Assembly: GCA_965219955.1 (NCBI GenBank)
Contig: OZ244799.1
Coordinates: 1,344,001-1,408,000, forward strand
DNA from: a bacterium
Lineage (GTDB): Bacteria; UBA8248
DNA: 64,000 nucleotides
Direction of reading: 5' to 3'
Positions 1 to 64,000 of this stretch are shown piece after piece. The notes beneath the pieces are model-generated. The model was given only the letters and a program-made list of their open reading frames with translations, ran no database searches and had not been told where the DNA came from. Position 1 is the stretch's first letter; each line of letters opens with the position of its first letter. Made by a program: the position numbers and the translations under genes.

Positions 1-646
1 CCCCATGCCCCGGGTCAAGGACGATTCGGCCCAGACCACGGCGAAATCTTTGAGTCAAATTCATATCACGCCGCTCCAGCGTTTTTCGTCGAACGGGCGC
101 TCTGAGCGCGTGGTCGGATGTTTCGGGTTCGGGGCGCTTGCCCCCTCCCCTTTGGGAGGGTTTCGAGATGCTCGTGCTTTTGGCCCATACGTCAACCACG
201 ATGCGCTGCGGACCCGGGAGGGTGAATATCCGGTATTTGACGTCATCTTTTTTCGCGATATCAATCACGAGGCGCAGACTGTTCTTGCGCGGCTTGCCGA
301 ACCTGAGCCGGGATACGATGCTTTTTTCCGGAGAAAATTTCGGAATCCGAGCGCCCCTTCCGAGGCGCCCGCGAGGGATGTCAATGAAAATTCGCGTGGG
401 CTTCTTCAAGTCGCCCGATTTGAAATCAAACGTTTCGCGGTCCAGTATGAAGACGACCCGCGCATAATCCGGGGTGGAGAATTCCCGAATCCCGAGAACG
501 CTGGCGCCCGAACCCCGCGCGCCAGAAGCGCTCCCCTCACCCTGCGCCCAGAAAACAAGCGAAAGAGCGAGAATGAGAAGTGAATTCCCCGGCAGTCTTC
601 CTGTCCTGCTTATCCTGCGCGGCGTGGCGAACGGATTTCCGACCAC
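1..646 (-). CDS. N-acetylmuramoyl-L-alanine amidase (AmiC-like, AMIN + Amidase_3), 3' part runs off the window
   Basis: Not in the ORF track. Manual minus-strand translation from GTG at 646 gives a signal-like stretch (LLILALSLVFWAQ), AMIN-like segments (YARVVFILD, PTRIFIDI, RLVIDI, PQRIVVDV) and ends in the Amidase_3 motif RIVLDPGHG at the window edge. Confidence 0.88.
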   Translation of the reverse strand, partial: MVGNPFATPRRISRTGRLPGNSLLILALSLVFWAQGEGSASGARGSGASVLGIREFSTPDYARVVFILDRETFDFKSGDLKKPTRIFIDIPRGRLGRGARIPKFSPEKSIVSRLRFGKPRKNSLRLVIDIAKKDDVKYRIFTLPGPQRIVVDVWAKSTSISKPSQRGGGKRPEPETSDHALRAPVRRKTLERRDMNLTQRFRRGLGRIVLDPGHG

Positions 647-691
647 AGATACTTCTCCCGTGGCGGGCGGCGTATGTGATGCGGAAATGCC

Positions 692-1981
<1,290 letters not shown>

Positions 1982-2001
1982 TCATTCTGCGCTACGATGT
2001 C

Positions 2002-3180
2002 TTACGCCCCGACGGCCGTCTTCAAATCGGCTGTCTTGTCTGTTTTCTCCCAGGTAAACTCAGGTTCACTCCGGCCGAAGTGTCCATAAGCCGCCGTGTT
2101 CTTGAAGATGGGTCGGCGCAAGTCGAGGTGTTCGATAATCTCCCTGGGCTTGAGACCGAAAACTTCGCGGATGGCCCCCGAGAGGGCATCCGGGTCCACA
2201 TGACTCGTTCCAAAATCCTCGACCAATACGGAAACGGGGTCCGCCACGCCGATGGCGTAGGCGAGTTGCACTTCCGCTGTATCCGCAAGCCCTGCAGCAA
2301 CGATGTTTTTGGCAATATATCGCCCCATATAGGCGGCTGAGCGGTCCACCTTCGAGGGGTCTTTGCCGGAAAATGCGCCGCCACCGTGCCTGCTGTATCC
2401 TCCATAAGTATCCACAATGATTTTCCGGCCCGTGAGTCCCGTGTCGCACATGGGGCCCCCGATGACGAAAAGCCCCGTCGGATTCACATAAAATTCAGTC
2501 TCCTCCGTCGTCATATCTTGCGGGAGTACGGGGCGTATGACTTCACGGATGATGTCTTCACGGATCTGCTCAAGCCCCACATCCTCGGAATGCTGAGCGG
2601 AAATGACCACATTGTCGATCGCCACGGGCTTGCCATCTTCATAACGAACGGATACCTGGCTTTTGCTGTCGGGGCGCAGGTAGTCCAAAACCCCATTTCG
2701 CCTCATATCCGTGGTCCTGCGAACCAGCTTGTGGGCCAACATGATGGGCAGAGGCATCAACTCTTCGGATTCGCGGCAGGCGAATCCAAACATCATCCCC
2801 TGATCTCCCGCCCCTTGTTCCTGGAAAAGTCCTTGCCCCTCCGAGACCCCCAGATCGATGTTGGGCGATTGCCTGTCTATCGCCGTAACGACCGAACATG
2901 TATCGCAATCAAAACCATATGCCGAATTGTCGTAGCCGATGTGCCGAATCGTCTCGCGCGCAATCTCACGCGCATCGTATTGGGCCGCCGTCGTAATCTC
3001 GCCGGCGACGAACACGATACCCGTCGTGATAAGCGTTTCACAAGCAACACGACCGTTGGGGTCTTCTTGAAAAATGGCGTCCAAAACGGAATCGCTTATC
3101 TGATCGGCAATTTTGTCAGGATGTCCCTCCGAAACAGACTCGGAAGTAAAAATATAGTTTTTCACATGATTGGAACCCAT
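2002..3180 (-). CDS. metK: S-adenosylmethionine synthetase
   Basis: [49 protein letters not shown]. Confidence 0.98.
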
Positions 3181-3399
3181 CTACAATCTCCCAGAAATTG
3201 GAGGTCGCCATCGAGTCAAGAAAAGAAGGCCTCGCTGGACGATATTCATTTTCCGGCGTCTTTTATCATTTCTTGAAATTGGACGGAAGCGCACGGGAAA
3301 AATGTTGATTTTTCGTAAAGACTACCTTTGAGAAAGTTCCTGCATCCAGGGCGGAAAGGAACAATTTTCTTCTCGATATATTTGCATTAAATATATAAT

Positions 3400-3412
3400 T
3401 ATCAATGCGTTA
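3400..3412. promoter_or_regulatory. candidate IHF binding site upstream of metK
   Basis: TATCAATGCGTTA matches WATCAANNNNTTR exactly and is preceded by an A/T tract. Confidence 0.4.
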
Positions 3413-3479
3413 AATAGTATTTACCACGATACGCTCGAATATCCTACACTTTTAATATTCGGTGCATTCTTATTGAACG

Positions 3480-3761
3480 CTACCCCGTTTCTCCAAAGCC
3501 GGTTCGAATCAAATCCGCCAATTCCGCCACCGCTGCCTCTTCATCCGAACCATAAGCGCTTATCAGGAGTTCCGAGCCGGGGGTCGCGGCAAGCATCATG
3601 ACGCCCATGATGCTCTTTCCGTCCACCTCCATATCCCGGAATCGCACGAGAATTTCGCTATCGAATTTGCTCGACAGCCTCACGAATTTAGCCGCTGCCC
3701 TGGCGTGAAGCCCCATTTGATTGCTGATGCTGACTCTTTGTTCCGCCATGACGGCGCTCAT
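3480..3761 (-). CDS. ptsH: phosphocarrier protein HPr
   Basis: GLHARAA (His15) and GKSIMGVMML (Ser46). ATGA overlap with the upstream EIIA gene. Confidence 0.95.
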   Translation of the reverse strand: MSAVMAEQRVSISNQMGLHARAAAKFVRLSSKFDSEILVRFRDMEVDGKSIMGVMMLAATPGSELLISAYGSDEEAAVAELADLIRTGFGETG

Positions 3762-4180
3762 TCCTCCTTGGCTGGGCGTTGTTTTGCTGAATTGATCATT
3801 TCACTCGGCTGGGCCAGGTTCCGCCTCCCATACTCTACTAAAAAACGCGCCGCCTCGGAGACAGTCTTCCCCTCAATAAACGACAGCTTCAAGAGCATCG
3901 GTAAATTCACTCCCGTCACCACCTCCACTCCGGGGTGATTCAGCATGGCGATAGCCGCATTCGTTGGAGCGCCTCCCATCATATCCGTCATGATAATCAC
4001 CCCCTCACCCGTTTCCACCTCTGCAACCGCTTTTTCTATCTTTTCCGTAAAACCGGCGGGGTCGGCGTCTGGCTGCAACGAGAGCGCCTTCATTTGAGTT
4101 GCGCCTGACAAGACGGACTCGGCTGCATGCAGCAACGCATCCGGATAATCTCCATGGCCAACAATCACCAAACCAATCAT
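3758..4180 (-). CDS. PTS mannose/fructose-family EIIA component (stand-alone)
   Basis: MIGLVIVGHG (phospho-His), TDMMGGAP, VVTGVNLPMLL. Confidence 0.92.
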   Translation of the reverse strand: MIGLVIVGHGDYPDALLHAAESVLSGATQMKALSLQPDADPAGFTEKIEKAVAEVETGEGVIIMTDMMGGAPTNAAIAMLNHPGVEVVTGVNLPMLLKLSFIEGKTVSEAARFLVEYGRRNLAQPSEMINSAKQRPAKEE

Positions 4181-4206
4181 GCGAGACCTCTTGTTCCCTT
4201 CGCTTT

Positions 4207-5145
4207 CTAGCCCGTCGACTCGAGTGCAATCCGGGCGGAGAGCGTGCGGCTGAATTCTTCTGCCGAGAAATACCCCATACGCTGCAATAACAGGTTCCTG
4301 GCGGCCACTTCGATCAGCGTGGGGATATTCCTCCCGGGCGCAACCGGGATTTTCACGTGCGGCAGGTCTTTGTCCAGGATATTCTGGGTCTCGATGTCGA
4401 TTCCGAGGCGCTCGAAAGGCAAATCCGGGCTCCAGGGAATCAACTCCACGACAATATCGACATTTTTTTCATATCGAATCGCAACGACCCCAAAAAGGTC
4501 TTTCAGATTCAGTATTCCAAGACCCCTCACCTCGATATGATGCTTGAGCAATTCCGTGCTTTTTCCGACCAACTCATTCCCACGCAGCTGGATATCCACC
4601 ACATCGTCGGCGACGAGTCGATGTCCCCGCGTGACGAGATGCAGCGCGCACTCGCTCTTTCCGATGCCGCTTTTCCCCTGAATCAGCACACCGACGCCGT
4701 ACAAGTCGACAAGGACGCCGTGCAACCTGGCATGCTGGGAGAGATGCTCTTCGAGATATCCCGATAATTTCGGCATCAGATCCTTACCAGGCAGGCCCGA
4801 GAGTATAATCGGCACACCGGACTGCTCGGATGCTTCTCTGATATCCGGGAAGATATACTTGCCTCCCGTAACCAGTACGGCGCACAGCGGCATACGAAAA
4901 TATTTGCGCACCGCCTCTATTCTCTCCTCCTCCACCAGGTCTTCCAGAAAACCGACCTCGGTGCTCCCCCATACCTGAATCCTCTCCGGGTGCACAGCTT
5001 TCAGGAATCCGGCAAGAGGCAAGCCGTTTTTCTGGAAATGCGTATGGTTGATCCAGCGCCCCATGCCGGATTCGCCCGAGAGGATGGATAACTTCAACTC
5101 CTCCCGCAGATCTTCATACAATTGAGATACCGAGAGCTTGCTCAT
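4207..5145 (-). CDS. hprK: HPr kinase/phosphorylase
   Basis: HGVLVDLYGVGVLIQGKSGIGKSE, GHRLVADD, HIEVRGLGI, PVAPGRN. Confidence 0.96.
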   Translation of the reverse strand: MSKLSVSQLYEDLREELKLSILSGESGMGRWINHTHFQKNGLPLAGFLKAVHPERIQVWGSTEVGFLEDLVEEERIEAVRKYFRMPLCAVLVTGGKYIFPDIREASEQSGVPIILSGLPGKDLMPKLSGYLEEHLSQHARLHGVLVDLYGVGVLIQGKSGIGKSECALHLVTRGHRLVADDVVDIQLRGNELVGKSTELLKHHIEVRGLGILNLKDLFGVVAIRYEKNVDIVVELIPWSPDLPFERLGIDIETQNILDKDLPHVKIPVAPGRNIPTLIEVAARNLLLQRMGYFSAEEFSRTLSARIALESTG

Positions 5146-5399
5146 CACGTTCCTCGACACTGAATACATCCAAGAGATTCAGAGTCCGATCTCGGAGATG
5201 CGAGTGAACAACCGGCACGAAACCTCAACGACGCCATACCGCGTACCGGGAAATGGAACGGCCAATTTCTTTGGATGATAACAAACATTCCTGATATTTT
5301 CAGAAATCCGCATGTCCCTGGAGACTCTTGCCCACTCCCGTGAACCACGGTTGTGGATAGATACGAAATACGAGTCAATACATCAGCCGCTTCAGAGTG

Positions 5400-6842
5400 T
5401 CACTGGCGCATTTTGCGTCTTTTGCTGGCGGGAGAGATGCGCAGCGCCTTGCGGTATTTCGTCACCGTCCGCCTCGCTATCGCCACGTTGTCCTGCTCGA
5501 GCCTCTCCACGATTTGCTGGTCGGTGAGCGGCTTCTCGGGGTTTTCCTGTTCCACGATTTTCCTGATTGTTTCTTTCACGGCCACCGAAGAGGCGCTCTT
5601 CCCCAAACCAGATTCCAGTCCGCTGTGGAAAAAATACTTGAAGCTTAAAACACCCTGCGGCGTATCCATATATTTGCCCGTCGTGGCACGACTCACGGTT
5701 GATTCGTGCATCCCGATATCCATCGCCACATCTCTCAAAACCAGGGGCCTCAGGCGACTCACGCCATGGTCCAGAAAATCTCTCTGGAAACGCACGATGC
5801 TTCGGCAGATTTTGAGAATCGTCTGCCTTCTCTGCTCTATGCTCTTGACGAACCAGGCAGCCGCCCTGAGGCGCTCATCCAAATATTTCCTTGTATCGGG
5901 GGCGGTTCCCGCTTTGTCGGCCGCCATGGCCGCATAAAGAGAATTCACACGCAGGAGCGGCAGACCATCGTCATTGAGCGTCACCTCATAATCATCTCCC
6001 CTTCTGGTGACGCTCACGTCCGGGGCCACTACCTCCACTCTTTGTTCGGAAAAACGCAAGCCCGGGCAAGGGTCCAGACTTCGAATGATGTGGACGGCCC
6101 GGATGATGTCGTCCACATCGACACCGTTAACCCTGGCGAGTTTCGCATATTGACGCTCACCTATCTTCTCAATGTCCTCAAGCACCAGGACCCGCGCCAA
6201 ATCCACGAAAGCGGTGTTCCCGTTTATGGATAAGTCAATATTCTTCAATTGGATAAGAAGGCATTCCTGAAGTGTTCTCGCAGCAATGCCCGGCGGGCTG
6301 AAGCCTTGCACCAAAGCCAATGCCTTATCAGCCTCAAGCGGCCCCAGACCCACGCCCGCCGCCAGCTCCTCCGCATCAGCGTCCAGATAACCCTCGTCAT
6401 TCACATTCCAGATAATTTGCCCGGCAACCCTTGCTACCGGTTCAGGGACCACCGAAAGACTCAATTGCCATTCCAGGTGCTCATGCAGCGTATCGGACCG
6501 CGCCAGGGTCTGTTCATGAGAGGAGAATTCGTCTTCGAAGGCCGGAGGCGAGAAATCATCATAATTGTCCTGCACGATGTTTTCCCAATCGATTTCCACT
6601 TCGCCTCTTTCATCATTTTGACTCTCGGGAACATCGTCTCTCAATTCCGGCATCTCGCCATCGGCCACTTCCTGCGCTTCATCCTGAATTTCTTCCAGCA
6701 AGGGATTGTCCAACATTTCCTGCTGAACAGCTTGCTGCATTTCCGTGCGGTTCAGAGGCAAAAGGCCAATCGCCTGCCGCAACATGGCGGTCATGACGAG
6801 GCGTTGCTCCCCCCTCATCGCCATCTTGTGCTGCAAAGCCAT
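5400..6842 (-). CDS. rpoN: RNA polymerase sigma-54 factor
   Basis: NPLLE, HESTVSRA HTH and RpoN box ARRTVTKYR. Confidence 0.97.
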   Translation of the reverse strand: MALQHKMAMRGEQRLVMTAMLRQAIGLLPLNRTEMQQAVQQEMLDNPLLEEIQDEAQEVADGEMPELRDDVPESQNDERGEVEIDWENIVQDNYDDFSPPAFEDEFSSHEQTLARSDTLHEHLEWQLSLSVVPEPVARVAGQIIWNVNDEGYLDADAEELAAGVGLGPLEADKALALVQGFSPPGIAARTLQECLLIQLKNIDLSINGNTAFVDLARVLVLEDIEKIGERQYAKLARVNGVDVDDIIRAVHIIRSLDPCPGLRFSEQRVEVVAPDVSVTRRGDDYEVTLNDDGLPLLRVNSLYAAMAADKAGTAPDTRKYLDERLRAAAWFVKSIEQRRQTILKICRSIVRFQRDFLDHGVSRLRPLVLRDVAMDIGMHESTVSRATTGKYMDTPQGVLSFKYFFHSGLESGLGKSASSVAVKETIRKIVEQENPEKPLTDQQIVERLEQDNVAIARRTVTKYRKALRISPASKRRKMRQ

Positions 6843-6859
6843 GTCTGTTCCCCTTGCCT

Positions 6860-7624
6860 TCAAAGACGAAATTTTTCGCCCAGATAAACGTCCCGCGCCT
6901 TGTCGCTCGAAGCGATGTCCTCCGGGACACCGGACTCCAGTATCCGCCCCTCATTGATGATGTATATCCTGTCGGATATCTGAAAGGCCTCGCGCACATT
7001 GTGGTCCGTGATGATGACCCCGATCCCACGAGCCTTCAGGCCCGCTACAATTTCCTGGATATCGTGAACCACAATGGGATCAATGCCGGCGAAAGGCTCA
7101 TCAAGGAGCATGAAAGCGGGATTCGTGGCCAGTGCCCGGGCAATTTCCACACGCCTTCTTTCACCGCCGGAGAGAGCGTAGCCCTTCACGGATTCAATGT
7201 GCCTGATATCCAGATCCTCCAGGATCTCGTTCAATCGACTCTCGCGATGGCTTGAATCACGGGAAACCAATTCAAGCACCGCCATGATGTTTTGCCTCAC
7301 CGAAAGGCGACGAAACACAGACGCCTCTTGCGGCAAATAACTGATTCCCTGCTTGGCGCGCATATACATGGGCTGGCCGGTGATTTCCCTGCCATTCAAA
7401 AATATTTCCCCCGCATCCGGAACGACCAGCCCTACAATCATATTAAATATCGTCGTCTTGCCGGCCCCGTTGGGCCCAAGCAAACCCACGATTTCGCCGG
7501 GCTGCACTTCGAGTTCCACACCGGAGACAACCTCTCGGCCGGAATAGCTTTTCGTCAATCCGGTCGCGCGAACGGAAACAGCACCCGTGCGTCGTATCGC
7601 ATTGCCGTCGGTTCGCGTAGCCAT
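6860..7624 (-). CDS. lptB: LPS export ABC transporter ATPase
   Basis: [46 protein letters not shown]. Start placed at the ATG just after the lptA stop. Confidence 0.96.
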
Positions 7625-7628
7625 GAGC

Positions 7629-8222
7629 CTAGTTGGATTTTTTGCGGCGGGGGGTCTCGCTGGAAGGAAAAAGGGTGACACTGACTCTCCGGCGAGGCGA
7701 GCCATGAACTATCGTTTTATCTTCTTTCAAATTCAACTCTATTTTGGAGCCGACCAACTGATTCTTTCCTTCCCAGACACGAGGACTGCCCGTCAAAACA
7801 GCGATGCCGGTGGAATCCCGATATTCAAGCCGGGCGGCAGTGGCGAACCTCCTCTTCGCCTGATCCATCATCACGTTCCCGGTGGCCACGATCCTGTCGA
7901 CCTCCCCCGCATCGTCTTTGGAAGCCGGCCCGCGCTTCGAGCCCGGTCGTTTGGCTTTCAGTGTATATACTTCGAGGCGATTCGCCTTTATGTGCATGTT
8001 CCCCTGGTTCGCCTTTACATCTCCGATGAACACGATGAGATTCTTCCGGCTGTTCACTTCCATCTTGTCGGAGGTAATGTGGATGGGGGCCTTGCGGTTT
8101 AATCGGCTCTGCTTATTTTGCTGCTGTGCAAATGAGTTAGCGCCGCTCCATAATAAAAAAACCAGGCAAGACCCCAAAACAATGGGGCCGAGGCGCTTCA
8201 GGCGGTAGGTTTTCGGTTTCAA
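7629..8222 (-). CDS. lptA: LPS transport periplasmic protein
   Basis: Signal peptide, [27 protein letters not shown] beta-jellyroll pattern. Lies between lptC and lptB. Confidence 0.9.
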
Positions 8223-8276
8223 AACAGCCCTCCATTGGGGATCGGCCGTATATTCCCTCAGTTGGCACGAATTGAC

Positions 8277-8870
8277 TTATCTCCTCTTTGCTTGCTTGAG
8301 GAAACCCTCGCTCGCACCGTATATCGTAGCGCTGACTTTCTCCTTCAGCTTATAATTCCCCAGATCGGTTCGCCCTTGCAGGCCGGTGCCAACCAGACGA
8401 AAACGAGACCCCTCCATCAAAACCCGCGAATCCGTATCAATACGTTTTTCTTTCGAGCGAAAATACAGAGAGTCTGTTTTCATTGAAACGCCATTCGACG
8501 CCAGGATGGTGACATTGCCGCTGATCCTGATGTTTCGACTCTCGTTCTGCATCGTGCCTTCCTGAGCAATCACATGCGACGGTTCACCTTCTTTCGGATA
8601 AAAACGAAGCTTCAGGTTCTTCAGAATGGTCAAACCTTTCTGACGGTAGACCTTTGCGGAATCCGCCCATAACTCCCATTCCCTGACGCCTTTCGTGTTT
8701 TGAACAACATGCACTTTGTCTATGTTAAAGTCTGCATCCGAGTCGGTGAACGAAATTTTTCCTGCATCGAGATAATGACTCGAAGTACCCACGATGAAAT
8801 AGGCAATAGTACCGCCAACCGCGAGCAGAAAGCCCAGCAATCCCACTCTCAGCATCTTACGGAAAAGCAT
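8277..8870 (-). CDS. lptC: LPS export periplasmic protein
   Basis: N-terminal TM, WELWADSA, ISGNV, KTDSL. Canonical position before lptA-lptB. Confidence 0.88.
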   Translation of the reverse strand: MLFRKMLRVGLLGFLLAVGGTIAYFIVGTSSHYLDAGKISFTDSDADFNIDKVHVVQNTKGVREWELWADSAKVYRQKGLTILKNLKLRFYPKEGEPSHVIAQEGTMQNESRNIRISGNVTILASNGVSMKTDSLYFRSKEKRIDTDSRVLMEGSRFRLVGTGLQGRTDLGNYKLKEKVSATIYGASEGFLKQAKRR

Positions 8871-8992
8871 CGCAAACCTTCTGAAGCACAGGCGGTATTC
8901 AACGTCAAAATATGCTATGTCTGCGATAAGAGATTCATCCCCCCAGAACCACGAAATTTATCTTCCTGCTCCGGTTACCCTCTTATTTCAAA

Positions 8993-9015
8993 GTGCATAT
9001 GCAAAAATAATGCCC
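8993..9015 (-). promoter_or_regulatory. palindromic motif TGCATATGCA overlapping a sigma-54-like -24/-12 element upstream of lptCAB-rpoN
   Basis: Minus strand reads GGGCATTATTTTTGCATATGCAC, with correct GG-N10-GC spacing. The same 14-mer recurs at 31119-31132. Confidence 0.45.
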
Positions 9016-9059
9016 TGGTAGATTGCCACCCTTTCCTTTTTTTGTAAAGAAGAATTATT

Positions 9060-9494
9060 TCATGGCCGGAAAATGGATAAGCGTCGACTGCTGTCTCCCA
9101 CAATCTCAAATTTGACGTGAGTCAGTAAAGAGAAACGCCATTTCTCCACATGGTTAGGCCACTCGATCAACACAAAATCGCTATCGCCGATATGATCCCA
9201 CAAACCCATTTCCTTGAGGTCTGAACCCTTCGGGAGTCGATACAGGTCGATATGGTGTACGGGTGGTATTGTCGGATAGTGGTGAATGTAAACAAAAGTG
9301 GGACTTCTGACAGTTCGCCCTTCTCCGCCGGACATCGATTCGATAAAACCTTTGGCAAACACCGTCTTTCCGGCGCCTAGATCACCATCGAGCAGAATGA
9401 CCTCGCCGGGCCTCGATACTTTTGCCAAACGAGCACCCAACCCGGCCGTTTGCTCAACCGAGTCGCTTTGCATCTGAAAAGGGAGTTCAAGCAG
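9060..9494 (-). CDS. tsaE: tRNA threonylcarbamoyladenosine biosynthesis ATPase
   Basis: GDLGAGKT, VRSPTF, HIDLYRL, LIEW. Start uncertain (CTG 9494 after GGAGG, or ATG 9473). Confidence 0.93.
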   Translation of the reverse strand: MLELPFQMQSDSVEQTAGLGARLAKVSRPGEVILLDGDLGAGKTVFAKGFIESMSGGEGRTVRSPTFVYIHHYPTIPPVHHIDLYRLPKGSDLKEMGLWDHIGDSDFVLIEWPNHVEKWRFSLLTHVKFEIVGDSSRRLSIFRP

Positions 9495-11061
9495 TTTTGG
9501 AACCTCCTGCTTCCATGAGCACTTCCCTCCTCGCCCTGGGAAGGGCCTGTATGATATCGGTTGCCGTGATTCCGAGCCCGCCCACTTCCAGGGACGCCAA
9601 TTCGCCTGACAAGCCATGCAGATAAACCCCGCAAGCCAAAGCCCATTTTCGGGAAAGCCCCTGGGCGAGCAAGGCGCCGATGACGCCCGCCAATACATCT
9701 CCACTTCCGGCGGTGGCCATATTGGAATTTCCCGTGGGGTTGTACCAGATTTCCCCATCCGATGTGGCGACAATCGTTCCCCAGCCCTTCAAGGCGACAT
9801 CAAGATGGTGTTGCGCAGCAAACGAGCTTGCATGCGTAACGCGATCTTCTTGCACTTCCCTCGTCGAGATTCCGAGAAGCCTCGCCATTTCTCCAGGATG
9901 AGGCGTCAGGATCAGCTGAGCCAGTCTGCCATCCAGGATGGTCAAATCCTGCGCAAGCGCATTCAGGCCATCGGCATCGAGGACGATGGGAGCATCAACG
10001 TGCTGGATGAGGCGGTGAACAAGCTCCATCGTTCTCGGATTCGTCATCAGCCCGGGTCCAACGACCAGGGCACTCATGTCTTCTGAACGCTCGACGATAA
10101 AATCGAACGCCGATGCATCCACAGATCCGGATTCCGTCGCCGGCAAAGATAGCGCCATGACTTCGGGATACATGCTCTCTACCAGGGGATAAATACTTTC
10201 CGGCACAGCAAGCGTCACCCGGCCAGCGCCCGAACGAAGAGCCGACATGGCCGCCATCAAAGCGGCTCCCGACATACCGGGCGCTCCAGCTATCAACAAA
10301 AGGTGGCCGGCGTCCCCTTTGTGCGCATCGGGGCGCCTTTCCGGCAAATTTTCAGCCACATCAAAAGGTTCCGTAACGTGGAGTGAAATATTCTCTTCTT
10401 TCAGACACTCCTGCGGGATCCCGATGTCGAGAGATATGACCTCTCCTGCATGCTCGGCGGCAGGCATGAGAAGATGGCCCCGTTTGAGGGCGCCCAAAGC
10501 CAAAGTGATCTCTGCATCGATATACGGAAGTTCAGCCCTGCCCGTAGTGGCGTCGAGCCCGGACGGCATATCAATGGCCACTACCGGGGTCTCGCCGGCG
10601 GAAAGGATGCGGACGGCCTCCTCCGGAAGGCCCCGGGCAGGCGGCCGGAACCCGGTTCCCAGAATGGCGTCTATTATCAGATCCGCATTCTTCCCCATCT
10701 CCTCCAGCAGCGAGGCGTTATCCTCCGCCACCTCCAGGATGGGAATTCGCATCTTCTCGAGCGATTTCAAAAAAATGGCCGGGTCGCCCGCGGCTTCTCT
10801 CAGAGGAAACAAAGCCGCGACATCGACGTCGGCTCCGGCATTGCGTAAATGCCTGGCAACAACGAAGCCATCCCCACCGTTGTTCCCTTTTCCGCAAACG
10901 ACCAGAACACGGAGACCGGCTCTGCCGTATTTTTCCCAGATCGCTTGAGCGGATTTTGCCCCTGCCGTCTCCATCAGGCATGTGGAGGGAATTCCATAAT
11001 CCTGAATCGCCCGGTTGTCGATATTCGACATTTCCTGGGCTGTTGCGACGGGAATCGGCAT
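9487..11061 (-). CDS. nnr: bifunctional NAD(P)H-hydrate epimerase/dehydratase
   Basis: CGKGNNGGDG, DAILGTG, DMPSG, HKGDAG, LDADGLN, TPHPGE, ATAGSGDVLAG. Confidence 0.96.
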   Translation of the reverse strand: MPIPVATAQEMSNIDNRAIQDYGIPSTCLMETAGAKSAQAIWEKYGRAGLRVLVVCGKGNNGGDGFVVARHLRNAGADVDVAALFPLREAAGDPAIFLKSLEKMRIPILEVAEDNASLLEEMGKNADLIIDAILGTGFRPPARGLPEEAVRILSAGETPVVAIDMPSGLDATTGRAELPYIDAEITLALGALKRGHLLMPAAEHAGEVISLDIGIPQECLKEENISLHVTEPFDVAENLPERRPDAHKGDAGHLLLIAGAPGMSGAALMAAMSALRSGAGRVTLAVPESIYPLVESMYPEVMALSLPATESGSVDASAFDFIVERSEDMSALVVGPGLMTNPRTMELVHRLIQHVDAPIVLDADGLNALAQDLTILDGRLAQLILTPHPGEMARLLGISTREVQEDRVTHASSFAAQHHLDVALKGWGTIVATSDGEIWYNPTGNSNMATAGSGDVLAGVIGALLAQGLSRKWALACGVYLHGLSGELASLEVGGLGITATDIIQALPRARREVLMEAGGSKTA

Positions 11062-11063
11062 GC

Positions 11064-11792
11064 TCAGGCGGGGCCTGCCCGCTCGATGATATTCGACATC
11101 TCGCGCACGGCTCTCTCAAAACCGACGAAAACGGAATGCGAGACAATGCTGTGGCCGATGTTCAGTTCCTGCAGGTGGGGAAGAGAGGCCACGGCTTCCA
11201 CATTGAGGTAAGTGAGGCCGTGGCCGGCGTGTACGCCGATGCCGAGTCCGTGGGCCCGTAAAGAAGCGTTGCGGAGTGATGCCAACTCCTTTTCCTGAAA
11301 CACATGACCTTTGGCTTCAGAATAGGCAGCCGTGTTCAACTCCACGAAATCTGCGTCCAACTCCTTTGCGGCTTCGATTTGTTCGGGATGCGGGTCGATG
11401 AAAAGGCTCAAGAGGAGCCCGGCATCTCGCATGGGCTTCATCAGACCGGCTATCTGCTCGATGTTGCCCGCCACATCCAGGCCGCCCTCTGTCGTTATCT
11501 CCTCGCGCCGCTCCGGAACCAGGGTGACCTGCTCCGGCTTCACATCGAGGGCAATGCCTTGCATTTCCGGTACAGGCGCCATCTCCAGGTTGAGCTTGCC
11601 CCGAACCACCTGGCGCATCAACCTCAAGTCCCTGTCCTGGATATGCCTTCGGTCTTCACGCAGGTGAATGGTGATGCCCATCGCTCCCGCACGTTCAGCG
11701 ATGAGCGCCGCCGCCACCGGATCGGGCTCATTCGTCTTTCTCGCTTCACGGATGGTGGCGACGTGGTCCACATTCACACAAAGTTCAGGCAT
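11064..11792 (-). CDS. pdxJ: pyridoxine 5'-phosphate synthase
   Basis: [38 protein letters not shown]. Confidence 0.97.
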
Positions 11793-11905
11793 CGTTCCCC
11801 TCAACACCACAAATGCAACACCATGTTATATGGACGTTCTCGTCCACAGCGCCGGAAACCAGAGGCACTCCAGCCCTCAACCATAAATCGAAATACAGGG
11901 AGAGA

Positions 11906-13825
11906 CTAGGCTTGGCCGGGCGCCAAGTCAGTCGGCGATGACTGCGGATCCTCACGAGGTTTTCCCTCCGGGTGTGGTGAAGCCGAAGTGTTTTCTTCGC
12001 CAACCTCGTCTTTTCGCTTTGGACTCCTGGAAATTTGTCCGGTTTCCATCAAAGACTCGATATCTTTGAGATCGATGGTTTCATACTCGAGCAACGCATT
12101 GGCGAGCAAATCGAGCTTGTCCCGATTTTCCTCGAGCAATTTATACGCTCTCTCATAACTCGACGAAACCATATCCTTCACTTCATTATCGATTTCAAGT
12201 GCCACCTGGTCGCTATAGTCCCTGTGCTGGGAGATTTCACGCCCCAGGAAGATCTGCTCATGTTTTTTCCCGTATGCCAAAGGACCGAGTTTCTCGCTCA
12301 TCCCCCATTCACAAACCATGCTTCTCGCCAGGTCGGTCGATGTCTGGATGTCGGCTTTCGCGCCTGTCGTCAGTTCTTCAAAAACCAACATCTCCGCAGC
12401 ACGTCCACCCATCAGGCAGGCAAGCTGGTTCGTCAAAAACGTTTTATCGTTGCTGTAGCGATCCTCAAGAGGGGAAGACCATGTGCTTCCCAACGAAAAA
12501 CCCCGCGGGATGATCGTCACCTTCTCGACGGGATCCGTCCCGGGTATCAGCAAGGAAACAAGGGCGTGCCCCGCTTCGTGGTAGGCTGTATTTCTCTTCT
12601 CCTTTTCGCTGAGCGCCATGCTGCGCCGCTCCTTGCCCATCAAGACTTTATCCTTCGCTTCCATCAGGTCTTCATTTTCAACAGAGCTTTTTCCCCGGCG
12701 CGCCGCAAGGAGTGCGGATTCGTTCAAAAGGTTCGCCAGATCAGCGCCCGCAAATCGCGGGGTGCCACGCGCTATGAGATTCAAATCGACGGTTTCATCG
12801 AGCGGCACCTTCTCCGCATGCACTTTCAAAATCGCCAGACGGCCTTTAATGTCAGGCAAGGAAACAACAATCTGGCGGTCAAAGCGGCCCGGGCGGAGGA
12901 GAGCCGGGTCCAACACGTCCGGCCGGTTCGTCGCCGCCATCAGGATGACCCCGTCATTCGACTCAAAACCATCCATCTCGACGAGGAGCTGATTGAGCGT
13001 CTGCTCACGTTCATCGTGGCCGCCACCGAGGCCGGCGCCCCTGTGCCGCCCGACAGCATCAATCTCATCAATGAAAATGATGCACGGCGCATTTGCTTTG
13101 CCCTGCTCGAACAAATCCCGGACTCTCGACGCCCCGACCCCGACAAACATCTCCACAAAACTGGAGCCGCTTATCGAGAAAAACGGCACATCCGCTTCGC
13201 CCGCGATGGCGCGCGCCAGCAGGGTTTTGCCCGTGCCCGGAGGGCCGACCATAAGGACACCCTTGGGAATGCGTGCGCCCAGGCGCGTGAACTTTTGCGG
13301 ATCGCGGAGAAAATCAACGAGTTCTTCGAGTTCTTCCTTCGCTTCCTCGATGCCGGCCACATCCGCGAACGTGATCTTTTTCTTCGCGGATTCGGGCATC
13401 ATTCGCGCTTTGCTTTTTCCAAACGACAGCGCTTTGGAGCCGCCCATCTGCATCTGGCGCATGAAGAAAATCCAAACGCCCAGCATCACCAGCATGGGCA
13501 GCCAACTCAACAGCATGTTCATATACCAGGAGTTTTGTTCTACGGGCTGCGCCGTGATGCGAACGCCCTTGGCTCTGAGGGTGTCGATCAGTTTCGGGTC
13601 CTTGGGAGCGTGGGTATGGAAGGATCTGCCGCTCAGGTAGCGGCCCCGGATGTTGTCACCCTGGACGATCACTTCGCTCACCTGTCCTTCAGATACCGCT
13701 TGCAGAAAATCGCTATAAACAACCGTTCTGTCCGTCGAGCGCGGGCTATTGAAGGCCTGGAACAAGCCCACCATTATCAACCCGATAATCAGCCAGAGCG
13801 CCAAATTCTTGTAAAATTGATTCAA
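11906..13825 (-). CDS. ftsH: ATP-dependent zinc metalloprotease
   Basis: Two TMs, [29 protein letters not shown]. Confidence 0.98.
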
Positions 13826-13921
13826 AATGCCTTCCTTCTCTTTCCGGTGAGCGGCTCTTTAAACCCTGAAAACAAGTTATCAGGATTTTTCTCATCCGTC
13901 TACGAGTGAAACTTCAAATCA

Positions 13922-15406
13922 CTAAGCCAACGAACTTAAGAACTTACTATCTCCATTCTCCAGCAACGCTTTAAGGATAACCCCCTGCTTTCCGCTCCCG
14001 TCAAGCAGGAAATCCGCTGAAACCTGATGGCCTATGATCCATGCCACCTTGTCTCCGGCGGTCAGGAGAGGTATCCGGTTCCTGAAGGCTCTCGGTATTT
14101 TTCGTTCTATGAGGTAATCCTTGAGTTTCCTCTCTTTCGTTCGCCCCAAGGGACGGAATCGGTCTCCATCGCGCCGGGTCCGGATACAGGCGTCCGCCCC
14201 CAGCTTTTCCAGATCAAACCGCGCCTCCCATGCCCCATTTGTTTGAGGGGTGAAATCGCATGAAGCTTCTATTTCCAGACACAGCGAATGATGAACCGTC
14301 TTTCCTGGAACCCGCAGCCTTTGCTCCTCAAGCAGCCTGGATTCCATGCGGGAACAACCGAAGATCAGACGGCCATATTCCCTTCTCGCCACCAGGCCGC
14401 CCGGCAAACTCAACACTCCCGAGGGCTTATCCCCCATCGCCAGGCCATCCAGGTCTTCAATCCATTTTCGCAGAGCACGCCTGCGGGCGTGAGCAGGCGA
14501 TTCGTCCCTGAGCATGTCCAGCACCGAGCGCCAAAGCTCGGCTCTATGCAACGGAGAGAGTTCTTTCACCTCGCGTAATGGGAAGACAATGAGTTCCTCA
14601 TCATCCTCACGGATGAATTTCGCACTCAAATCCCTGGACATTTTATCCATGAGAGAGACAAGCGGGGCGGATATCTCCGCACTCCTGGCGATTCCGCTGA
14701 CAGCCGCATCGCCTATATGTTCCCGTACGGCCGGCATGATTTTTTTGCGTATCCGGTTTCTGAGGCGGCTCTCGTCCGCATTCATTTCATCCTCGACCCA
14801 GGAGATGCTCTGCGCCTCCAGATACTCCACAATCTCCTTGCGCGACACGTTCAGCAAGGGCCGGATGATGTGGAACCCCTCTTCTCCTTTCGACGAAAAC
14901 GGGGTCCGCCACTTCATGCCTGAAATCCCTCTCACGCCTGCTCCTTCAAACAAGCGCATGAGCACGGTTTCAGCCTGGTCATCCATGTTGTGGGCCAACG
15001 CGAGGGTATCGGCGCCAATCTCCCTGGCGGCCGTCAGAAAAGCCGAACGCCTCGATTCGCGAGCAGCTCCTTCGAGTCCCAATTGCGCTATTCGAGACAC
15101 ACGAACATGCTCGCAACGGAAATCAATGCCGTACAGCTGACACACGTGCCTGGCATGTTCAGCGTCTTTTTTCGACAGGCTCCCGCGGAGCCCGTGTTCG
15201 ACATGAACGGCACAAAGGGGCTGTGATTCCGGCAGAAGCGACTTTAAGGACATCAAGAGAGCCGTGGAATCCGCGCCACCGGAAAAACCAACGAGCAAAG
15301 GGGCAGACCTGGCCTTATAAGCCGATTTTCTGAGGCCCTTTCTCACCTTGGCCTCGAATATTTTTTTTGCTTTCAAGGAAGTTCCTTGCGAGGCGCCTGC
15401 CATCAC
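13922..15406 (-). CDS. tilS: tRNA(Ile)-lysidine synthetase
   Basis: PP-loop SGGADS, HVEHGLR, AHNMDDQAET, IIRPLL, C-terminal RRDGD...KLKD. Upstream of ftsH. Confidence 0.95.
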   Translation of the reverse strand: MMAGASQGTSLKAKKIFEAKVRKGLRKSAYKARSAPLLVGFSGGADSTALLMSLKSLLPESQPLCAVHVEHGLRGSLSKKDAEHARHVCQLYGIDFRCEHVRVSRIAQLGLEGAARESRRSAFLTAAREIGADTLALAHNMDDQAETVLMRLFEGAGVRGISGMKWRTPFSSKGEEGFHIIRPLLNVSRKEIVEYLEAQSISWVEDEMNADESRLRNRIRKKIMPAVREHIGDAAVSGIARSAEISAPLVSLMDKMSRDLSAKFIREDDEELIVFPLREVKELSPLHRAELWRSVLDMLRDESPAHARRRALRKWIEDLDGLAMGDKPSGVLSLPGGLVARREYGRLIFGCSRMESRLLEEQRLRVPGKTVHHSLCLEIEASCDFTPQTNGAWEARFDLEKLGADACIRTRRDGDRFRPLGRTKERKLKDYLIERKIPRAFRNRIPLLTAGDKVAWIIGHQVSADFLLDGSGKQGVILKALLENGDSKFLSSLA

Positions 15407-15437
15407 CTGAGATATCCTCCCCTGAGCGGCGAGGAAT

Positions 15438-15514
15438 TGGTAGCGGCGGAGGGACTTGAACCCCCAACACTACGGATATGAGCCGTATGCTCTAACCGGT
15501 TGAGCTACGCCGCC
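15438..15514 (-). tRNA. tRNA-Met (CAU), elongator type
   Basis: 77-nt cloverleaf GGCGGCGTAGCTCAACCGGTTAGAGCATACGGCTCATATCCGTAGTGTTGGGGGTTCAAGTCCCTCCGCCGCTACCA with encoded CCA. It lacks the initiator C1 mismatch and GGG/CCC anticodon stem; the GGCGGCG acceptor is typical of elongator Met. Confidence 0.93.
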
Positions 15515-15527
15515 AGAATGCACCCCG

Positions 15528-15683
15528 TCAGGGAGACTGCTTGGGTCGGAATATGGCGAAAACAAACATGGCAGAGAGAATATAGAAAAAAACCTGCATA
15601 CCAATGTCTTCCATGCGAAAGCCTACCATCAAGCACAAATATCCCAAAAAGAGCAAGATCAGAATTTCGATTTCACGCCTCAT
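15528..15683 (-). CDS. small hypothetical 2-TM membrane protein (51 aa)
   Basis: MRREIEILILLFLGYLCLMVGFRMEDIGMQVFFYILSAMFVFAIFRPKQSP. GGGGAG RBS, and ATGA overlap with the upstream ORF. Confidence 0.6.
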   Translation of the reverse strand: MRREIEILILLFLGYLCLMVGFRMEDIGMQVFFYILSAMFVFAIFRPKQSP

Positions 15684-15877
15684 TTGTCGTTTGCTCCCCG
15701 TTCTAGGCCTTCGGATGAAGACGGAATTTCCTTCGATTGCGTTTGCTGTAACCTCAAGTCCGGTGAAAATTCCGGACAAAAAATCGCCCCGTTCGGTTCA
15801 TTACGATACTTCAGGCGGCAACCCTCTCGCCAAGCGCAAACAACACACTCGCGAACTCCCTGGTAGGCCACGCTCAA
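15680..15877 (-). CDS. small Cys4 protein (CxxCAWRxxC...CPEF), putative metal-binding
   Basis: AAGGAG RBS before TTG 15877 / GTG 15871. Sequence ECVVCAWREGCRLKY...FCPEFSPDL. Its stop overlaps the next start. Confidence 0.65.
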   Translation of the reverse strand: MSVAYQGVRECVVCAWREGCRLKYRNEPNGAIFCPEFSPDLRLQQTQSKEIPSSSEGLERGANDK

Positions 15878-15915
15878 ATATCTCCTTCCAAAATTCCGCC
15901 TCACTACAGGAGCAG

Positions 15916-15945
15916 AATATAAATGCCCGGAACCGAAAACGTCAA
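15916..15945 (-). promoter_or_regulatory. sigma-70-like promoter for the small-gene pair (and possibly tRNA-Met/tilS)
   Basis: TTGACG-N18-TATATT with an A-rich upstream tract. Confidence 0.55.
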
Positions 15946-16052
15946 GTTTTCTATTTTTTCCGGCCTCCCCTTCCCATAAACCCCGGAGCCGGACAACACT
16001 TTATGGAAAATTCCACAAACCGCTTCAAAACAAAACCTGAAAACCATCTGAA

Positions 16053-17765
16053 TTAACTGCCGGATTTCATTTCTTCGGAAACCAGATTTTCCAAAAAAGC
16101 CGCCGACTCGCCAATCGCTACAAGTTGTGTTTCTCCCGTCCTTCTCGATTTTATCTCGATTTTACCTTCCTTGAGACCTCTGGGTCCGATGACCGCTTTG
16201 TAAGGGAACCCGATGAGATCGGCATCCTTGAATTTCACGCCCGGGCGCTCATCCCTGTCATCAAGCGCGACATCCAGCCCTGCGGCCTCGAGCGAGTCGT
16301 AGAGGTGCTCGCAAACTTTCATGGTTTCATCATCCACTCTCACCGGAATGATGTCCACATGATACGGAGCGATGGGAGTCGGCCAGATGATGCCGTCCTC
16401 ATCATGGTTCTGCTCAATGGCCGCCGCGACTGTTCGGCCTACGCCGATGCCATAACAGCCCATGACGATAGAGTGCGTCTCGCCATTCTCGTCCTGATAG
16501 GTAGCGTCTAAAGATTCAGAATACTTGCAACCCAGCTTGAAGACATGCCCCACTTCGATGCCTCGCCGGATGCTGAGCCCAGCCTCGCATTTTGGGCAGG
16601 CGTCTCCTGCCTGGGCAACCGTGAGGTCGGCAAATATGCCTGCGGTAAAGTCACGACCCTCGCGAGCGCCTGTGTAGTGATAGTCCGTTTGATTTGCCCC
16701 GACAATCAGCCCTTCGCTATTTTCAAGGGCGCAATCCGCCACGAGCCGAACATCAGACAAGCCTACAGGCCCTGCAAAGCCCACTTCGGAGTTGGTCAGC
16801 TTCTCTACCGTCTCGGCGTCGGCAAGTTCGATATCCACCGCATCAAGCGCATTTTTCAGTTTGATCTCGTTCAATTCCCTGTGGCCTGGAATCATAGCGG
16901 CCACCGGCTCATCGTCTGCGATATACAAAAGAGTCTTGACCATGCGATACGGAGGCAGAGAGAAAAATTCCGCCACTTCTTCTATGGAATGAGCGTCGGG
17001 AGTATGGACTTTTTCAAGTTCGCCTCCCTCATTCCCGGGCAACTTCAAGGATACCGGCGATTTTTCCACATTCGCCGCGTACCCACACGAATCACAAACC
17101 GTGATCGCCTCCTCGCCCGTATCGGCCATGACCATGAACTCATGCGAAAAACTCCCGCCGATGGCCCCTGAATCCGCCTCCACGGCGCTGAACTTCAGTC
17201 CACAGCGCTGAAATATCCGGGTATAGGCCTGCACCATTTCTTCATAACTTCGCTCCGCGCCCGCCTCGTCTCTATCAAAGCTGTAGCCGTCCTTCATCGT
17301 GAACTCCCGCCCACGCATCACGCCGAAACGGGGCCTGATCTCGTCCCTGAATTTCGTTTGAATCTGATAGAGATTGAGCGGCAGGTCCCGATAACTCCTT
17401 ACCTCGCGCGCCACCAGATCGGTGATTACCTCCTCATGCGTGGGTCCCAGACAAAAATCGCGCTCATGGCGATCTTTCAAGCGGATCAATTCTTTGCCGT
17501 ATACTTCCCACCGTCCCGTCTTTCGCCAAAGCTCGGCCGGGTTCAGCGCAGGAAGGAAAACTTCTTGCGCGTCTGCGCGATTCAACTCCTCACGCAATAT
17601 CTGCTCGACCTTGCGCTGCACGCGCACGCCGATGGGCAAAAGCGTATACACGCCTGCCGCCAATCGGCGGATCATGCCTGAGCGCACCATCAGTTTATGG
17701 CTGACGACTTCCGCTTCGGCGGGCGCTTCTTTTAATGTGGGCAAAAAACCTCGTGAGAATCGCAT
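16053..17765 (-). CDS. proS: prolyl-tRNA synthetase (bacterial type with INS editing domain)
   Basis: LGPTHEE, FRDEIRPRFG, GIEVGHVF, MGCYGIGVGR, GVKFKDADLIG. Confidence 0.98.
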   Translation of the reverse strand: MRFSRGFLPTLKEAPAEAEVVSHKLMVRSGMIRRLAAGVYTLLPIGVRVQRKVEQILREELNRADAQEVFLPALNPAELWRKTGRWEVYGKELIRLKDRHERDFCLGPTHEEVITDLVAREVRSYRDLPLNLYQIQTKFRDEIRPRFGVMRGREFTMKDGYSFDRDEAGAERSYEEMVQAYTRIFQRCGLKFSAVEADSGAIGGSFSHEFMVMADTGEEAITVCDSCGYAANVEKSPVSLKLPGNEGGELEKVHTPDAHSIEEVAEFFSLPPYRMVKTLLYIADDEPVAAMIPGHRELNEIKLKNALDAVDIELADAETVEKLTNSEVGFAGPVGLSDVRLVADCALENSEGLIVGANQTDYHYTGAREGRDFTAGIFADLTVAQAGDACPKCEAGLSIRRGIEVGHVFKLGCKYSESLDATYQDENGETHSIVMGCYGIGVGRTVAAAIEQNHDEDGIIWPTPIAPYHVDIIPVRVDDETMKVCEHLYDSLEAAGLDVALDDRDERPGVKFKDADLIGFPYKAVIGPRGLKEGKIEIKSRRTGETQLVAIGESAAFLENLVSEEMKSGS

Positions 17766-17778
17766 CTATCAGATTTTC

Positions 17779-19023
17779 TTAGGAGTGAGTTACCTCAAAT
17801 TGGCCTTTTTCGTATTGCTCCGCAAGTTGCTCTACGCGCTCCACCAGGTTTTTCTTGATGTCCTCATAGGATACCAGACCTGACTTCTCGCCTTTCATGA
17901 AAATCAGAGCGCGCTTATGGCCGCCGGCCACGCCGATGTCGGCATCTTTCGCCTCACCAGGACCGTTCACCTCACAACCCATGACGGCCACCGTAATAGG
18001 CGCGTCAATATGGGCAAGCTCCTGCTCCACTTCCATGGTGAGCTTATCCACGTCAATTTGAACACGCCCGCACGATGGACACGCGACGACATTCACGCCC
18101 TTCTGGCGCAACTTCAGGCTTTTTAGAATTTCGTAGCCCACGCGCACCTCTTCCACCGGGTCCGCCGCCAGGGAAACGCGAATCGTGTCACCGATACCTT
18201 CCGAGAGCAGAATACCCAGGCCGACAGAACTTTTTACGCTGCCCGTCTGGAGGCTCCCGCTCTCCGTGATGCCCAGATGGAGAGGGTACTCGACGCGTTT
18301 CGCCATCAACCGATAGGCTTTTACCGTCCTCGCGACATCGGAGGCCTTCAAGGAGATCTTCGTGTCATAAAAGCTTCGCTTCTCCAGCATGGCGACATGG
18401 CGCAGTCCACTCTCCACCATCGCCTCGGGCGTTGCGCCGCCGAAACGATCGAGCAGGTGCTTTTCCAGGGACCCGGCGTTCACGCCAACGCGGATGGGCA
18501 GGCCATTGCCTTTCGCCGCATCGACCACTTCGCTCACCCTCTCTTCCCCGTTGATGTTGCCGGGGTTGATGCGCAGGCAATCGATCCCCGCATCCGCAGC
18601 CATCAAGGCATAGCGATAGTCGAAGTGAATATCCGCCACCAGGGGCATCTCGGTGCGTTTCCTGATTTCACAGAGCGCATTGGCCGACTTCTCGTCAGGA
18701 ACAGCCAGACGAACAATTTCACAGCCCGCAGCTTCCAGCCGCTCTATTTGGTCTACGGTCCCCTCCACATCATGCGTGTAGGTGTTGCACATCGATTGCA
18801 CCACGATGGGAGCACCGCCACCAATTTTGACGCCCCGCACTTCAACCTGAGAACTTCTTCGTCGATTGAGAGGGAACAAGGAAGGATCCGCACAAGGCAA
18901 CGCTTCGCCGGCCTCTTCCGCTCCAAGCATCGGCAAAGCGGCGCCGCTCTGCTCTTTAGGCGGGAGGCCAACCCCCGGTATGGGTTTGGCGTAAAAAACG
19001 TCGTCCGTAAATGGCTCAAACAA
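17779..19023 (-). CDS. ispG: 4-hydroxy-3-methylbut-2-en-1-yl diphosphate synthase
   Basis: PIVVQSM, VADIHF, RINPGN, DTIRVSL, CPSCGR, MGCEVNGPGEA. Confidence 0.97.
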   Translation of the reverse strand: MFEPFTDDVFYAKPIPGVGLPPKEQSGAALPMLGAEEAGEALPCADPSLFPLNRRRSSQVEVRGVKIGGGAPIVVQSMCNTYTHDVEGTVDQIERLEAAGCEIVRLAVPDEKSANALCEIRKRTEMPLVADIHFDYRYALMAADAGIDCLRINPGNINGEERVSEVVDAAKGNGLPIRVGVNAGSLEKHLLDRFGGATPEAMVESGLRHVAMLEKRSFYDTKISLKASDVARTVKAYRLMAKRVEYPLHLGITESGSLQTGSVKSSVGLGILLSEGIGDTIRVSLAADPVEEVRVGYEILKSLKLRQKGVNVVACPSCGRVQIDVDKLTMEVEQELAHIDAPITVAVMGCEVNGPGEAKDADIGVAGGHKRALIFMKGEKSGLVSYEDIKKNLVERVEQLAEQYEKGQFEVTHS

Positions 19024-19034
19024 TGCCCAATCCC

Positions 19035-20231
19035 CTATTCGCCTTTTCTGCTCTCAGGAGATGACTTCGTAACGTCCTTCATTTTCTCCACTTGCTTCTC
19101 TTTTTTCGTTATCGTTGACGGTTCATTACCGAAAAGATAATACACGCTGTCCTTATAGGTGGCAAAGATCATCAAACCGATGAGTAGAACGGTGCCGACC
19201 TGCATGGCCAACTCCCGGACTCTCAGGCTAATAGGTTTGCCACGCAAGCCTTCAATAAGCAAGAAAAAAATATGCCCGCCATCGAGAACCGGAATCGGCA
19301 GCAAGTTCAAAATCGCCAGATTGATGCTGAGCAAAATCGTAAACATGACAAGGTAGCGGAACCCGCGCTGCGCCTGCTCTGCGGCCACCACGGAGATACG
19401 AATCGGCCCTCCGATGTCCGCAGGAATGGTCTTCGTGAGCATCGAATACAACGTAACGACCGTTAAGCTGGCGATGCGGTAATTTTGCTCAAAACCCTTT
19501 CCCAGAGACTCCAGAAAGCCAAAACGCTCGGTGTAGGTGCCTTGTCCGATACTGATCCCGATCCGGCCGTAGCCCAACTCTTTCCCCGTCGTGCTCTTCG
19601 ATGTCGGAACGATGGGAGTCTCAAAGGATTTGCGGCCGCGCTCCACCGTCAACACAAGTTCTTTACCGGCATTTCTTCGTACGATTTCGACAAGCTCGGA
19701 CCACTTTTGAATTCGCGTCCCATCAATAGCCACGATGTGATCGCCGGTTTGAAGGTTCGCATTTTGCGCAGGCGTATCAGGCAATACACCACCGACCCAG
19801 GTTCCGGGTACTGGAATACCACCAAGGTGCAACCCCCAGCTGAGGAGTATGGCCAGGGCGACGTTAAACAAGGGTCCTGCAGAAATGACGGCCAATCGGT
19901 GGCTCACAGGGCGCAAGTAGAAAGATTTCTCCGGCTCTTCCGGCTCTTTGGGCGCATCGGGATTATCAGGTTGCGCTTCCGGGTCTTCTCCCACGAGCTT
20001 CACATAGCCGCCCAGGGGAATCAGTGACACGCGATATTCCGTCTCTCCCCGCTGAAAACCCCAGATGCGGCGGCCGAAGCCCAAAGAGAATGTGGAAACC
20101 CCGATTTTGAGCCATTTCGCAACGAGATGATGGCCCAACTCATGGATAAAAATGAGCAACCCGAGAACCAGCACTGCCCAGAAAATCGTTTGCCCAAACC
20201 CCATCACCCAGTTGATGATTTGCATCGCCAT
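19035..20231 (-). CDS. rseP: RIP metalloprotease (M50, PDZ)
   Basis: HELGH, PLGGYVK, AGPLFN, NLLPIPVLDGG. Confidence 0.96.
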   Translation of the reverse strand: MAMQIINWVMGFGQTIFWAVLVLGLLIFIHELGHHLVAKWLKIGVSTFSLGFGRRIWGFQRGETEYRVSLIPLGGYVKLVGEDPEAQPDNPDAPKEPEEPEKSFYLRPVSHRLAVISAGPLFNVALAILLSWGLHLGGIPVPGTWVGGVLPDTPAQNANLQTGDHIVAIDGTRIQKWSELVEIVRRNAGKELVLTVERGRKSFETPIVPTSKSTTGKELGYGRIGISIGQGTYTERFGFLESLGKGFEQNYRIASLTVVTLYSMLTKTIPADIGGPIRISVVAAEQAQRGFRYLVMFTILLSINLAILNLLPIPVLDGGHIFFLLIEGLRGKPISLRVRELAMQVGTVLLIGLMIFATYKDSVYYLFGNEPSTITKKEKQVEKMKDVTKSSPESRKGE

Positions 20232-20249
20232 TCTCGATTCAATCCTTAT

Positions 20250-20990
20250 TTATCGCTGGCCGTTATGAGCCGGCATTTGTATAACTTCGACATTCGGCGG
20301 CACGACAAACTGAAATTTCTCTCCTGCAATTCTGACGTTTTCTTCGACATCAGAAAACCGCAGGTGGCTTTTATTGCCGATGTTGTCAATATAGGCCAAG
20401 GTGAGGATTCTGAAATTCTCAGGGTCCACCTCGACCCACATTCGGCGAAACGAGGCGCCCGCGGCCTTAGGCTCCAAACGAATGCGATGAGGCTGACCAG
20501 CCTTCCAGATTCCCCCGCTTCGCCTGGCAACGCCAATTTCTTCTACGGTTACATGAAAATTCTTTTTCAAATTCCCCTTGCCCGACAAGAATAACAAAGG
20601 AGTCGCACCAAACCCAGAGCCTCCGGTTTCGGAAACAATCACCTGCTTGAAGCGGACCGTGTAGAGCCAATACTTGCGGCCATCAGAGACCAGAACCTGC
20701 TTTTCAGGCTTGACGTACTCCATGCGCAATTTGCCGGGCTTCTTCCACGCGAAAAGCCCGCTCGACGTCGTTGTTCGTCCAAGGGATTTCAATTCATTTT
20801 TCTGCTCGAAAGAGGCTTGCAGGGATTCCAGGGCCTCATATTTTTCCTGGAGCGTCGTGACTATTTTCTCCATTTTCAGACGCGATTCTTCCGCCACAGG
20901 CGCGCCAGATGCGCGCCCTTGCGAATACGCGAGAAACGAAAAAAGAAATACCAGTATCAGGAAACTCGATTTGCGCAAAACTCTCTTCAT
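20250..20990 (-). CDS. lolA: outer-membrane lipoprotein carrier LolA-family protein
   Basis: Signal peptide from ATG 20990. ASFEQ, KKPGKLRMEY, VSDG, C-terminal F-F-PPNVEVI. Confidence 0.88.
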   Translation of the reverse strand: MKRVLRKSSFLILVFLFSFLAYSQGRASGAPVAEESRLKMEKIVTTLQEKYEALESLQASFEQKNELKSLGRTTTSSGLFAWKKPGKLRMEYVKPEKQVLVSDGRKYWLYTVRFKQVIVSETGGSGFGATPLLFLSGKGNLKKNFHVTVEEIGVARRSGGIWKAGQPHRIRLEPKAAGASFRRMWVEVDPENFRILTLAYIDNIGNKSHLRFSDVEENVRIAGEKFQFVVPPNVEVIQMPAHNGQR

Positions 20991-21003
20991 CCTCTGTGGA
21001 TAA

Positions 21004-21657
21004 CTACTCCGAAACGGGCGAGATGAAACCGCGCTGTTCCGCAAGAGCGTCTCCTGCATATTGCACAGTGCCATCAATACAGCGAACACTTCCCTCGGCG
21101 ATGAGCCGCACCGCCAACGGGTATATGCGGTGCTCATAAACGAGAATCCTCTCCGAAAGGGTATTCTCATCGTCATGAGGCAGCACCGGCACAGCGGCTT
21201 GTAAAATGATCGGCCCCGTATCCACCCCCTCGTCCACGAAGTGGACCGTGCAGCCGGCCACCCTCACGCCGGCGTCCAGCGCTTTTTTCTGTGCATGCAG
21301 GCCCGGGAAACTCGGCAGAAGCGAGGGGTGAATGTTGATGATTCTCCCTGCAAAACGGCTCACGAAATCCGGCGGCAAAATACGCATAAAACCAGCGCAA
21401 CAGATGAGGTCGATTTCGCAATTTTCGATTTCATCTCCCATCCGCAGAAAAAAAGCATCGTCCTTGGGCGCGAAGTGTCTGTGTCTTATTCCAGCCTTCG
21501 AGGCGCGCTCGAGAGCATACGCATTTCTTCTGTCACTCAGCACCAGCACAACTTCCGCCGGAAAACCCGTTTTCCGCCCGGCATCGATGAGGGCCTGCAG
21601 ATTCGACCCGCGCCCCGAGGCCAAAACACCCACCCGTAATTGTGCTCTTGCGTTCAC
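21004..21657 (-). CDS. purN: phosphoribosylglycinamide formyltransferase
   Basis: ASGRGSNLQAL, AGFMRIL, NIHPSLLP, GCTVHFVDEGVDTGPII. Confidence 0.97.
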   Translation of the reverse strand: MNARAQLRVGVLASGRGSNLQALIDAGRKTGFPAEVVLVLSDRRNAYALERASKAGIRHRHFAPKDDAFFLRMGDEIENCEIDLICCAGFMRILPPDFVSRFAGRIINIHPSLLPSFPGLHAQKKALDAGVRVAGCTVHFVDEGVDTGPIILQAAVPVLPHDDENTLSERILVYEHRIYPLAVRLIAEGSVRCIDGTVQYAGDALAEQRGFISPVSE

Positions 21658-21660
21658 GAT

Positions 21661-22713
21661 TTATATGCTTTCAATGACGACGGAATGACCATCCTTTGTT
21701 CTTGGGGCGACTTCGCCGACAACCATGGCCTGTTCTCCGGCATTTCTCAAACATTCGAGCAAATATCCCGCTCGCTCGGCCCTCGCGAGGAAGACAAAAC
21801 CCAGGCCCATATTAAAAGTGCGATACATCTCCGCGCTCTCAACCGGACCGAGCTCTTGAATCAACGGAAATATCTCCGGCATCTCCCACTTTTCCGGATA
21901 GAATTTCGCCTGCAATCCATCCGGCACCACACGGCTCACATTTCCCGGAATGCCGCCTCCCGTGATGTGCGCGGCGCCGCTTATCCCCTCTTCTCCTCGA
22001 ACAGAGCCAGCTCCATTGGCGTAAATCCGGGTCGGCTCCAATAAGACATTTTCAACAGGAACACCCAGCCTTTCCGCCGCAAAATCCCGTTTTCCTTCTG
22101 ACTCGAATATCTTCCGCACCAGAGAATACCCGTTGCTATGAATTCCTGAAGAAGGCAGTGCGAGTATGGCGTCGCCGGCTTTCACAGGCGGCCTGTCGTC
22201 CAATTTCCTGCGTTCAACCACCCCTACCGCAAAACCAGCGAGATCGTAAACGCCCGGTCCATACATGTCGGGCATCTCCGCCGTCTCACCACCGATGAGG
22301 GCGCAACCTGCCTCCCGGCAACCCTGGGCGATTCCGGATACGGCTGCCTTCAATACGTTTTGATCGATCCTGCCCGTCGCGATGTAGTCGAGAAAAAAAA
22401 GGGGTTCTGCTCCCGTGGTCAGGATGTCGTTGACGCACATGGCCACCAGGTCAATCCCAACGGAATCATGGCGCTCGAACTCCTGGGCCAGGAGCAACTT
22501 CGTGCCGACGCCGTCGGTGCCTGAAACGAGTACGGGATCCTCATATTCGCCACCCAGGCGGAACAAACCCGCAAAATCAGCCGACCCCTTCAGGATACGA
22601 CCGCTTTGGCTGTCATGGGTAGATGCAACAGCCTGGGCGATGGCGTGAACGAAGTCATCTCCCGAGTGCACATCGACACCTGCGTCGCGGTATGTCAGAC
22701 GATCCTCATTCAA
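21661..22713 (-). CDS. purM: phosphoribosylformylglycinamidine cyclo-ligase
   Basis: YRDAGVD, TDGVGTK, GGETAEMP, HSNGYSL, HITGGG, TFNMG. Confidence 0.97.
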   Translation of the reverse strand: MNEDRLTYRDAGVDVHSGDDFVHAIAQAVASTHDSQSGRILKGSADFAGLFRLGGEYEDPVLVSGTDGVGTKLLLAQEFERHDSVGIDLVAMCVNDILTTGAEPLFFLDYIATGRIDQNVLKAAVSGIAQGCREAGCALIGGETAEMPDMYGPGVYDLAGFAVGVVERRKLDDRPPVKAGDAILALPSSGIHSNGYSLVRKIFESEGKRDFAAERLGVPVENVLLEPTRIYANGAGSVRGEEGISGAAHITGGGIPGNVSRVVPDGLQAKFYPEKWEMPEIFPLIQELGPVESAEMYRTFNMGLGFVFLARAERAGYLLECLRNAGEQAMVVGEVAPRTKDGHSVVIESI

Positions 22714-22764
22714 AAGTGATGTTCCATGATTTAGCAGGCGGAATCGCTCGGGATGAACTCAAAA

Positions 22765-24897
22765 TCAGCCGTGGACTTCCATCAGCTTCTTGACCAAAGC
22801 CACATTGTGCCGGTGACCACTTCTCTCGGCGGTCACTTTCCCCCGGATAGGACGACCGGTTAAATACAGGTCTCCGATAACGTCAAGAATTTTATGTCGA
22901 ACGAACTCATTGGGAAATCGCAGTTGGGTATTCACGACACGCGCCTTGTCCACAAGAATCACGTTATCCCAACGCCCCCCCTCGGCCAGGCCCATTTTCT
23001 CGAGCGACTCCAGCTCAGAAACAAAACCAAACGTACGAGCGGGCGCGATTTCTTCCTGGAAACTCAAGGCATTCTTATGTTCGTAGAGGTAGGATTGTTT
23101 TCCAATCGGCTCAGGATAATCGATGAGGTAGGAAACCGAAAAAGAATCCGCCGGCTCTATACGAATATACCCCTTCTCGTCGGCCGGCTCGCCGATTTCG
23201 TAAACCTTGTCAACCCACAAGTCTTCGCGTTTTTCCTTTTGATCCTCGATACCCGCTTCTTCGAGCAAGCGGCAAAACTCGACTGCCGATCCATCCATGA
23301 CGGGCACTTCCTCGCTCATCTTGATGAGTATATTGCTAATCTTATACGCGTGCAGCGCGCTCATGAGATGCTCTATCGTTCGAGCCGTCACGGCCCCATT
23401 GCGCAAGTTCGTCGCATGGTTGGTGCCATCCACGGAATCGACATTCGCCCTCACAATATCGGGGCTCGTCAGGCTGCCGAACTGAATCCCGCTCCCCGGC
23501 GACAAGGGTTCAATGATCAATCCCGTTTTCAGCCCCGAGTGAAGCCCCCGGCCATACAACACGACACTCTTCGAAATACTCCTTTGACTTGTTTCCCTAA
23601 GCGTCGCTGAAGCCGGCAATACGGGCTCTATATCGTATGCTTTTATTTTTCGCTTTAAGGCAGGCTTCGTCATGCCTACAGCCTGGGCGGTTTTGTTGAT
23701 ATCCCAACCGTGCTCTTCCAAATGGAAGGACAGGTACTTTCTCTCCCATTGGGTTCTGGCCACATTGAAATGAGACGGGACGTCGTCTCTCGATGTGTCC
23801 GCTTCGAAATCAGAAGCTTCGCGTATCGCGTACGGCAAGTGGGCGATTTGAATCTCCGCTCCTTGTGATGCATATGCCGCTTTGGTCACTGCGCCTTTCA
23901 GTTCAGCTATATTGCCCGGCCAGTCATAGTCTTCAAGTAATGCAATGACATCCTCTGAAAATTTCTTCTCATACCTGCCAATTTCCGTGCATTCATTCAA
24001 AAATCTGTTGGCTAACGGGAGAATGTCCTCTTTTCGTTCGCGCAAAGAGGGCAAATTTATTACATCGGCGCCTATCTGGGTGGACAAGGCCCGTACGTAA
24101 GCCTTGTCTTTCGGGGTCCCCATGTGATCAAGAGATACCACCAAACGTATTGAATCCGTTGCATGCCCAAGGAACCGAGCGAGAAACCCCTCACGCTCGG
24201 CCATGGGCAACTGCTCCAGACCATCAAGATATACCGTCCCCTGAAAGGTGCCGGGCACCAGCCGCTCCAGCGTCTCTTCCCATTCGCCTGCCTCAGCCAC
24301 CGGAAACAGCGAGCGGCAATGAACCGGCCTGAAGCCTTCCTCTTCACTGATGCCGTTCTTATGAATCATCCTCGCTATAAAACGCTTGCCGGTTCCCCTT
24401 TCGCCCGCGATCAGCAAGGGGCCAATATCTTTCGCCGCTCTCCTGATAGCTCTTCGAACCCTTTGGATACCCTTGCTGGCGCCGTCAAGCATTACATCAA
24501 AGACATCACTTACCTTGGGCTCCTTGGCCCTTCGCGCTTGAACAGCGGAATCGACTATACGCAAAACCGCATCGATGGACAGGGGTTTTTCAATGAAATT
24601 GAAAGCTCCCAACTTGGTTGCGGCCACGGCGGTTTCAATATTGCCGTGGCCCGACATCACGACGACTTCGATATCCGCGTTCGACTCTTTCACCGCTTGC
24701 AGGGTCTTGATTCCATCAATGCCCGGCATCCACACGTCGACCAAAACCACATCAGGAGTTTCAGTTCGAACCAGCTTCAGGGCAGTTTCTCCAGACTCGG
24801 CCCGCTCTACACGATACCCTTCATCGTGCAAAACGTCTTCCAGGCTGGCGAGTATCTCGCGCTCATCATCGACGATGAGGACATGTCCCTTATCCAA
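22765..24897 (-). CDS. lpxC: fusion: NtrX-like response regulator (REC - degenerate AAA+ - Fis HTH) + UDP-3-O-acyl-GlcNAc deacetylase LpxC
   Basis: N-terminal REC (IVDDE, DVWMPGIDG, SGHG, EKP), GERGTGK, WPGNIAEL and HTH. From about aa 438: QRSI...GRGLHSG, TIEHLMSAL, EVPVMDGSA, IAPARTFGF, RHKILDVIGDL, SGHRHN. Confidence 0.93.
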   Translation of the reverse strand: MDKGHVLIVDDEREILASLEDVLHDEGYRVERAESGETALKLVRTETPDVVLVDVWMPGIDGIKTLQAVKESNADIEVVVMSGHGNIETAVAATKLGAFNFIEKPLSIDAVLRIVDSAVQARRAKEPKVSDVFDVMLDGASKGIQRVRRAIRRAAKDIGPLLIAGERGTGKRFIARMIHKNGISEEEGFRPVHCRSLFPVAEAGEWEETLERLVPGTFQGTVYLDGLEQLPMAEREGFLARFLGHATDSIRLVVSLDHMGTPKDKAYVRALSTQIGADVINLPSLRERKEDILPLANRFLNECTEIGRYEKKFSEDVIALLEDYDWPGNIAELKGAVTKAAYASQGAEIQIAHLPYAIREASDFEADTSRDDVPSHFNVARTQWERKYLSFHLEEHGWDINKTAQAVGMTKPALKRKIKAYDIEPVLPASATLRETSQRSISKSVVLYGRGLHSGLKTGLIIEPLSPGSGIQFGSLTSPDIVRANVDSVDGTNHATNLRNGAVTARTIEHLMSALHAYKISNILIKMSEEVPVMDGSAVEFCRLLEEAGIEDQKEKREDLWVDKVYEIGEPADEKGYIRIEPADSFSVSYLIDYPEPIGKQSYLYEHKNALSFQEEIAPARTFGFVSELESLEKMGLAEGGRWDNVILVDKARVVNTQLRFPNEFVRHKILDVIGDLYLTGRPIRGKVTAERSGHRHNVALVKKLMEVHG

Positions 24898-27154
24898 TGG
24901 AAGCCGTCCTTTGCTTTTCAGGCGTGATGTCCGCAGCAGGCGCCAATGGCAACGTTACGCGAAAAACAGAACCCGCGGGATAGTTGTCTCGCACGCCTAT
25001 CGTTCCATTATGGTCCGCCACGATGCGATGACATATAGCCAAACCCAACCCCGAGCCTCTGTCTTTCGTAGAAAAATAAGGAGAGAATATATGGCCTTTC
25101 ACATCTTCCGATATACCCTGCCCCTGGTCGGCAACTTCAATAACTATCATATTTCTGTCCGTATCGCTCCATGCCTGCAAATTTATCTCGCCTTCGACCT
25201 CCTGGGATTCAAAGGCGTTTTCCAGCAAATTGATGAACACGCGCTGCAACTGCTCGGGATCCGCCATGATCGCTGCATTCCCTGCAGTGATTTGAATGGA
25301 AAATTTCACATTCCCTTTTCTGCCGCGATATAAATTCGCAACATCTTCGATGAGGGGAGCAAACCCGCAAAGCCTCAGTCTCGGCTCCGGCATTCGCGCG
25401 AATCGGCTGAATTCATTCACCATTTCAATCAGACTCGTTACCTGGTTGATAATGGTGTCCGTGCAAGATTCAAATACTTCCGCAAAATCATAGGCTTCAC
25501 TTTCAAATTTTCTTCTCATTCTCTGGGCAGAGAGTTGAATCGGCGTAAGCGGATTTTTGATCTCATGCGCGATGCCGCGAGCCACTTCCTGCCATGCGGC
25601 CACTTTCTGAGCCCGTATCAAAGCCGTCATATCATCAAACACAATGACTGCTCCGAGCCTGCCACCATCCGCGCTTTTGAGCAGGGTCAAACTCGCGCGC
25701 AGCGTCAGTACGCGGCCATCAATCATGATCTCCACTTGCTCCGAAGCGCTCTGGTGTTTTCGATCCCTCATGGAACGCATCAGATGACGGACGGGTTCGA
25801 GATGCGCGCTTTCGAAAACCTCGCTGAACATTCGACCCACGGCATCTTGAGGCTCAATGCTCAGCAACTCCCCGGCCGCTTTGTTGAGAATGGTAACGCG
25901 CCCCCGGCGATTGATTGATATCACACCAGCTCCGATATTTTCGAGCATCGCTTCCATATACCTGCGTCTTCTGTCGATTTCCAGGTTGGAATGGCTCAAG
26001 ATTTCAGAGGATTCTTCGATTTTCTCTTTATTGGCCAACAATTCTTCCGTCATGCTGTTGAATGCGTTGACCAGAATCCCCACTTCCCCGTCTGCCTGCG
26101 CATCCACGCGATGTTCGAGATCGCCATCCGACACCGCCCTTGTGGCTTCCGCCAATTTCTCGATGGGAACCGTAATCCCGCGCGCGAGGTAGAAGCCAAA
26201 CCATATGGCCGCAAAGAGAATGAGCAAAGTGACCACCAAAAAGGTGATGATGTAGTTTGCCTTGATTGGATCCTTGGACAGTTCCAACTCCTTATAACTC
26301 ACGAAGGAGTCCGATATGTCTTTGATCTTCTCCACGAGCCTGTCCGAAACATATTTGGATACGACGACAAACCCCACTACTTTCTTTTGAACCTTCAAAG
26401 GCGCCACGCCATAGATGACATCACCCTTTTCCCAATTCTCTATACTTGAGCGCGCCCCCCCATCAATCACCTGATCCACGTATCCCGCCAGTGGGGAGAA
26501 TGTCGCGGCTCGTTCCAACCCCGGACGTTTGACCGATACGATCTCTTTTCGGTCTCTATCGTAGAGTTGGATGAAGTCTACCCCTAAGCTCTTTCTCTCG
26601 GATTCCAGTTTTTTTTCAATCGCCTCAGGGTTCGCTAACGTGTCGGAGTGCGACTTCTCCAACACAAGCGCCAGTCGACTCGCACTGAACAGCGCGTTTC
26701 GCTCCACCTCCCGATAATACGTCTGAGCCACCTCGAACGACCCTTTGAGCGCTCTCTCCACATTCATGTTGAACAAGGCGTTAAAGCTCTGGTTTATCAA
26801 GCCGCTGGCGACCACAAAAAGAGCCACCACAGGGATGAGCGTGAATCCCACAAAAGCCAACACAAGCTTCAATTGCAAGCGTGAACGGCCGGCGCCCGTT
26901 CTCCCCTCGTAGTAAAGACGCACCAGGTGCTTTGCCACCAAAAGAAGAACCACCATGAGCAGAATGATGCTCAGGTTCACAAGCGCAAATACAACGACGT
27001 TGTTAAGCAGGGGGACTCCCGGCTCAAGCTCCTTGAAGTAAATCCAGGCCGTGAACGAGAGAGTCGCAATGACGATCAAAGCGATGAAAGAGCGCAGAAG
27101 CGTTCTTCGTCGACGGGAAGAGATTTCCAGGTTTTTCAGTCGCTTTGGATACAA
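24890..27154 (-). CDS. NtrY-like sensor histidine kinase (TM - periplasmic - HAMP - PAS - HisKA - HATPase)
   Basis: Multiple N-terminal TMs, HAMP (PIEKLAEAT...FNSMT), AAWQEVARGIAHEIKNPLTPIQLSA, DQGQGI, GSGLGL. 8-nt overlap with the regulator gene. Confidence 0.93.
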   Translation of the reverse strand: MYPKRLKNLEISSRRRRTLLRSFIALIVIATLSFTAWIYFKELEPGVPLLNNVVVFALVNLSIILLMVVLLLVAKHLVRLYYEGRTGAGRSRLQLKLVLAFVGFTLIPVVALFVVASGLINQSFNALFNMNVERALKGSFEVAQTYYREVERNALFSASRLALVLEKSHSDTLANPEAIEKKLESERKSLGVDFIQLYDRDRKEIVSVKRPGLERAATFSPLAGYVDQVIDGGARSSIENWEKGDVIYGVAPLKVQKKVVGFVVVSKYVSDRLVEKIKDISDSFVSYKELELSKDPIKANYIITFLVVTLLILFAAIWFGFYLARGITVPIEKLAEATRAVSDGDLEHRVDAQADGEVGILVNAFNSMTEELLANKEKIEESSEILSHSNLEIDRRRRYMEAMLENIGAGVISINRRGRVTILNKAAGELLSIEPQDAVGRMFSEVFESAHLEPVRHLMRSMRDRKHQSASEQVEIMIDGRVLTLRASLTLLKSADGGRLGAVIVFDDMTALIRAQKVAAWQEVARGIAHEIKNPLTPIQLSAQRMRRKFESEAYDFAEVFESCTDTIINQVTSLIEMVNEFSRFARMPEPRLRLCGFAPLIEDVANLYRGRKGNVKFSIQITAGNAAIMADPEQLQRVFINLLENAFESQEVEGEINLQAWSDTDRNMIVIEVADQGQGISEDVKGHIFSPYFSTKDRGSGLGLAICHRIVADHNGTIGVRDNYPAGSVFRVTLPLAPAADITPEKQRTASIG

Positions 27155-27157
27155 AAT

Positions 27158-27763
27158 TCACATTCCTTTAGAACTGAACGTCCGGGAATAGCTCCAATCA
27201 GAATTCTTCCCCCAAAAAGCGAGCAAATAATTAAAGGGAAAAACAAAATCCACCTGATTCAATCGCGCCCTGATTTTGACATAATATCGACCATTGAGGG
27301 ACAGGGCCTCGCCAGACAGAATGGGCGCGCCATTCAATTCACGCATCCAGTCCATCATTTCGTCCTGGCTTTTCGTCACTTTTCTTTCAATGTCTTTCGC
27401 GCCTTCTTTGAGATGAAAGGTGTATGTTTTTTTCAAGGCGCTATATTTCACCTGATGATGCAATTGCCGCGCAGCGACTTCCAGATCATAGATTAGCTTG
27501 CGAGAGCGGAGGAGACTGACATCAAAGATAAACTTCGTGGTCACACCGCTATGGATGGCTTCCAGGAGCTTTGGCGAAAACGCGCCCAAAAGAGAACCAA
27601 AAACGAGCAACTCCCCTTTCTTTTCAACGACGACGATATCCCGTATTCGAATTCCGCCCTGGTCATCCGTTGCGGACAGCGCCGGCCCCGCCAGAAAGAA
27701 GAGCACACAAATGGCCATGCTCAGTTTTCTCAGAACAAATGTTTTCTGGAAGTTAGACAACAT
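27158..27763 (-). CDS. secreted/periplasmic DUF4390-like protein
   Basis: Signal peptide, EAIHSGV...F.F, YYVKIRARL, FPF...SDW. Directly upstream of the NtrY-like kinase, where DUF4390 genes usually sit. Confidence 0.75.
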   Translation of the reverse strand: MLSNFQKTFVLRKLSMAICVLFFLAGPALSATDDQGGIRIRDIVVVEKKGELLVFGSLLGAFSPKLLEAIHSGVTTKFIFDVSLLRSRKLIYDLEVAARQLHHQVKYSALKKTYTFHLKEGAKDIERKVTKSQDEMMDWMRELNGAPILSGEALSLNGRYYVKIRARLNQVDFVFPFNYLLAFWGKNSDWSYSRTFSSKGM

Positions 27764-27788
27764 ATGTTCTCCTTGGCCCTTAAGTTCA

Positions 27789-27817
27789 ATGCTACCGCAT
27801 ACAACAAAAGCTCTCAA
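27789..27817 (-). promoter_or_regulatory. sigma-70-like promoter for DUF4390-ntrY-ntrX::lpxC
   Basis: TTGAGA-N17-TAGCAT, about 25 nt upstream of the ATG at 27763. Confidence 0.45.
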
Positions 27818-27881
27818 TCCCCTTGTTTGGCCTCTCTGCCCTCAAGGCTTCATAAAACACATCCAGATGGCGCGCCGTGGT

Positions 27882-30578
27882 CTACGTCCATTTTTTCCCC
27901 TGTTCAACGTTTTCCATGCTCTTTCGGAGTTCATACAGGGTTTCGAGTGCCTGGCGAGGGGTAATGGAATCCAGATCCAGGCCTTTCAACACCTCCTCGA
28001 CTTGCGATTCCGCACGTGAAAACAATGGCAGTTGCCCGTTTTCCCGGCGATTTTCCAGAAAAGATTCTTGTCCTCCGGAGCACGACATGGCCTCCGCACT
28101 CTCGAACCTGGAGAGCAAAGCCTTCGCCCGGTCGATAACCTCTTCCGGAAGTCCCGCCAACCTGCCTACATGAATGCCGTAGCTTCTGTCGCAACTGCCA
28201 TCGGTTACTTTTCGTAAAAAAACGATTTCATCACCCCATTCCCGCACTTCGACCGTTAAGTTTTTCACACAGGCGAGTTCTTTCGAGAGTTCGGCCAACT
28301 CATGATAATGGGTTGCGAACAAGGTCCTCGCCCTGTGGCGGACCTCATTATGCAGATACTCTACGATTGACCAGGCGATGCTCACGCCATCGTAGGTGCT
28401 CGTGCCTCGCCCGACTTCGTCGAGAACGATGAAACTCCGCTGCGTCGACTCTCTCAATATGGTGGCCGTCTCCACCATCTCGACCATGAAGGTGCTTTGC
28501 CCTTCCATAAGTCGATCATGCGCGCCGACGCGAGTGAACACCCTGTCAACCAAACCGATTTCCGCACTCCTGGCGGGTACGAAGCTGCCGATTTGCGCCA
28601 TCAGAATGATGAGCGCCGATTGACGCAGATACGTGGATTTCCCGGCCATATTCGGCCCTGTGACGATAAGTATTCGGCGGTCATCGCGAATCGACAAATC
28701 GTTCGGCACGAAAGAGACACCAGGATTCTCCGCCTCCATGACGGGATGCCTGCCCTCGATGATTTCAAGATTCGTGGAATCCGTAATTCGGGGCCTCACG
28801 TATCCATTTTTGCGCGCGACGAGCGCCAGGGACAAAACAGCGTCAAGAATCGCTATTCTCTCCGCGGCGGCGAGTATGCGCCTGGCCTGTTGAGATATTT
28901 GCGTTCGCAAGCGCCCGAAGAGCATGAACTCGAGATGATGGGCTTTCTCCTCTGCGCCAAGGATGTCCTCTTCCATCTTCTTCAACTCGGAAGTGATATA
29001 GCGCTCGGCAGAAACCAACGTCTGCTTGCGCGTATATTCTGTCGGCACCTGCTCGCTGAAGCGTTTGGCAATTTCGAGATAATACCCAAAAACACGATTA
29101 AACCCGATTTTCAAAGGCAGCCCCGTTCGTTGCTTTTCCTTGCTTTCATAATTTTTCAGCCAGGTATCGCCCTCTTGCTGCGCCCTTCTCAATGTAGAGA
29201 GTTCCTGATCGTGCTCAGCGCGAAACATTCCTCCTTCACGAATCGAAACAGGCGGATCGTCCACAATCGCGTTCTTCAGTTCCAATGCCACGTCCTCGAG
29301 AGAATCCCACCCCGACAAGACGGTATGAAACAACCCGGAATCCGCCTCCTTTATTGCCTCACAAACCTCTGGCAACATTCCCAGGGAAGCGCCGAGCCCC
29401 GCCAGGTCCCGGGCGTTCGCCGTTTGAGAACCCACGCGACCCAGGAGCCTTTCGATATCCTGAATGGGTTCAAGGGCATTTTTGAGCATATTCAGGGTTT
29501 CGGACTTATCCACGAGTTCCTGTACCGATTCGGCGCGATAATCGATGGCTTTTTTTTCAATCAAGGGTGAAAGGACCCATTTTTTCAACAGGCGTCCCCC
29601 CATGCCTGTCTGCGTCTCATCCAGCAAGCCAAGCAAAGTGCCTTTTTTCCCACGGTCCACAGCGGAACGAGTGAGTTCCAGATTTCGTAACGTGGCGGCA
29701 TCGAGAATCATGGTGTCAGAGAGCCGGGAGAAAAACACGGGTTTGATGTGGGGAAAATCACCAGGCTGGTTTTCTTTGAGATACGCCAAAACACCTACCG
29801 CGGTGTTCACCGCCACCGGATTCGCCAGAACATCCGCTTCATCCGGAAAGACGGCGTCCAGGCTTTTGAAATCAAGCGGCTCATCAAAGGTGGCGGCCGG
29901 TCTTTTCTCAACATGAACATTCAGTTCACCGATTTTGCTTTTCAACTCACCAGGCGGAGAAAAACCATCCGGCAAGATGACTTCACGAGGAGAGAGCCTC
30001 TCCAACTGGTTGCAAACAAGCGTCTCGGCGGCATCGCCTTCCACCTGTGTCGCGCAAAACTCACCGGTCGAGCTATCGAGCCATGCCATTCCCCAAGCCG
30101 TCTTTCCTTCTCCGGCCGACAGGGTGATCCCCGCCAGGTATTGAGACTCCTTGCTATCCAGTAACTCGAGGCCGGCAATCGAGGTGCCCGGAGTGAGGAC
30201 GCGGGTCACTTCGCGTCTCACAACTCCACTGCTTTCTCCCGCATCTTCCACCTGCTCGCATATGGCGACTTTATAACCTGCCTCCAGCAATCGCCCGCAA
30301 TAGGAGGATGCCGAATGACAAGGCACGCCACACATCGGGATAGGCCCCTTGTCGTCACTCTGGCGCGACGTCAACGTGAGTTCCAGCACTTTCGCCCCGA
30401 GTTTCGCGTCTTCATAAAACATCTCGAAAAAATCACCCAGCTGAAAAAACAGCATCGCGTCCGGATAGCGTCTTTTCATTTCCAGGTATTGGCGCATCGC
30501 AGGTGATGGACCACGTCTTTTATTACCCGATGTATTTTTCGCTTTCCTGGCATGCAGAGTGCTTTTTGGGGGAGGCAT
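27882..30578 (-). CDS. mutS: DNA mismatch repair protein
   Basis: GDFFEMF, GRHPV, TGPNMAGKST, STFMVEM, DEVGRGTS, FATHYHEL. Confidence 0.98.
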   Translation of the reverse strand: MPPPKSTLHARKAKNTSGNKRRGPSPAMRQYLEMKRRYPDAMLFFQLGDFFEMFYEDAKLGAKVLELTLTSRQSDDKGPIPMCGVPCHSASSYCGRLLEAGYKVAICEQVEDAGESSGVVRREVTRVLTPGTSIAGLELLDSKESQYLAGITLSAGEGKTAWGMAWLDSSTGEFCATQVEGDAAETLVCNQLERLSPREVILPDGFSPPGELKSKIGELNVHVEKRPAATFDEPLDFKSLDAVFPDEADVLANPVAVNTAVGVLAYLKENQPGDFPHIKPVFFSRLSDTMILDAATLRNLELTRSAVDRGKKGTLLGLLDETQTGMGGRLLKKWVLSPLIEKKAIDYRAESVQELVDKSETLNMLKNALEPIQDIERLLGRVGSQTANARDLAGLGASLGMLPEVCEAIKEADSGLFHTVLSGWDSLEDVALELKNAIVDDPPVSIREGGMFRAEHDQELSTLRRAQQEGDTWLKNYESKEKQRTGLPLKIGFNRVFGYYLEIAKRFSEQVPTEYTRKQTLVSAERYITSELKKMEEDILGAEEKAHHLEFMLFGRLRTQISQQARRILAAAERIAILDAVLSLALVARKNGYVRPRITDSTNLEIIEGRHPVMEAENPGVSFVPNDLSIRDDRRILIVTGPNMAGKSTYLRQSALIILMAQIGSFVPARSAEIGLVDRVFTRVGAHDRLMEGQSTFMVEMVETATILRESTQRSFIVLDEVGRGTSTYDGVSIAWSIVEYLHNEVRHRARTLFATHYHELAELSKELACVKNLTVEVREWGDEIVFLRKVTDGSCDRSYGIHVGRLAGLPEEVIDRAKALLSRFESAEAMSCSGGQESFLENRRENGQLPLFSRAESQVEEVLKGLDLDSITPRQALETLYELRKSMENVEQGKKWT

Positions 30579-30580
30579 AC

Positions 30581-30979
30581 TTACTCTGCCTTCGATTCAC
30601 GGGGGGACAGGCTCATCCGGGACTTGGGATCGGATTGCGAGGCAAGTTCATTCCGTGCAGTTCTGGATTCTTCGGTTGCAGGATTTCCCATGGGGAGGAG
30701 CTTGCCACTTTGCTCCCGCGCCTCATCCAGATTACTCTCCAGCGACTTGACTTCCCGCTTCAATTTTCCGATTTGGGCCCTGAACTTCAACCTGTCGAAT
30801 GCACCGCCAAGCCATGCCACCATGAACCCGCATGCAAACACGGCCAACAGAACATAAAAAAGAGGCAAGTTGATGCTGCCTTGATAATAGGCAACAGTCA
30901 CCGGCTTCATGTTGATGACACCGAAGCTGACAATCGCCAATGACAGGATCAAACCGATGATGAGTCGAAGGCTACCCAT
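30581..30979 (-). CDS. LapA-family (DUF1049) membrane protein
   Basis: TM1-F-x2-N-x2-PV-V...LPL-TM2 followed by a coiled-coil (KLKREVKSLE). Confidence 0.8.
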   Translation of the reverse strand: MGSLRLIIGLILSLAIVSFGVINMKPVTVAYYQGSINLPLFYVLLAVFACGFMVAWLGGAFDRLKFRAQIGKLKREVKSLESNLDEAREQSGKLLPMGNPATEESRTARNELASQSDPKSRMSLSPRESKAE

Positions 30980-31118
30980 ATCACTACCAAGTCCAACGGG
31001 TTTTAGATTTCAAAATCAGGGCGGAATTGATTATAGGTCGTCTTTAAATCCTCGGGAATCACCCGCATGCCACCGGGGACAGGAACAAGATGATACTCCC
31101 CTTCCCGATGAGAACAGT

Positions 31119-31132
31119 GTGCATATGCAAAA
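31119..31132 (-). promoter_or_regulatory. palindromic motif GTGCATATGCAAAA upstream of the lapA-like gene
   Basis: Exact copy of 8993-9006, intergenic, same orientation relative to the downstream gene. Confidence 0.45.
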
Positions 31133-31172
31133 GGCCGGCTGTTCCTGCGGGCGTCACCCGCAATCTTACCAC

Positions 31173-31652
31173 TCAAGGATTCCCCGGTGTTTGTCGAGAC
31201 AGCCACTCCCCCTCAAGCAGACAGGCTATCCTTTTTTCTTCCTGACGCATGCGCGCGGATTCCGATTTCGTGTAATGATCATATCCCTTGAGATGCAAAA
31301 GGCCATGCACGAGCAGACGATCCGCCAGGACGCCGTAATCAACCGACTCCACTTGCGCCTGGCGAAGCACTTCATCCACGCAGATGACCACTTCTCCCAA
31401 AAATGTCTCCCTCTCTTTTTGCTCACCCGGGGCCGGAAAGAAATCCGCCGGCGGAAAAGCCAGCACGTCCGTTGTTTCGTCCTCTCCCCGATACCGGGAA
31501 TTCAACGCTCGCATCCTCTCGTCTCGAATGAATGCGATGCTGAACTGATCATCTTCGGACCGGAGAACTTTCCGTATGACCTCCAAGCGTTGCCTCAGCG
31601 CCTTGTGATCCAGCGTGAACAGCTTTTGCTCGTTTTTGACGAGGACTTCCAT
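31173..31652 (-). CDS. ybeY: rRNA maturation endoribonuclease
   Basis: LNSRYRG, TDVLAF, LGEVVI, HGLLHLKGYDH. Start at MEVLVKNEQ. Confidence 0.94.
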   Translation of the reverse strand: MEVLVKNEQKLFTLDHKALRQRLEVIRKVLRSEDDQFSIAFIRDERMRALNSRYRGEDETTDVLAFPPADFFPAPGEQKERETFLGEVVICVDEVLRQAQVESVDYGVLADRLLVHGLLHLKGYDHYTKSESARMRQEEKRIACLLEGEWLSRQTPGNP

Positions 31653-34035
31653 TCGCAGCCCCTTTCCTGGGAGCATCTTCTTGTCCTGGGTAGTGAATCC
31701 GGTGATGATGAATGCCAACCAGAACGCGCATGAATGCGTCCTGAATGTTGCTCAAATCCCTGAACGTGAGGCTGCAATTATCCAATTGCCCCTCCATGAA
31801 TGCACTCTGGACGATTCTGTCCACCAGGGCGCTGAGGCGCCCGAGAGAATGATCCGAAAGCGAATGCGACGATGCCTCCACCATATCCGCCAACATCAGG
31901 ATGCCCGCCTCCCTCGTCTGCGGCCTCGGCCCTGGATAGCGGAAAAATTCCTCTGTGACGTCATCTCCATTCAGCGTCTTCGCTTTTTCGTAAAAAAATC
32001 GAATCAAGGATGTGCCATGATGTTGCTGAATTAAATCGATGATCTCTTTGGGCAGTTTATGGCTTTTGGCAAGTTCGACTCCCTCTTTTACATGGCTGAT
32101 CAGGATGAGCGCGCTCATATTGGGCTTGAGTCTGTCGTGGCGGTTTTCCCGCTTCTGGTTTTCAATGAAATATTCCGGCTTCATCATCTTGCCGATATCG
32201 TGAAAATAAGCACCCACGCGAGTGAGAAGCGGATTCGCGCCGATTGCCTCGGACGCCTCCTCCGCCAGGTTGCCTACGAGAAGACTGTGGTGGTAGGTGC
32301 CCGGCGCGCTGACGACCATCTTTCTCAGCAGCGGGTGATTCTGGTCGGCCAACTCCAAAAGACGCATATCGGTCGTGAGCTTGAAAACCGACTCGAGCAG
32401 GGGCATGGCGCCCGCCACGATGATGACGTTCGAAAGGCCGCCGAGCAACGCGATGGGAATATCCGTCCACTGCGTAATCGCGGCACGGAAACCCTCCTGC
32501 ACATTGAAGCCCAGAGCGAGCGCGGCGCCCAACAAGCCCAGGATCAGCGCCACGATGAGCACGGAAGTTCTGCGCCGGTATTCTTTCCAGCGAATGGCCG
32601 CCAGCACGCCGCCGCCCAGGGCGACGAGGCTCAAGTTGATGTGGTTCGGCAAAATCAGCCCGGTCAAAACAGCGGAGAAAACCGCCATCAGCACCGCGGC
32701 CGAGCGTCCCTGCAAAACGGCTGCAAGAAGAGAAGCGGAACAAAATGGAATCACATAGTAAAACGAGTGGAGCGGGATTCCCCTGAAAGTTTCATGCAAC
32801 ACTTCCGAGAAGAGAATGCCCAGTTTCAGCAATACAGCCTGGCTCAAAAGCAGTATGACAAAAAGCGTCACGTTTTTTTGCGATGATAAAAAGCTCACGT
32901 CGTATTTTTGCACACAAATCCATGCCAGAACGAGCAAAATGAAAATCACCAACCCTGTTCCGGTGAAGTTGCCGACCACATGGCTTTGCCGGTAGATTTT
33001 CTGCAGACTCTTGAGTTTTACGATTTGTCCTTCACTCAGTCGTTCTCCCTCGCGAACGATCATCTCCCCTTGCTTGAGAACCTCGGAAACCGGCGGGACG
33101 GAGGCTGCGGCCTTTTCTCTGCTCTCGAGCGTCGCCCTGTTGTTGAACGTCAACGTCGGCTGAACCATCTTCAAGACCTGGGAGACCAGAAGATCGCTGA
33201 CGCTCCGAGGGATTCTGAGGGACATCTTCTGAATTTCTCGCTTGAGCAATTCATCGACCTGCCTGAGTTCCAGGGGATTCATCGATGGGCTGACGGAGAC
33301 TCGATTCCCCGTTCTGATGTCACGCGCCGTCATCCCCTTCGCCGCGTGGGTGGCGTACAATCGCTTATCACTCACAATCTGGCGCGAATACGCCACTTTC
33401 AAGAGTTTGGCGATATCCTCCCGGATCGGGTTTGCGAATCTCTCCTCTCTCAACCAATTCGACAATTTCTTCGGAACAGCGCCACCCACCAGCTTGTGAA
33501 ACGCACTCTCCGCCTTCATGAAGGCAGGCGTAGCGTACATTTCCCGATAAGCTTCCGACTCGGATAAAAGTGACGGGTTCTTCTGTTTGGCGCGTCTGCT
33601 CAACTGCTCGGCTTTCACCTTCTCGAGCTCTTTGTCCACCGTCCGTTGAATGGATTCAAAAGCGCCATTCAATTTGGTATGGACGACTTTTGAAACTTGC
33701 GTATCGATATCGTAACGCGGCAAGACTTTTTCTCTGGCCGCCTGGCGCTTCGCATTCGTAGCGATGGGGTCGACCACGCGCATATCCTGAGGGGCTTTGA
33801 TGTCCCTGGGGACGACATCGCCCACTTCAAAAGACACGCGGGGCGCCGAAAGGTCGGTTGTCAGCAGGAACGAGAGCACAACGGCGAGCGTTCCACCCAG
33901 AATCCACGGGTAAGCCCTTGTGTTGGCAAACGCCAAAGCATAACCCGCGAACAACCGTCCCAGCGACACGAATTGTCGCAAAAAGAAGTTTTTGGGTTTC
34001 CCGGCAGCTTTTCCGACGCCGGCTCGATGAATCAC
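31549..34035 (-). CDS. 7TM-HD (HDIG) phosphohydrolase, PgpH/YqfF family
   Basis: Large extracellular domain, about 7 TMs, APGTYHHS, FHDIGK, SHV, QHHGT, YPGPRP, ADMVEA. Sits in phoH-HD-ybeY synteny. Confidence 0.92.
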   Translation of the reverse strand: MIHRAGVGKAAGKPKNFFLRQFVSLGRLFAGYALAFANTRAYPWILGGTLAVVLSFLLTTDLSAPRVSFEVGDVVPRDIKAPQDMRVVDPIATNAKRQAAREKVLPRYDIDTQVSKVVHTKLNGAFESIQRTVDKELEKVKAEQLSRRAKQKNPSLLSESEAYREMYATPAFMKAESAFHKLVGGAVPKKLSNWLREERFANPIREDIAKLLKVAYSRQIVSDKRLYATHAAKGMTARDIRTGNRVSVSPSMNPLELRQVDELLKREIQKMSLRIPRSVSDLLVSQVLKMVQPTLTFNNRATLESREKAAASVPPVSEVLKQGEMIVREGERLSEGQIVKLKSLQKIYRQSHVVGNFTGTGLVIFILLVLAWICVQKYDVSFLSSQKNVTLFVILLLSQAVLLKLGILFSEVLHETFRGIPLHSFYYVIPFCSASLLAAVLQGRSAAVLMAVFSAVLTGLILPNHINLSLVALGGGVLAAIRWKEYRRRTSVLIVALILGLLGAALALGFNVQEGFRAAITQWTDIPIALLGGLSNVIIVAGAMPLLESVFKLTTDMRLLELADQNHPLLRKMVVSAPGTYHHSLLVGNLAEEASEAIGANPLLTRVGAYFHDIGKMMKPEYFIENQKRENRHDRLKPNMSALILISHVKEGVELAKSHKLPKEIIDLIQQHHGTSLIRFFYEKAKTLNGDDVTEEFFRYPGPRPQTREAGILMLADMVEASSHSLSDHSLGRLSALVDRIVQSAFMEGQLDNCSLTFRDLSNIQDAFMRVLVGIHHHRIHYPGQEDAPRKGAANGSPRQKRAKAVHAGSQGAEATLGGHTESSPVRR

Positions 34036-34132
34036 GCGACCAACCTCCAGAATCCTTCACGATGAAGGGATCGTGGACGTATCGGCTATATGTGAACGCC
34101 CGGGCAATGCAAGTGCTCTTGAGAGAACTCGC

Positions 34133-35089
34133 TTATAAACTGTGGGCCTCGTATGCAGAAACGATTCTTCTCACCAATTGTGTGCGAACTACGTCCCGCT
34201 CACTGAAATAGACGAAACAGACTTCTTCCAACTTCCCCAAGACGTCTCGGGCGTGAATCAACCCGCACCCGGATGTTTCGGGCAAGTCAATCTGCGTAAT
34301 GTCCCCCGTTACGACCGCCTTGCTCCTGGTGCCAAGGCGGGTGAGGAACATTTTCATCTGTTCAGGCGTCGTGTTCTGCGCTTCATCCAGAATGATGAAA
34401 GAATCATTCAGCGAACGACCCCTCATATATGCGAGCGGCGCTATCTCTATCTCACCTCTTTGAATAAACCGCTCCACCCGCTCGAATTCCACCATATCGT
34501 TCAGAGCGTCAAACAACGGCCTGAGATATGGATTCACCTTCTCCTGCAAATCACCAGGCAAAAACCCGAGCTTCTCGCCCGCTTCCACCACCGGCCTCGT
34601 CAACACGATGCGGGCATACGCCCTCTCCAACAGCCCGGAAACCGCCATCGCCATGGCCAGATAGGTTTTCCCCGTTCCGGCCGGTCCGATTCCGAATGTG
34701 ACCCCTTTTTCGCGAATCGACCTGATGTAATCGCTCTGGACCGGGCCCTTGGGAACAACGTATCGCTTCTTCGATGAAACCGAGATCCGATTCGCCACCA
34801 GGGAGCGGAGCGTAACGTCTTGTTCCGCCGCAACGGTCTGAGCCAGCGTCTTGACGTTCAGCGGATCGAACCGAAACCCTTCGTCCACGCACTCCGTCAA
34901 CTCGTCCAGGAACAGCCGGGCCTTTTCGGCGGCATCGGGCGGGCCTTCAACCACGAACCCCTCGGATACGATTCTGATTTTTACGTCAAACGCCCTCTCC
35001 AATGCCCTGAGAGATTCATCCCGGTTACCAATGATGTGAACCAACCTGTCCGGCCCGGCCAGCGGGCTTGCTGACATCCTCGTCGCCAA
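34133..35089 (-). CDS. phoH: PhoH-family ATPase
   Basis: GPAGTGKT, RPVVEAGEKLGFLPG, YMRGR, LDEAQN, GDITQIDLP. Confidence 0.95.
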   Translation of the reverse strand: MATRMSASPLAGPDRLVHIIGNRDESLRALERAFDVKIRIVSEGFVVEGPPDAAEKARLFLDELTECVDEGFRFDPLNVKTLAQTVAAEQDVTLRSLVANRISVSSKKRYVVPKGPVQSDYIRSIREKGVTFGIGPAGTGKTYLAMAMAVSGLLERAYARIVLTRPVVEAGEKLGFLPGDLQEKVNPYLRPLFDALNDMVEFERVERFIQRGEIEIAPLAYMRGRSLNDSFIILDEAQNTTPEQMKMFLTRLGTRSKAVVTGDITQIDLPETSGCGLIHARDVLGKLEEVCFVYFSERDVVRTQLVRRIVSAYEAHSL

Positions 35090-35153
35090 AAGATCAGGCT
35101 CCCCGTATCTGTATGTCTCGGCTGTCTAGAATCGAATTCCCATGCGCCACCGG

Positions 35154-35182
35154 ATCGTATGCTCTATCATTTGGGGCGTCAA
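35154..35182 (-). promoter_or_regulatory. sigma-70-like promoter for phoH operon
   Basis: TTGACG-N17-TACGAT. Confidence 0.55.
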
Positions 35183-35217
35183 CACGATAACGCCATTATC
35201 GTTTCGTTTTTTATTCT

Positions 35218-36171
35218 CTAGCCCCTCGGGTGGCTCTTGTCCAAAAGCCCCCGCAGTTTTTGCCTGTCCACATGCGTGTAAACCTCGGTGGTGGATATAT
35301 CCGAATGCCCGAGCATCGCCTGGACGGCCCGCAGGTCGGCCCCGTGGCTGAGCAGATGAGTCGCAAAGCTGTGCCGGAATACATGGGGACTCACGCCCTT
35401 GCCCACGCCCGCTTCTTTTGCCCACCTCTTGACCCTCGCCCAGAAAGCCTGGCGGGTCATGGGCCCTCCCCGGCTCGTGAGAAATACATAGTCCGATCTC
35501 CGGGCGCGGAGGAGACTCAGCCGGGCGGTATCCAGATAACCCGCAAGCATTTCTTTCGCCGCATCCCCTATGGGAACAAGCCGTGATTTATCGCCTTTGC
35601 CGTGGACGATGCAAAATCCCGATTCAAGTTCAATCTGGTTAAGCTTGAGTCGAATGATCTCGCTGACGCGCATGCCGGTGGCGTACAAAAGCTCGAACAT
35701 GGCCCTGTCCCGAACCGCCTGCGGCGTTTTGTCGTCGGGCGCCAGCAAAATCCTGGACATATCTTCCTGAGAGAGCGTCTTCGGTAAACGCTTCCACTTC
35801 GCAGGCTGCACGATGTCCGCCGTAAAATCCTCCTTTATCTCTCCATCGCGGACCAGCAACCTGGCCAGCGCGCGAATGGACGCCAGGTGGCGCCGGAGCG
35901 TGGTATCTGATTTCCCCTTCTCCCGCATGTCCTTGAGATAATCGATAACGGTGTTTTTCGACCAATTCGCCGGTGAAACATCCTCGTTTTCCTGCAGCCA
36001 GCAGAAAAACGATTCGATGTCACGCCCATAACTCTCCACGGTATTTATCGCACGGCGACGCTCGATCAGGAGAAAATCCCTGAAAGTCATTAAAGTATCG
36101 GCCAAGCGGGCATCCAGCGATACGCCATGTTTTTTTTCATGATCTTCGGTCGAAACTTTCTCTTTCGTCAT
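35218..36171 (-). CDS. xerD: site-specific tyrosine recombinase
   Basis: LPKTL, LYATGMRVSE, GKGDKSR, SPHVFRHSFATH, LGHSDISTTEVYTH. Confidence 0.92.
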   Translation of the reverse strand: MTKEKVSTEDHEKKHGVSLDARLADTLMTFRDFLLIERRRAINTVESYGRDIESFFCWLQENEDVSPANWSKNTVIDYLKDMREKGKSDTTLRRHLASIRALARLLVRDGEIKEDFTADIVQPAKWKRLPKTLSQEDMSRILLAPDDKTPQAVRDRAMFELLYATGMRVSEIIRLKLNQIELESGFCIVHGKGDKSRLVPIGDAAKEMLAGYLDTARLSLLRARRSDYVFLTSRGGPMTRQAFWARVKRWAKEAGVGKGVSPHVFRHSFATHLLSHGADLRAVQAMLGHSDISTTEVYTHVDRQKLRGLLDKSHPRG

Positions 36172-36188
36172 CGTCCGAACCTCATTGC

Positions 36189-37868
36189 TCAGGATTTGCT
36201 CCATGCGAGGCGGGTGAACCGGCACCAGCAATCATACGAGGAAGAATCTATTTTTTTCGCCGCGAAAATATAGAAACAGGCGGCCAGTGATACTTCGAGC
36301 AGCATCATCACCAATTTCAGAACCGACGAGCCCTGCGAATCCCACAATTGCAGATGAACGAGTTGAAGATGAACGAAATACGCGAGCAATCCCGTCAGGA
36401 TTCCAAGCCCCAGAAGCCTGCCCAGGGAATGAGCCAACTCCTTTTTCGGGAAATCGCTCCATTCCCGCATGACGCCTCTCAGCAGCAACACCGCGTTCAA
36501 AGCGCTCGAGCACGACGTGGCGAGCGCAAGACCGATAAACCCGAACGGAAGCATCAGGGCGACGCTGAGCGCTACGTTCGCGAGCACGGCGATATTGGCG
36601 CACTTCACCGGGAAACTCGTGTTCAATCGAGCGTGGAACACCCCGGCCAAAAGCCGCGTGACGCCGAAAAACATCAGCCCGACTGCATACGCCTGCAAGG
36701 CGGCTGCGCTTGCGGCCGTATGGTTTTGCGTAAAGGCGCCTCGTTCGAAAATGACCTCCATGATCGGATGCGCCAAAGCCATCAGGCCGAACGTAGAGGG
36801 AATCGTGATGAACAGCGTCAGTCTCCCCGCTTCGAGCATGGTGCTGCGCTCGGGGTTTCCGGATGCGGCATTTTCCCTGTTTTTCGCCGCATAATCCGAC
36901 AAGACCGGCAATACGGCGGACACCACCGCGAGACTCAATATGCCGTGAGGAAGCTGAACCAACCGATTCGCATAGTAAAGATAAGAGATGGAACCTTCGG
37001 CCAGGAACGAAGCCAGCCAGCGATCAACGAGAACATTGACCTGAAAAATAGCGCCTCCAAGAGCTGCCGGCCCCATCAGAGCCAGGCATCTGCCGACGCC
37101 CTCCACCCGCCACGGGATGGAGGGAAGCGGCAAAATCCGCAGTTTCCCCATGAAAGGGAGCTGGAAAAAAAACTGCGCAGCCCCGCCGATTACGACGGCA
37201 CAGGCGAGCCACCGGATCGCCTCCGCCCTGGTCACCAAATAACCCGCCAACAAGAGGGCGATGATGATGACCACGTTCTGGAGCGCGGGCGCGAAAGCGG
37301 GCACGAAGAAGCGGCGCGCCGCGTTCAACATGCCGGCCGCGACCGCCCACAGGCCGATAAAAATAATGAATGGGAACATGATTCTGGTCAGTTGCGCGGC
37401 AAGGCGCAGTTTTTCCGGGTTGCTCGAAAAACCGGGCGCCAGCGCTCTCATCAAAGGTTCTGCGAACCAGATCCCGACCGCACAGCCCACGCCTCCCGCG
37501 AGGATGAGAAACACCAACATGCCGCCGGCGAATTTTCTGGCCTCTCTGGCTCCGGATTGTTCACGCACATCGGAGTAGACGGGAAGAAACGAGGAACTCA
37601 GCGCACCTTCCATGAACATGCGCCTGAAGAGGTTGGGAATCGCGAAGGCGACGAAAAAAGCATCGGCCATCATCGCGGCGCCGAAGAATTTAGCGATCAG
37701 CAAATCACGGAAAAAACCCGCAACCCGACTCAGGAGAGTCGCCAGGCTGACGGGACCCGCAAACCTGGAAATGCTCTCCTCCGCAGTAGAGTCACCATTT
37801 CCTGCCGACGCAGCAGCAGGAACATTTTTTTCCCGTTCCGGATTAGGGGATTCAGGTGGTGTGGTCAC
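36189..37868 (-). CDS. murJ: lipid II flippase
   Basis: SRVAGFFRD, AF-IPNLFRR, EGA, YYANRLVQLP, FERGAF. Confidence 0.96.
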   Translation of the reverse strand: MTTPPESPNPEREKNVPAAASAGNGDSTAEESISRFAGPVSLATLLSRVAGFFRDLLIAKFFGAAMMADAFFVAFAIPNLFRRMFMEGALSSSFLPVYSDVREQSGAREARKFAGGMLVFLILAGGVGCAVGIWFAEPLMRALAPGFSSNPEKLRLAAQLTRIMFPFIIFIGLWAVAAGMLNAARRFFVPAFAPALQNVVIIIALLLAGYLVTRAEAIRWLACAVVIGGAAQFFFQLPFMGKLRILPLPSIPWRVEGVGRCLALMGPAALGGAIFQVNVLVDRWLASFLAEGSISYLYYANRLVQLPHGILSLAVVSAVLPVLSDYAAKNRENAASGNPERSTMLEAGRLTLFITIPSTFGLMALAHPIMEVIFERGAFTQNHTAASAAALQAYAVGLMFFGVTRLLAGVFHARLNTSFPVKCANIAVLANVALSVALMLPFGFIGLALATSCSSALNAVLLLRGVMREWSDFPKKELAHSLGRLLGLGILTGLLAYFVHLQLVHLQLWDSQGSSVLKLVMMLLEVSLAACFYIFAAKKIDSSSYDCWCRFTRLAWSKS

Positions 37869-37895
37869 AAAATTCCTGGCGCCGGGGCGGAGAAC

Positions 37896-37923
37896 TTGAC
37901 AACCCTTTGTTCCGTGGTATTTT
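37896..37923 (+). promoter_or_regulatory. sigma-70-like promoter for rpsT
   Basis: TTGACA-N16-TATTTT with extended TG. Confidence 0.55.
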
Positions 37924-37986
37924 ACCGGGGCTGTGAAACAGCCTCAAGGGAAACATTTCAACTATATTCACGGAGAATGAAACAAA

Positions 37987-38241
37987 TTGCCACATATTCG
38001 TTCGGCCAAAAAGCGCAATCGTCAAAATATTGTTCGCCGCGCCAGAAACCGCGCTATTCGCACGCAGTTTCGCAACACCATCAAACAACTTTTGGATAGC
38101 AAAGAAAACCCCGAGGAACTGCTGAGACAAGCCCAGTCGCAACTGGACCGCGCAGCCACCAAAGGAATTATCCACCAGAAAACAGCGTCGAGACGCGCGG
38201 GAAGATTGGCCAAGCGAATTCACGCGGCCTCTGCGAAATAG
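37987..38241 (+). CDS. rpsT: 30S ribosomal protein S20
   Basis: PHIRSAKKR...RN, LDRAATKGIIH. TTG start; divergent from murJ. Confidence 0.96.
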   Translation: MPHIRSAKKRNRQNIVRRARNRAIRTQFRNTIKQLLDSKENPEELLRQAQSQLDRAATKGIIHQKTASRRAGRLAKRIHAASAK

Positions 38242-39285
38242 CTAAGCAACCTTGTGCGTTCCGCTTCCGGCGGAGCGCACGTCCACCAAGAACAACTCGA
38301 GCGCCTGCCGAGCCGCCCTCACGTCGCTCGTACGCTTGAGCTTGCGATCCACCTGAAGCAACTTCCCGTACAACTCGCGCAGATGGGTCGAACCCAGCCC
38401 CCTGACCTGATTCTCAAGCCTTTTCCCCACGAAAGGCGGCAGACCCAGCACCTGGGAAATCCCCTGGGCGCCCCGGCCGTTTCGAATCAGGGCCTTTGAA
38501 ATCGTCCAGCGCCTGATCAGATTGCGCAACACACCGACGAAAACAACGGGGTGTTCGGTTTCCATCATCCGGCGCAAGAGAACAAGGGTTCCACTCAAGC
38601 TCCCCTGGCTGAGCGAATCACCCAGCTTATAGAGCAACTCTTCTCTGGAGTGTCCGATGATTTCACGAATCTCATCTTCGCCGGCCAGTGTTCCCGGCAT
38701 CACGAATGAGGCGATCTTCTCGAGCTCGGTACTGAGCCTCATCATGGAGGGCTTGACCATTTCGACCAGCAAACCGGCGGCTTCCGGACGCAACTCAAAT
38801 CCCAACTCCACGGCGCGCCCATGAAGCCATTTCTTCAATTCCTCCCCCTCCAGGCTATCCACCCGACAAACCACGCTCCCCTTTACCAGGCGTTGGAAGA
38901 AAGTGGTCCGCATGTCGATGTTTTCCGCGCAAAAAACAAGAACCGTCGACTCGGACGGGTGCTCGAGGTAAGAGAGAAGGATGGATTCATCCCTCTCGCC
39001 CGGCCTGGCGAAATTGAGAACTTCGATGAGGCGTCTCTCCGCGATGAACGGCAGCGTCTGGGCAATGGCAATGATTTCGGACGCATCCGCCTCAGTCCAG
39101 TCGAAACGGTCATGGTTGAAATCACCCGGCTCATCACCAAAAACCTTACGGCGAACGACGCGCAGGTATTCATCCCGCAAAAAGGAATCCTCACCCTCCA
39201 AAAGGTATACGGGTTGAATCGGCGAGTTTTTCACATCGGATAGCGCCGCCAGGGAACTCTTTGGCTTTTTGCGGCTCGGGGACAA
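38242..39285 (-). CDS. holA: DNA polymerase III delta subunit
   Basis: PVYLLEGED, TLPF-AERRL, ELEKI, LLQVDRKLK. lptE-holA/rpsT synteny. Confidence 0.9.
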   Translation of the reverse strand: MSPSRKKPKSSLAALSDVKNSPIQPVYLLEGEDSFLRDEYLRVVRRKVFGDEPGDFNHDRFDWTEADASEIIAIAQTLPFIAERRLIEVLNFARPGERDESILLSYLEHPSESTVLVFCAENIDMRTTFFQRLVKGSVVCRVDSLEGEELKKWLHGRAVELGFELRPEAAGLLVEMVKPSMMRLSTELEKIASFVMPGTLAGEDEIREIIGHSREELLYKLGDSLSQGSLSGTLVLLRRMMETEHPVVFVGVLRNLIRRWTISKALIRNGRGAQGISQVLGLPPFVGKRLENQVRGLGSTHLRELYGKLLQVDRKLKRTSDVRAARQALELFLVDVRSAGSGTHKVA

Positions 39286-39286
39286 C

Positions 39287-39823
39287 CTAAAAGCCCTCTA
39301 ACACGAGGCTCACGAGGTCTTCCGACAATGAGTCGGCTGCTTGTTGATTGGCGTTCGAGCGGTTTGCGTCGCTTCGCGCGATGGATGAGGAAACCGCGAA
39401 TTCGGCATAAGACTCCATATCCTGATTGATGAGCAATTTCCCCCGCTCTTTGTCACGCAGCCGTATGCGGGTGCGCACAACGACACGATACTGCAAAGCC
39501 CTGTCAGTCCGGGTGAACCCAATCGGCGAGAGACGGTACTCGCGTAAAACGCCTTCGAGAGCGATATCCGCATCGGGGGAGCCGGAAACCCGAAGGCGGC
39601 CGTCCCGCAGGAACCTTCCTCTCACCGCTTTCGTAACGGCGCGCCCCAGGCCCGGCTCGTTCGTCTGGTTCAGGAATGGTGGTATCGAAATCGTTCGAAC
39701 GTCTTTCAGGTTCCCGGGGCGAAGCGTTCCCTCAAGATCGTAGCCGCAGCCCGCCGCCAGGAAAACGGTTAGCAGGAGTGAGAAACGGAGCGTGCGAATC
39801 ATCCTCAAAAGCACTCCACTCAA
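39287..39823 (-). CDS. lptE: LPS assembly lipoprotein
   Basis: Lipobox LAAGC-GY, IPPFLNQT-EPG, ADIALEG. Upstream of holA. Confidence 0.85.
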   Translation of the reverse strand: MSGVLLRMIRTLRFSLLLTVFLAAGCGYDLEGTLRPGNLKDVRTISIPPFLNQTNEPGLGRAVTKAVRGRFLRDGRLRVSGSPDADIALEGVLREYRLSPIGFTRTDRALQYRVVVRTRIRLRDKERGKLLINQDMESYAEFAVSSSIARSDANRSNANQQAADSLSEDLVSLVLEGF

Positions 39824-40374
39824 ATGAAGACCTCCAGGGAGAGTTCCCGGTTTTTCACGCTGCTAAAAGCAATTTGCTCGCTCAGCGCGACCAGCTCGTC
39901 ATAATTCTCGTCATCCGGTTCGCAGACGAGAATATCGACATCCCAGGGGGTTCCGATGACACCCCGTATCGCGCCGTTCATGATCTCCGTGGCCACAGGA
40001 ACGAAGCCGTCGGGGAGTTGCGCAAAGCCTGAAACCTCCAACGACAAATTCTTCGCCGACGTCTTCATCATTCTTCCGAAAATCTCCTTCGCGCACCGGT
40101 AGAGCTTCGTCAGGGTCAAGTCCTCCAAAGAGCCGACTCCTGCGAACAAAACATATTCGGGCGCGAGTCGCCCTTTTGAAGCCAGCATGGCCTGGGATTC
40201 CCATACACCGCTCAATTTGCCTTGTTGCACCAAGCGGCTCGCCTCGTTTTCCAGCAAGCGATCGATCGCTTCCAACCGCCCCTGAAACGGAAAATCTTCC
40301 ACCGCGAACATGGAAACAGCGGCGAAGCTTTTCACCTCGTGCAATCCCCGAGGAAGCAAGCGAAGGCGAATCAC
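39820..40374 (-). CDS. stand-alone M17 peptidase N-terminal-like domain protein
   Basis: EDFPFQG-L-AID...S-L...G-L-G...ML-S-GRL...VLF-G-G pattern. No catalytic C-terminal domain. Confidence 0.6.
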   Translation of the reverse strand: MIRLRLLPRGLHEVKSFAAVSMFAVEDFPFQGRLEAIDRLLENEASRLVQQGKLSGVWESQAMLASKGRLAPEYVLFAGVGSLEDLTLTKLYRCAKEIFGRMMKTSAKNLSLEVSGFAQLPDGFVPVATEIMNGAIRGVIGTPWDVDILVCEPDDENYDELVALSEQIAFSSVKNRELSLEVFI

Positions 40375-40375
40375 C

Positions 40376-40792
40376 CTAGACCGCCATTTTCTCTTGATGG
40401 AGACGATCCAGAATGCCGTTCACGAATCCGGGCGCATTCTCTGGTCCATACCGCTTGGCCAGGCGAATGGCTTCATCCATCGTAACCGCAGGCGGGATAT
40501 CCGGCAGAAAATACATTTCGCAAACGCCCAGGCGCAGGATGCTCCTCGATACAGAATCCATGCGTTCGAGCGACCAACTCGCGCTCGCCTCGGTGAGTAT
40601 ATCGTTAATCTGCCGGTTTTTCTCCAGCATGATCGCCATCAACCTGTCGGCGAACTTTTTTGAACTCTCGCTCGCCGGATGCAACCGCCAGTAACGCTCG
40701 ACTTCCTCCGGTGTCAGACTTCCGATGCGATCCGTATGGTAAAGGATCTGAAACGCAAGCTCTCGCCCCCCCCTTCTGTTCTCGACCATCAC
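40376..40792 (-). CDS. nusB: transcription antitermination factor
   Basis: [39 protein letters not shown]. Confidence 0.95.
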
Positions 40793-41289
40793 TTCCCCTC
40801 TTCGAGAGCGTCGTTTCCATCCCTGTCCATTTTCGAGAATAAATTCGCCATCTCCACAGCCGCCAGGGCGCCTTCGTATCCCTTGTTTCCCATCTTTGTT
40901 CCCGAACGCTCGATGGCCTGTTCAATCGTATCCGTCGTGACAACGCTGAATATGGTCGGCACCCCCGTCTGGGCGCCCACCTGGGCGATGCCCTTCGTCG
41001 CTTCGGCGCACACCAAATCGTAGTGGGAGGTAGCGCCCCGTATCACGCATCCCAGGCAGATGATGGCGTCGTAATTTTGTGATCCCGCCATCTTCATCGC
41101 AGCCGCCGGAATCTCGAACGAACCCGGCACCTGCACGTGCGCTATGTCGGCCGCGGAAACGCCGCATTGGCGCAAAGCCGTCTCGGCCCCTCGGACGAGG
41201 TGCGTCACTACAAAATCGTTAAACCGCGACGAGACGAGGCCAATCCGCAGGCCCCGCCCGTTGAGATCGCCTTCCACCGGATTACCCAT
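40789..41289 (-). CDS. ribH: 6,7-dimethyl-8-ribityllumazine synthase
   Basis: [28 protein letters not shown]. Confidence 0.97.
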
Positions 41290-41307
41290 GGACTCTCCAA
41301 GCACGTT

Positions 41308-42540
41308 TTATGGACGCTGCAAGTAGGATTCCTTGCCGTCCTTCCTCTTCTTTTGCATGGACGGCAAAGGCGGCTCCATGTCCACCGCCACCCTGTCTTC
41401 CAGTTCGAGGCCATAGCCTTCGAGCGCAACAATCCTGCGCTCATCATTCGTCATGATCCGAATCCGGCGCAAGCCCAGGTCCACGAGGATCTGGGCGCCT
41501 ATGCCGTAATCGCGCAATCCCTGGAACGGCGCGCTCTTGATCCTGATTTTCTCATCCACCTCACGCGCACCGGAGGCCACCTGCTCTTTTCTGGGAAATT
41601 CCTCTCCCATCGAATCGGGTTGTAAAAATACCAACACACCCTTGCCCGCTTCCTGAATCTTGGCCAGCGCGCTTCTGATCCTGTCCGGACAATCGGAGCG
41701 TAAAAGCGCCAGCAAATCCCAGATGGCATTCACCGGCTGCACCCGAATGTGGGTGGGCTCGTCCGGGTTCAAGTCCCCCATCACCAAAGCGGCGTGAATC
41801 CTTCCGCTGCTTTGATTGTGGTACGCATACACCTTGAACGTGCCGAATACCGTCGGCACCTCGGCCTCCTCCACACGCTCCACGAGGCGATCGTGACGCA
41901 TGCGGTAAGCGATGAGATCCTTGATGGTCACAAGGGAGAGATTATTCTTTTCCGCCACCTTTCGCAGGTTGGGCAGACGCGCCATCGAACCGTCTTCGTT
42001 CAATACCTCGCAGAGAACACCCGCGGGCTGAAGGCCGGCCAGACGAGCCAAATCCACCGTGCCCTCCGTGTGGCCTGCTCTCCTGAGCACGCCCCCCGGC
42101 TGCGCCCGCAGCGGAAAAATATGGCCCGGCGTCACGAGGTCCGACGGCCTGGCGTCTTCCTGTATGGCGGTTTGTATGGTGTGGGCCCTGTCGAAGGCGC
42201 TGATGCCTGTGGTGACGCCTTCGCGCGCTTCTATGGAAACCGTGAAAGCCGTGCCGAAAGCGGAGCCGTTCTCGCGGCTGGGCACCATCATGGGAAGACC
42301 CAGCGATTCCACCTTCTCCGGCGTGAGCGCGAGACAAACGAGGCCACGCGCATGTTTCGTCATGAAGTTGATCGCCTCGGGCGTCACCCTCTCGGCCGCC
42401 AGGATGAAATCGCCTTCGTTCTCGCGGTCCTCATCATCCACCAGGACGACGATGCGGCCCTCGCGGATATCGCCAATCGCCTCTTCAATCGTGGAGAAAG
42501 GACTCGCGCCCAAATCCTTTTCCTCCCTCGGCTCAGGCAT
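41308..42540 (-). CDS. ribB: 3,4-DHBP synthase fused to a degenerate GTP cyclohydrolase II domain (RibBX type)
   Basis: DDEDRENEGD, TAFTVS, PGHIFPL, GHTE are intact. The C-terminal domain has RDYGIGAQIL but lacks HSECxTGD and RCDC. Confidence 0.92.
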   Translation of the reverse strand: MPEPREEKDLGASPFSTIEEAIGDIREGRIVVLVDDEDRENEGDFILAAERVTPEAINFMTKHARGLVCLALTPEKVESLGLPMMVPSRENGSAFGTAFTVSIEAREGVTTGISAFDRAHTIQTAIQEDARPSDLVTPGHIFPLRAQPGGVLRRAGHTEGTVDLARLAGLQPAGVLCEVLNEDGSMARLPNLRKVAEKNNLSLVTIKDLIAYRMRHDRLVERVEEAEVPTVFGTFKVYAYHNQSSGRIHAALVMGDLNPDEPTHIRVQPVNAIWDLLALLRSDCPDRIRSALAKIQEAGKGVLVFLQPDSMGEEFPRKEQVASGAREVDEKIRIKSAPFQGLRDYGIGAQILVDLGLRRIRIMTNDERRIVALEGYGLELEDRVAVDMEPPLPSMQKKRKDGKESYLQRP

Positions 42541-43192
42541 AACCTTGCTCCCTCAGTTTTTCCATCGTGACGCCACCATGAGACCTTGATTCCGCGTGGG
42601 GGGCGAGCAGTTTTTCCACGTATTTTCCAATCAAATCCGCTTCGAGATTCACCGCGGCGCCGTCATTCTTCTCCGTGAGTGTCGTTTGCTCGCTCGTATG
42701 CGGAATGATCGACACCGAAAAAGTCTCCCCATCACACGCCGCCACCGTCAGGCTGATTCCATCAACCGCGATAGACCCTTTATAAACGACATAGCGCATC
42801 ACCTCCACCGGGGCCTCGAAAGTGAGCCAAATCGAATCGCCCTCGTTTTTCCTGCTTCTGATCCTGCCCACACCGTCGACGTGGCCACTCACGAGATGCC
42901 CGCCCAGGCGTTCTCCCAGCGCCATGGCGCGTTCCAGATTGCACCGGCCGCCGACGGCCAGTTCGCCCAAATTCGTCCGCCGAAGCGTCTCGATGGACAA
43001 ATCGGCCTCGAATTTTCTTTCATCAAAATCGATCACCGTGACGCAAACGCCGTTGAGGGCGATGGAATCACCGAGTCCCACGCCATCCAAAACACCCGGC
43101 GCCTCGATGGCAATTCGCGCGCCATCGGCGTCTTTTCTCAATGAGCGAATCGCGCCTACGGCCTCGATAATTCCGCTAAACACCTTTTCCAC
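42533..43192 (-). CDS. ribE: riboflavin synthase alpha chain
   Basis: FSGIIE, SIALNGVC, NLERA, GGHLVSGHVDG, KGSIAVDGISLT. Confidence 0.96.
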   Translation of the reverse strand: MEKVFSGIIEAVGAIRSLRKDADGARIAIEAPGVLDGVGLGDSIALNGVCVTVIDFDERKFEADLSIETLRRTNLGELAVGGRCNLERAMALGERLGGHLVSGHVDGVGRIRSRKNEGDSIWLTFEAPVEVMRYVVYKGSIAVDGISLTVAACDGETFSVSIIPHTSEQTTLTEKNDGAAVNLEADLIGKYVEKLLAPHAESRSHGGVTMEKLREQGYA

Positions 43193-44336
43193 CCTCGAAT
43201 TCTTTCCAAATCGGTTTTTTGAAATATCCTTGAATCAATAAATCATCTCCAATAACTTCATGTGTTACATTAAATAACCCGGGCAGAGATTGCAATTCCT
43301 CTTCATCAAGGCCTGAAACCGCGCCCGGTGCCTGCGCATCCCCCACTATCAGGGGCGCCAAAAAATACAAGAGCCGATCCGCCAAGCCTTCCCGAATGAA
43401 AGAACCGTGAACCCGGCCGCCGCCTTCTACTAGAATATGACGAACGCCGCGACTTCCCAATACCTCCAGCATCGGAGCGAGCGAAACCCGGCCTTGCGGG
43501 TCTGCCTGTACGCGAACGACTTCCGCGCCCGCTTCGCGCAACGCCGTTTCTTTGGCCAGGGGCGATGCGTCCGTAGTCGCAACGATGGTGGAACTCCCCT
43601 GCCGGGAGGCCAGGACCCGGGCGTGGGAAGGCGTCCTGAGCCTCGAGTCCAGCACAATCCTCGTCAACGGCTTGCCCGCAACACCACCTGGCCGCGCAGT
43701 AAGCAACGGGTCGTCTTCCAGCACCGTCTCCACGCCCACCAGAATGGCGTCCATTTTGTTTCTGAAATGATGGCCTGCGTTTCTCGCCGCCTCGCCCGTT
43801 ATCCATCTGCTCTGCCCGCTCCGGGTGGCGATTTTCCCGTCCAGACTCGCGGCGGCCTTAAGCGTCAGAAAAGGACGGCCGCACCGCCACCAGTGAAAAT
43901 ATACTTCATTCTGGCGCACCGCCTCCTCGGCCATTATACCGACTTCCACCTCGACGCCACGTTCGCGCAGGTGCGAAAACCCTTTGCCTGATACTTGCGG
44001 ATTCGGGTCCGTGACAGCGGCGATGACGCGAGCGACGCCCGCCTCCACCACAGCAGGCGCGCAAGGGGGCGTTCTGCCCTGGTGGGAACACGGCTCCAGC
44101 GTGACGAACAAGACACCGCCTCGCGCACACCCGCCCGCTTCCCGCAGAGCCAGAACTTCTGCGTGCGGCTCCCCCGCCTTTCTGTGCCAGCCCCGGCCCG
44201 CTACCTCTCCGTCGGCGTCAAGAACAACGGCCCCGACGAGCGGATTGGGGCTCGTCATCCCCTCCGCGCGCCCCGCGAGAGAAAGGGCTTCGGCCATCAA
44301 CTCGTTTTTGCGCTCGGCAGAGAGACGAACCATCAA
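43176..44336 (-). CDS. ribD: diaminohydroxyphosphoribosylaminopyrimidine deaminase/reductase
   Basis: PNPLVG, HAE, TLEPCSHQGRTPPC, SLDGKIA, DDPLLTAR, VEGG. Confidence 0.97.
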   Translation of the reverse strand: MMVRLSAERKNELMAEALSLAGRAEGMTSPNPLVGAVVLDADGEVAGRGWHRKAGEPHAEVLALREAGGCARGGVLFVTLEPCSHQGRTPPCAPAVVEAGVARVIAAVTDPNPQVSGKGFSHLRERGVEVEVGIMAEEAVRQNEVYFHWWRCGRPFLTLKAAASLDGKIATRSGQSRWITGEAARNAGHHFRNKMDAILVGVETVLEDDPLLTARPGGVAGKPLTRIVLDSRLRTPSHARVLASRQGSSTIVATTDASPLAKETALREAGAEVVRVQADPQGRVSLAPMLEVLGSRGVRHILVEGGGRVHGSFIREGLADRLLYFLAPLIVGDAQAPGAVSGLDEEELQSLPGLFNVTHEVIGDDLLIQGYFKKPIWKEFEGGKGV

Positions 44337-44349
44337 AGTGAAATCCCGC

Positions 44350-47007
44350 TCAATGGATTTCGACCGTTTGGTATGAGCCGTGCGTTACGGTCGCCTGTGC
44401 TGCCGCGAGCCTCGCAATCGGCGCACGGTAAGGCGCGCAGGAGACATAATCCATTTTCATCATATGGCAAAATTCAACCGACGTGGGTTCGCCGCCATGT
44501 TCCCCGCAAATGCCCACTTCGAGATTCTCCCGTCTCGCACGGCCGCGCTCGATACCGATCTTCACCATCTCACCCACTCCGTCACGGTCAACGGCGACGA
44601 AGGGATCTCTGGGGATCAGATCCTTCTCGATGTATTTGGGCAGGAACCAGCCGGCATCGTCCCGGCTCAGGCCATAGACGAGTTGCGTCAGATCGTTCGT
44701 GCCGAAACTGAAGAATTCCGCGCTGTCGGCGATCTCTCCCGCCCGGAGGCAAGCCCTGGGGATTTCGATCATCGTGCCCGTGAGATACCGCGGCGTGACG
44801 CCTTTTTCCTCGATCACCTTCTGTGCGATGTCGTGCACGATGTCGCGATTGAACGCCCATTCCCTTACGCCCGAGGTGAGAGGAATCATGATTTCAGGAA
44901 GCACGTCCACGCCACGCGATTTCATCTCACAGGCCGCCTCGATGATGGCCCGCACCTGCATTTCGGCGATTTCAGGATAGGTGACCACCAGGCGACAACC
45001 GCGGTGACCCAGCATGGGGTTTTGCTCTTCGGTCGCTTCCGTGGCGTGGCGCACGGTTTCGAGGCCTACGCCCAGCAGCCTGGCCACATGCTGCATGTCT
45101 TCTTCCGTCTTGGGCAGAAACTCATGAAGCGGCGGATCCAGCAGCCTGATCGTTACGGGCCTTTCTTTCATCACTTCGAAGATGCCGATGAAATCCTTGC
45201 GCTGCATGGGCAGGAGGTGATCAAGCGCATCCCGCCTGCCTTCCTCCGTAGACGCCAGAATCATCGCGCGCACGTAGTCGATGCGCTCTCCCTCGAAAAA
45301 CATATGCTCCGTGCGGCAAAGGCCAATCCCCTCGCAGCCGAATTTGATGGCCGTCTCGCTATCCGTGACCGTGTCGGCGTTCGCGCGTACGCCCAGGGTC
45401 CTGATCTCGTCCGCCCATTCCATCAAGGTGGCGAAATCCCCCGAAAGCTCGGGTTGCTTGAGTTTCGCCTCGCCCAGGATCACCTCACCGGTAGTACCGT
45501 TCAGGGAAATGAAATCACCCTCCAATACCGTCGCGCCGTTCACGCGCATCACCTTCTCATCCGCCTTCACGTTCAAGGCGCTGCAGCCGGTGACGCAACA
45601 TTTCCCCATCTGTCTCGCAACGACGGCCGCATGCGAAGTGAGTCCGCCGCGCGCCGTGAGGATGCCCTGGGAAACGTTCATCCCGTTAATGTCCTCCGGA
45701 CTCGTCTCCTGGCGCACCAGGACAACGGGATCCCCCGCTTCGGCCCGCTCCACCGCATCCGCCGCGGTGAAAACCACCCGGCCCACGGCGGCGCCCGGCG
45801 ATGCGGCCAGACCCGTGGCCACCACCTTCAATTCCTCCTCGGCGTCGATCGTGGGATGCAGCAACTGATCCAGGCTGTCAGGGTCCACCATCTTCAGGGC
45901 GGTTCGCCTGTCTATCACGCCTTCCTTCACCAACTGAATGGCGATCCGCACGGCCGCCGCCGCCGTTCGCTTGCCGTTTCTCGTCTGGAGCATGAACAGG
46001 CGTCCGTTCTGAATGGTGAACTCCATGTCCTGCATGTCTTTGTAATGGGCTTCGAGTTTTTCGGTAATGCTTTCAAACTCGGCGAAGCAATCGGGCATCT
46101 TCTCCTTGAGGCTTTCGATGGGCTCAGGCGTCCTGATTCCCGCCACTACGTCTTCCCCCTGGGCGTTAAAGAGTATCTCGCCATAAAGCGCGTGCTCGCC
46201 CGTCGCGGGATTTCGCGAGAAAGCAACCCCGGTGCCGCAATCCTCCCCCATGTTGCCGTACACCATGCACTGCACGTTCACGGCAGTGCCCCAGTCATGG
46301 GGAATGTGATACAGCCTGCGGTAGGTGAAGGCGCGATCGTTGTTCCAGGAGCTGAACACCGCCTCAATGGCGAGCCGGAGTTGCTCGTAAGGGTCCTGGG
46401 GGAAACTCGAGCCCGTCTTCTCTTTCACGAGGGCGGCGTATTCGTCCACCAGTTCGGCCAGGTCGTCCGCCGTCAGATCCAGATCGGACCCGGCGCCCTT
46501 GCGCTGCTTCATCGCCTCGATCTTCGATTCGAAATCGTGGTGCTCCATCTCGAGAACCACGTTGCCGAACATGTTGATGAACCTGCGGTAGCTGTCGTAC
46601 GCGAAGCGGCGGCTCCCTGATTTCTTCTCGAGAGCGGCGACCGTCGTGTCGTTCATCCCCAGATTCAGGACGGTATCCATCATGCCCGGCATCGAGTCGC
46701 GCGCACCGGAGCGCACACTCACCAGCAGCGGGTTTTCGTCGCCGCCGAATTGCGCCCCCATCGCATCTTCGAGCCACGCCATCTGTTCCTTCACGCCCTC
46801 CCAGAGCCCCTCGGGAAAATCGTTTTGTTTCAGATAATCGACGCAAACCTGCGTGGTGATCGTGAAGCCCGGCGGCACGGGAATGTCCAGGCTCGCCATT
46901 TCCGCCAGATTCGCGCCCTTGCCACCCAGCAGATTGCGCATACCGGCGCTTCCGTCGGTCTGCCCGGCACCAAAGGAATAAATCATCTTCTCCGTCATCA
47001 CCTGCAC
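44350..47007 (-). CDS. ppdK: pyruvate, phosphate dikinase
   Basis: LGGKGANLAEM, VSVRSGA, GGLTSHAAVVAR, GIGLCRTEHMF, GICGEHGG. Confidence 0.98.
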   Translation of the reverse strand: MQVMTEKMIYSFGAGQTDGSAGMRNLLGGKGANLAEMASLDIPVPPGFTITTQVCVDYLKQNDFPEGLWEGVKEQMAWLEDAMGAQFGGDENPLLVSVRSGARDSMPGMMDTVLNLGMNDTTVAALEKKSGSRRFAYDSYRRFINMFGNVVLEMEHHDFESKIEAMKQRKGAGSDLDLTADDLAELVDEYAALVKEKTGSSFPQDPYEQLRLAIEAVFSSWNNDRAFTYRRLYHIPHDWGTAVNVQCMVYGNMGEDCGTGVAFSRNPATGEHALYGEILFNAQGEDVVAGIRTPEPIESLKEKMPDCFAEFESITEKLEAHYKDMQDMEFTIQNGRLFMLQTRNGKRTAAAAVRIAIQLVKEGVIDRRTALKMVDPDSLDQLLHPTIDAEEELKVVATGLAASPGAAVGRVVFTAADAVERAEAGDPVVLVRQETSPEDINGMNVSQGILTARGGLTSHAAVVARQMGKCCVTGCSALNVKADEKVMRVNGATVLEGDFISLNGTTGEVILGEAKLKQPELSGDFATLMEWADEIRTLGVRANADTVTDSETAIKFGCEGIGLCRTEHMFFEGERIDYVRAMILASTEEGRRDALDHLLPMQRKDFIGIFEVMKERPVTIRLLDPPLHEFLPKTEEDMQHVARLLGVGLETVRHATEATEEQNPMLGHRGCRLVVTYPEIAEMQVRAIIEAACEMKSRGVDVLPEIMIPLTSGVREWAFNRDIVHDIAQKVIEEKGVTPRYLTGTMIEIPRACLRAGEIADSAEFFSFGTNDLTQLVYGLSRDDAGWFLPKYIEKDLIPRDPFVAVDRDGVGEMVKIGIERGRARRENLEVGICGEHGGEPTSVEFCHMMKMDYVSCAPYRAPIARLAAAQATVTHGSYQTVEIH

Positions 47008-47066
47008 CCTCCCGCGCCTCTCGCGCGTCTGAGTAAGAGTTATGGATGGCCGAAAACCTGCTCCGG

Positions 47067-49265
47067 TTATTTCGTCGCCCTTAACTGAATTTTCGTGAAA
47101 TCCGCGTTTGCCGAAAACAGCGCGCCCACGCCGGCCATCAGCGCAAGACGGTTTTTCCGCAAGGCGGCGTCCTCGTCCATCACCATCACCTCATCGAAAA
47201 AACCATCCACCACGGGCCGGATTTCCGCGATGGCGGCGTTCACGGAAACATAGGCCTCCTCCAGGGAGGCGGCGTCCTCCGCCCGGACGTTCGCCAACGC
47301 TTCTTCCACCGATTTTGAAACAGCGCCCAGGGATGCGTTCAGCCTTTTCTCGGCATCATCTACGAGAAGCGCCTCATCCAGGCTGTCCGCCGCATCATGT
47401 TCACCGCCCTGATTCGCCTGGCGGATAATGTTGCTCACCCGCTTGAAAGTCGTCGTGAGGGGCTCGAAGGTCTCTTCGCTGGACGCCAGCCGCTCCAGTG
47501 CGCGGAGCCGCGCCCGCGCGTCTATCACGTCGCGCCAGCCCGAGTCGTCACCTGCAGCCAGCACCGCTTCCACCAGGTCGCCTCGCGCGCCGCCGCGAGA
47601 GAGATGGGCGGACACCCGATTGCGAATAAAAACCAGAATCCTCTCAACCACCTCGGCGGCATCACCTTTGAACTTGTCCTGCAAAGGTTCGCTCGCGGCC
47701 TCCACCCATTCGGACAACGAGATCCTGAAGCCCTTATCCTCCAGGATGAGCAAAATCGCGTTGGCCGCGCGCCTGAGTGCGTAAGGGTCCTCCGAACCAC
47801 TGGGCAGATAGCCCAGGCCCACCATGCCGACGATGGTGTCCATGCGGTCGGCAAGCCCCACGATGGCGCCTGCTCGGCCTCCCGGCAGGTCGTCCCCCTC
47901 TCCCCTGGGGAGATAATGCTCATATACGGCGCGGGATACCGCTTCGTCCCTGCCCTCAAGCTCGGCATAGCGCCGGCCCATGACGCCCTGAAGCTCGGGG
48001 AACTCATACACCATGCCGCTCGTTAAGTCCGCCTTGCACAGAGACGCCGCCTCGTCCACGGTTTTCGCCAGCGCGGCGTCGCCCGGCGCGAGCTTCCCGC
48101 ACAACCATGCGCCCAGGCGCCTGAAGCGCTCGACCTTGTCCCAACTCGTGCCCAGCTTCGGGTGATAGACCACGCCCTTGAGCTCCTCCGCCATGTCGAC
48201 GAGGGGCGTTTCGAGGTCCTGTCGCCAGTAAAAATCCGCGTCTTCCAATCTGGCGCGCACGACGCGCTCATAGCCCTTCCGCACCACACTCATATCGTTC
48301 GCCCGCGTGTTGCTCACTCCGATGAAGCAGGGAATGAGCCGCTCTCCACCCTTTTCCCTGAGCGCAAAACACCTTTGGTGCACCTCCAGGGTGGAGATGA
48401 TGACCTCATCGGGCAGGTCCAGAAATTTATCATCAAACCCGCACGCCACCGGAAACGGCCACTCCACCAGGTGCGCCACCTTCTCCACCAGGCGCTCCAC
48501 GGCCTCCGCATCCGCCGCGGGCTCACCACCCTGGGACCCGGCCGCCTCCAGGACGGACGCACGCACCATGGGTACGCGTCCGCCGCCGCTTCCGTCATCG
48601 ACAAAAGGCTCTACATTGTTCTTATGCAACACTTGAACATAATCCCGGTAACTATTGATATTTAATTCATTATTCCCATGAAACCTATGGCCGAATGTGA
48701 CTGAACCGAAAGGCGGGAGCGATGCGTCCCCATCCGATGCGGGGCCGTCGACACTCTCCTGTCCATAGACAGCCAGAACCCATTGCACGGGCCGGACAAA
48801 CGAAAACTTGCCGGCTCCCCAGCGCATGGATTTAGGAGACGGCAAATCCTGGATGAGTTTCGTCAGCAAAGGCCCCAGAACGGTTTTGGCCTCATCGCCT
48901 GGGTCTTCTCTGAAATACATCAGGCGCGCCCCCTTGGGCGTGTCCACCTGCTTGAGCTCGGACACATCCGCCCCGTTCGTCCGGGCGAAGCCGAGGGCCG
49001 CTTTCGTCGGATTCCCGTCCTCATCGAATGCGTTTCTAACGGGGGGACCCAGGATTTCCTCCTGGAGCGGTTTCTGGCGCTCCGCCAGATCGGCCACATG
49101 CAAGACGAGCCGTCTCGGTGTCCCGAACGTTTCCAGGCCATCGTAACCCAGGCGCGCTTCGGCAAACGCCGCCTCGGCCCGCTCCTTCAGTGCGGCAAGC
49201 ATCCCCGGCATATAGGTGGAGGGGATCTCCTCGGTCCCGATTTCAAAAAGCAGTTCTTTGCCCAA
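47067..49265 (-). CDS. glyS: glycyl-tRNA synthetase beta subunit
   Basis: LLFEIGTEEIP, TPRRL, FVRPV, EFPELQGVMG, DPYALRR, FFDEVMVM-RKNRL. TTG start after GGAG. Confidence 0.96.
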   Translation of the reverse strand: MGKELLFEIGTEEIPSTYMPGMLAALKERAEAAFAEARLGYDGLETFGTPRRLVLHVADLAERQKPLQEEILGPPVRNAFDEDGNPTKAALGFARTNGADVSELKQVDTPKGARLMYFREDPGDEAKTVLGPLLTKLIQDLPSPKSMRWGAGKFSFVRPVQWVLAVYGQESVDGPASDGDASLPPFGSVTFGHRFHGNNELNINSYRDYVQVLHKNNVEPFVDDGSGGGRVPMVRASVLEAAGSQGGEPAADAEAVERLVEKVAHLVEWPFPVACGFDDKFLDLPDEVIISTLEVHQRCFALREKGGERLIPCFIGVSNTRANDMSVVRKGYERVVRARLEDADFYWRQDLETPLVDMAEELKGVVYHPKLGTSWDKVERFRRLGAWLCGKLAPGDAALAKTVDEAASLCKADLTSGMVYEFPELQGVMGRRYAELEGRDEAVSRAVYEHYLPRGEGDDLPGGRAGAIVGLADRMDTIVGMVGLGYLPSGSEDPYALRRAANAILLILEDKGFRISLSEWVEAASEPLQDKFKGDAAEVVERILVFIRNRVSAHLSRGGARGDLVEAVLAAGDDSGWRDVIDARARLRALERLASSEETFEPLTTTFKRVSNIIRQANQGGEHDAADSLDEALLVDDAEKRLNASLGAVSKSVEEALANVRAEDAASLEEAYVSVNAAIAEIRPVVDGFFDEVMVMDEDAALRKNRLALMAGVGALFSANADFTKIQLRATK

Positions 49266-49276
49266 ATCCGAACTCC

Positions 49277-50250
<974 letters not shown>

Positions 50251-50254
<4 letters not shown>

Positions 50255-51459
50255 CCGATAAACTCCTTATGCAGGACGCGCACCGCATTCTCGGAATCCG
50301 CCTGGCGAACCACGACGGATATGGAAATCTCGGAAGTCGAGATCATCATGACGTTGATGCGGCTCCTCGCCAAAGCGGAGAAAACGCGCGCCGCCACGCC
50401 GGCCTGGCTTTTCATGCCCACGCCCACGACGGAGACTTTCGCGATGTCGTCATCGCGGGAGATGGTGGCTCCGCCGAAGGCTTCATTCGATTCCACCATA
50501 ATCTGTTCCGCCTGCTGCGCCATATCGCTGTTCACCGTGATGGAGATGTCGGTCAGGCTGTTTTCGCTCACGTTCTGGACGATCATGTCCACCATGATGG
50601 ATTTCTCGGCCAACTGGCCGAAAAGAGCGGCGGCGATTCCGGGCCTGTCGGGCACGGCGCTTATCGTGAGTTTCGATTGTTTCGAATCGCAACTCACGCC
50701 GCGAACGGCGGGCGACTCGATTCCCGTCGACTCTGGAATGATCAATGTTCCCTCTCCTTCATCAAACGCGGAGCGGACGACGAGTGGGAGGTCATACTTC
50801 GCCGCCAGATCCACAGAGCGCGCCTGCAGCACTTTCGCGCCCAGGGACGCGAGTTCCATCATCTCCTGGAACGATATCTGCTCCATGCGCTTCGCGTCGG
50901 GCACAAGGCGCGGGTCGGCCGTGTATACCCCGTCCACATCGGTATAAATCTCGCAGCGGTCCGCTTCAAGCGCCGCGGCCAACGCCACGGCGGTGAGGTC
51001 GGAGCCCCCGCGCCCCAGCGTCGTCTCCTCGTCGAACTCATCGACTCCCTGAAATCCCGCGGCGACGACCACCTTTCCCCCGTTGAGTTCCTTGAGAATC
51101 CTCGCGGGGCGGATGGAGCGCACGCGGGCCCGGGTATGGGCGCCCTCCGTCAGAATGCCCGCCTGCCCGCCCGTCAAGGATATGGCCGGGATTCCGGCCG
51201 CATCGAGAGCGATGGCCAGAAGCGAACTCGCAATGCGTTCGCCCGAGGTGAGCAGCAAATCCATCTCCCGCCCCACAGGCTGAGGCGAAAGCGCATGCGC
51301 GAAGCGAATCAGCTTGTCGGTCTCTCCCGCCATCGCGCTCACCACGACGATGATCCGCTCCCAGGAACCCTTCGCCGCCGACACCCGCTTCACCACGCCG
51401 CGAATCTTCTCCAGGTTCGCGACCGAGGTGCCGCCGAATTTTTTTACGACCAGACTCAT
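50251..51459 (-). CDS. lysC: aspartate kinase
   Basis: [25 protein letters not shown], two ACT domains. Confidence 0.96.
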
Positions 51460-51468
51460 TTTATCCCA

Positions 51469-52719
51469 TCATCCACTGAACAATCGCTTCTTCACCGCGT
51501 CGAGTGAATGGACGCGCCCCGCTCGAGCCAGTTCTTCGGAAAAACCGACCGCCGGTTTCTTCCGCCCCCCCTCGCCGCCGCGAATCATTTCCCAGAGGGC
51601 GGCCAACCCGCCCGGGCGTTTCGGCGGCGTCAAGTTCTCTCCGTCGAAATCCGCCATGGCGAACGGAACGGCATCGGCGATCCATTCCTGGGATTCCACG
51701 CTGAATCCATGATCCACCATCACGAGGATGCGGCAAGGCTGGTCCAGTTTTTCCAGCAACGGCGACATAAACGCGGCATCGAATCTCTCGATGGCCCCGA
51801 TTTTCTCCTCGGGTTCGCGCCACGGGGATATGCTGTCCACGTCCTCGAGCAAGAAGACGAAATCATGGCTCGAAAGCGCCTCGCTCACCCTGGCGGACAC
51901 CTCCTCCCCCGGCTCATATACATCCGCGCCCCCCAGTTTGGCAAAGCCCTTTGCGAGTTGCGAGTCGGTTATCAGCACCGAATCCCTGCCCCCCGTCTTT
52001 TCGGACATTCTCCCCACCTCCTCGTGGAGGCCGCCGCCCCAAAGCCACACGGAGTTCGCAGCGAACATACGGGTTTGCGCCTTTTCCCTCAAACCCGCAT
52101 GCGTGGAGAGCACCATCTGGGAATCGTTGACGAAATGAACGAAGCGCCGCGCAGCCTCCGCCACCGGCATGTGCTCCCCGATGGGCATTCCGGTAATCGC
52201 ATGCGGGGGCGAGAAGCCGTGAAAAGATTCCGGTGAAAGCGGCGCGCCCGCACGCCGATAATAGAGAAGCGCCTCGCAGCCGCCCAGGGGTTCGAAACGG
52301 AAAGATTCGCCCTCATCGGGCGGCATGTGGCGCTCCAGATAAGCGATGAGTTCGCGGTTCTCCTCATCCGTGACACCGAAGCCCGTCGGGTCCAGCATGA
52401 CGACGCTCGTCGCGCCGGGCTTCAAGCACACGAAGTTGAGCCGGAAGACCGCTTCACCGGCTTCGGGGAGAACGTCCGCTGCGGCGGCCAGCATCAGGCC
52501 GGAAGAGGGTGCGCCCGAGGAGCCGAAAAAATGATTCAGAAATCCATCCAGCGAGGGATACGCATCATCGGCTGCGGGAGACCATGCACCGGAAAAGCCC
52601 GAACCCGCCACCCGATCCAGCACCGGCGTCCGCGCTCTTTGCAGGGGTGTTTCGCCTCCAAAGTCCGCCACCGGCCTGTCGGCGAGACCGCGCGCGAGAA
52701 CCACAAGGATTTTTCGCAT
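51469..52719 (-). CDS. ApgM-like (cofactor-independent phosphoglycerate mutase fold) protein with degenerate metal sites
   Basis: G-ADRP...TPL-RARTP-LD, FRLNFV, PPH-I-G, ANSVWLWG, KI-AIERFD, DH. Several ligands are substituted. Confidence 0.8.
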   Translation of the reverse strand: MRKILVVLARGLADRPVADFGGETPLQRARTPVLDRVAGSGFSGAWSPAADDAYPSLDGFLNHFFGSSGAPSSGLMLAAAADVLPEAGEAVFRLNFVCLKPGATSVVMLDPTGFGVTDEENRELIAYLERHMPPDEGESFRFEPLGGCEALLYYRRAGAPLSPESFHGFSPPHAITGMPIGEHMPVAEAARRFVHFVNDSQMVLSTHAGLREKAQTRMFAANSVWLWGGGLHEEVGRMSEKTGGRDSVLITDSQLAKGFAKLGGADVYEPGEEVSARVSEALSSHDFVFLLEDVDSISPWREPEEKIGAIERFDAAFMSPLLEKLDQPCRILVMVDHGFSVESQEWIADAVPFAMADFDGENLTPPKRPGGLAALWEMIRGGEGGRKKPAVGFSEELARAGRVHSLDAVKKRLFSG

Positions 52720-52743
52720 CAGGAAGAGCTCACGTCTGCTCGA

Positions 52744-54072
52744 TCACATGAAAGCCATGCCGTCCGATTCCACGCGAACGAGCGCGTAAGCGGGCTGCAC
52801 CACGTCGAGGCGGGAAATCTCCTCGAGCGCGTTTTGCATGTTCTCCTCCGTCGCCTTGTGGGTGAGCAGCACCAGACGGGCATAGCCGTCCTCGTCGGCG
52901 CGGCCCTTCTGGACGACGGTTTCGAGGCTGATGTCGTGTTCGCCGAAAACACCGGAGATGCGGCTCAATACGCCAGGCTTGTCCAGCGCCGCGAAGCGAA
53001 CGTAGAAGCGCGTCGAAATTTCCCGCGGGGGCAGGATGTCGAGGCGCGCGCGCTGGTCCGGCAAAAAAGCGGCGGCGGGGATCCGCGAGTCGCCCCCGTT
53101 CTTCAGCCACCTCGCCACTTCGATGATGTCGCCCACCACGGCGGAGGCCGTAGCCTCCGAGCCCGCGCCCTTGCCGATGAACACCTGCGGCCCGGCATTC
53201 ACCCCCGAGACGGCCACCGCATTGTAGACCCCTCCCACCTGCGAGAGAGGATGACTTTCGGGAAGCATTGTCGGGTGAACGCGGATATCGAGTTTCCCCT
53301 CCCTCTCCTGCGCCATGGCGATGAGCTTGATCCGGAAGCCGAGCTCCTTGGCGATATCGATGTCGACGGACGTGATGTTGCGGATCCCCTCGGTGTGGTA
53401 ATCCTCGAGATCCACGGGCGTTCCATAGGCCAGGTTCGCCAGAATCGCTATCTTGTGCGACGCATCGACGCCGTCGATATCGAAAGCGGGGTCGGCTTCC
53501 GCGTAGCCGAGTTCCTGCGCGCGCTTCAGCGTTTCGCCGAAATCCGCACCCATCTCCGTCATGCAGCTCAGAATGTAGTTGCACGTGCCGTTCAAGATAC
53601 CGGCGAGCCTCTCGATTTTGTCCGCAGCGAACGCCTCGCGCAGGTTTCTGACTATCGGAATGCCGCCCGCGACGGACGCCTCGAAACCCAGCGGGCAACC
53701 CGCCTTCTCCGCAGCGGCGAATATCTCCTCCCCGTGAACGGCAAGCACCGCCTTGTTCGCGGTCACGACCGGCTTGTTCTTCTCGATCGCCCGCAGGATG
53801 TGGCGCCTGGCGTCATCCGTCCCGCCGATAAGTTCCGCGACCACGTGCACCTCGGGCGCGTCGATGACGGCCTCGAAATCCGTGCCCATATTCCCGGGCG
53901 ACACCCCGCGCGCCGTCTTTTTCTTTGTGAAAACGCTGCGGTCCGCAATTCTGGAGACGCACACCTCTACGCCGAGGCGTCTCTTGATCAACTCCCGCTG
54001 CTCGTCGAGCAGATTCACGACCCCGCTTCCGACGGTGCCCAAGCCCAATATGCCGACGCAAATTTTCTTCAT
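52744..54072 (-). CDS. hom: homoserine dehydrogenase
   Basis: GLGTVG, VTANKA, FEASVAGGIP, LNGTCN, GYAEADP, C-terminal ACT. Confidence 0.97.
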   Translation of the reverse strand: MKKICVGILGLGTVGSGVVNLLDEQRELIKRRLGVEVCVSRIADRSVFTKKKTARGVSPGNMGTDFEAVIDAPEVHVVAELIGGTDDARRHILRAIEKNKPVVTANKAVLAVHGEEIFAAAEKAGCPLGFEASVAGGIPIVRNLREAFAADKIERLAGILNGTCNYILSCMTEMGADFGETLKRAQELGYAEADPAFDIDGVDASHKIAILANLAYGTPVDLEDYHTEGIRNITSVDIDIAKELGFRIKLIAMAQEREGKLDIRVHPTMLPESHPLSQVGGVYNAVAVSGVNAGPQVFIGKGAGSEATASAVVGDIIEVARWLKNGGDSRIPAAAFLPDQRARLDILPPREISTRFYVRFAALDKPGVLSRISGVFGEHDISLETVVQKGRADEDGYARLVLLTHKATEENMQNALEEISRLDVVQPAYALVRVESDGMAFM

Positions 54073-54098
54073 ATCTCCTTGACCCGAAAAGCCGCGAA

Positions 54099-55295
54099 CT
54101 AGCTCGCCGCCTGCTCGGGCGCTCTCTCCTGGAACAGGGGACGCAAGTTTCTGAGCGCCTGCCGCGTGCGGTGCTCATTCTCCACGAGCGCGAATCGCAC
54201 GTGCCCGTCGCCCAACTCGCCGAAACCGACACCGGGCGAGACGGCCACCTCGGCTTTCTTCAACAAGTATTTGGAAAACTCCAGAGAACCCATCTCCCGG
54301 AAGGCTTGTGGAATCTCCGCCCATACGAACATCGTGCCCCTGGGCTTTTGAACGGGCCAGCCGATTCTCTCCAGTCCGTTGCACAGCGCGTCGCGGCGAT
54401 TCTGGTAAATCTGCCGAATTTCCTCGACGCACTCCTGAGAACCGTTGAGCGCGATGATCGAAGCGATCTGGATGGGCTGGAACGCGCCGTAATCGAGATA
54501 GCTCTTGATGCGCCTGAGCGCACCGATAATCTCGCGGTTCCCCACGGCGAAGCCCATCCGCCACCCCGGCATGGAGTAGCTCTTGGAGAGCGAGAAAAAT
54601 TCCACACTCACATCCTTCGCACCCTTCACCTGCAGAATGCTGGGCGGCTCATAGCCATCGAACCCTAAGTCGGCATAGGCGAAATCATGAACCACGATGA
54701 GGTTGTATTCTTTTGCGAAGGCGACGACTTTTTCAAAAAAATCCAGGTCCACGCAAACCGTGGTGGGGTTGTGCGGGAAACTCAAGACGAGGATTTTCGG
54801 CCGCGGCCATATCGGGCGGATGATGTCGGTCATGTTTTCGAAGAAATCATCCCCCTGAGACAGCGGCAAGTGAACCACGTTGCCGTTCGCCAGGACCATG
54901 GCGTACGTGTGGATGGGGTATGTGGGGCTCGGCACCATGACCAAATCGCCCGGGTTCGTGATGGCCAACGCCAGATGGGAGAGCCCCTCCTTCACCCCGA
55001 TGGTGACGATGGCCTCCTCTTCGGGGTCGATATTCACGTCATAGCGGCGGCCGTACCAGCCCGCGATGGCCGCCCTCAGCCGGGTGATGCCGCGCGAAGC
55101 GCTGTAGCGATGATTCCTGGGGTTCGTCGCCGACTCCACCAGTTTTTCCACGATGTGCGGCGGGGTGGCGAGATCGGGGTTCCCCATACCGAAGTCGATG
55201 ATGTCGTCGCCCCGGCGGCGGGCCTCGATCTTCAACTCGTCAACGCTCGCGAAAACATAGGGCGGCAGGCGAGTGATGCGCTGGAACTCATACAT
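54099..55295 (-). CDS. alaC: class I/II aminotransferase (AlaC-like)
   Basis: [46 protein letters not shown]. Confidence 0.88.
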
Positions 55296-55307
55296 GTTCA
55301 AAAATCC

Positions 55308-56291
55308 TCAACTGACCGGCAAGGATACCAGGCGACGGGAGGGCGCCGGAACGTTCCGGCCCGAGCCATCGGCCGTCATAAACGCGCGACCCTCGGGGTC
55401 TCCTTTTGATGTTTCCTCCCCCAATCCCCGGGAGGCGTGCAGGGCTTCCTCCGCATTGTAGGAGCTTCTCACGAAAGGACCCGCGAACACGTGCGCGAAA
55501 CCCCTCGCCGCGCCCGCCAGGCGGTAGCGCGCATAGACGTCGGGGTGAACGTATTCGCGAACGGGAATCGCCTTTTTCTTCGGTGAGAGATACTGGCCAA
55601 TCGTCATGATTTGGCAATCGACTTTTTCATCTCTCAAATCATCCATCAAGGAGAGCACGTCCTCTTCGGTTTCGCCCATGCCGACCATGACGCCGCTTTT
55701 CGTCACCATATCCGGGTCAATCTCCCGCGCCATGCCGATGACGCGCAGCGAGCGTTCGTAATCGCCGTTCGGCCGCGTGCTCTTGAACAGCCTCTTCACC
55801 GTTTCGATGTTATGGTTGAAAACGTCGGGCGCCGCGCGGACCACCCGCTCGACCGCGTCGAAATCGCCCATGAAATCACTCACCAACACTTCCACCGTGG
55901 CCCCGGGCAGCAATTCGCGAATCGCCTCAATCGTCGCAACCACGTGGGAGGCCGCGCCATCGGCCAAATCATCGCGATTCACCATCGTGACGACCACGTG
56001 CTTGAGGCCCAATTGCTTCGCGGCCTCAGCCACATGCCGCGGTTCGTCTGCGTCCAGAGCCTCCGGCGCGCCCTTTGTGACGGCGCAATAGCCGCAAGTT
56101 CTCGTACAGACGTCCCCGCCAATCATGAAGGTGGCCGTGCTGCGGGAAAAACACTCGAACAGGTTCGGGCACCGGGCTTCCTCGCACACGGTGTGCAGAT
56201 GCTTGTTGCGCATCAGCGCCTTGACTTCGTGCGACCGGCTCGGACTCGGCAGCCGCTTTACGAGCCAAGGCGGAAAGCGTCGAGAAGCCAT
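55308..56291 (-). CDS. lipA: lipoyl synthase
   Basis: VCEEARCPNLFEC, CTRTCGYC, NHNIET, VRSSY. Confidence 0.97.
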   Translation of the reverse strand: MASRRFPPWLVKRLPSPSRSHEVKALMRNKHLHTVCEEARCPNLFECFSRSTATFMIGGDVCTRTCGYCAVTKGAPEALDADEPRHVAEAAKQLGLKHVVVTMVNRDDLADGAASHVVATIEAIRELLPGATVEVLVSDFMGDFDAVERVVRAAPDVFNHNIETVKRLFKSTRPNGDYERSLRVIGMAREIDPDMVTKSGVMVGMGETEEDVLSLMDDLRDEKVDCQIMTIGQYLSPKKKAIPVREYVHPDVYARYRLAGAARGFAHVFAGPFVRSSYNAEEALHASRGLGEETSKGDPEGRAFMTADGSGRNVPAPSRRLVSLPVS

Positions 56292-56326
56292 CGAATTGCC
56301 TCCAGCCCCGGGAATCGGGAGGCTGC

Positions 56327-56355
56327 ATCTTAGGAATGCAAAGCGCGGGTGTCAA
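56327..56355 (-). promoter_or_regulatory. sigma-70-like promoter for lipA-alaC-hom cluster
   Basis: TTGACA-N17-TAAGAT with an AT-rich upstream region. Confidence 0.65.
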
Positions 56356-56408
56356 GCTTAAAGCCATTTATAGCAAACAAAGTACAAAACATTGTATTCA
56401 AATATACT

Positions 56409-57218
56409 TTACATTGCTATGATTATGGCCCGCCGGAGCCTGATCCTCGCCCGCATCCCGGAGAGCGCTTTTTGGGCCTCGGCCTTGTCCGGATAGTGCC
56501 CGACCCGGACGCGATACCACCTGCCCCTGGCGCCGAGATCCGCATTCTTGATGAAGGGCCGGAGTCCCGCCTCCCTCAGCTTGCGGACGACTCGAAGCGC
56601 CTCATCGAATTTTTGGACCGAAACAACCTGTATGGTATAGCCGCTCGCCTTCGCCCAGGGTTTCGATGAGCGGGTATCCGCCTCTGCCCGCATTTGGGCA
56701 TCTTCGCCGACCCCATTCGTATTTTCTTTCTTCTCGGCATTCTTCTCGCCGGCTGGCTCGCCGAGGGGCTTTTCCTGTGCAGGGGGGTTCTCAACCAACT
56801 CCGCCAGGGGGGGCGCCGGTTTCGGCGGTATTTTTTTCTTCACCACCGGCAGCTTGATGAGTTCGATGGGCTGTTCGCCTTCCTGATTCTCCTTGAGCAA
56901 GTCCTGATAAAATTTCGGCTTGATGACATCCACGGTTTTTTGAACCACTTCCGTTCCCGTTTCGGGTTCCGGTATTTTTTTCAGCGCGGCGACCTTCTCG
57001 CGTTCCGCCTCTTTTCTCTCGCCCTTTTTCCCGGCCTCCGGTTCAGGCTTGACCTCAGCCATAACCTTCTTGCCCGACGCGCCGCTGGTGCCCCATAGGT
57101 AGCCGAAGCCGAAGGACGCCCCCATTCCCGCGCAGATAACGAACGCAAAAACGCCCGCCTGCGCTTTGCCGAAAACAATCCTGTATTGTTTCGCAGATGT
57201 CCTCTGCCGGGACTTCAT
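56409..57218 (-). CDS. SPOR-domain cell division protein (FtsN/DedD-like)
   Basis: N-terminal TM, low-complexity linker with FYQDL, C-terminal YTIQV-S...WYRVRVG. Downstream of argS. Confidence 0.88.
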   Translation of the reverse strand: MKSRQRTSAKQYRIVFGKAQAGVFAFVICAGMGASFGFGYLWGTSGASGKKVMAEVKPEPEAGKKGERKEAEREKVAALKKIPEPETGTEVVQKTVDVIKPKFYQDLLKENQEGEQPIELIKLPVVKKKIPPKPAPPLAELVENPPAQEKPLGEPAGEKNAEKKENTNGVGEDAQMRAEADTRSSKPWAKASGYTIQVVSVQKFDEALRVVRKLREAGLRPFIKNADLGARGRWYRVRVGHYPDKAEAQKALSGMRARIRLRRAIIIAM

Positions 57219-57247
57219 GGACTTCTCGTTTCGTGGGCGGATGCTGA

Positions 57248-58921
57248 CTACATCTTCTCGGGAGCGGAGACTCCCAGCAAATTCAAGCCGTTCCTCAAGA
57301 CGACTTGCACGCACTTCGCGAGGCACAGGCGGGCGCGGGTGAGTCCATCGCCCTGGCCCAGTATGCGGTTGCGATTATAATAGGCATGGAATTGTTTGGC
57401 GAGAGCGATGAGGCCGAATGTAACGTGGTGGGGCTCGAGCCTCTCCGCCGCGGTTCGCACCACGTCGGGCCATTCGAGGAGATTCTTCATGAGCTGGCGC
57501 TCCTCGGCCAGCACGAGCACTCCGGGCGGCGGATCATCGAGACCGTCGAGCGACTCGCCTTCTTCCGCCGCCTGCCTGAAAAGGCTGCAGGCGCGCGCGT
57601 GCGCGTACTGCACGTAATAGACCGGATTCTCGCTGCTTTGCTCTTTCGCCAAATCGAGATCGAACTCCAGCGCCGTGTCCGCGCTCCTCATCAGGAAGAA
57701 GAAGCGGGCCGCGTCCACGCCCACCTCATCCACCACCGTGGACAACTCCTCGAACTCGCCCGAGCGCGTGCTCATCTGCACCGCCTCTCCGCCACGACGC
57801 AGGCTCACGAATTGAACGAAGAGGACGTCGAGCTTTTCGGGGTCATGGCCGAGCATCTCCATCGACGCGCGCACCCGGGGCAGATACCCGTGATGATCCG
57901 CCCCCCAGACGTTGATGTACCGATCGAAGCCGAGCTCATACTTCAGGTGGTGATAAGCGATGTCCGACGCCAGGTAGGTCGGGCGGCCATCGTCCCGCAC
58001 GACGACGCGGTCCTTCTCGTCGCCGTATGCGCTCGACGCGAGCCACCTGGCCCCGTCTTTCTCATAGAGTTTCTCGTTCGCTTCGAGCGCGGCGACCGCC
58101 TCTTCCACCTTGTTGCCGTTTCCGGTGAACAAAGATGACTCGCTGAACCATTCATCGAAGCGAACCCGGAACCCGGCGAGGGAATTTTCGATGTCCTCCA
58201 GGATCAAATCCTTGGCGATGACGCCCGCCCGAGCGAGAAGCGCTCCCTCCTCCTCCAGCGTCCCGACGCCCTCCAGGAACCTCGCGGACTTGACGATCTC
58301 GCGAATGTATTCCCCCTGGTAGGCGTCTTCGGGAAAAGGGACCGCCTCCCCTTTCACGTCCTGCAAGTAACGCGCGTAGGCCGATTTCGCCAGCGTCTCT
58401 ATCTGGTTGCCCGCGTCGTTGATGTAATACTCCCGGTGCACGCGAAAGCCCGAAGCCTCCAGCACGCGCCCCAGAACGTCGCCCAGCGCGGCGCCCCGGC
58501 CGTGGCCGACATGAAGCGGCCCCGTGGGGTTCGCGCTCACGAACTCCAGGTGAACGGATTTCCCCGCGCCCGATCCGTTTTTTCCAAAATCATCCGGTGC
58601 GGACAGTATCTCCCCGAGCTTCGCGCACAGGTAATCGCCATCGAGGTACAGGTTGATGAAGCCGGGCTTTTCGACCCGGACATCAGTGAAAAACCCCTCG
58701 GGCGCCTCGAAGTGCTTGACGATCTGCTCCGCAATCACCATGGGCGCCTTCCGCTCGGCTTTCGCCAGCGTCATCGCGATGTTGCAGGAGAAATCGCCGA
58801 ACGCCTCGTTCGGCGGCGTCTCGATGACGACCGCCGGCTTCTCCCCGGAAGTCAGGTCGCCCGCCGCGCGCGCGCTTTCGAATGCGTTCTCGAATATGGG
58901 GACCATCAATTCTTTCAGCAC
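57248..58921 (-). CDS. argS: arginyl-tRNA synthetase
   Basis: EFVSANPTGPLHVGHGR, EYYINDAG, WGADHHGY, MSTRSG, YVQYAHAR. Confidence 0.98.
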   Translation of the reverse strand: MLKELMVPIFENAFESARAAGDLTSGEKPAVVIETPPNEAFGDFSCNIAMTLAKAERKAPMVIAEQIVKHFEAPEGFFTDVRVEKPGFINLYLDGDYLCAKLGEILSAPDDFGKNGSGAGKSVHLEFVSANPTGPLHVGHGRGAALGDVLGRVLEASGFRVHREYYINDAGNQIETLAKSAYARYLQDVKGEAVPFPEDAYQGEYIREIVKSARFLEGVGTLEEEGALLARAGVIAKDLILEDIENSLAGFRVRFDEWFSESSLFTGNGNKVEEAVAALEANEKLYEKDGARWLASSAYGDEKDRVVVRDDGRPTYLASDIAYHHLKYELGFDRYINVWGADHHGYLPRVRASMEMLGHDPEKLDVLFVQFVSLRRGGEAVQMSTRSGEFEELSTVVDEVGVDAARFFFLMRSADTALEFDLDLAKEQSSENPVYYVQYAHARACSLFRQAAEEGESLDGLDDPPPGVLVLAEERQLMKNLLEWPDVVRTAAERLEPHHVTFGLIALAKQFHAYYNRNRILGQGDGLTRARLCLAKCVQVVLRNGLNLLGVSAPEKM

Positions 58922-58984
58922 ATCAACCTCATCAAAAAATCACCCCCGAAACGAGGGAACAAATACTCCTCCGGCGGGATTCCG

Positions 58985-59737
58985 TCAACGCGTGACGGAG
59001 GAATGGCCGGAGCGTCTCGGCAGGCTCTTCCCGCCGTGGTATTGCAAAAACGCCTCCGCGCACCCGATGATCTCGGGCCCCAGGGAAGCGGCGAATCGAA
59101 TGGAAAAACATTTCTCGGGCGACAGGCGAAGAATCTCTCTCATCGCGGCGACGGCGCCGGCGCGCAGGCGCACCTCCCGCGCCGCCGGCTCAGGGCACCT
59201 CGCGCAGCGAAGCTCACCCGTGGCGATATCGAAACGCGCCGTCTCGCTGCCCGGCTTTATCTCGCAGGCCGCGCAATAGTCGAGGCCCGGTTCGAGACCC
59301 ATCGTCTTGAGCAGCATGAGCAGGAAAACCCCTTCCATGCCCGCCGTTCCCGCGCCGGCCTCCAGCGCCTCGAGCGAGGAGCGGAGCAACCAAAAGTGCG
59401 CGCTCTCGCCCTCATCCACGTTCAACACCACATCGAGTATCTTCAAGAGGCGCGACGCCACCCGCATGGCCTCATAATCCTTCCAGACTCTTTGATAGAC
59501 CCGGGTCGTCTCGCATTTTCGCATCGTGCCCAAACCGGAACCCGTGCGCCGGCTCCACTCGATATGGTTCTCGCTCGCCGGTTCGAGTCCCACGCCCACC
59601 CTCGACTTCGCCGAGCGCACGCCCTTCGCCACCAGGCGCACCTTGCCCTGGCCTTTACTCAGAAACGTCACGATCAGGCTCGTGTTCGAGAACGGGCGCG
59701 CGCCCAGGACAATGGCTTCGTCACTCAGAATGGCCAA
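58985..59737 (-). CDS. recO: DNA repair protein
   Basis: [15 protein letters not shown], zinc finger CAAC...CARC. Confidence 0.92.
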
Positions 59738-59773
59738 GAAAACGCCTCCCGACAGGTCTTCTTTTCTGGGGTC

Positions 59774-59802
59774 TTGACGAAACCGGGCGGATGAGAGATA
59801 GT
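59774..59802 (+). promoter_or_regulatory. sigma-70-like promoter for rpsU
   Basis: TTGACG-N17-GATAGT. Confidence 0.5.
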
Positions 59803-59865
59803 TTGCGACCGGAAAGATTCTATTTTCTAACGCAAGTTACCGCAAACAGGAGGAACGAAACCAAT

Positions 59866-60054
59866 ATGCCAGGAGTAAAAGTACACGAGGGTGAATCCAT
59901 CGACAAGGCTTTGAAGCAATTCAAGAAACAATGCGAAAAATCAGGCATTCTCACCGAAATCAAAAAGCGCGAGTACTATGAGAAGCCCAGCGTAAAGCGC
60001 AAGAGGAAGATACTCGCCGCGCACAAAAAGCGCATGCGCGCCCAGAACCGCTAA
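59866..60054 (+). CDS. rpsU: 30S ribosomal protein S21
   Basis: [27 protein letters not shown]...YEKPS. AGGAGG RBS. Confidence 0.97.
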
Positions 60055-60056
60055 GC

Positions 60057-61046
60057 CTAGACATTCTCATAGCCGAGCTCGGAAAGCGCGGCGTCCTTTT
60101 GCCGCCAGTTCGGCTTGATGCGCACCTTGAGGCCGAGATATATCTGCTCGCCCAGGCGCCGTTCGATCTCCGTTCTCGATAATTCTCCGATCTTCTTGAT
60201 CTGAGCACCCCCCTTGCCCACCAGAATCCCCCGCTGGCTCTTCCGCTCCACGTAGATTTCCGCTTCGACGTGCAACAGGCCGGAACGCCCGGCGCGCTCC
60301 ATCTCGCGCACCTTCACCGCCACGGCGTAGGGGATCTCCTTGTGCAGCAGGCGGTACACCTGCTCGCGAACGAACTCCTCTATCAGGAGCGCTTCGCTCA
60401 CGTCCGTCGTCATATCGGGCGAAAAGTACCTGGGGCCTTCGGGGAGCGCCTGGATGATGTCTTCCACCAGCGGCTCCACGTTGTCCCCCTTGAGCGCCGA
60501 GACGGGATAGGCGCTCCTGAACCCGTCGTCTTCGGCGTATTTCGCCAGAACGGGCAACAGTATCGCCTTGTCCTTGATCCGGTCCACCTTGTTGATGACG
60601 AGAAACGCGGGCACGCCCGCATCCTCTATCAGCGCGAGCGCGTTTTCGTCCACCTCCCCCTCGGCGTCGTCCGTCATGAACAGGGCGAGGTCCGCACCCG
60701 CGCAGGCGGCCTTCACCTCTTCGAGCAGAAAGCGCCCGAGCTTCGAGGCGGGACGCTCGAGACCGGGCGTATCGAAAAAAGCCGCTTGCGCGTTATCGGT
60801 GTTCAACACGCCGAGAAGCCTGCGCCTCGTGGTTCCGGGCTTGCGGGTGACGATGGCGAGCTTTTCCCCGAGGATGCGGTTGAGCAGGGTGGATTTGCCC
60901 ACGTTCGGGCGTCCGATGATGGCGATGAAGCCCGAGCGGAATCCGTCGGGCGTCTCGTCGCGAACCTCGCCGCTTCTTAAGATTTTATCGAGGTCGAGCG
61001 TGCGCGCGTCGCCCCGGGTGCGAGTTTTCTTTTTCCTCGTGGACAC
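60057..61046 (-). CDS. era: GTPase Era
   Basis: GRPNVGKST, TTR, DTPG, NKVD, VSA, KH domain (LVGKGG). Confidence 0.97.
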   Translation of the reverse strand: MSTRKKKTRTRGDARTLDLDKILRSGEVRDETPDGFRSGFIAIIGRPNVGKSTLLNRILGEKLAIVTRKPGTTRRRLLGVLNTDNAQAAFFDTPGLERPASKLGRFLLEEVKAACAGADLALFMTDDAEGEVDENALALIEDAGVPAFLVINKVDRIKDKAILLPVLAKYAEDDGFRSAYPVSALKGDNVEPLVEDIIQALPEGPRYFSPDMTTDVSEALLIEEFVREQVYRLLHKEIPYAVAVKVREMERAGRSGLLHVEAEIYVERKSQRGILVGKGGAQIKKIGELSRTEIERRLGEQIYLGLKVRIKPNWRQKDAALSELGYENV

Positions 61047-61055
61047 CCGCGCGCC

Positions 61056-62861
61056 CTACCGGAACGCCGCGTCGATGCCCAGCTCGCGGAGCTGGAGACG
61101 TTCGACAGAGGCCGGCGCGCCGGTCATCAGGCAGGTGGCTTTCTGGGTCTTGGGAAACGCGATGACGTCGCGGATGGATGGCGCGCCCGTCAGCAGCATC
61201 ATGATGCGGTCCAGGCCGAACGCGATCCCCCCGTGGGGCGGCGTGCCGAACTCGAGCGCCTCCATGAAGAAGCCGAAACGCCGCTGCGCTTCTTCCTCGT
61301 CCATGTCCAGGGCGGCGAACATCTTCTGCTGCACCTCGCGCTGGTGGATACGCTGGCTGCCGCCGCCGATCTCGCTTCCGTTCACGACCATGTCGTAGGC
61401 CTGGGAGCGGATGGCGCCGGGGTCGGAATCGAACAGACTGGCGTCCTCGGGCACGGGCGCCGTGAAGGGGTGGTGGAGCGCGTGATACCGCTTCTCCGCC
61501 TCGTCGTATTCCAGAAGCGGGAAATCCACGACCCAGCAGAAATCGAATTCCCCGTCGTCGCGGGAGACGAGGCCGAGACGCGCGCCGATTTCATCGCGCA
61601 GATGCCCCAGCACCGACGCGCTCACGGCAGGGGCGTCGGCCACCATCATCAGCAAGTCACCGACTTCCACGCCCGCTCTCGCGCCTATCTCCTCCAACTG
61701 GCCGTCGAGGAAGAACTTGGTGATGTTCGACTCATACCCGTTTTCCGTGCGCTTCGCCCAGGCGAGGCCGCCCGCGCCCAGCTCCTGCGCGCGCGCGATG
61801 ATGTCGTCAATCTCTTTTCGCGAGGCCGACGCCATGCCCGGCCCCGCCATGGCGCGCGCCACGCCCCCTTTTTCCACCGCTCCCTTGAACACCTTGAACT
61901 CGCTCGCCCCCGCGACGTCGGTGATGGTGGCCAGCTTCATGCCGAAGCGCCTGTCCGGCCTGTCGGTCCCATACTGCGCTATCGCCTCCGCGTAGGGGAC
62001 CCGCTCGAAGGGCGTCTCGATCTCGACCCCGCCCACCTCCTTCCATATCCGGGCCACCAGACCTTCCATGAGGCCGAAGAAGGTATCGCGGTTCAGGAAG
62101 GAGCATTCGACGTCGATCTGCGTGAACTCGGGTTGCCTGTCGGCGCGCAGGTCCTCGTCCCGGAAGCATTTGACGATCTGGTAGTAGCGATCGAAACCGG
62201 CGACCATGAGAATCTGCTTGAACATCTGGGGACTCTGGGGGAGCGCGAAGAAACTCCCGCGCGCGAGGCGGCTCGGCACCAGATAATCCCTCGCCCCCTC
62301 GGGCGTGCTTCGGGTGAGCACCGGGGTTTCCACGTCGACGAAGTGGTTTTCCGTCAGGAAATTGCGGATCACCTGGGTCGCCTGATGACGTTTGATGAAG
62401 TTCTCGCGCAAGGTGGAGCGCCTGAGATCCAGGTAGCGGTACTGGAGGCGCAGCGCTTCGCCGGCGTCGGAATCGTCTTCTATCTCGAAGGGCGGCGTTC
62501 TCGCCTCGCTCAGGACTTCGAGCTTCGTGATCCGGACCTCGATTTCGCCGGTGTCGAGACCCGGGTTCGCCATCCCCTCGGGGCGTCCAATGACGACCCC
62601 CTGAACGGCGAGCACCCACTCGCCGCGCACCCGCTCGGCGAGCGCGTGGGACGCCTCGTCATAAGAGGGGTCGGCCACCACCTGGGTGACGCCGTAGCGG
62701 TCACGCAGGTCGATGAAAATCAGCCCGCCGTGGTCGCGGTTCGACCCCGCCCAGCCCATGAGGACGACCTCTGCGCCGACGTCCGATGCGCGAAGCGCTC
62801 CGCAGTCGTGGGTTCTTCCTTTTTCCACAAGTTCACTCAAGATTTCTTGTCCTTTATTCAT
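61056..62861 (-). CDS. aspS: aspartyl-tRNA synthetase (likely non-discriminating)
   Basis: RDHGGLIF, PEGARD, LPQSPQ, FRDEDLRADRQPEF, PPHGGIAFGLDR. His in RDHGG and Gly in EGMANP are the ND-type signature. Confidence 0.97.
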   Translation of the reverse strand: MNKGQEILSELVEKGRTHDCGALRASDVGAEVVLMGWAGSNRDHGGLIFIDLRDRYGVTQVVADPSYDEASHALAERVRGEWVLAVQGVVIGRPEGMANPGLDTGEIEVRITKLEVLSEARTPPFEIEDDSDAGEALRLQYRYLDLRRSTLRENFIKRHQATQVIRNFLTENHFVDVETPVLTRSTPEGARDYLVPSRLARGSFFALPQSPQMFKQILMVAGFDRYYQIVKCFRDEDLRADRQPEFTQIDVECSFLNRDTFFGLMEGLVARIWKEVGGVEIETPFERVPYAEAIAQYGTDRPDRRFGMKLATITDVAGASEFKVFKGAVEKGGVARAMAGPGMASASRKEIDDIIARAQELGAGGLAWAKRTENGYESNITKFFLDGQLEEIGARAGVEVGDLLMMVADAPAVSASVLGHLRDEIGARLGLVSRDDGEFDFCWVVDFPLLEYDEAEKRYHALHHPFTAPVPEDASLFDSDPGAIRSQAYDMVVNGSEIGGGSQRIHQREVQQKMFAALDMDEEEAQRRFGFFMEALEFGTPPHGGIAFGLDRIMMLLTGAPSIRDVIAFPKTQKATCLMTGAPASVERLQLRELGIDAAFR

Positions 62862-62925
62862 GCCTGTGCTTCAATTTACGAATCTCCTCACTGGCGCGGG
62901 AGCGTATAAGCTTCGCATCAGGAAT

Positions 62926-64000
62926 TCAAGCATCCTGCGCCCGCCTCTTCATTATACGGGAAAGCCAGACGATTCCGCCCAGGCCGATCCAGACGGCCAC
63001 GCCCACCGACGCCCAGGCCGCCGTCCATTCCGTCGGCAGGACCTCGCCCCGGGAATCGGGGTTCGTGACGTCCAGAATGTAGCCCACCTCGATGGAGGAG
63101 AGCGCGCCGAACAGGAAGCCGAACCCGGCGAGGCAGCCCAGCGCCGTGCCCAGGTGGCGTTTGGGCGCGATTTCGCTCATCACGACCAGGAAAACGGACG
63201 CATCCGCAGCCATCGTCACCGCCCACACCAGCAACACGATCAGCAGAAGCGGAATCGGCGCGTGGAATAGAAAACCGATCCCGTACGTCATCGCGCCGCT
63301 TAAGAGCAGACTCCACCCGATGCTCGGAAGCCGCCCGAACCTGTCCGCCGACCACGCGCCGATAAAATTCGAAAAAGCCGAAATCGCGATCATGAACGCC
63401 AGGGCCGTCGCGGCGTTGTCCACGGCGTCACCTCTCGGAAGGCCGTGCGCGATGAACGCCGCAGCCAGGAACGTGACGCCCCAGCCCCTGAAGGCGAACA
63501 TCTCCCAGCGGTGCATGACGTAGGAGCCGATGAGCACCCAGCACCTGAGCGGCAGGCGCGGAAAGGCAAATTTCTCCCCGCTTCCCGACTCCTCCCTTCC
63601 GGGGTCGGGCACCCAGAGCAGCACCATGAAGATGCCGACGACGGGACCGAGCGAACCCACGGCGAAGGTGAAGCGCCAGCCGAAATCGGGAAGCAGGTAA
63701 CCCGTCAGGAACATCGAGACCGACACGCTGAAGGTAAAGAAAAAAGCGTAGCCAGAAACCGTCTTCGCCCTCAAGGCCGCCGATGCGTGTTCGGCCACGA
63801 TTCGCAGGCCCGGCCCGAACACGCCCGCAAGCCCCACCCCGCAGGCGCACCGCAGCAGTGCGGCCGTCCAGAGACCTTCGGCGAAGAAAGGGAACATGAG
63901 GTTCGTGAGGCCAAGCCAGGCGGCCGAGAAGAGATAGATCGTCCTCGCGCTGAAATAATCCGTCGCCCCGGTGAGCACGGCGGAGGCGACAACGTAGCCG
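62926..64000 (-). CDS. MFS transporter, 5' part outside window
   Basis: Multiple TM helices, GATDYFSAR and GAWSADRFGR motif-A-like loops. Frame is open to the window end. Confidence 0.88.
   Translation of the reverse strand, partial: GYVVASAVLTGATDYFSARTIYLFSAAWLGLTNLMFPFFAEGLWTAALLRCACGVGLAGVFGPGLRIVAEHASAALRAKTVSGYAFFFTFSVSVSMFLTGYLLPDFGWRFTFAVGSLGPVVGIFMVLLWVPDPGREESGSGEKFAFPRLPLRCWVLIGSYVMHRWEMFAFRGWGVTFLAAAFIAHGLPRGDAVDNAATALAFMIAISAFSNFIGAWSADRFGRLPSIGWSLLLSGAMTYGIGFLFHAPIPLLLIVLLVWAVTMAADASVFLVVMSEIAPKRHLGTALGCLAGFGFLFGALSSIEVGYILDVTNPDSRGEVLPTEWTAAWASVGVAVWIGLGGIVWLSRIMKRRAQDA

Follow-up and report, generated by a model that had tools for sequence, protein, structure and literature searches.

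An NtrX-type response regulator fused to the only LpxC of its genome suggests direct switching of outer-membrane synthesis by an envelope sensor

Gene content of the locus

The window analysed here, a 64,000-nucleotide stretch of contig OZ244799.1, carries on its reverse strand an uninterrupted open reading frame (ORF) of 710 amino acids with a TTG start (22765..24897; ORF listing of the window), which constitutes the sole LpxC locus of the genome. Its product starts with a receiver domain (REC; residues 6-114, 24556..24882; Pfam Response_reg, 6.5e-30), followed by a degenerate AAA+ core and lid (residues 139-367, 23797..24483; Sigma54_activ_2, partial Sigma54_activat and AAA_lid_14), a Fis-type helix-turn-helix (HTH_8; residues 383-421, 23635..23751; 22.9 bits against a Pfam cut-off of 22) and, beyond a short linker between the HTH_8 and LpxC matches (residues 422-437, 23587..23634), a complete LpxC domain (residues 438-706, 22780..23586; Pfam LpxC, 7.7e-83), all on the reverse strand. 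A first-pass annotation had read this domain order from a single 710-codon ORF, and both the ORF listing and the Pfam domains confirm it. The junction between HTH and LpxC, described at that stage as free of stop and Met codons, indeed contains neither from M409, within the HTH, to M513.

The TTG codon at 24897 lies 9 nt downstream of an AAGGA motif and overlaps by 8 nt, as claimed earlier, the preceding gene on the same strand (24890..27154; TAA at 24892-24890). This gene encodes an NtrY-type sensor histidine kinase of 754 amino acids, composed of an NtrY_N membrane region (28.8 bits against a cut-off of 23.2), HAMP, PAS, HisKA and HATPase_c (Pfam), a layout shared with the kinases of NtrY/NtrX systems. 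Moreover, NtrY is encoded directly 5' of the fusion in all 15 intact loci examined within its own phylum. Only 3 nt before ntrY, a DUF4390 (PlrP-like) gene is found (27158..27817, reverse strand), and the earlier assignment of this gene holds with a Pfam DUF4390 match of 9.6e-28. The gene more probably starts at ATG 27763, preceded by AAGGAG, and the product from this codon has a hydrophobic N-terminus ending in ALSA that, by eye, predicts export. Thus, a DUF4390 gene with a probably exported product stands directly 5' of the kinase gene, as in the three-part PlrP-PlrS-PlrR system, and the order DUF4390-ntrY-ntrX is shared with Bordetella PlrS/PlrR plus PlrP and with NtrY/NtrX systems. DUF4390/PlrP has been described as the periplasmic third component of NtrYX-family systems and as a partner that restrains the phosphatase activity of the kinase, in a paper whose available text mentions LpxC zero times (PMC13001219).

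A promoter-like site, TTGAGA-17-TAGCAT (27789..27817, reverse strand), lies 5' of the probable DUF4390 start. As a promoter candidate it is weak and not above chance, since 11 kb contain 3 such sites where shuffled sequence would be expected to give 6.8. The locus is flanked on the same strand by conserved neighbours, namely mutS upstream (27882..30578; Pfam MutS domains I-V and synteny) and, downstream, a purM-like gene (21661-22713; Pfam AIRS/AIRS_C and synteny) and a purN-like gene (21004-21657; Pfam Formyl_trans_N and synteny).

Composition of the two halves of the fusion protein

The receiver aligns with those of Brucella NtrX (5m7n) and the NtrC-family regulator 4l4u, and these alignments bear out the earlier statement that the acidic pocket (D10, D11), the phospho-acceptor Asp (D54), the Ser (S82) and the Lys (K104) are kept. 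Of 168 fused proteins, those without the AAA+ and HTH part among them, 166-168 retain each of these five positions (D54 in 166, K104 in 167 and S/T82 in 168). With its intact phospho-acceptor pocket and its fused enzyme domain, the protein would by sequence belong to the response regulators with enzymatic output.

In the AAA+ part, Sigma54_activ_2 matches residues 139-285 and AAA_lid_14 residues 286-367, while Sigma54_activat is matched over profile positions 3-61 of 168 only. A Walker A motif (GERGTGK) is present, but Walker B has D-G in place of D-E, and the GAFTGA loop is absent from this protein. Throughout the long forms, the Walker A pattern G..G.GK is kept in 70/70, position 226 (Walker B) is most commonly G, S, A or D (65/70) and a GAFTGA-like motif occurs in 0/116. 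The AAA+ remnant is, judging by its residues, ATPase-dead. The missing GAFTGA loop, the partial Sigma54_activat match and the D-G of Walker B exclude the protein from the sigma-54-dependent enhancer-binding proteins of the NtrC family. It has instead the NtrX-type architecture, i.e., REC, an AAA+ domain without the sigma-54 contact loop and a Fis-type HTH beside an NtrY-type kinase. Residues 5-421 align end to end with residues 5-452 of Brucella NtrX (E 2e-46), the HTH matching its C-terminal HTH as far as residue 452 of 454 in the chain. The NtrX equivalog NF051870 is the best-scoring NCBIfam model for this regulator half, although residues 5-421 score 244.1 bits against its cut-off of 600. 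Brucella NtrX (5m7n/5m7o/5m7p) likewise lacks the GAFTGA loop, whereas the regulator in the window has a shortened AAA+ core, a Walker B without glutamate and an additional C-terminal LpxC.

The LpxC half matches PF03331 over profile positions 1-267 of 268 (278.5 bits against a cut-off of 27) and TIGR00325 with 238.8 bits (cut-off 187.25). In E. coli LpxC, H79, H238 and D242 belong to the zinc ligands and catalytic residues. So do E78, T191 and H265, which are named in the available text of PMC13333357. The motifs TIEH, ARTFGF, HKILDVIGD and SGH align with Pseudomonas aeruginosa LpxC structures, in agreement with the catalytic motifs already recognized (TIEH, HKILDVIGD and SGH), and supply E509/H510, T622, H668/K669, D672, D676 and H695. 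E509, H510, T622, H668, D672 and H695 do not vary in alignments of either 19 or 81 sequences. Across a set of 85 fused rows, 84-85 retain each of seven of the nine catalytic and zinc positions. The two others vary only between T (81 rows) and S (4 rows) at T622, and between F (80 rows) and Y (5 rows) at F623. By its residues the domain is catalytically intact, and deacetylase activity on UDP-3-O-acyl-GlcNAc is predicted. A search of the 4.28-Mb one-contig assembly gave a single LpxC match; since LpxD, LpxB and LpxK are present elsewhere in this genome, the LpxC of the fusion presumably has to work.

The fusion protein ends 4 residues past the Pfam LpxC match, and the C-terminal tail is short in fused LpxCs generally, with a median of 3 residues (n=202) versus 9 in unfused ones (n=156, upper quartile 28). 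FtsH reportedly needs the C-terminal end of E. coli LpxC in order to degrade the enzyme (Fuhrer et al. 2006). Another natural fusion, LpxC-FabZ (NF009667), carries a metabolic partner at the LpxC C-terminus, whereas a signalling partner is attached here at the N-terminus, and the LpxC in the window scores only 211 bits with that model, whose cut-off is 465.

AlphaFold2 models of long and short forms of the protein show confident domains joined by low-confidence linkers, with no sign of fixed inter-domain packing and without any predicted docking between receiver and LpxC. The long form reached a pTM of 0.45, with pLDDT <50 at residues 127-135, 364-375 and 427-432, and the short form a pTM of 0.68, with a 48-residue linker at a pLDDT of about 30.

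Distribution of the fusion and its relatives

Contigs from two other studies span 22700-24950 unbroken, differing by 4 and 6 substitutions and showing 0 gaps, and contigs from an RNA library cover the junction gap-free (23416-23647 and 23595-23813). The fusion is therefore not an assembly artefact, and the suspicion that reads might reveal a stop or frameshift at the junction found no support in these two independent metagenome assemblies. A survey of 51 genomes of the same phylum (Nitrospinota, by record names) yielded an LpxC match in 50, each with one LpxC locus, split across two matches in 3 of the 50, and this locus is fused in every genome where the contig permits. The possibility that relatives always encode the two parts separately is thus contradicted, the fusion being phylum-wide and present in other phyla as well. 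In a tree, the fused LpxC domains, representing several phyla, group on a single side of a well-supported branch, where 5 of 90 rows are without the N-terminal extension (truncated gene calls or real reversals). A sequencing artefact, or a recent pseudo-fusion by stop-codon loss in this genome only, can be dismissed in view of the gap-free agreement between assemblies, full-length, stop-free matches that extend through most of the phylum's genomes at identities as low as 43%, and the abundance of fused proteins of ~700-745 amino acids in the protein collection. The gene fusion is genuine and ancient. In the literature searched, a 2026 review on the control of LpxC among it, neither a description of a REC-LpxC fusion nor a response regulator whose output is a lipid A enzyme was found, in line with the earlier remark that no functional characterization was known.

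In several lineages, one of them in the same genus, the AAA+/HTH part has been lost by in-frame deletion while REC-LpxC, NtrY and the gene order are kept. These REC-LpxC short forms amount to 91 sequences, with linkers that are long, basic and of low confidence. The same-genus genome encodes a 458-amino-acid form whose residues 150-458 match residues 399-710 of the fusion in the window, corresponding to an in-frame deletion of about residues 129-398, and which keeps 'LRQKIKAYDIE', a relic of the last HTH helix. All eight short-form loci examined follow the order mutS-(DUF4390)-ntrY-[REC-LpxC]-purM-purN with NtrY adjacent; DUF4390 is found in 6 of them, and the contigs of the other two end inside ntrY. 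Since the short forms have no HTH, the output of the kinase in these lineages is either the enzyme alone or nothing.

Unfused relatives tell of the same partnership. Among 49 loci whose NtrX-like regulator is unfused, 19 contain an lpxC-(DUF4390)-ntrY-ntrX cluster headed by a free lpxC, as do 6 of the 10 best-scoring of these loci, so that the association of lpxC with NtrYX is independent of the fusion. This arrangement matches that of Syntrophobacter fumaroxidans, where lpxC is described directly 5' of the operon orthologous to that of the Desulfovibrio vulgaris regulator DVU2934, whose single DNA target is lpxC in the available text of that report (PMC3333781). By the description given there, DVU2931/DVU2934 is a dedicated two-component circuit aimed at lpxC, much as proposed here, but it consists of separate proteins and acts through transcription. 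In Rhodobacter sphaeroides, loss of NtrYX is reported, in the text available, to give 8.8-fold more lpxC mRNA and more LPS, an effect that is transcriptional and indirect (PMC7240162), and the ancestral link may therefore be purely transcriptional.

Possible control of LpxC by its receiver

The best explanation, to which we assign a rough probability of 0.45, is that of an ancient NtrX-LpxC fusion in which the receiver state set by NtrY gates LpxC output post-translationally. Phosphotransfer from NtrY, an effect on catalysis and the direction of this effect are all inferred. DUF4390 and NtrY would sense the state of the envelope or periplasm, NtrY would set the phosphorylation of D54, and the receiver state would alter the catalytic output of the tethered LpxC, so that lipid A flux would be gated at the enzyme and not only via transcription. 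Possible routes include occlusion and release, as in CheB, or receiver-driven pairing. LpxC works as a monomer and, thus, receiver-driven dimerization would have no obvious catalytic logic. In CheB, PleD/WspR and RpfG, a phospho-receiver is tethered to an enzyme domain by a flexible linker, and by analogy this logic could apply to REC-LpxC, above all to the short forms. Two results lend strength to an action of DUF4390/NtrY signalling on LpxC itself, namely the HTH-less lineages that keep REC-LpxC together with NtrY and the lpxC-DUF4390-ntrY-ntrX clusters of unfused relatives. The conserved receiver and LpxC residues, the near-absence of a C-terminal tail and the published cases of lpxC control also speak for the proposal, whereas the lack of predicted packing between the domains and the transcriptional, indirect effect in R. 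sphaeroides speak against it. Known control of LpxC, according to the available text of PMC13333357, comprises FtsH/LapB/YejM proteolysis and LapB inhibition in E. coli and stimulation by MurA in P. aeruginosa, and thus includes direct modulation of activity by protein partners such as LapB and P. aeruginosa MurA; in contrast, the regulator in the window is covalently attached and part of a predicted phosphorelay, and the C-terminal tail is missing.

A less likely alternative is that the receiver state sets the amount of LpxC and not its rate, phosphorylation exposing or hiding a degradation or localization signal in an RssB-like manner, which, if true, would take the place of the FtsH/LapB route known from E. 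coli. E. coli LpxC is governed mainly through its amount, according to the available text of PMC3333781 and PMC13333357, and fused LpxCs are devoid of the C-terminal tail. No LapB above the cut-off was found in the genome (best score 31 bits against 363, with a narrow model), and the long, basic linkers modelled with low confidence in the short forms could be accessible to proteases. However, none of 16 syntenic loci has a protease or adaptor linked to the fusion and no degron was identified in the sequence, while the comparative data fail to separate control of amount from control of activity.

Somewhat less probable still is the absence of any post-translational coupling, where an NtrX-type transcription factor would carry its target enzyme, the receiver would govern DNA binding alone and the fusion would merely ensure co-expression. 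The HTH kept in the long form, the length-constrained tether, the lack of inter-domain packing in its AlphaFold2 model and the D. vulgaris circuit acting on lpxC transcription (available text of PMC3333781) are consistent with this explanation. Nevertheless, lineages without AAA+/HTH retain an intact receiver, NtrY and mostly DUF4390, and a receiver without output would be expected to decay, so that a phospho-site kept in 166-168 of 168 fused proteins, short forms included, counts against it.

The first-pass annotation stood in its anatomy and withstood refutation by the junction sequence and by the gene arrangement in relatives, but its further suggestion that LpxC substrate occupancy could influence DNA binding is weakened. 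In this reading, which extends to product occupancy and appears improbable, the LpxC domain would sense a ligand and the enzyme would double as a metabolite sensor for the NtrX-type transcription factor. The short spacer between K418 of the HTH and Q438 of LpxC, 15-20 residues in 70/70 long forms, would permit such coupling. However, the HTH is dispensable in several lineages, so the suggestion is inapplicable to the 91 short forms and leaves their retention of receiver, kinase and DUF4390 unexplained.

LpxC is the enzyme that commits the cell to lipid A for the outer membrane, and its sole copy is fused here to a phosphorylation-sensing regulator. This arrangement suggests that outer-membrane synthesis may be switched directly by an envelope sensor via the fused LpxC.

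Anatomy of the fusion gene and its locus

The fusion gene lies on the reverse strand at 22765..24897 as one open frame of 710 codons, with a TTG start 9 nt downstream of an AAGGA motif. Pfam assigns to its product a receiver (Response_reg, residues 6-114), a partial AAA+ core of the sigma-54 type (Sigma54_activ_2, residues 139-285), AAA_lid_14 (residues 286-367), HTH_8 (residues 383-421; 22.9 bits, barely above the cut-off of 22) and a complete LpxC domain (residues 438-706; profile positions 1-267 of 268, 7.7e-83), and the Sigma54_activat match is confined to profile positions 3-61 of 168. Together with the translated ORF, these assignments bear out the anatomy described in the first-pass annotation, down to the linker and the Met-free stretch from the HTH to LpxC. 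The NtrX model is the top NCBIfam match (244 bits, far under its 600-bit equivalog cut-off), the lpxC model TIGR00325 exceeds its own cut-off (238.8 versus 187.25), and the N-terminal and middle part can be aligned over its whole length to Brucella NtrX (5m7n, E 2e-46).

The key residues are intact at both ends of the protein. The receiver residues D10, D11, D54, S/T82 and K104 are retained in 166-168 of 168 fused proteins, and E509/H510, T622/F623, H668/K669/D672/D676 and H695 correspond to the catalytic and zinc residues in an alignment to the solved P. aeruginosa LpxC. Seven of these nine positions are conserved in 84-85 of 85 fused LpxC domains, T622 being T in 81 and S in 4, and F623 being F in 80 and Y in 5. 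As for the middle part, a GAFTGA-like loop is found in none of 116 long forms (REC-AAA/HTH-LpxC), Walker A is conserved in 70 of 70, and the Walker B glutamate position is most commonly occupied by G, S, A or D (together 65 of 70). Thus, nucleotide binding by this degenerate AAA+ part may survive, and ATP hydrolysis and contact with sigma-54 have very likely been lost. The tether between the last HTH helix and LpxC measures 15-20 residues in all 70 long forms, and the C-terminal tail past LpxC has a median of 3 residues in fused proteins (n = 202) versus 9 in unfused ones (n = 156). Moreover, eleven positions (residues 446-657, window 22780-23586) distinguish fused from unfused LpxCs, most clearly G459 (99% of fused versus 2% of unfused), K526 (99% versus 2%, a charge reversal, since unfused LpxCs mostly carry E) and C542 (95% versus 9%); these positions could define a surface that serves fused LpxCs alone. 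An internal translation start yielding free LpxC is unlikely, since the alignment shows no conserved Met or alternative start codon at the junction; an AAGGAG motif does occur within codons Q-R-S at the LpxC start, but the nearest in-frame GTG and TTG are 16-19 nt downstream, within the first LpxC strand.

The start of the fusion gene overlaps by 8 nt the stop of an NtrY-type kinase gene (24890..27154, reverse strand), upstream of which lies a DUF4390 gene (27158..27817, reverse strand; likelier start ATG 27763, behind AAGGAG). According to Pfam, the neighbours on the strand of the fusion are mutS on the upstream side and, downstream, purM-like, purN-like and lolA-like genes, so that the run mutS-DUF4390-ntrY-fusion-purM-purN-lolA closes with a second envelope gene, a member of the LolA family of outer-membrane lipoprotein carriers (20250-21176, reverse strand; Pfam 4.5e-26). 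The listed lolA ORF overlaps purN, and its true start is probably further in. The candidate promoter suggested earlier for this cluster does not rise above chance, being one of three sites found versus 6.8 expected by chance, and the same promoter/terminator scan found no terminator-like site that convincingly parts the genes of the cluster.

A real gene and the sole LpxC of its genome

The first-pass annotation had allowed for a stop or frameshift at the junction, a concern removed by independent assemblies that are gap-free across it. The stretch 22700-24950 also lies unbroken and free of gaps on contigs that two other studies assembled from a sponge and from a marine metagenome, and these contigs differ from it by 4 and 6 substitutions. 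The HTH-LpxC junction is likewise spanned gap-free by contigs of an RNA library, which cover parts of the gene and may stem from carry-over of DNA. The alternative that relatives always encode the two parts separately does not hold either, since four families of the phylum contain full-length, stop-free fused matches, with identities as low as 43%. The fusion protein is found in 50 of 51 genomes of this phylum (Nitrospinota/Nitrospinae by the record names of relatives), and the only exception, G003, a 93% complete genome of the same class, has no LpxC or fusion match, which could reflect an assembly gap or a real loss.

The genome of the window is one 4.28-Mb contig whose single LpxC match is the fusion, which settles affirmatively whether this is its only lpxC. 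LpxD, LpxB and LpxK are encoded about 1 Mb away; as these are present and the fusion is the only LpxC, we infer that lipid A is made and that the fused LpxC is active. Likewise, LpxC occurs at one locus only in 50 of the 51 phylum genomes, the two matches in three of them being fragments of a single gene that a contig end or a frameshift has broken, and the match sits in an open frame of >400 aa wherever the contig permits. In an 8-Mb genome of the same genus (L120, G029:C19:26000-43000), the fusion, ntrY and purM are each represented by 2-3 overlapping frame pieces and LpxC likewise by two matches, a pattern that may reflect either frame-shifting sequencing errors or a copy in decay.

Distribution, ancestry and in-frame deletion

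In a large protein collection, fused proteins of ~700-745 aa are found down to ~48% identity, together with a shorter REC-LpxC form of ~430-460 aa that lacks AAA+ and HTH. By manual count, ~43 of the best 150 LpxC matches among 50%-identity representatives carry an N-terminal extension, and these take up almost all of the top 45 ranks, with ordinary LpxCs following below ~220 bits. Local domain profiles divide the collected sequences into 122 REC-AAA/HTH-LpxC proteins, 91 REC-LpxC proteins and 22 N-truncated pieces. By record titles and source names, carriers belong to Nitrospinota, 'Tectomicrobia', Thermodesulfobacteriota (Desulfomonile, Syntrophorhabdus, Desulfocapsaceae and a cultured carrier of the short form, Desulfopila sp. 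IMCC35006), 'Deltaproteobacteria' MAGs, Acidobacteriota (Thermoanaerobaculia, Holophagae, Aminicenantes), Nitrospirota (Thermodesulfovibrionia), Spirochaetota and one Pseudomonadota-labelled MAG. Public annotation names the fused protein either LpxC or NtrX, and a search for close unfused LpxCs among shorter proteins returned mostly contig-truncated pieces of fused ones. Three loci depart in detail: in a Holophagales locus (L032) the REC-LpxC gene is preceded by a kinase fragment and a further receiver, a Thermoanaerobaculia locus (L024) has a second partial LpxC-like stretch ~1 kb downstream of its REC-LpxC, and in a Thermodesulfobacteriota locus (L021) a frameshift or contig error puts the receiver out of frame with the AAA/HTH-LpxC part.

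In an unrooted FastTree tree of 178 LpxC domains, a branch with 99% local support separates all 85 fused and 5 extension-less rows from 87 unfused rows and 1 unclassified row, a division that fits one old fusion event. The five extension-less sequences (P0263, P0275, P0280, P0282 and P0349; 283-292 aa) represent either gene calls cut short or a later separation of LpxC from the receiver. In this unrooted tree, every basal lineage of the fused clade is a short form, and the short forms of the window's phylum nest among its long forms.

Within this phylum, a short form as the ancestral state can be set aside, because synteny and a relic of the HTH show deletion instead. When the window proteins were mapped on 16 loci, each from a different genome of the phylum, the order mutS-(DUF4390)-ntrY-[fusion]-purM-purN was found in 15 of 15 intact loci, long and short alike, the sixteenth being frameshifted. 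No AAA+/HTH match is left in the eight short-form loci; NtrY is adjacent in all eight and DUF4390 is present in six, the contig ending inside ntrY in the other two. The short form of the same genus (458 aa) matches window residues 1-128 (74%) and 399-710 (75%) and retains LRQKIKAYDIE, a relic of the last HTH helix; by alignment, it is an in-frame deletion of ~270 residues. The short-form lineages have thus lost the DNA-binding part and kept an intact receiver, the kinase and mostly the periplasmic partner, and this is the strongest argument that the signal would act on the enzyme, LpxC itself. Among the four long-form loci of L113-L117, which belong to one family of the phylum, no DUF4390 is detectable between mutS and ntrY in three (G001, G004 and G007) and one is present in G005, so that this periplasmic partner seems dispensable in some lineages.

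A second association appears among 49 loci with an unfused NtrX-like regulator. A full-length NtrY-like gene lies directly upstream in 39, a DUF4390 gene is present in 16, and in 19, including 6 of the 10 best-scoring loci, a free same-strand lpxC heads the cluster lpxC-(DUF4390)-ntrY-ntrX. Judged from these gene arrangements, LpxC is tied to this signalling module by neighbourhood and, independently, by fusion. The operon-linked LpxCs were considered as a sister group of the fused clade and rejected, since they fall among ordinary unfused LpxCs in the tree.

Proposed control of LpxC and its wider meaning

In the reading that we favour, with a probability of roughly 0.45, DUF4390 and NtrY would sense the state of the envelope, NtrY would set the phosphorylation of D54 in the receiver, and the state of the receiver would alter the catalytic output of the tethered LpxC, with no direction of control implied. 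Its nearest rival, control of the amount of the fused protein and not of its activity, is rather unlikely. Mere co-expression of LpxC with a transcription factor is less probable still and is disfavoured by the short forms, which also count against the LpxC domain acting as a sensor, a quite improbable proposal. Structure prediction weighs neither for nor against contact between receiver and enzyme: a complex prediction of REC (1-128) versus LpxC (434-710) from an 81-row alignment gave ipSAE values of 0.01 and 0.02, and AlphaFold2 returned confident domains joined by unconfident linkers in both the long form (pTM 0.45) and the same-genus short form (pTM 0.68). A LapB search (NF008757) in the genome returned only generic repeat-type matches (<=31 bits versus a cut-off of 363); this model is narrow, exceeding its cut-off only in E. 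coli among 14 controls, and has no bearing on LapB-like adaptors generally.

Several published systems touch on parts of this arrangement. In the available part of PMC3333781, lpxC is the sole target of the D. vulgaris regulator DVU2934 and adjoins the orthologous operon in S. fumaroxidans; in that of PMC7240162, R. sphaeroides without NtrYX shows lpxC mRNA raised 8.8-fold and increased LPS, indirectly. PlrP (DUF4390) is described as the periplasmic third component of the NtrYX-family system PlrSR in the accessible portion of PMC13001219, where LpxC does not appear. The excerpted text of a 2026 review of LpxC control (PMC13333357) reports that LapB and, in P. aeruginosa, MurA modulate the activity of LpxC, and it contains none of the terms 'response regulator', 'two-component', 'fusion' and 'fused'. 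No paper on a fusion of LpxC to a receiver or response regulator was found in open-access full text or bioRxiv. The regulator-LpxC architecture is real and conserved and, as far as searches of these two sources reach, undescribed. New here are the demonstration across the phylum that the fusion is the only LpxC, the in-frame deletions at syntenic loci, one of which retains a relic of the HTH, and the unfused lpxC-DUF4390-ntrY-ntrX cluster. The fusion is a response regulator with an enzymatic output and, if the favoured reading holds, a new way of controlling LpxC.

Flux through LPS synthesis is set at LpxC, which has long been pursued as a target for antibiotics. To our knowledge, the controls described for LpxC, namely proteolysis through FtsH/LapB/YejM, inhibition by LapB and stimulation by MurA, come from a few proteobacteria, and the fusion may bear on how LpxC is regulated in most other diderm phyla. 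A receiver joined to the only LpxC, beside a kinase and a periplasmic partner, provides a testable hypothesis for signal-dependent synthesis of outer-membrane lipid. The fused protein is also a ready reagent, being a single polypeptide for which phosphomimetic and non-phosphorylatable variants are possible and a deacetylase assay is established. Taken with the unfused operon, the fusion also suggests what is monitored by the NtrYX/PlrSR/DUF4390 systems, which are poorly understood. A broader reading, which we hold tentatively, is that DUF4390-NtrY-REC forms a dedicated envelope-sensing phosphorelay with LpxC as its direct substrate, that this is the ancestral LpxC control in many diderms and that NtrYX systems are at root LPS sensors. 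If true, this would be the first instance in which two-component phosphorylation gates LpxC itself, and the ancestral control in a broad set of non-proteobacterial diderms (Nitrospinota, Acidobacteriota, Thermodesulfobacteriota, Nitrospirota and Spirochaetota by record names). The transcriptional version (lpxC-DUF4390-ntrY-ntrX operons and DVU2934) and the covalent version would then be two states of one circuit, and NtrYX systems generally would be, at root, sensors of lipid A/LPS homeostasis.
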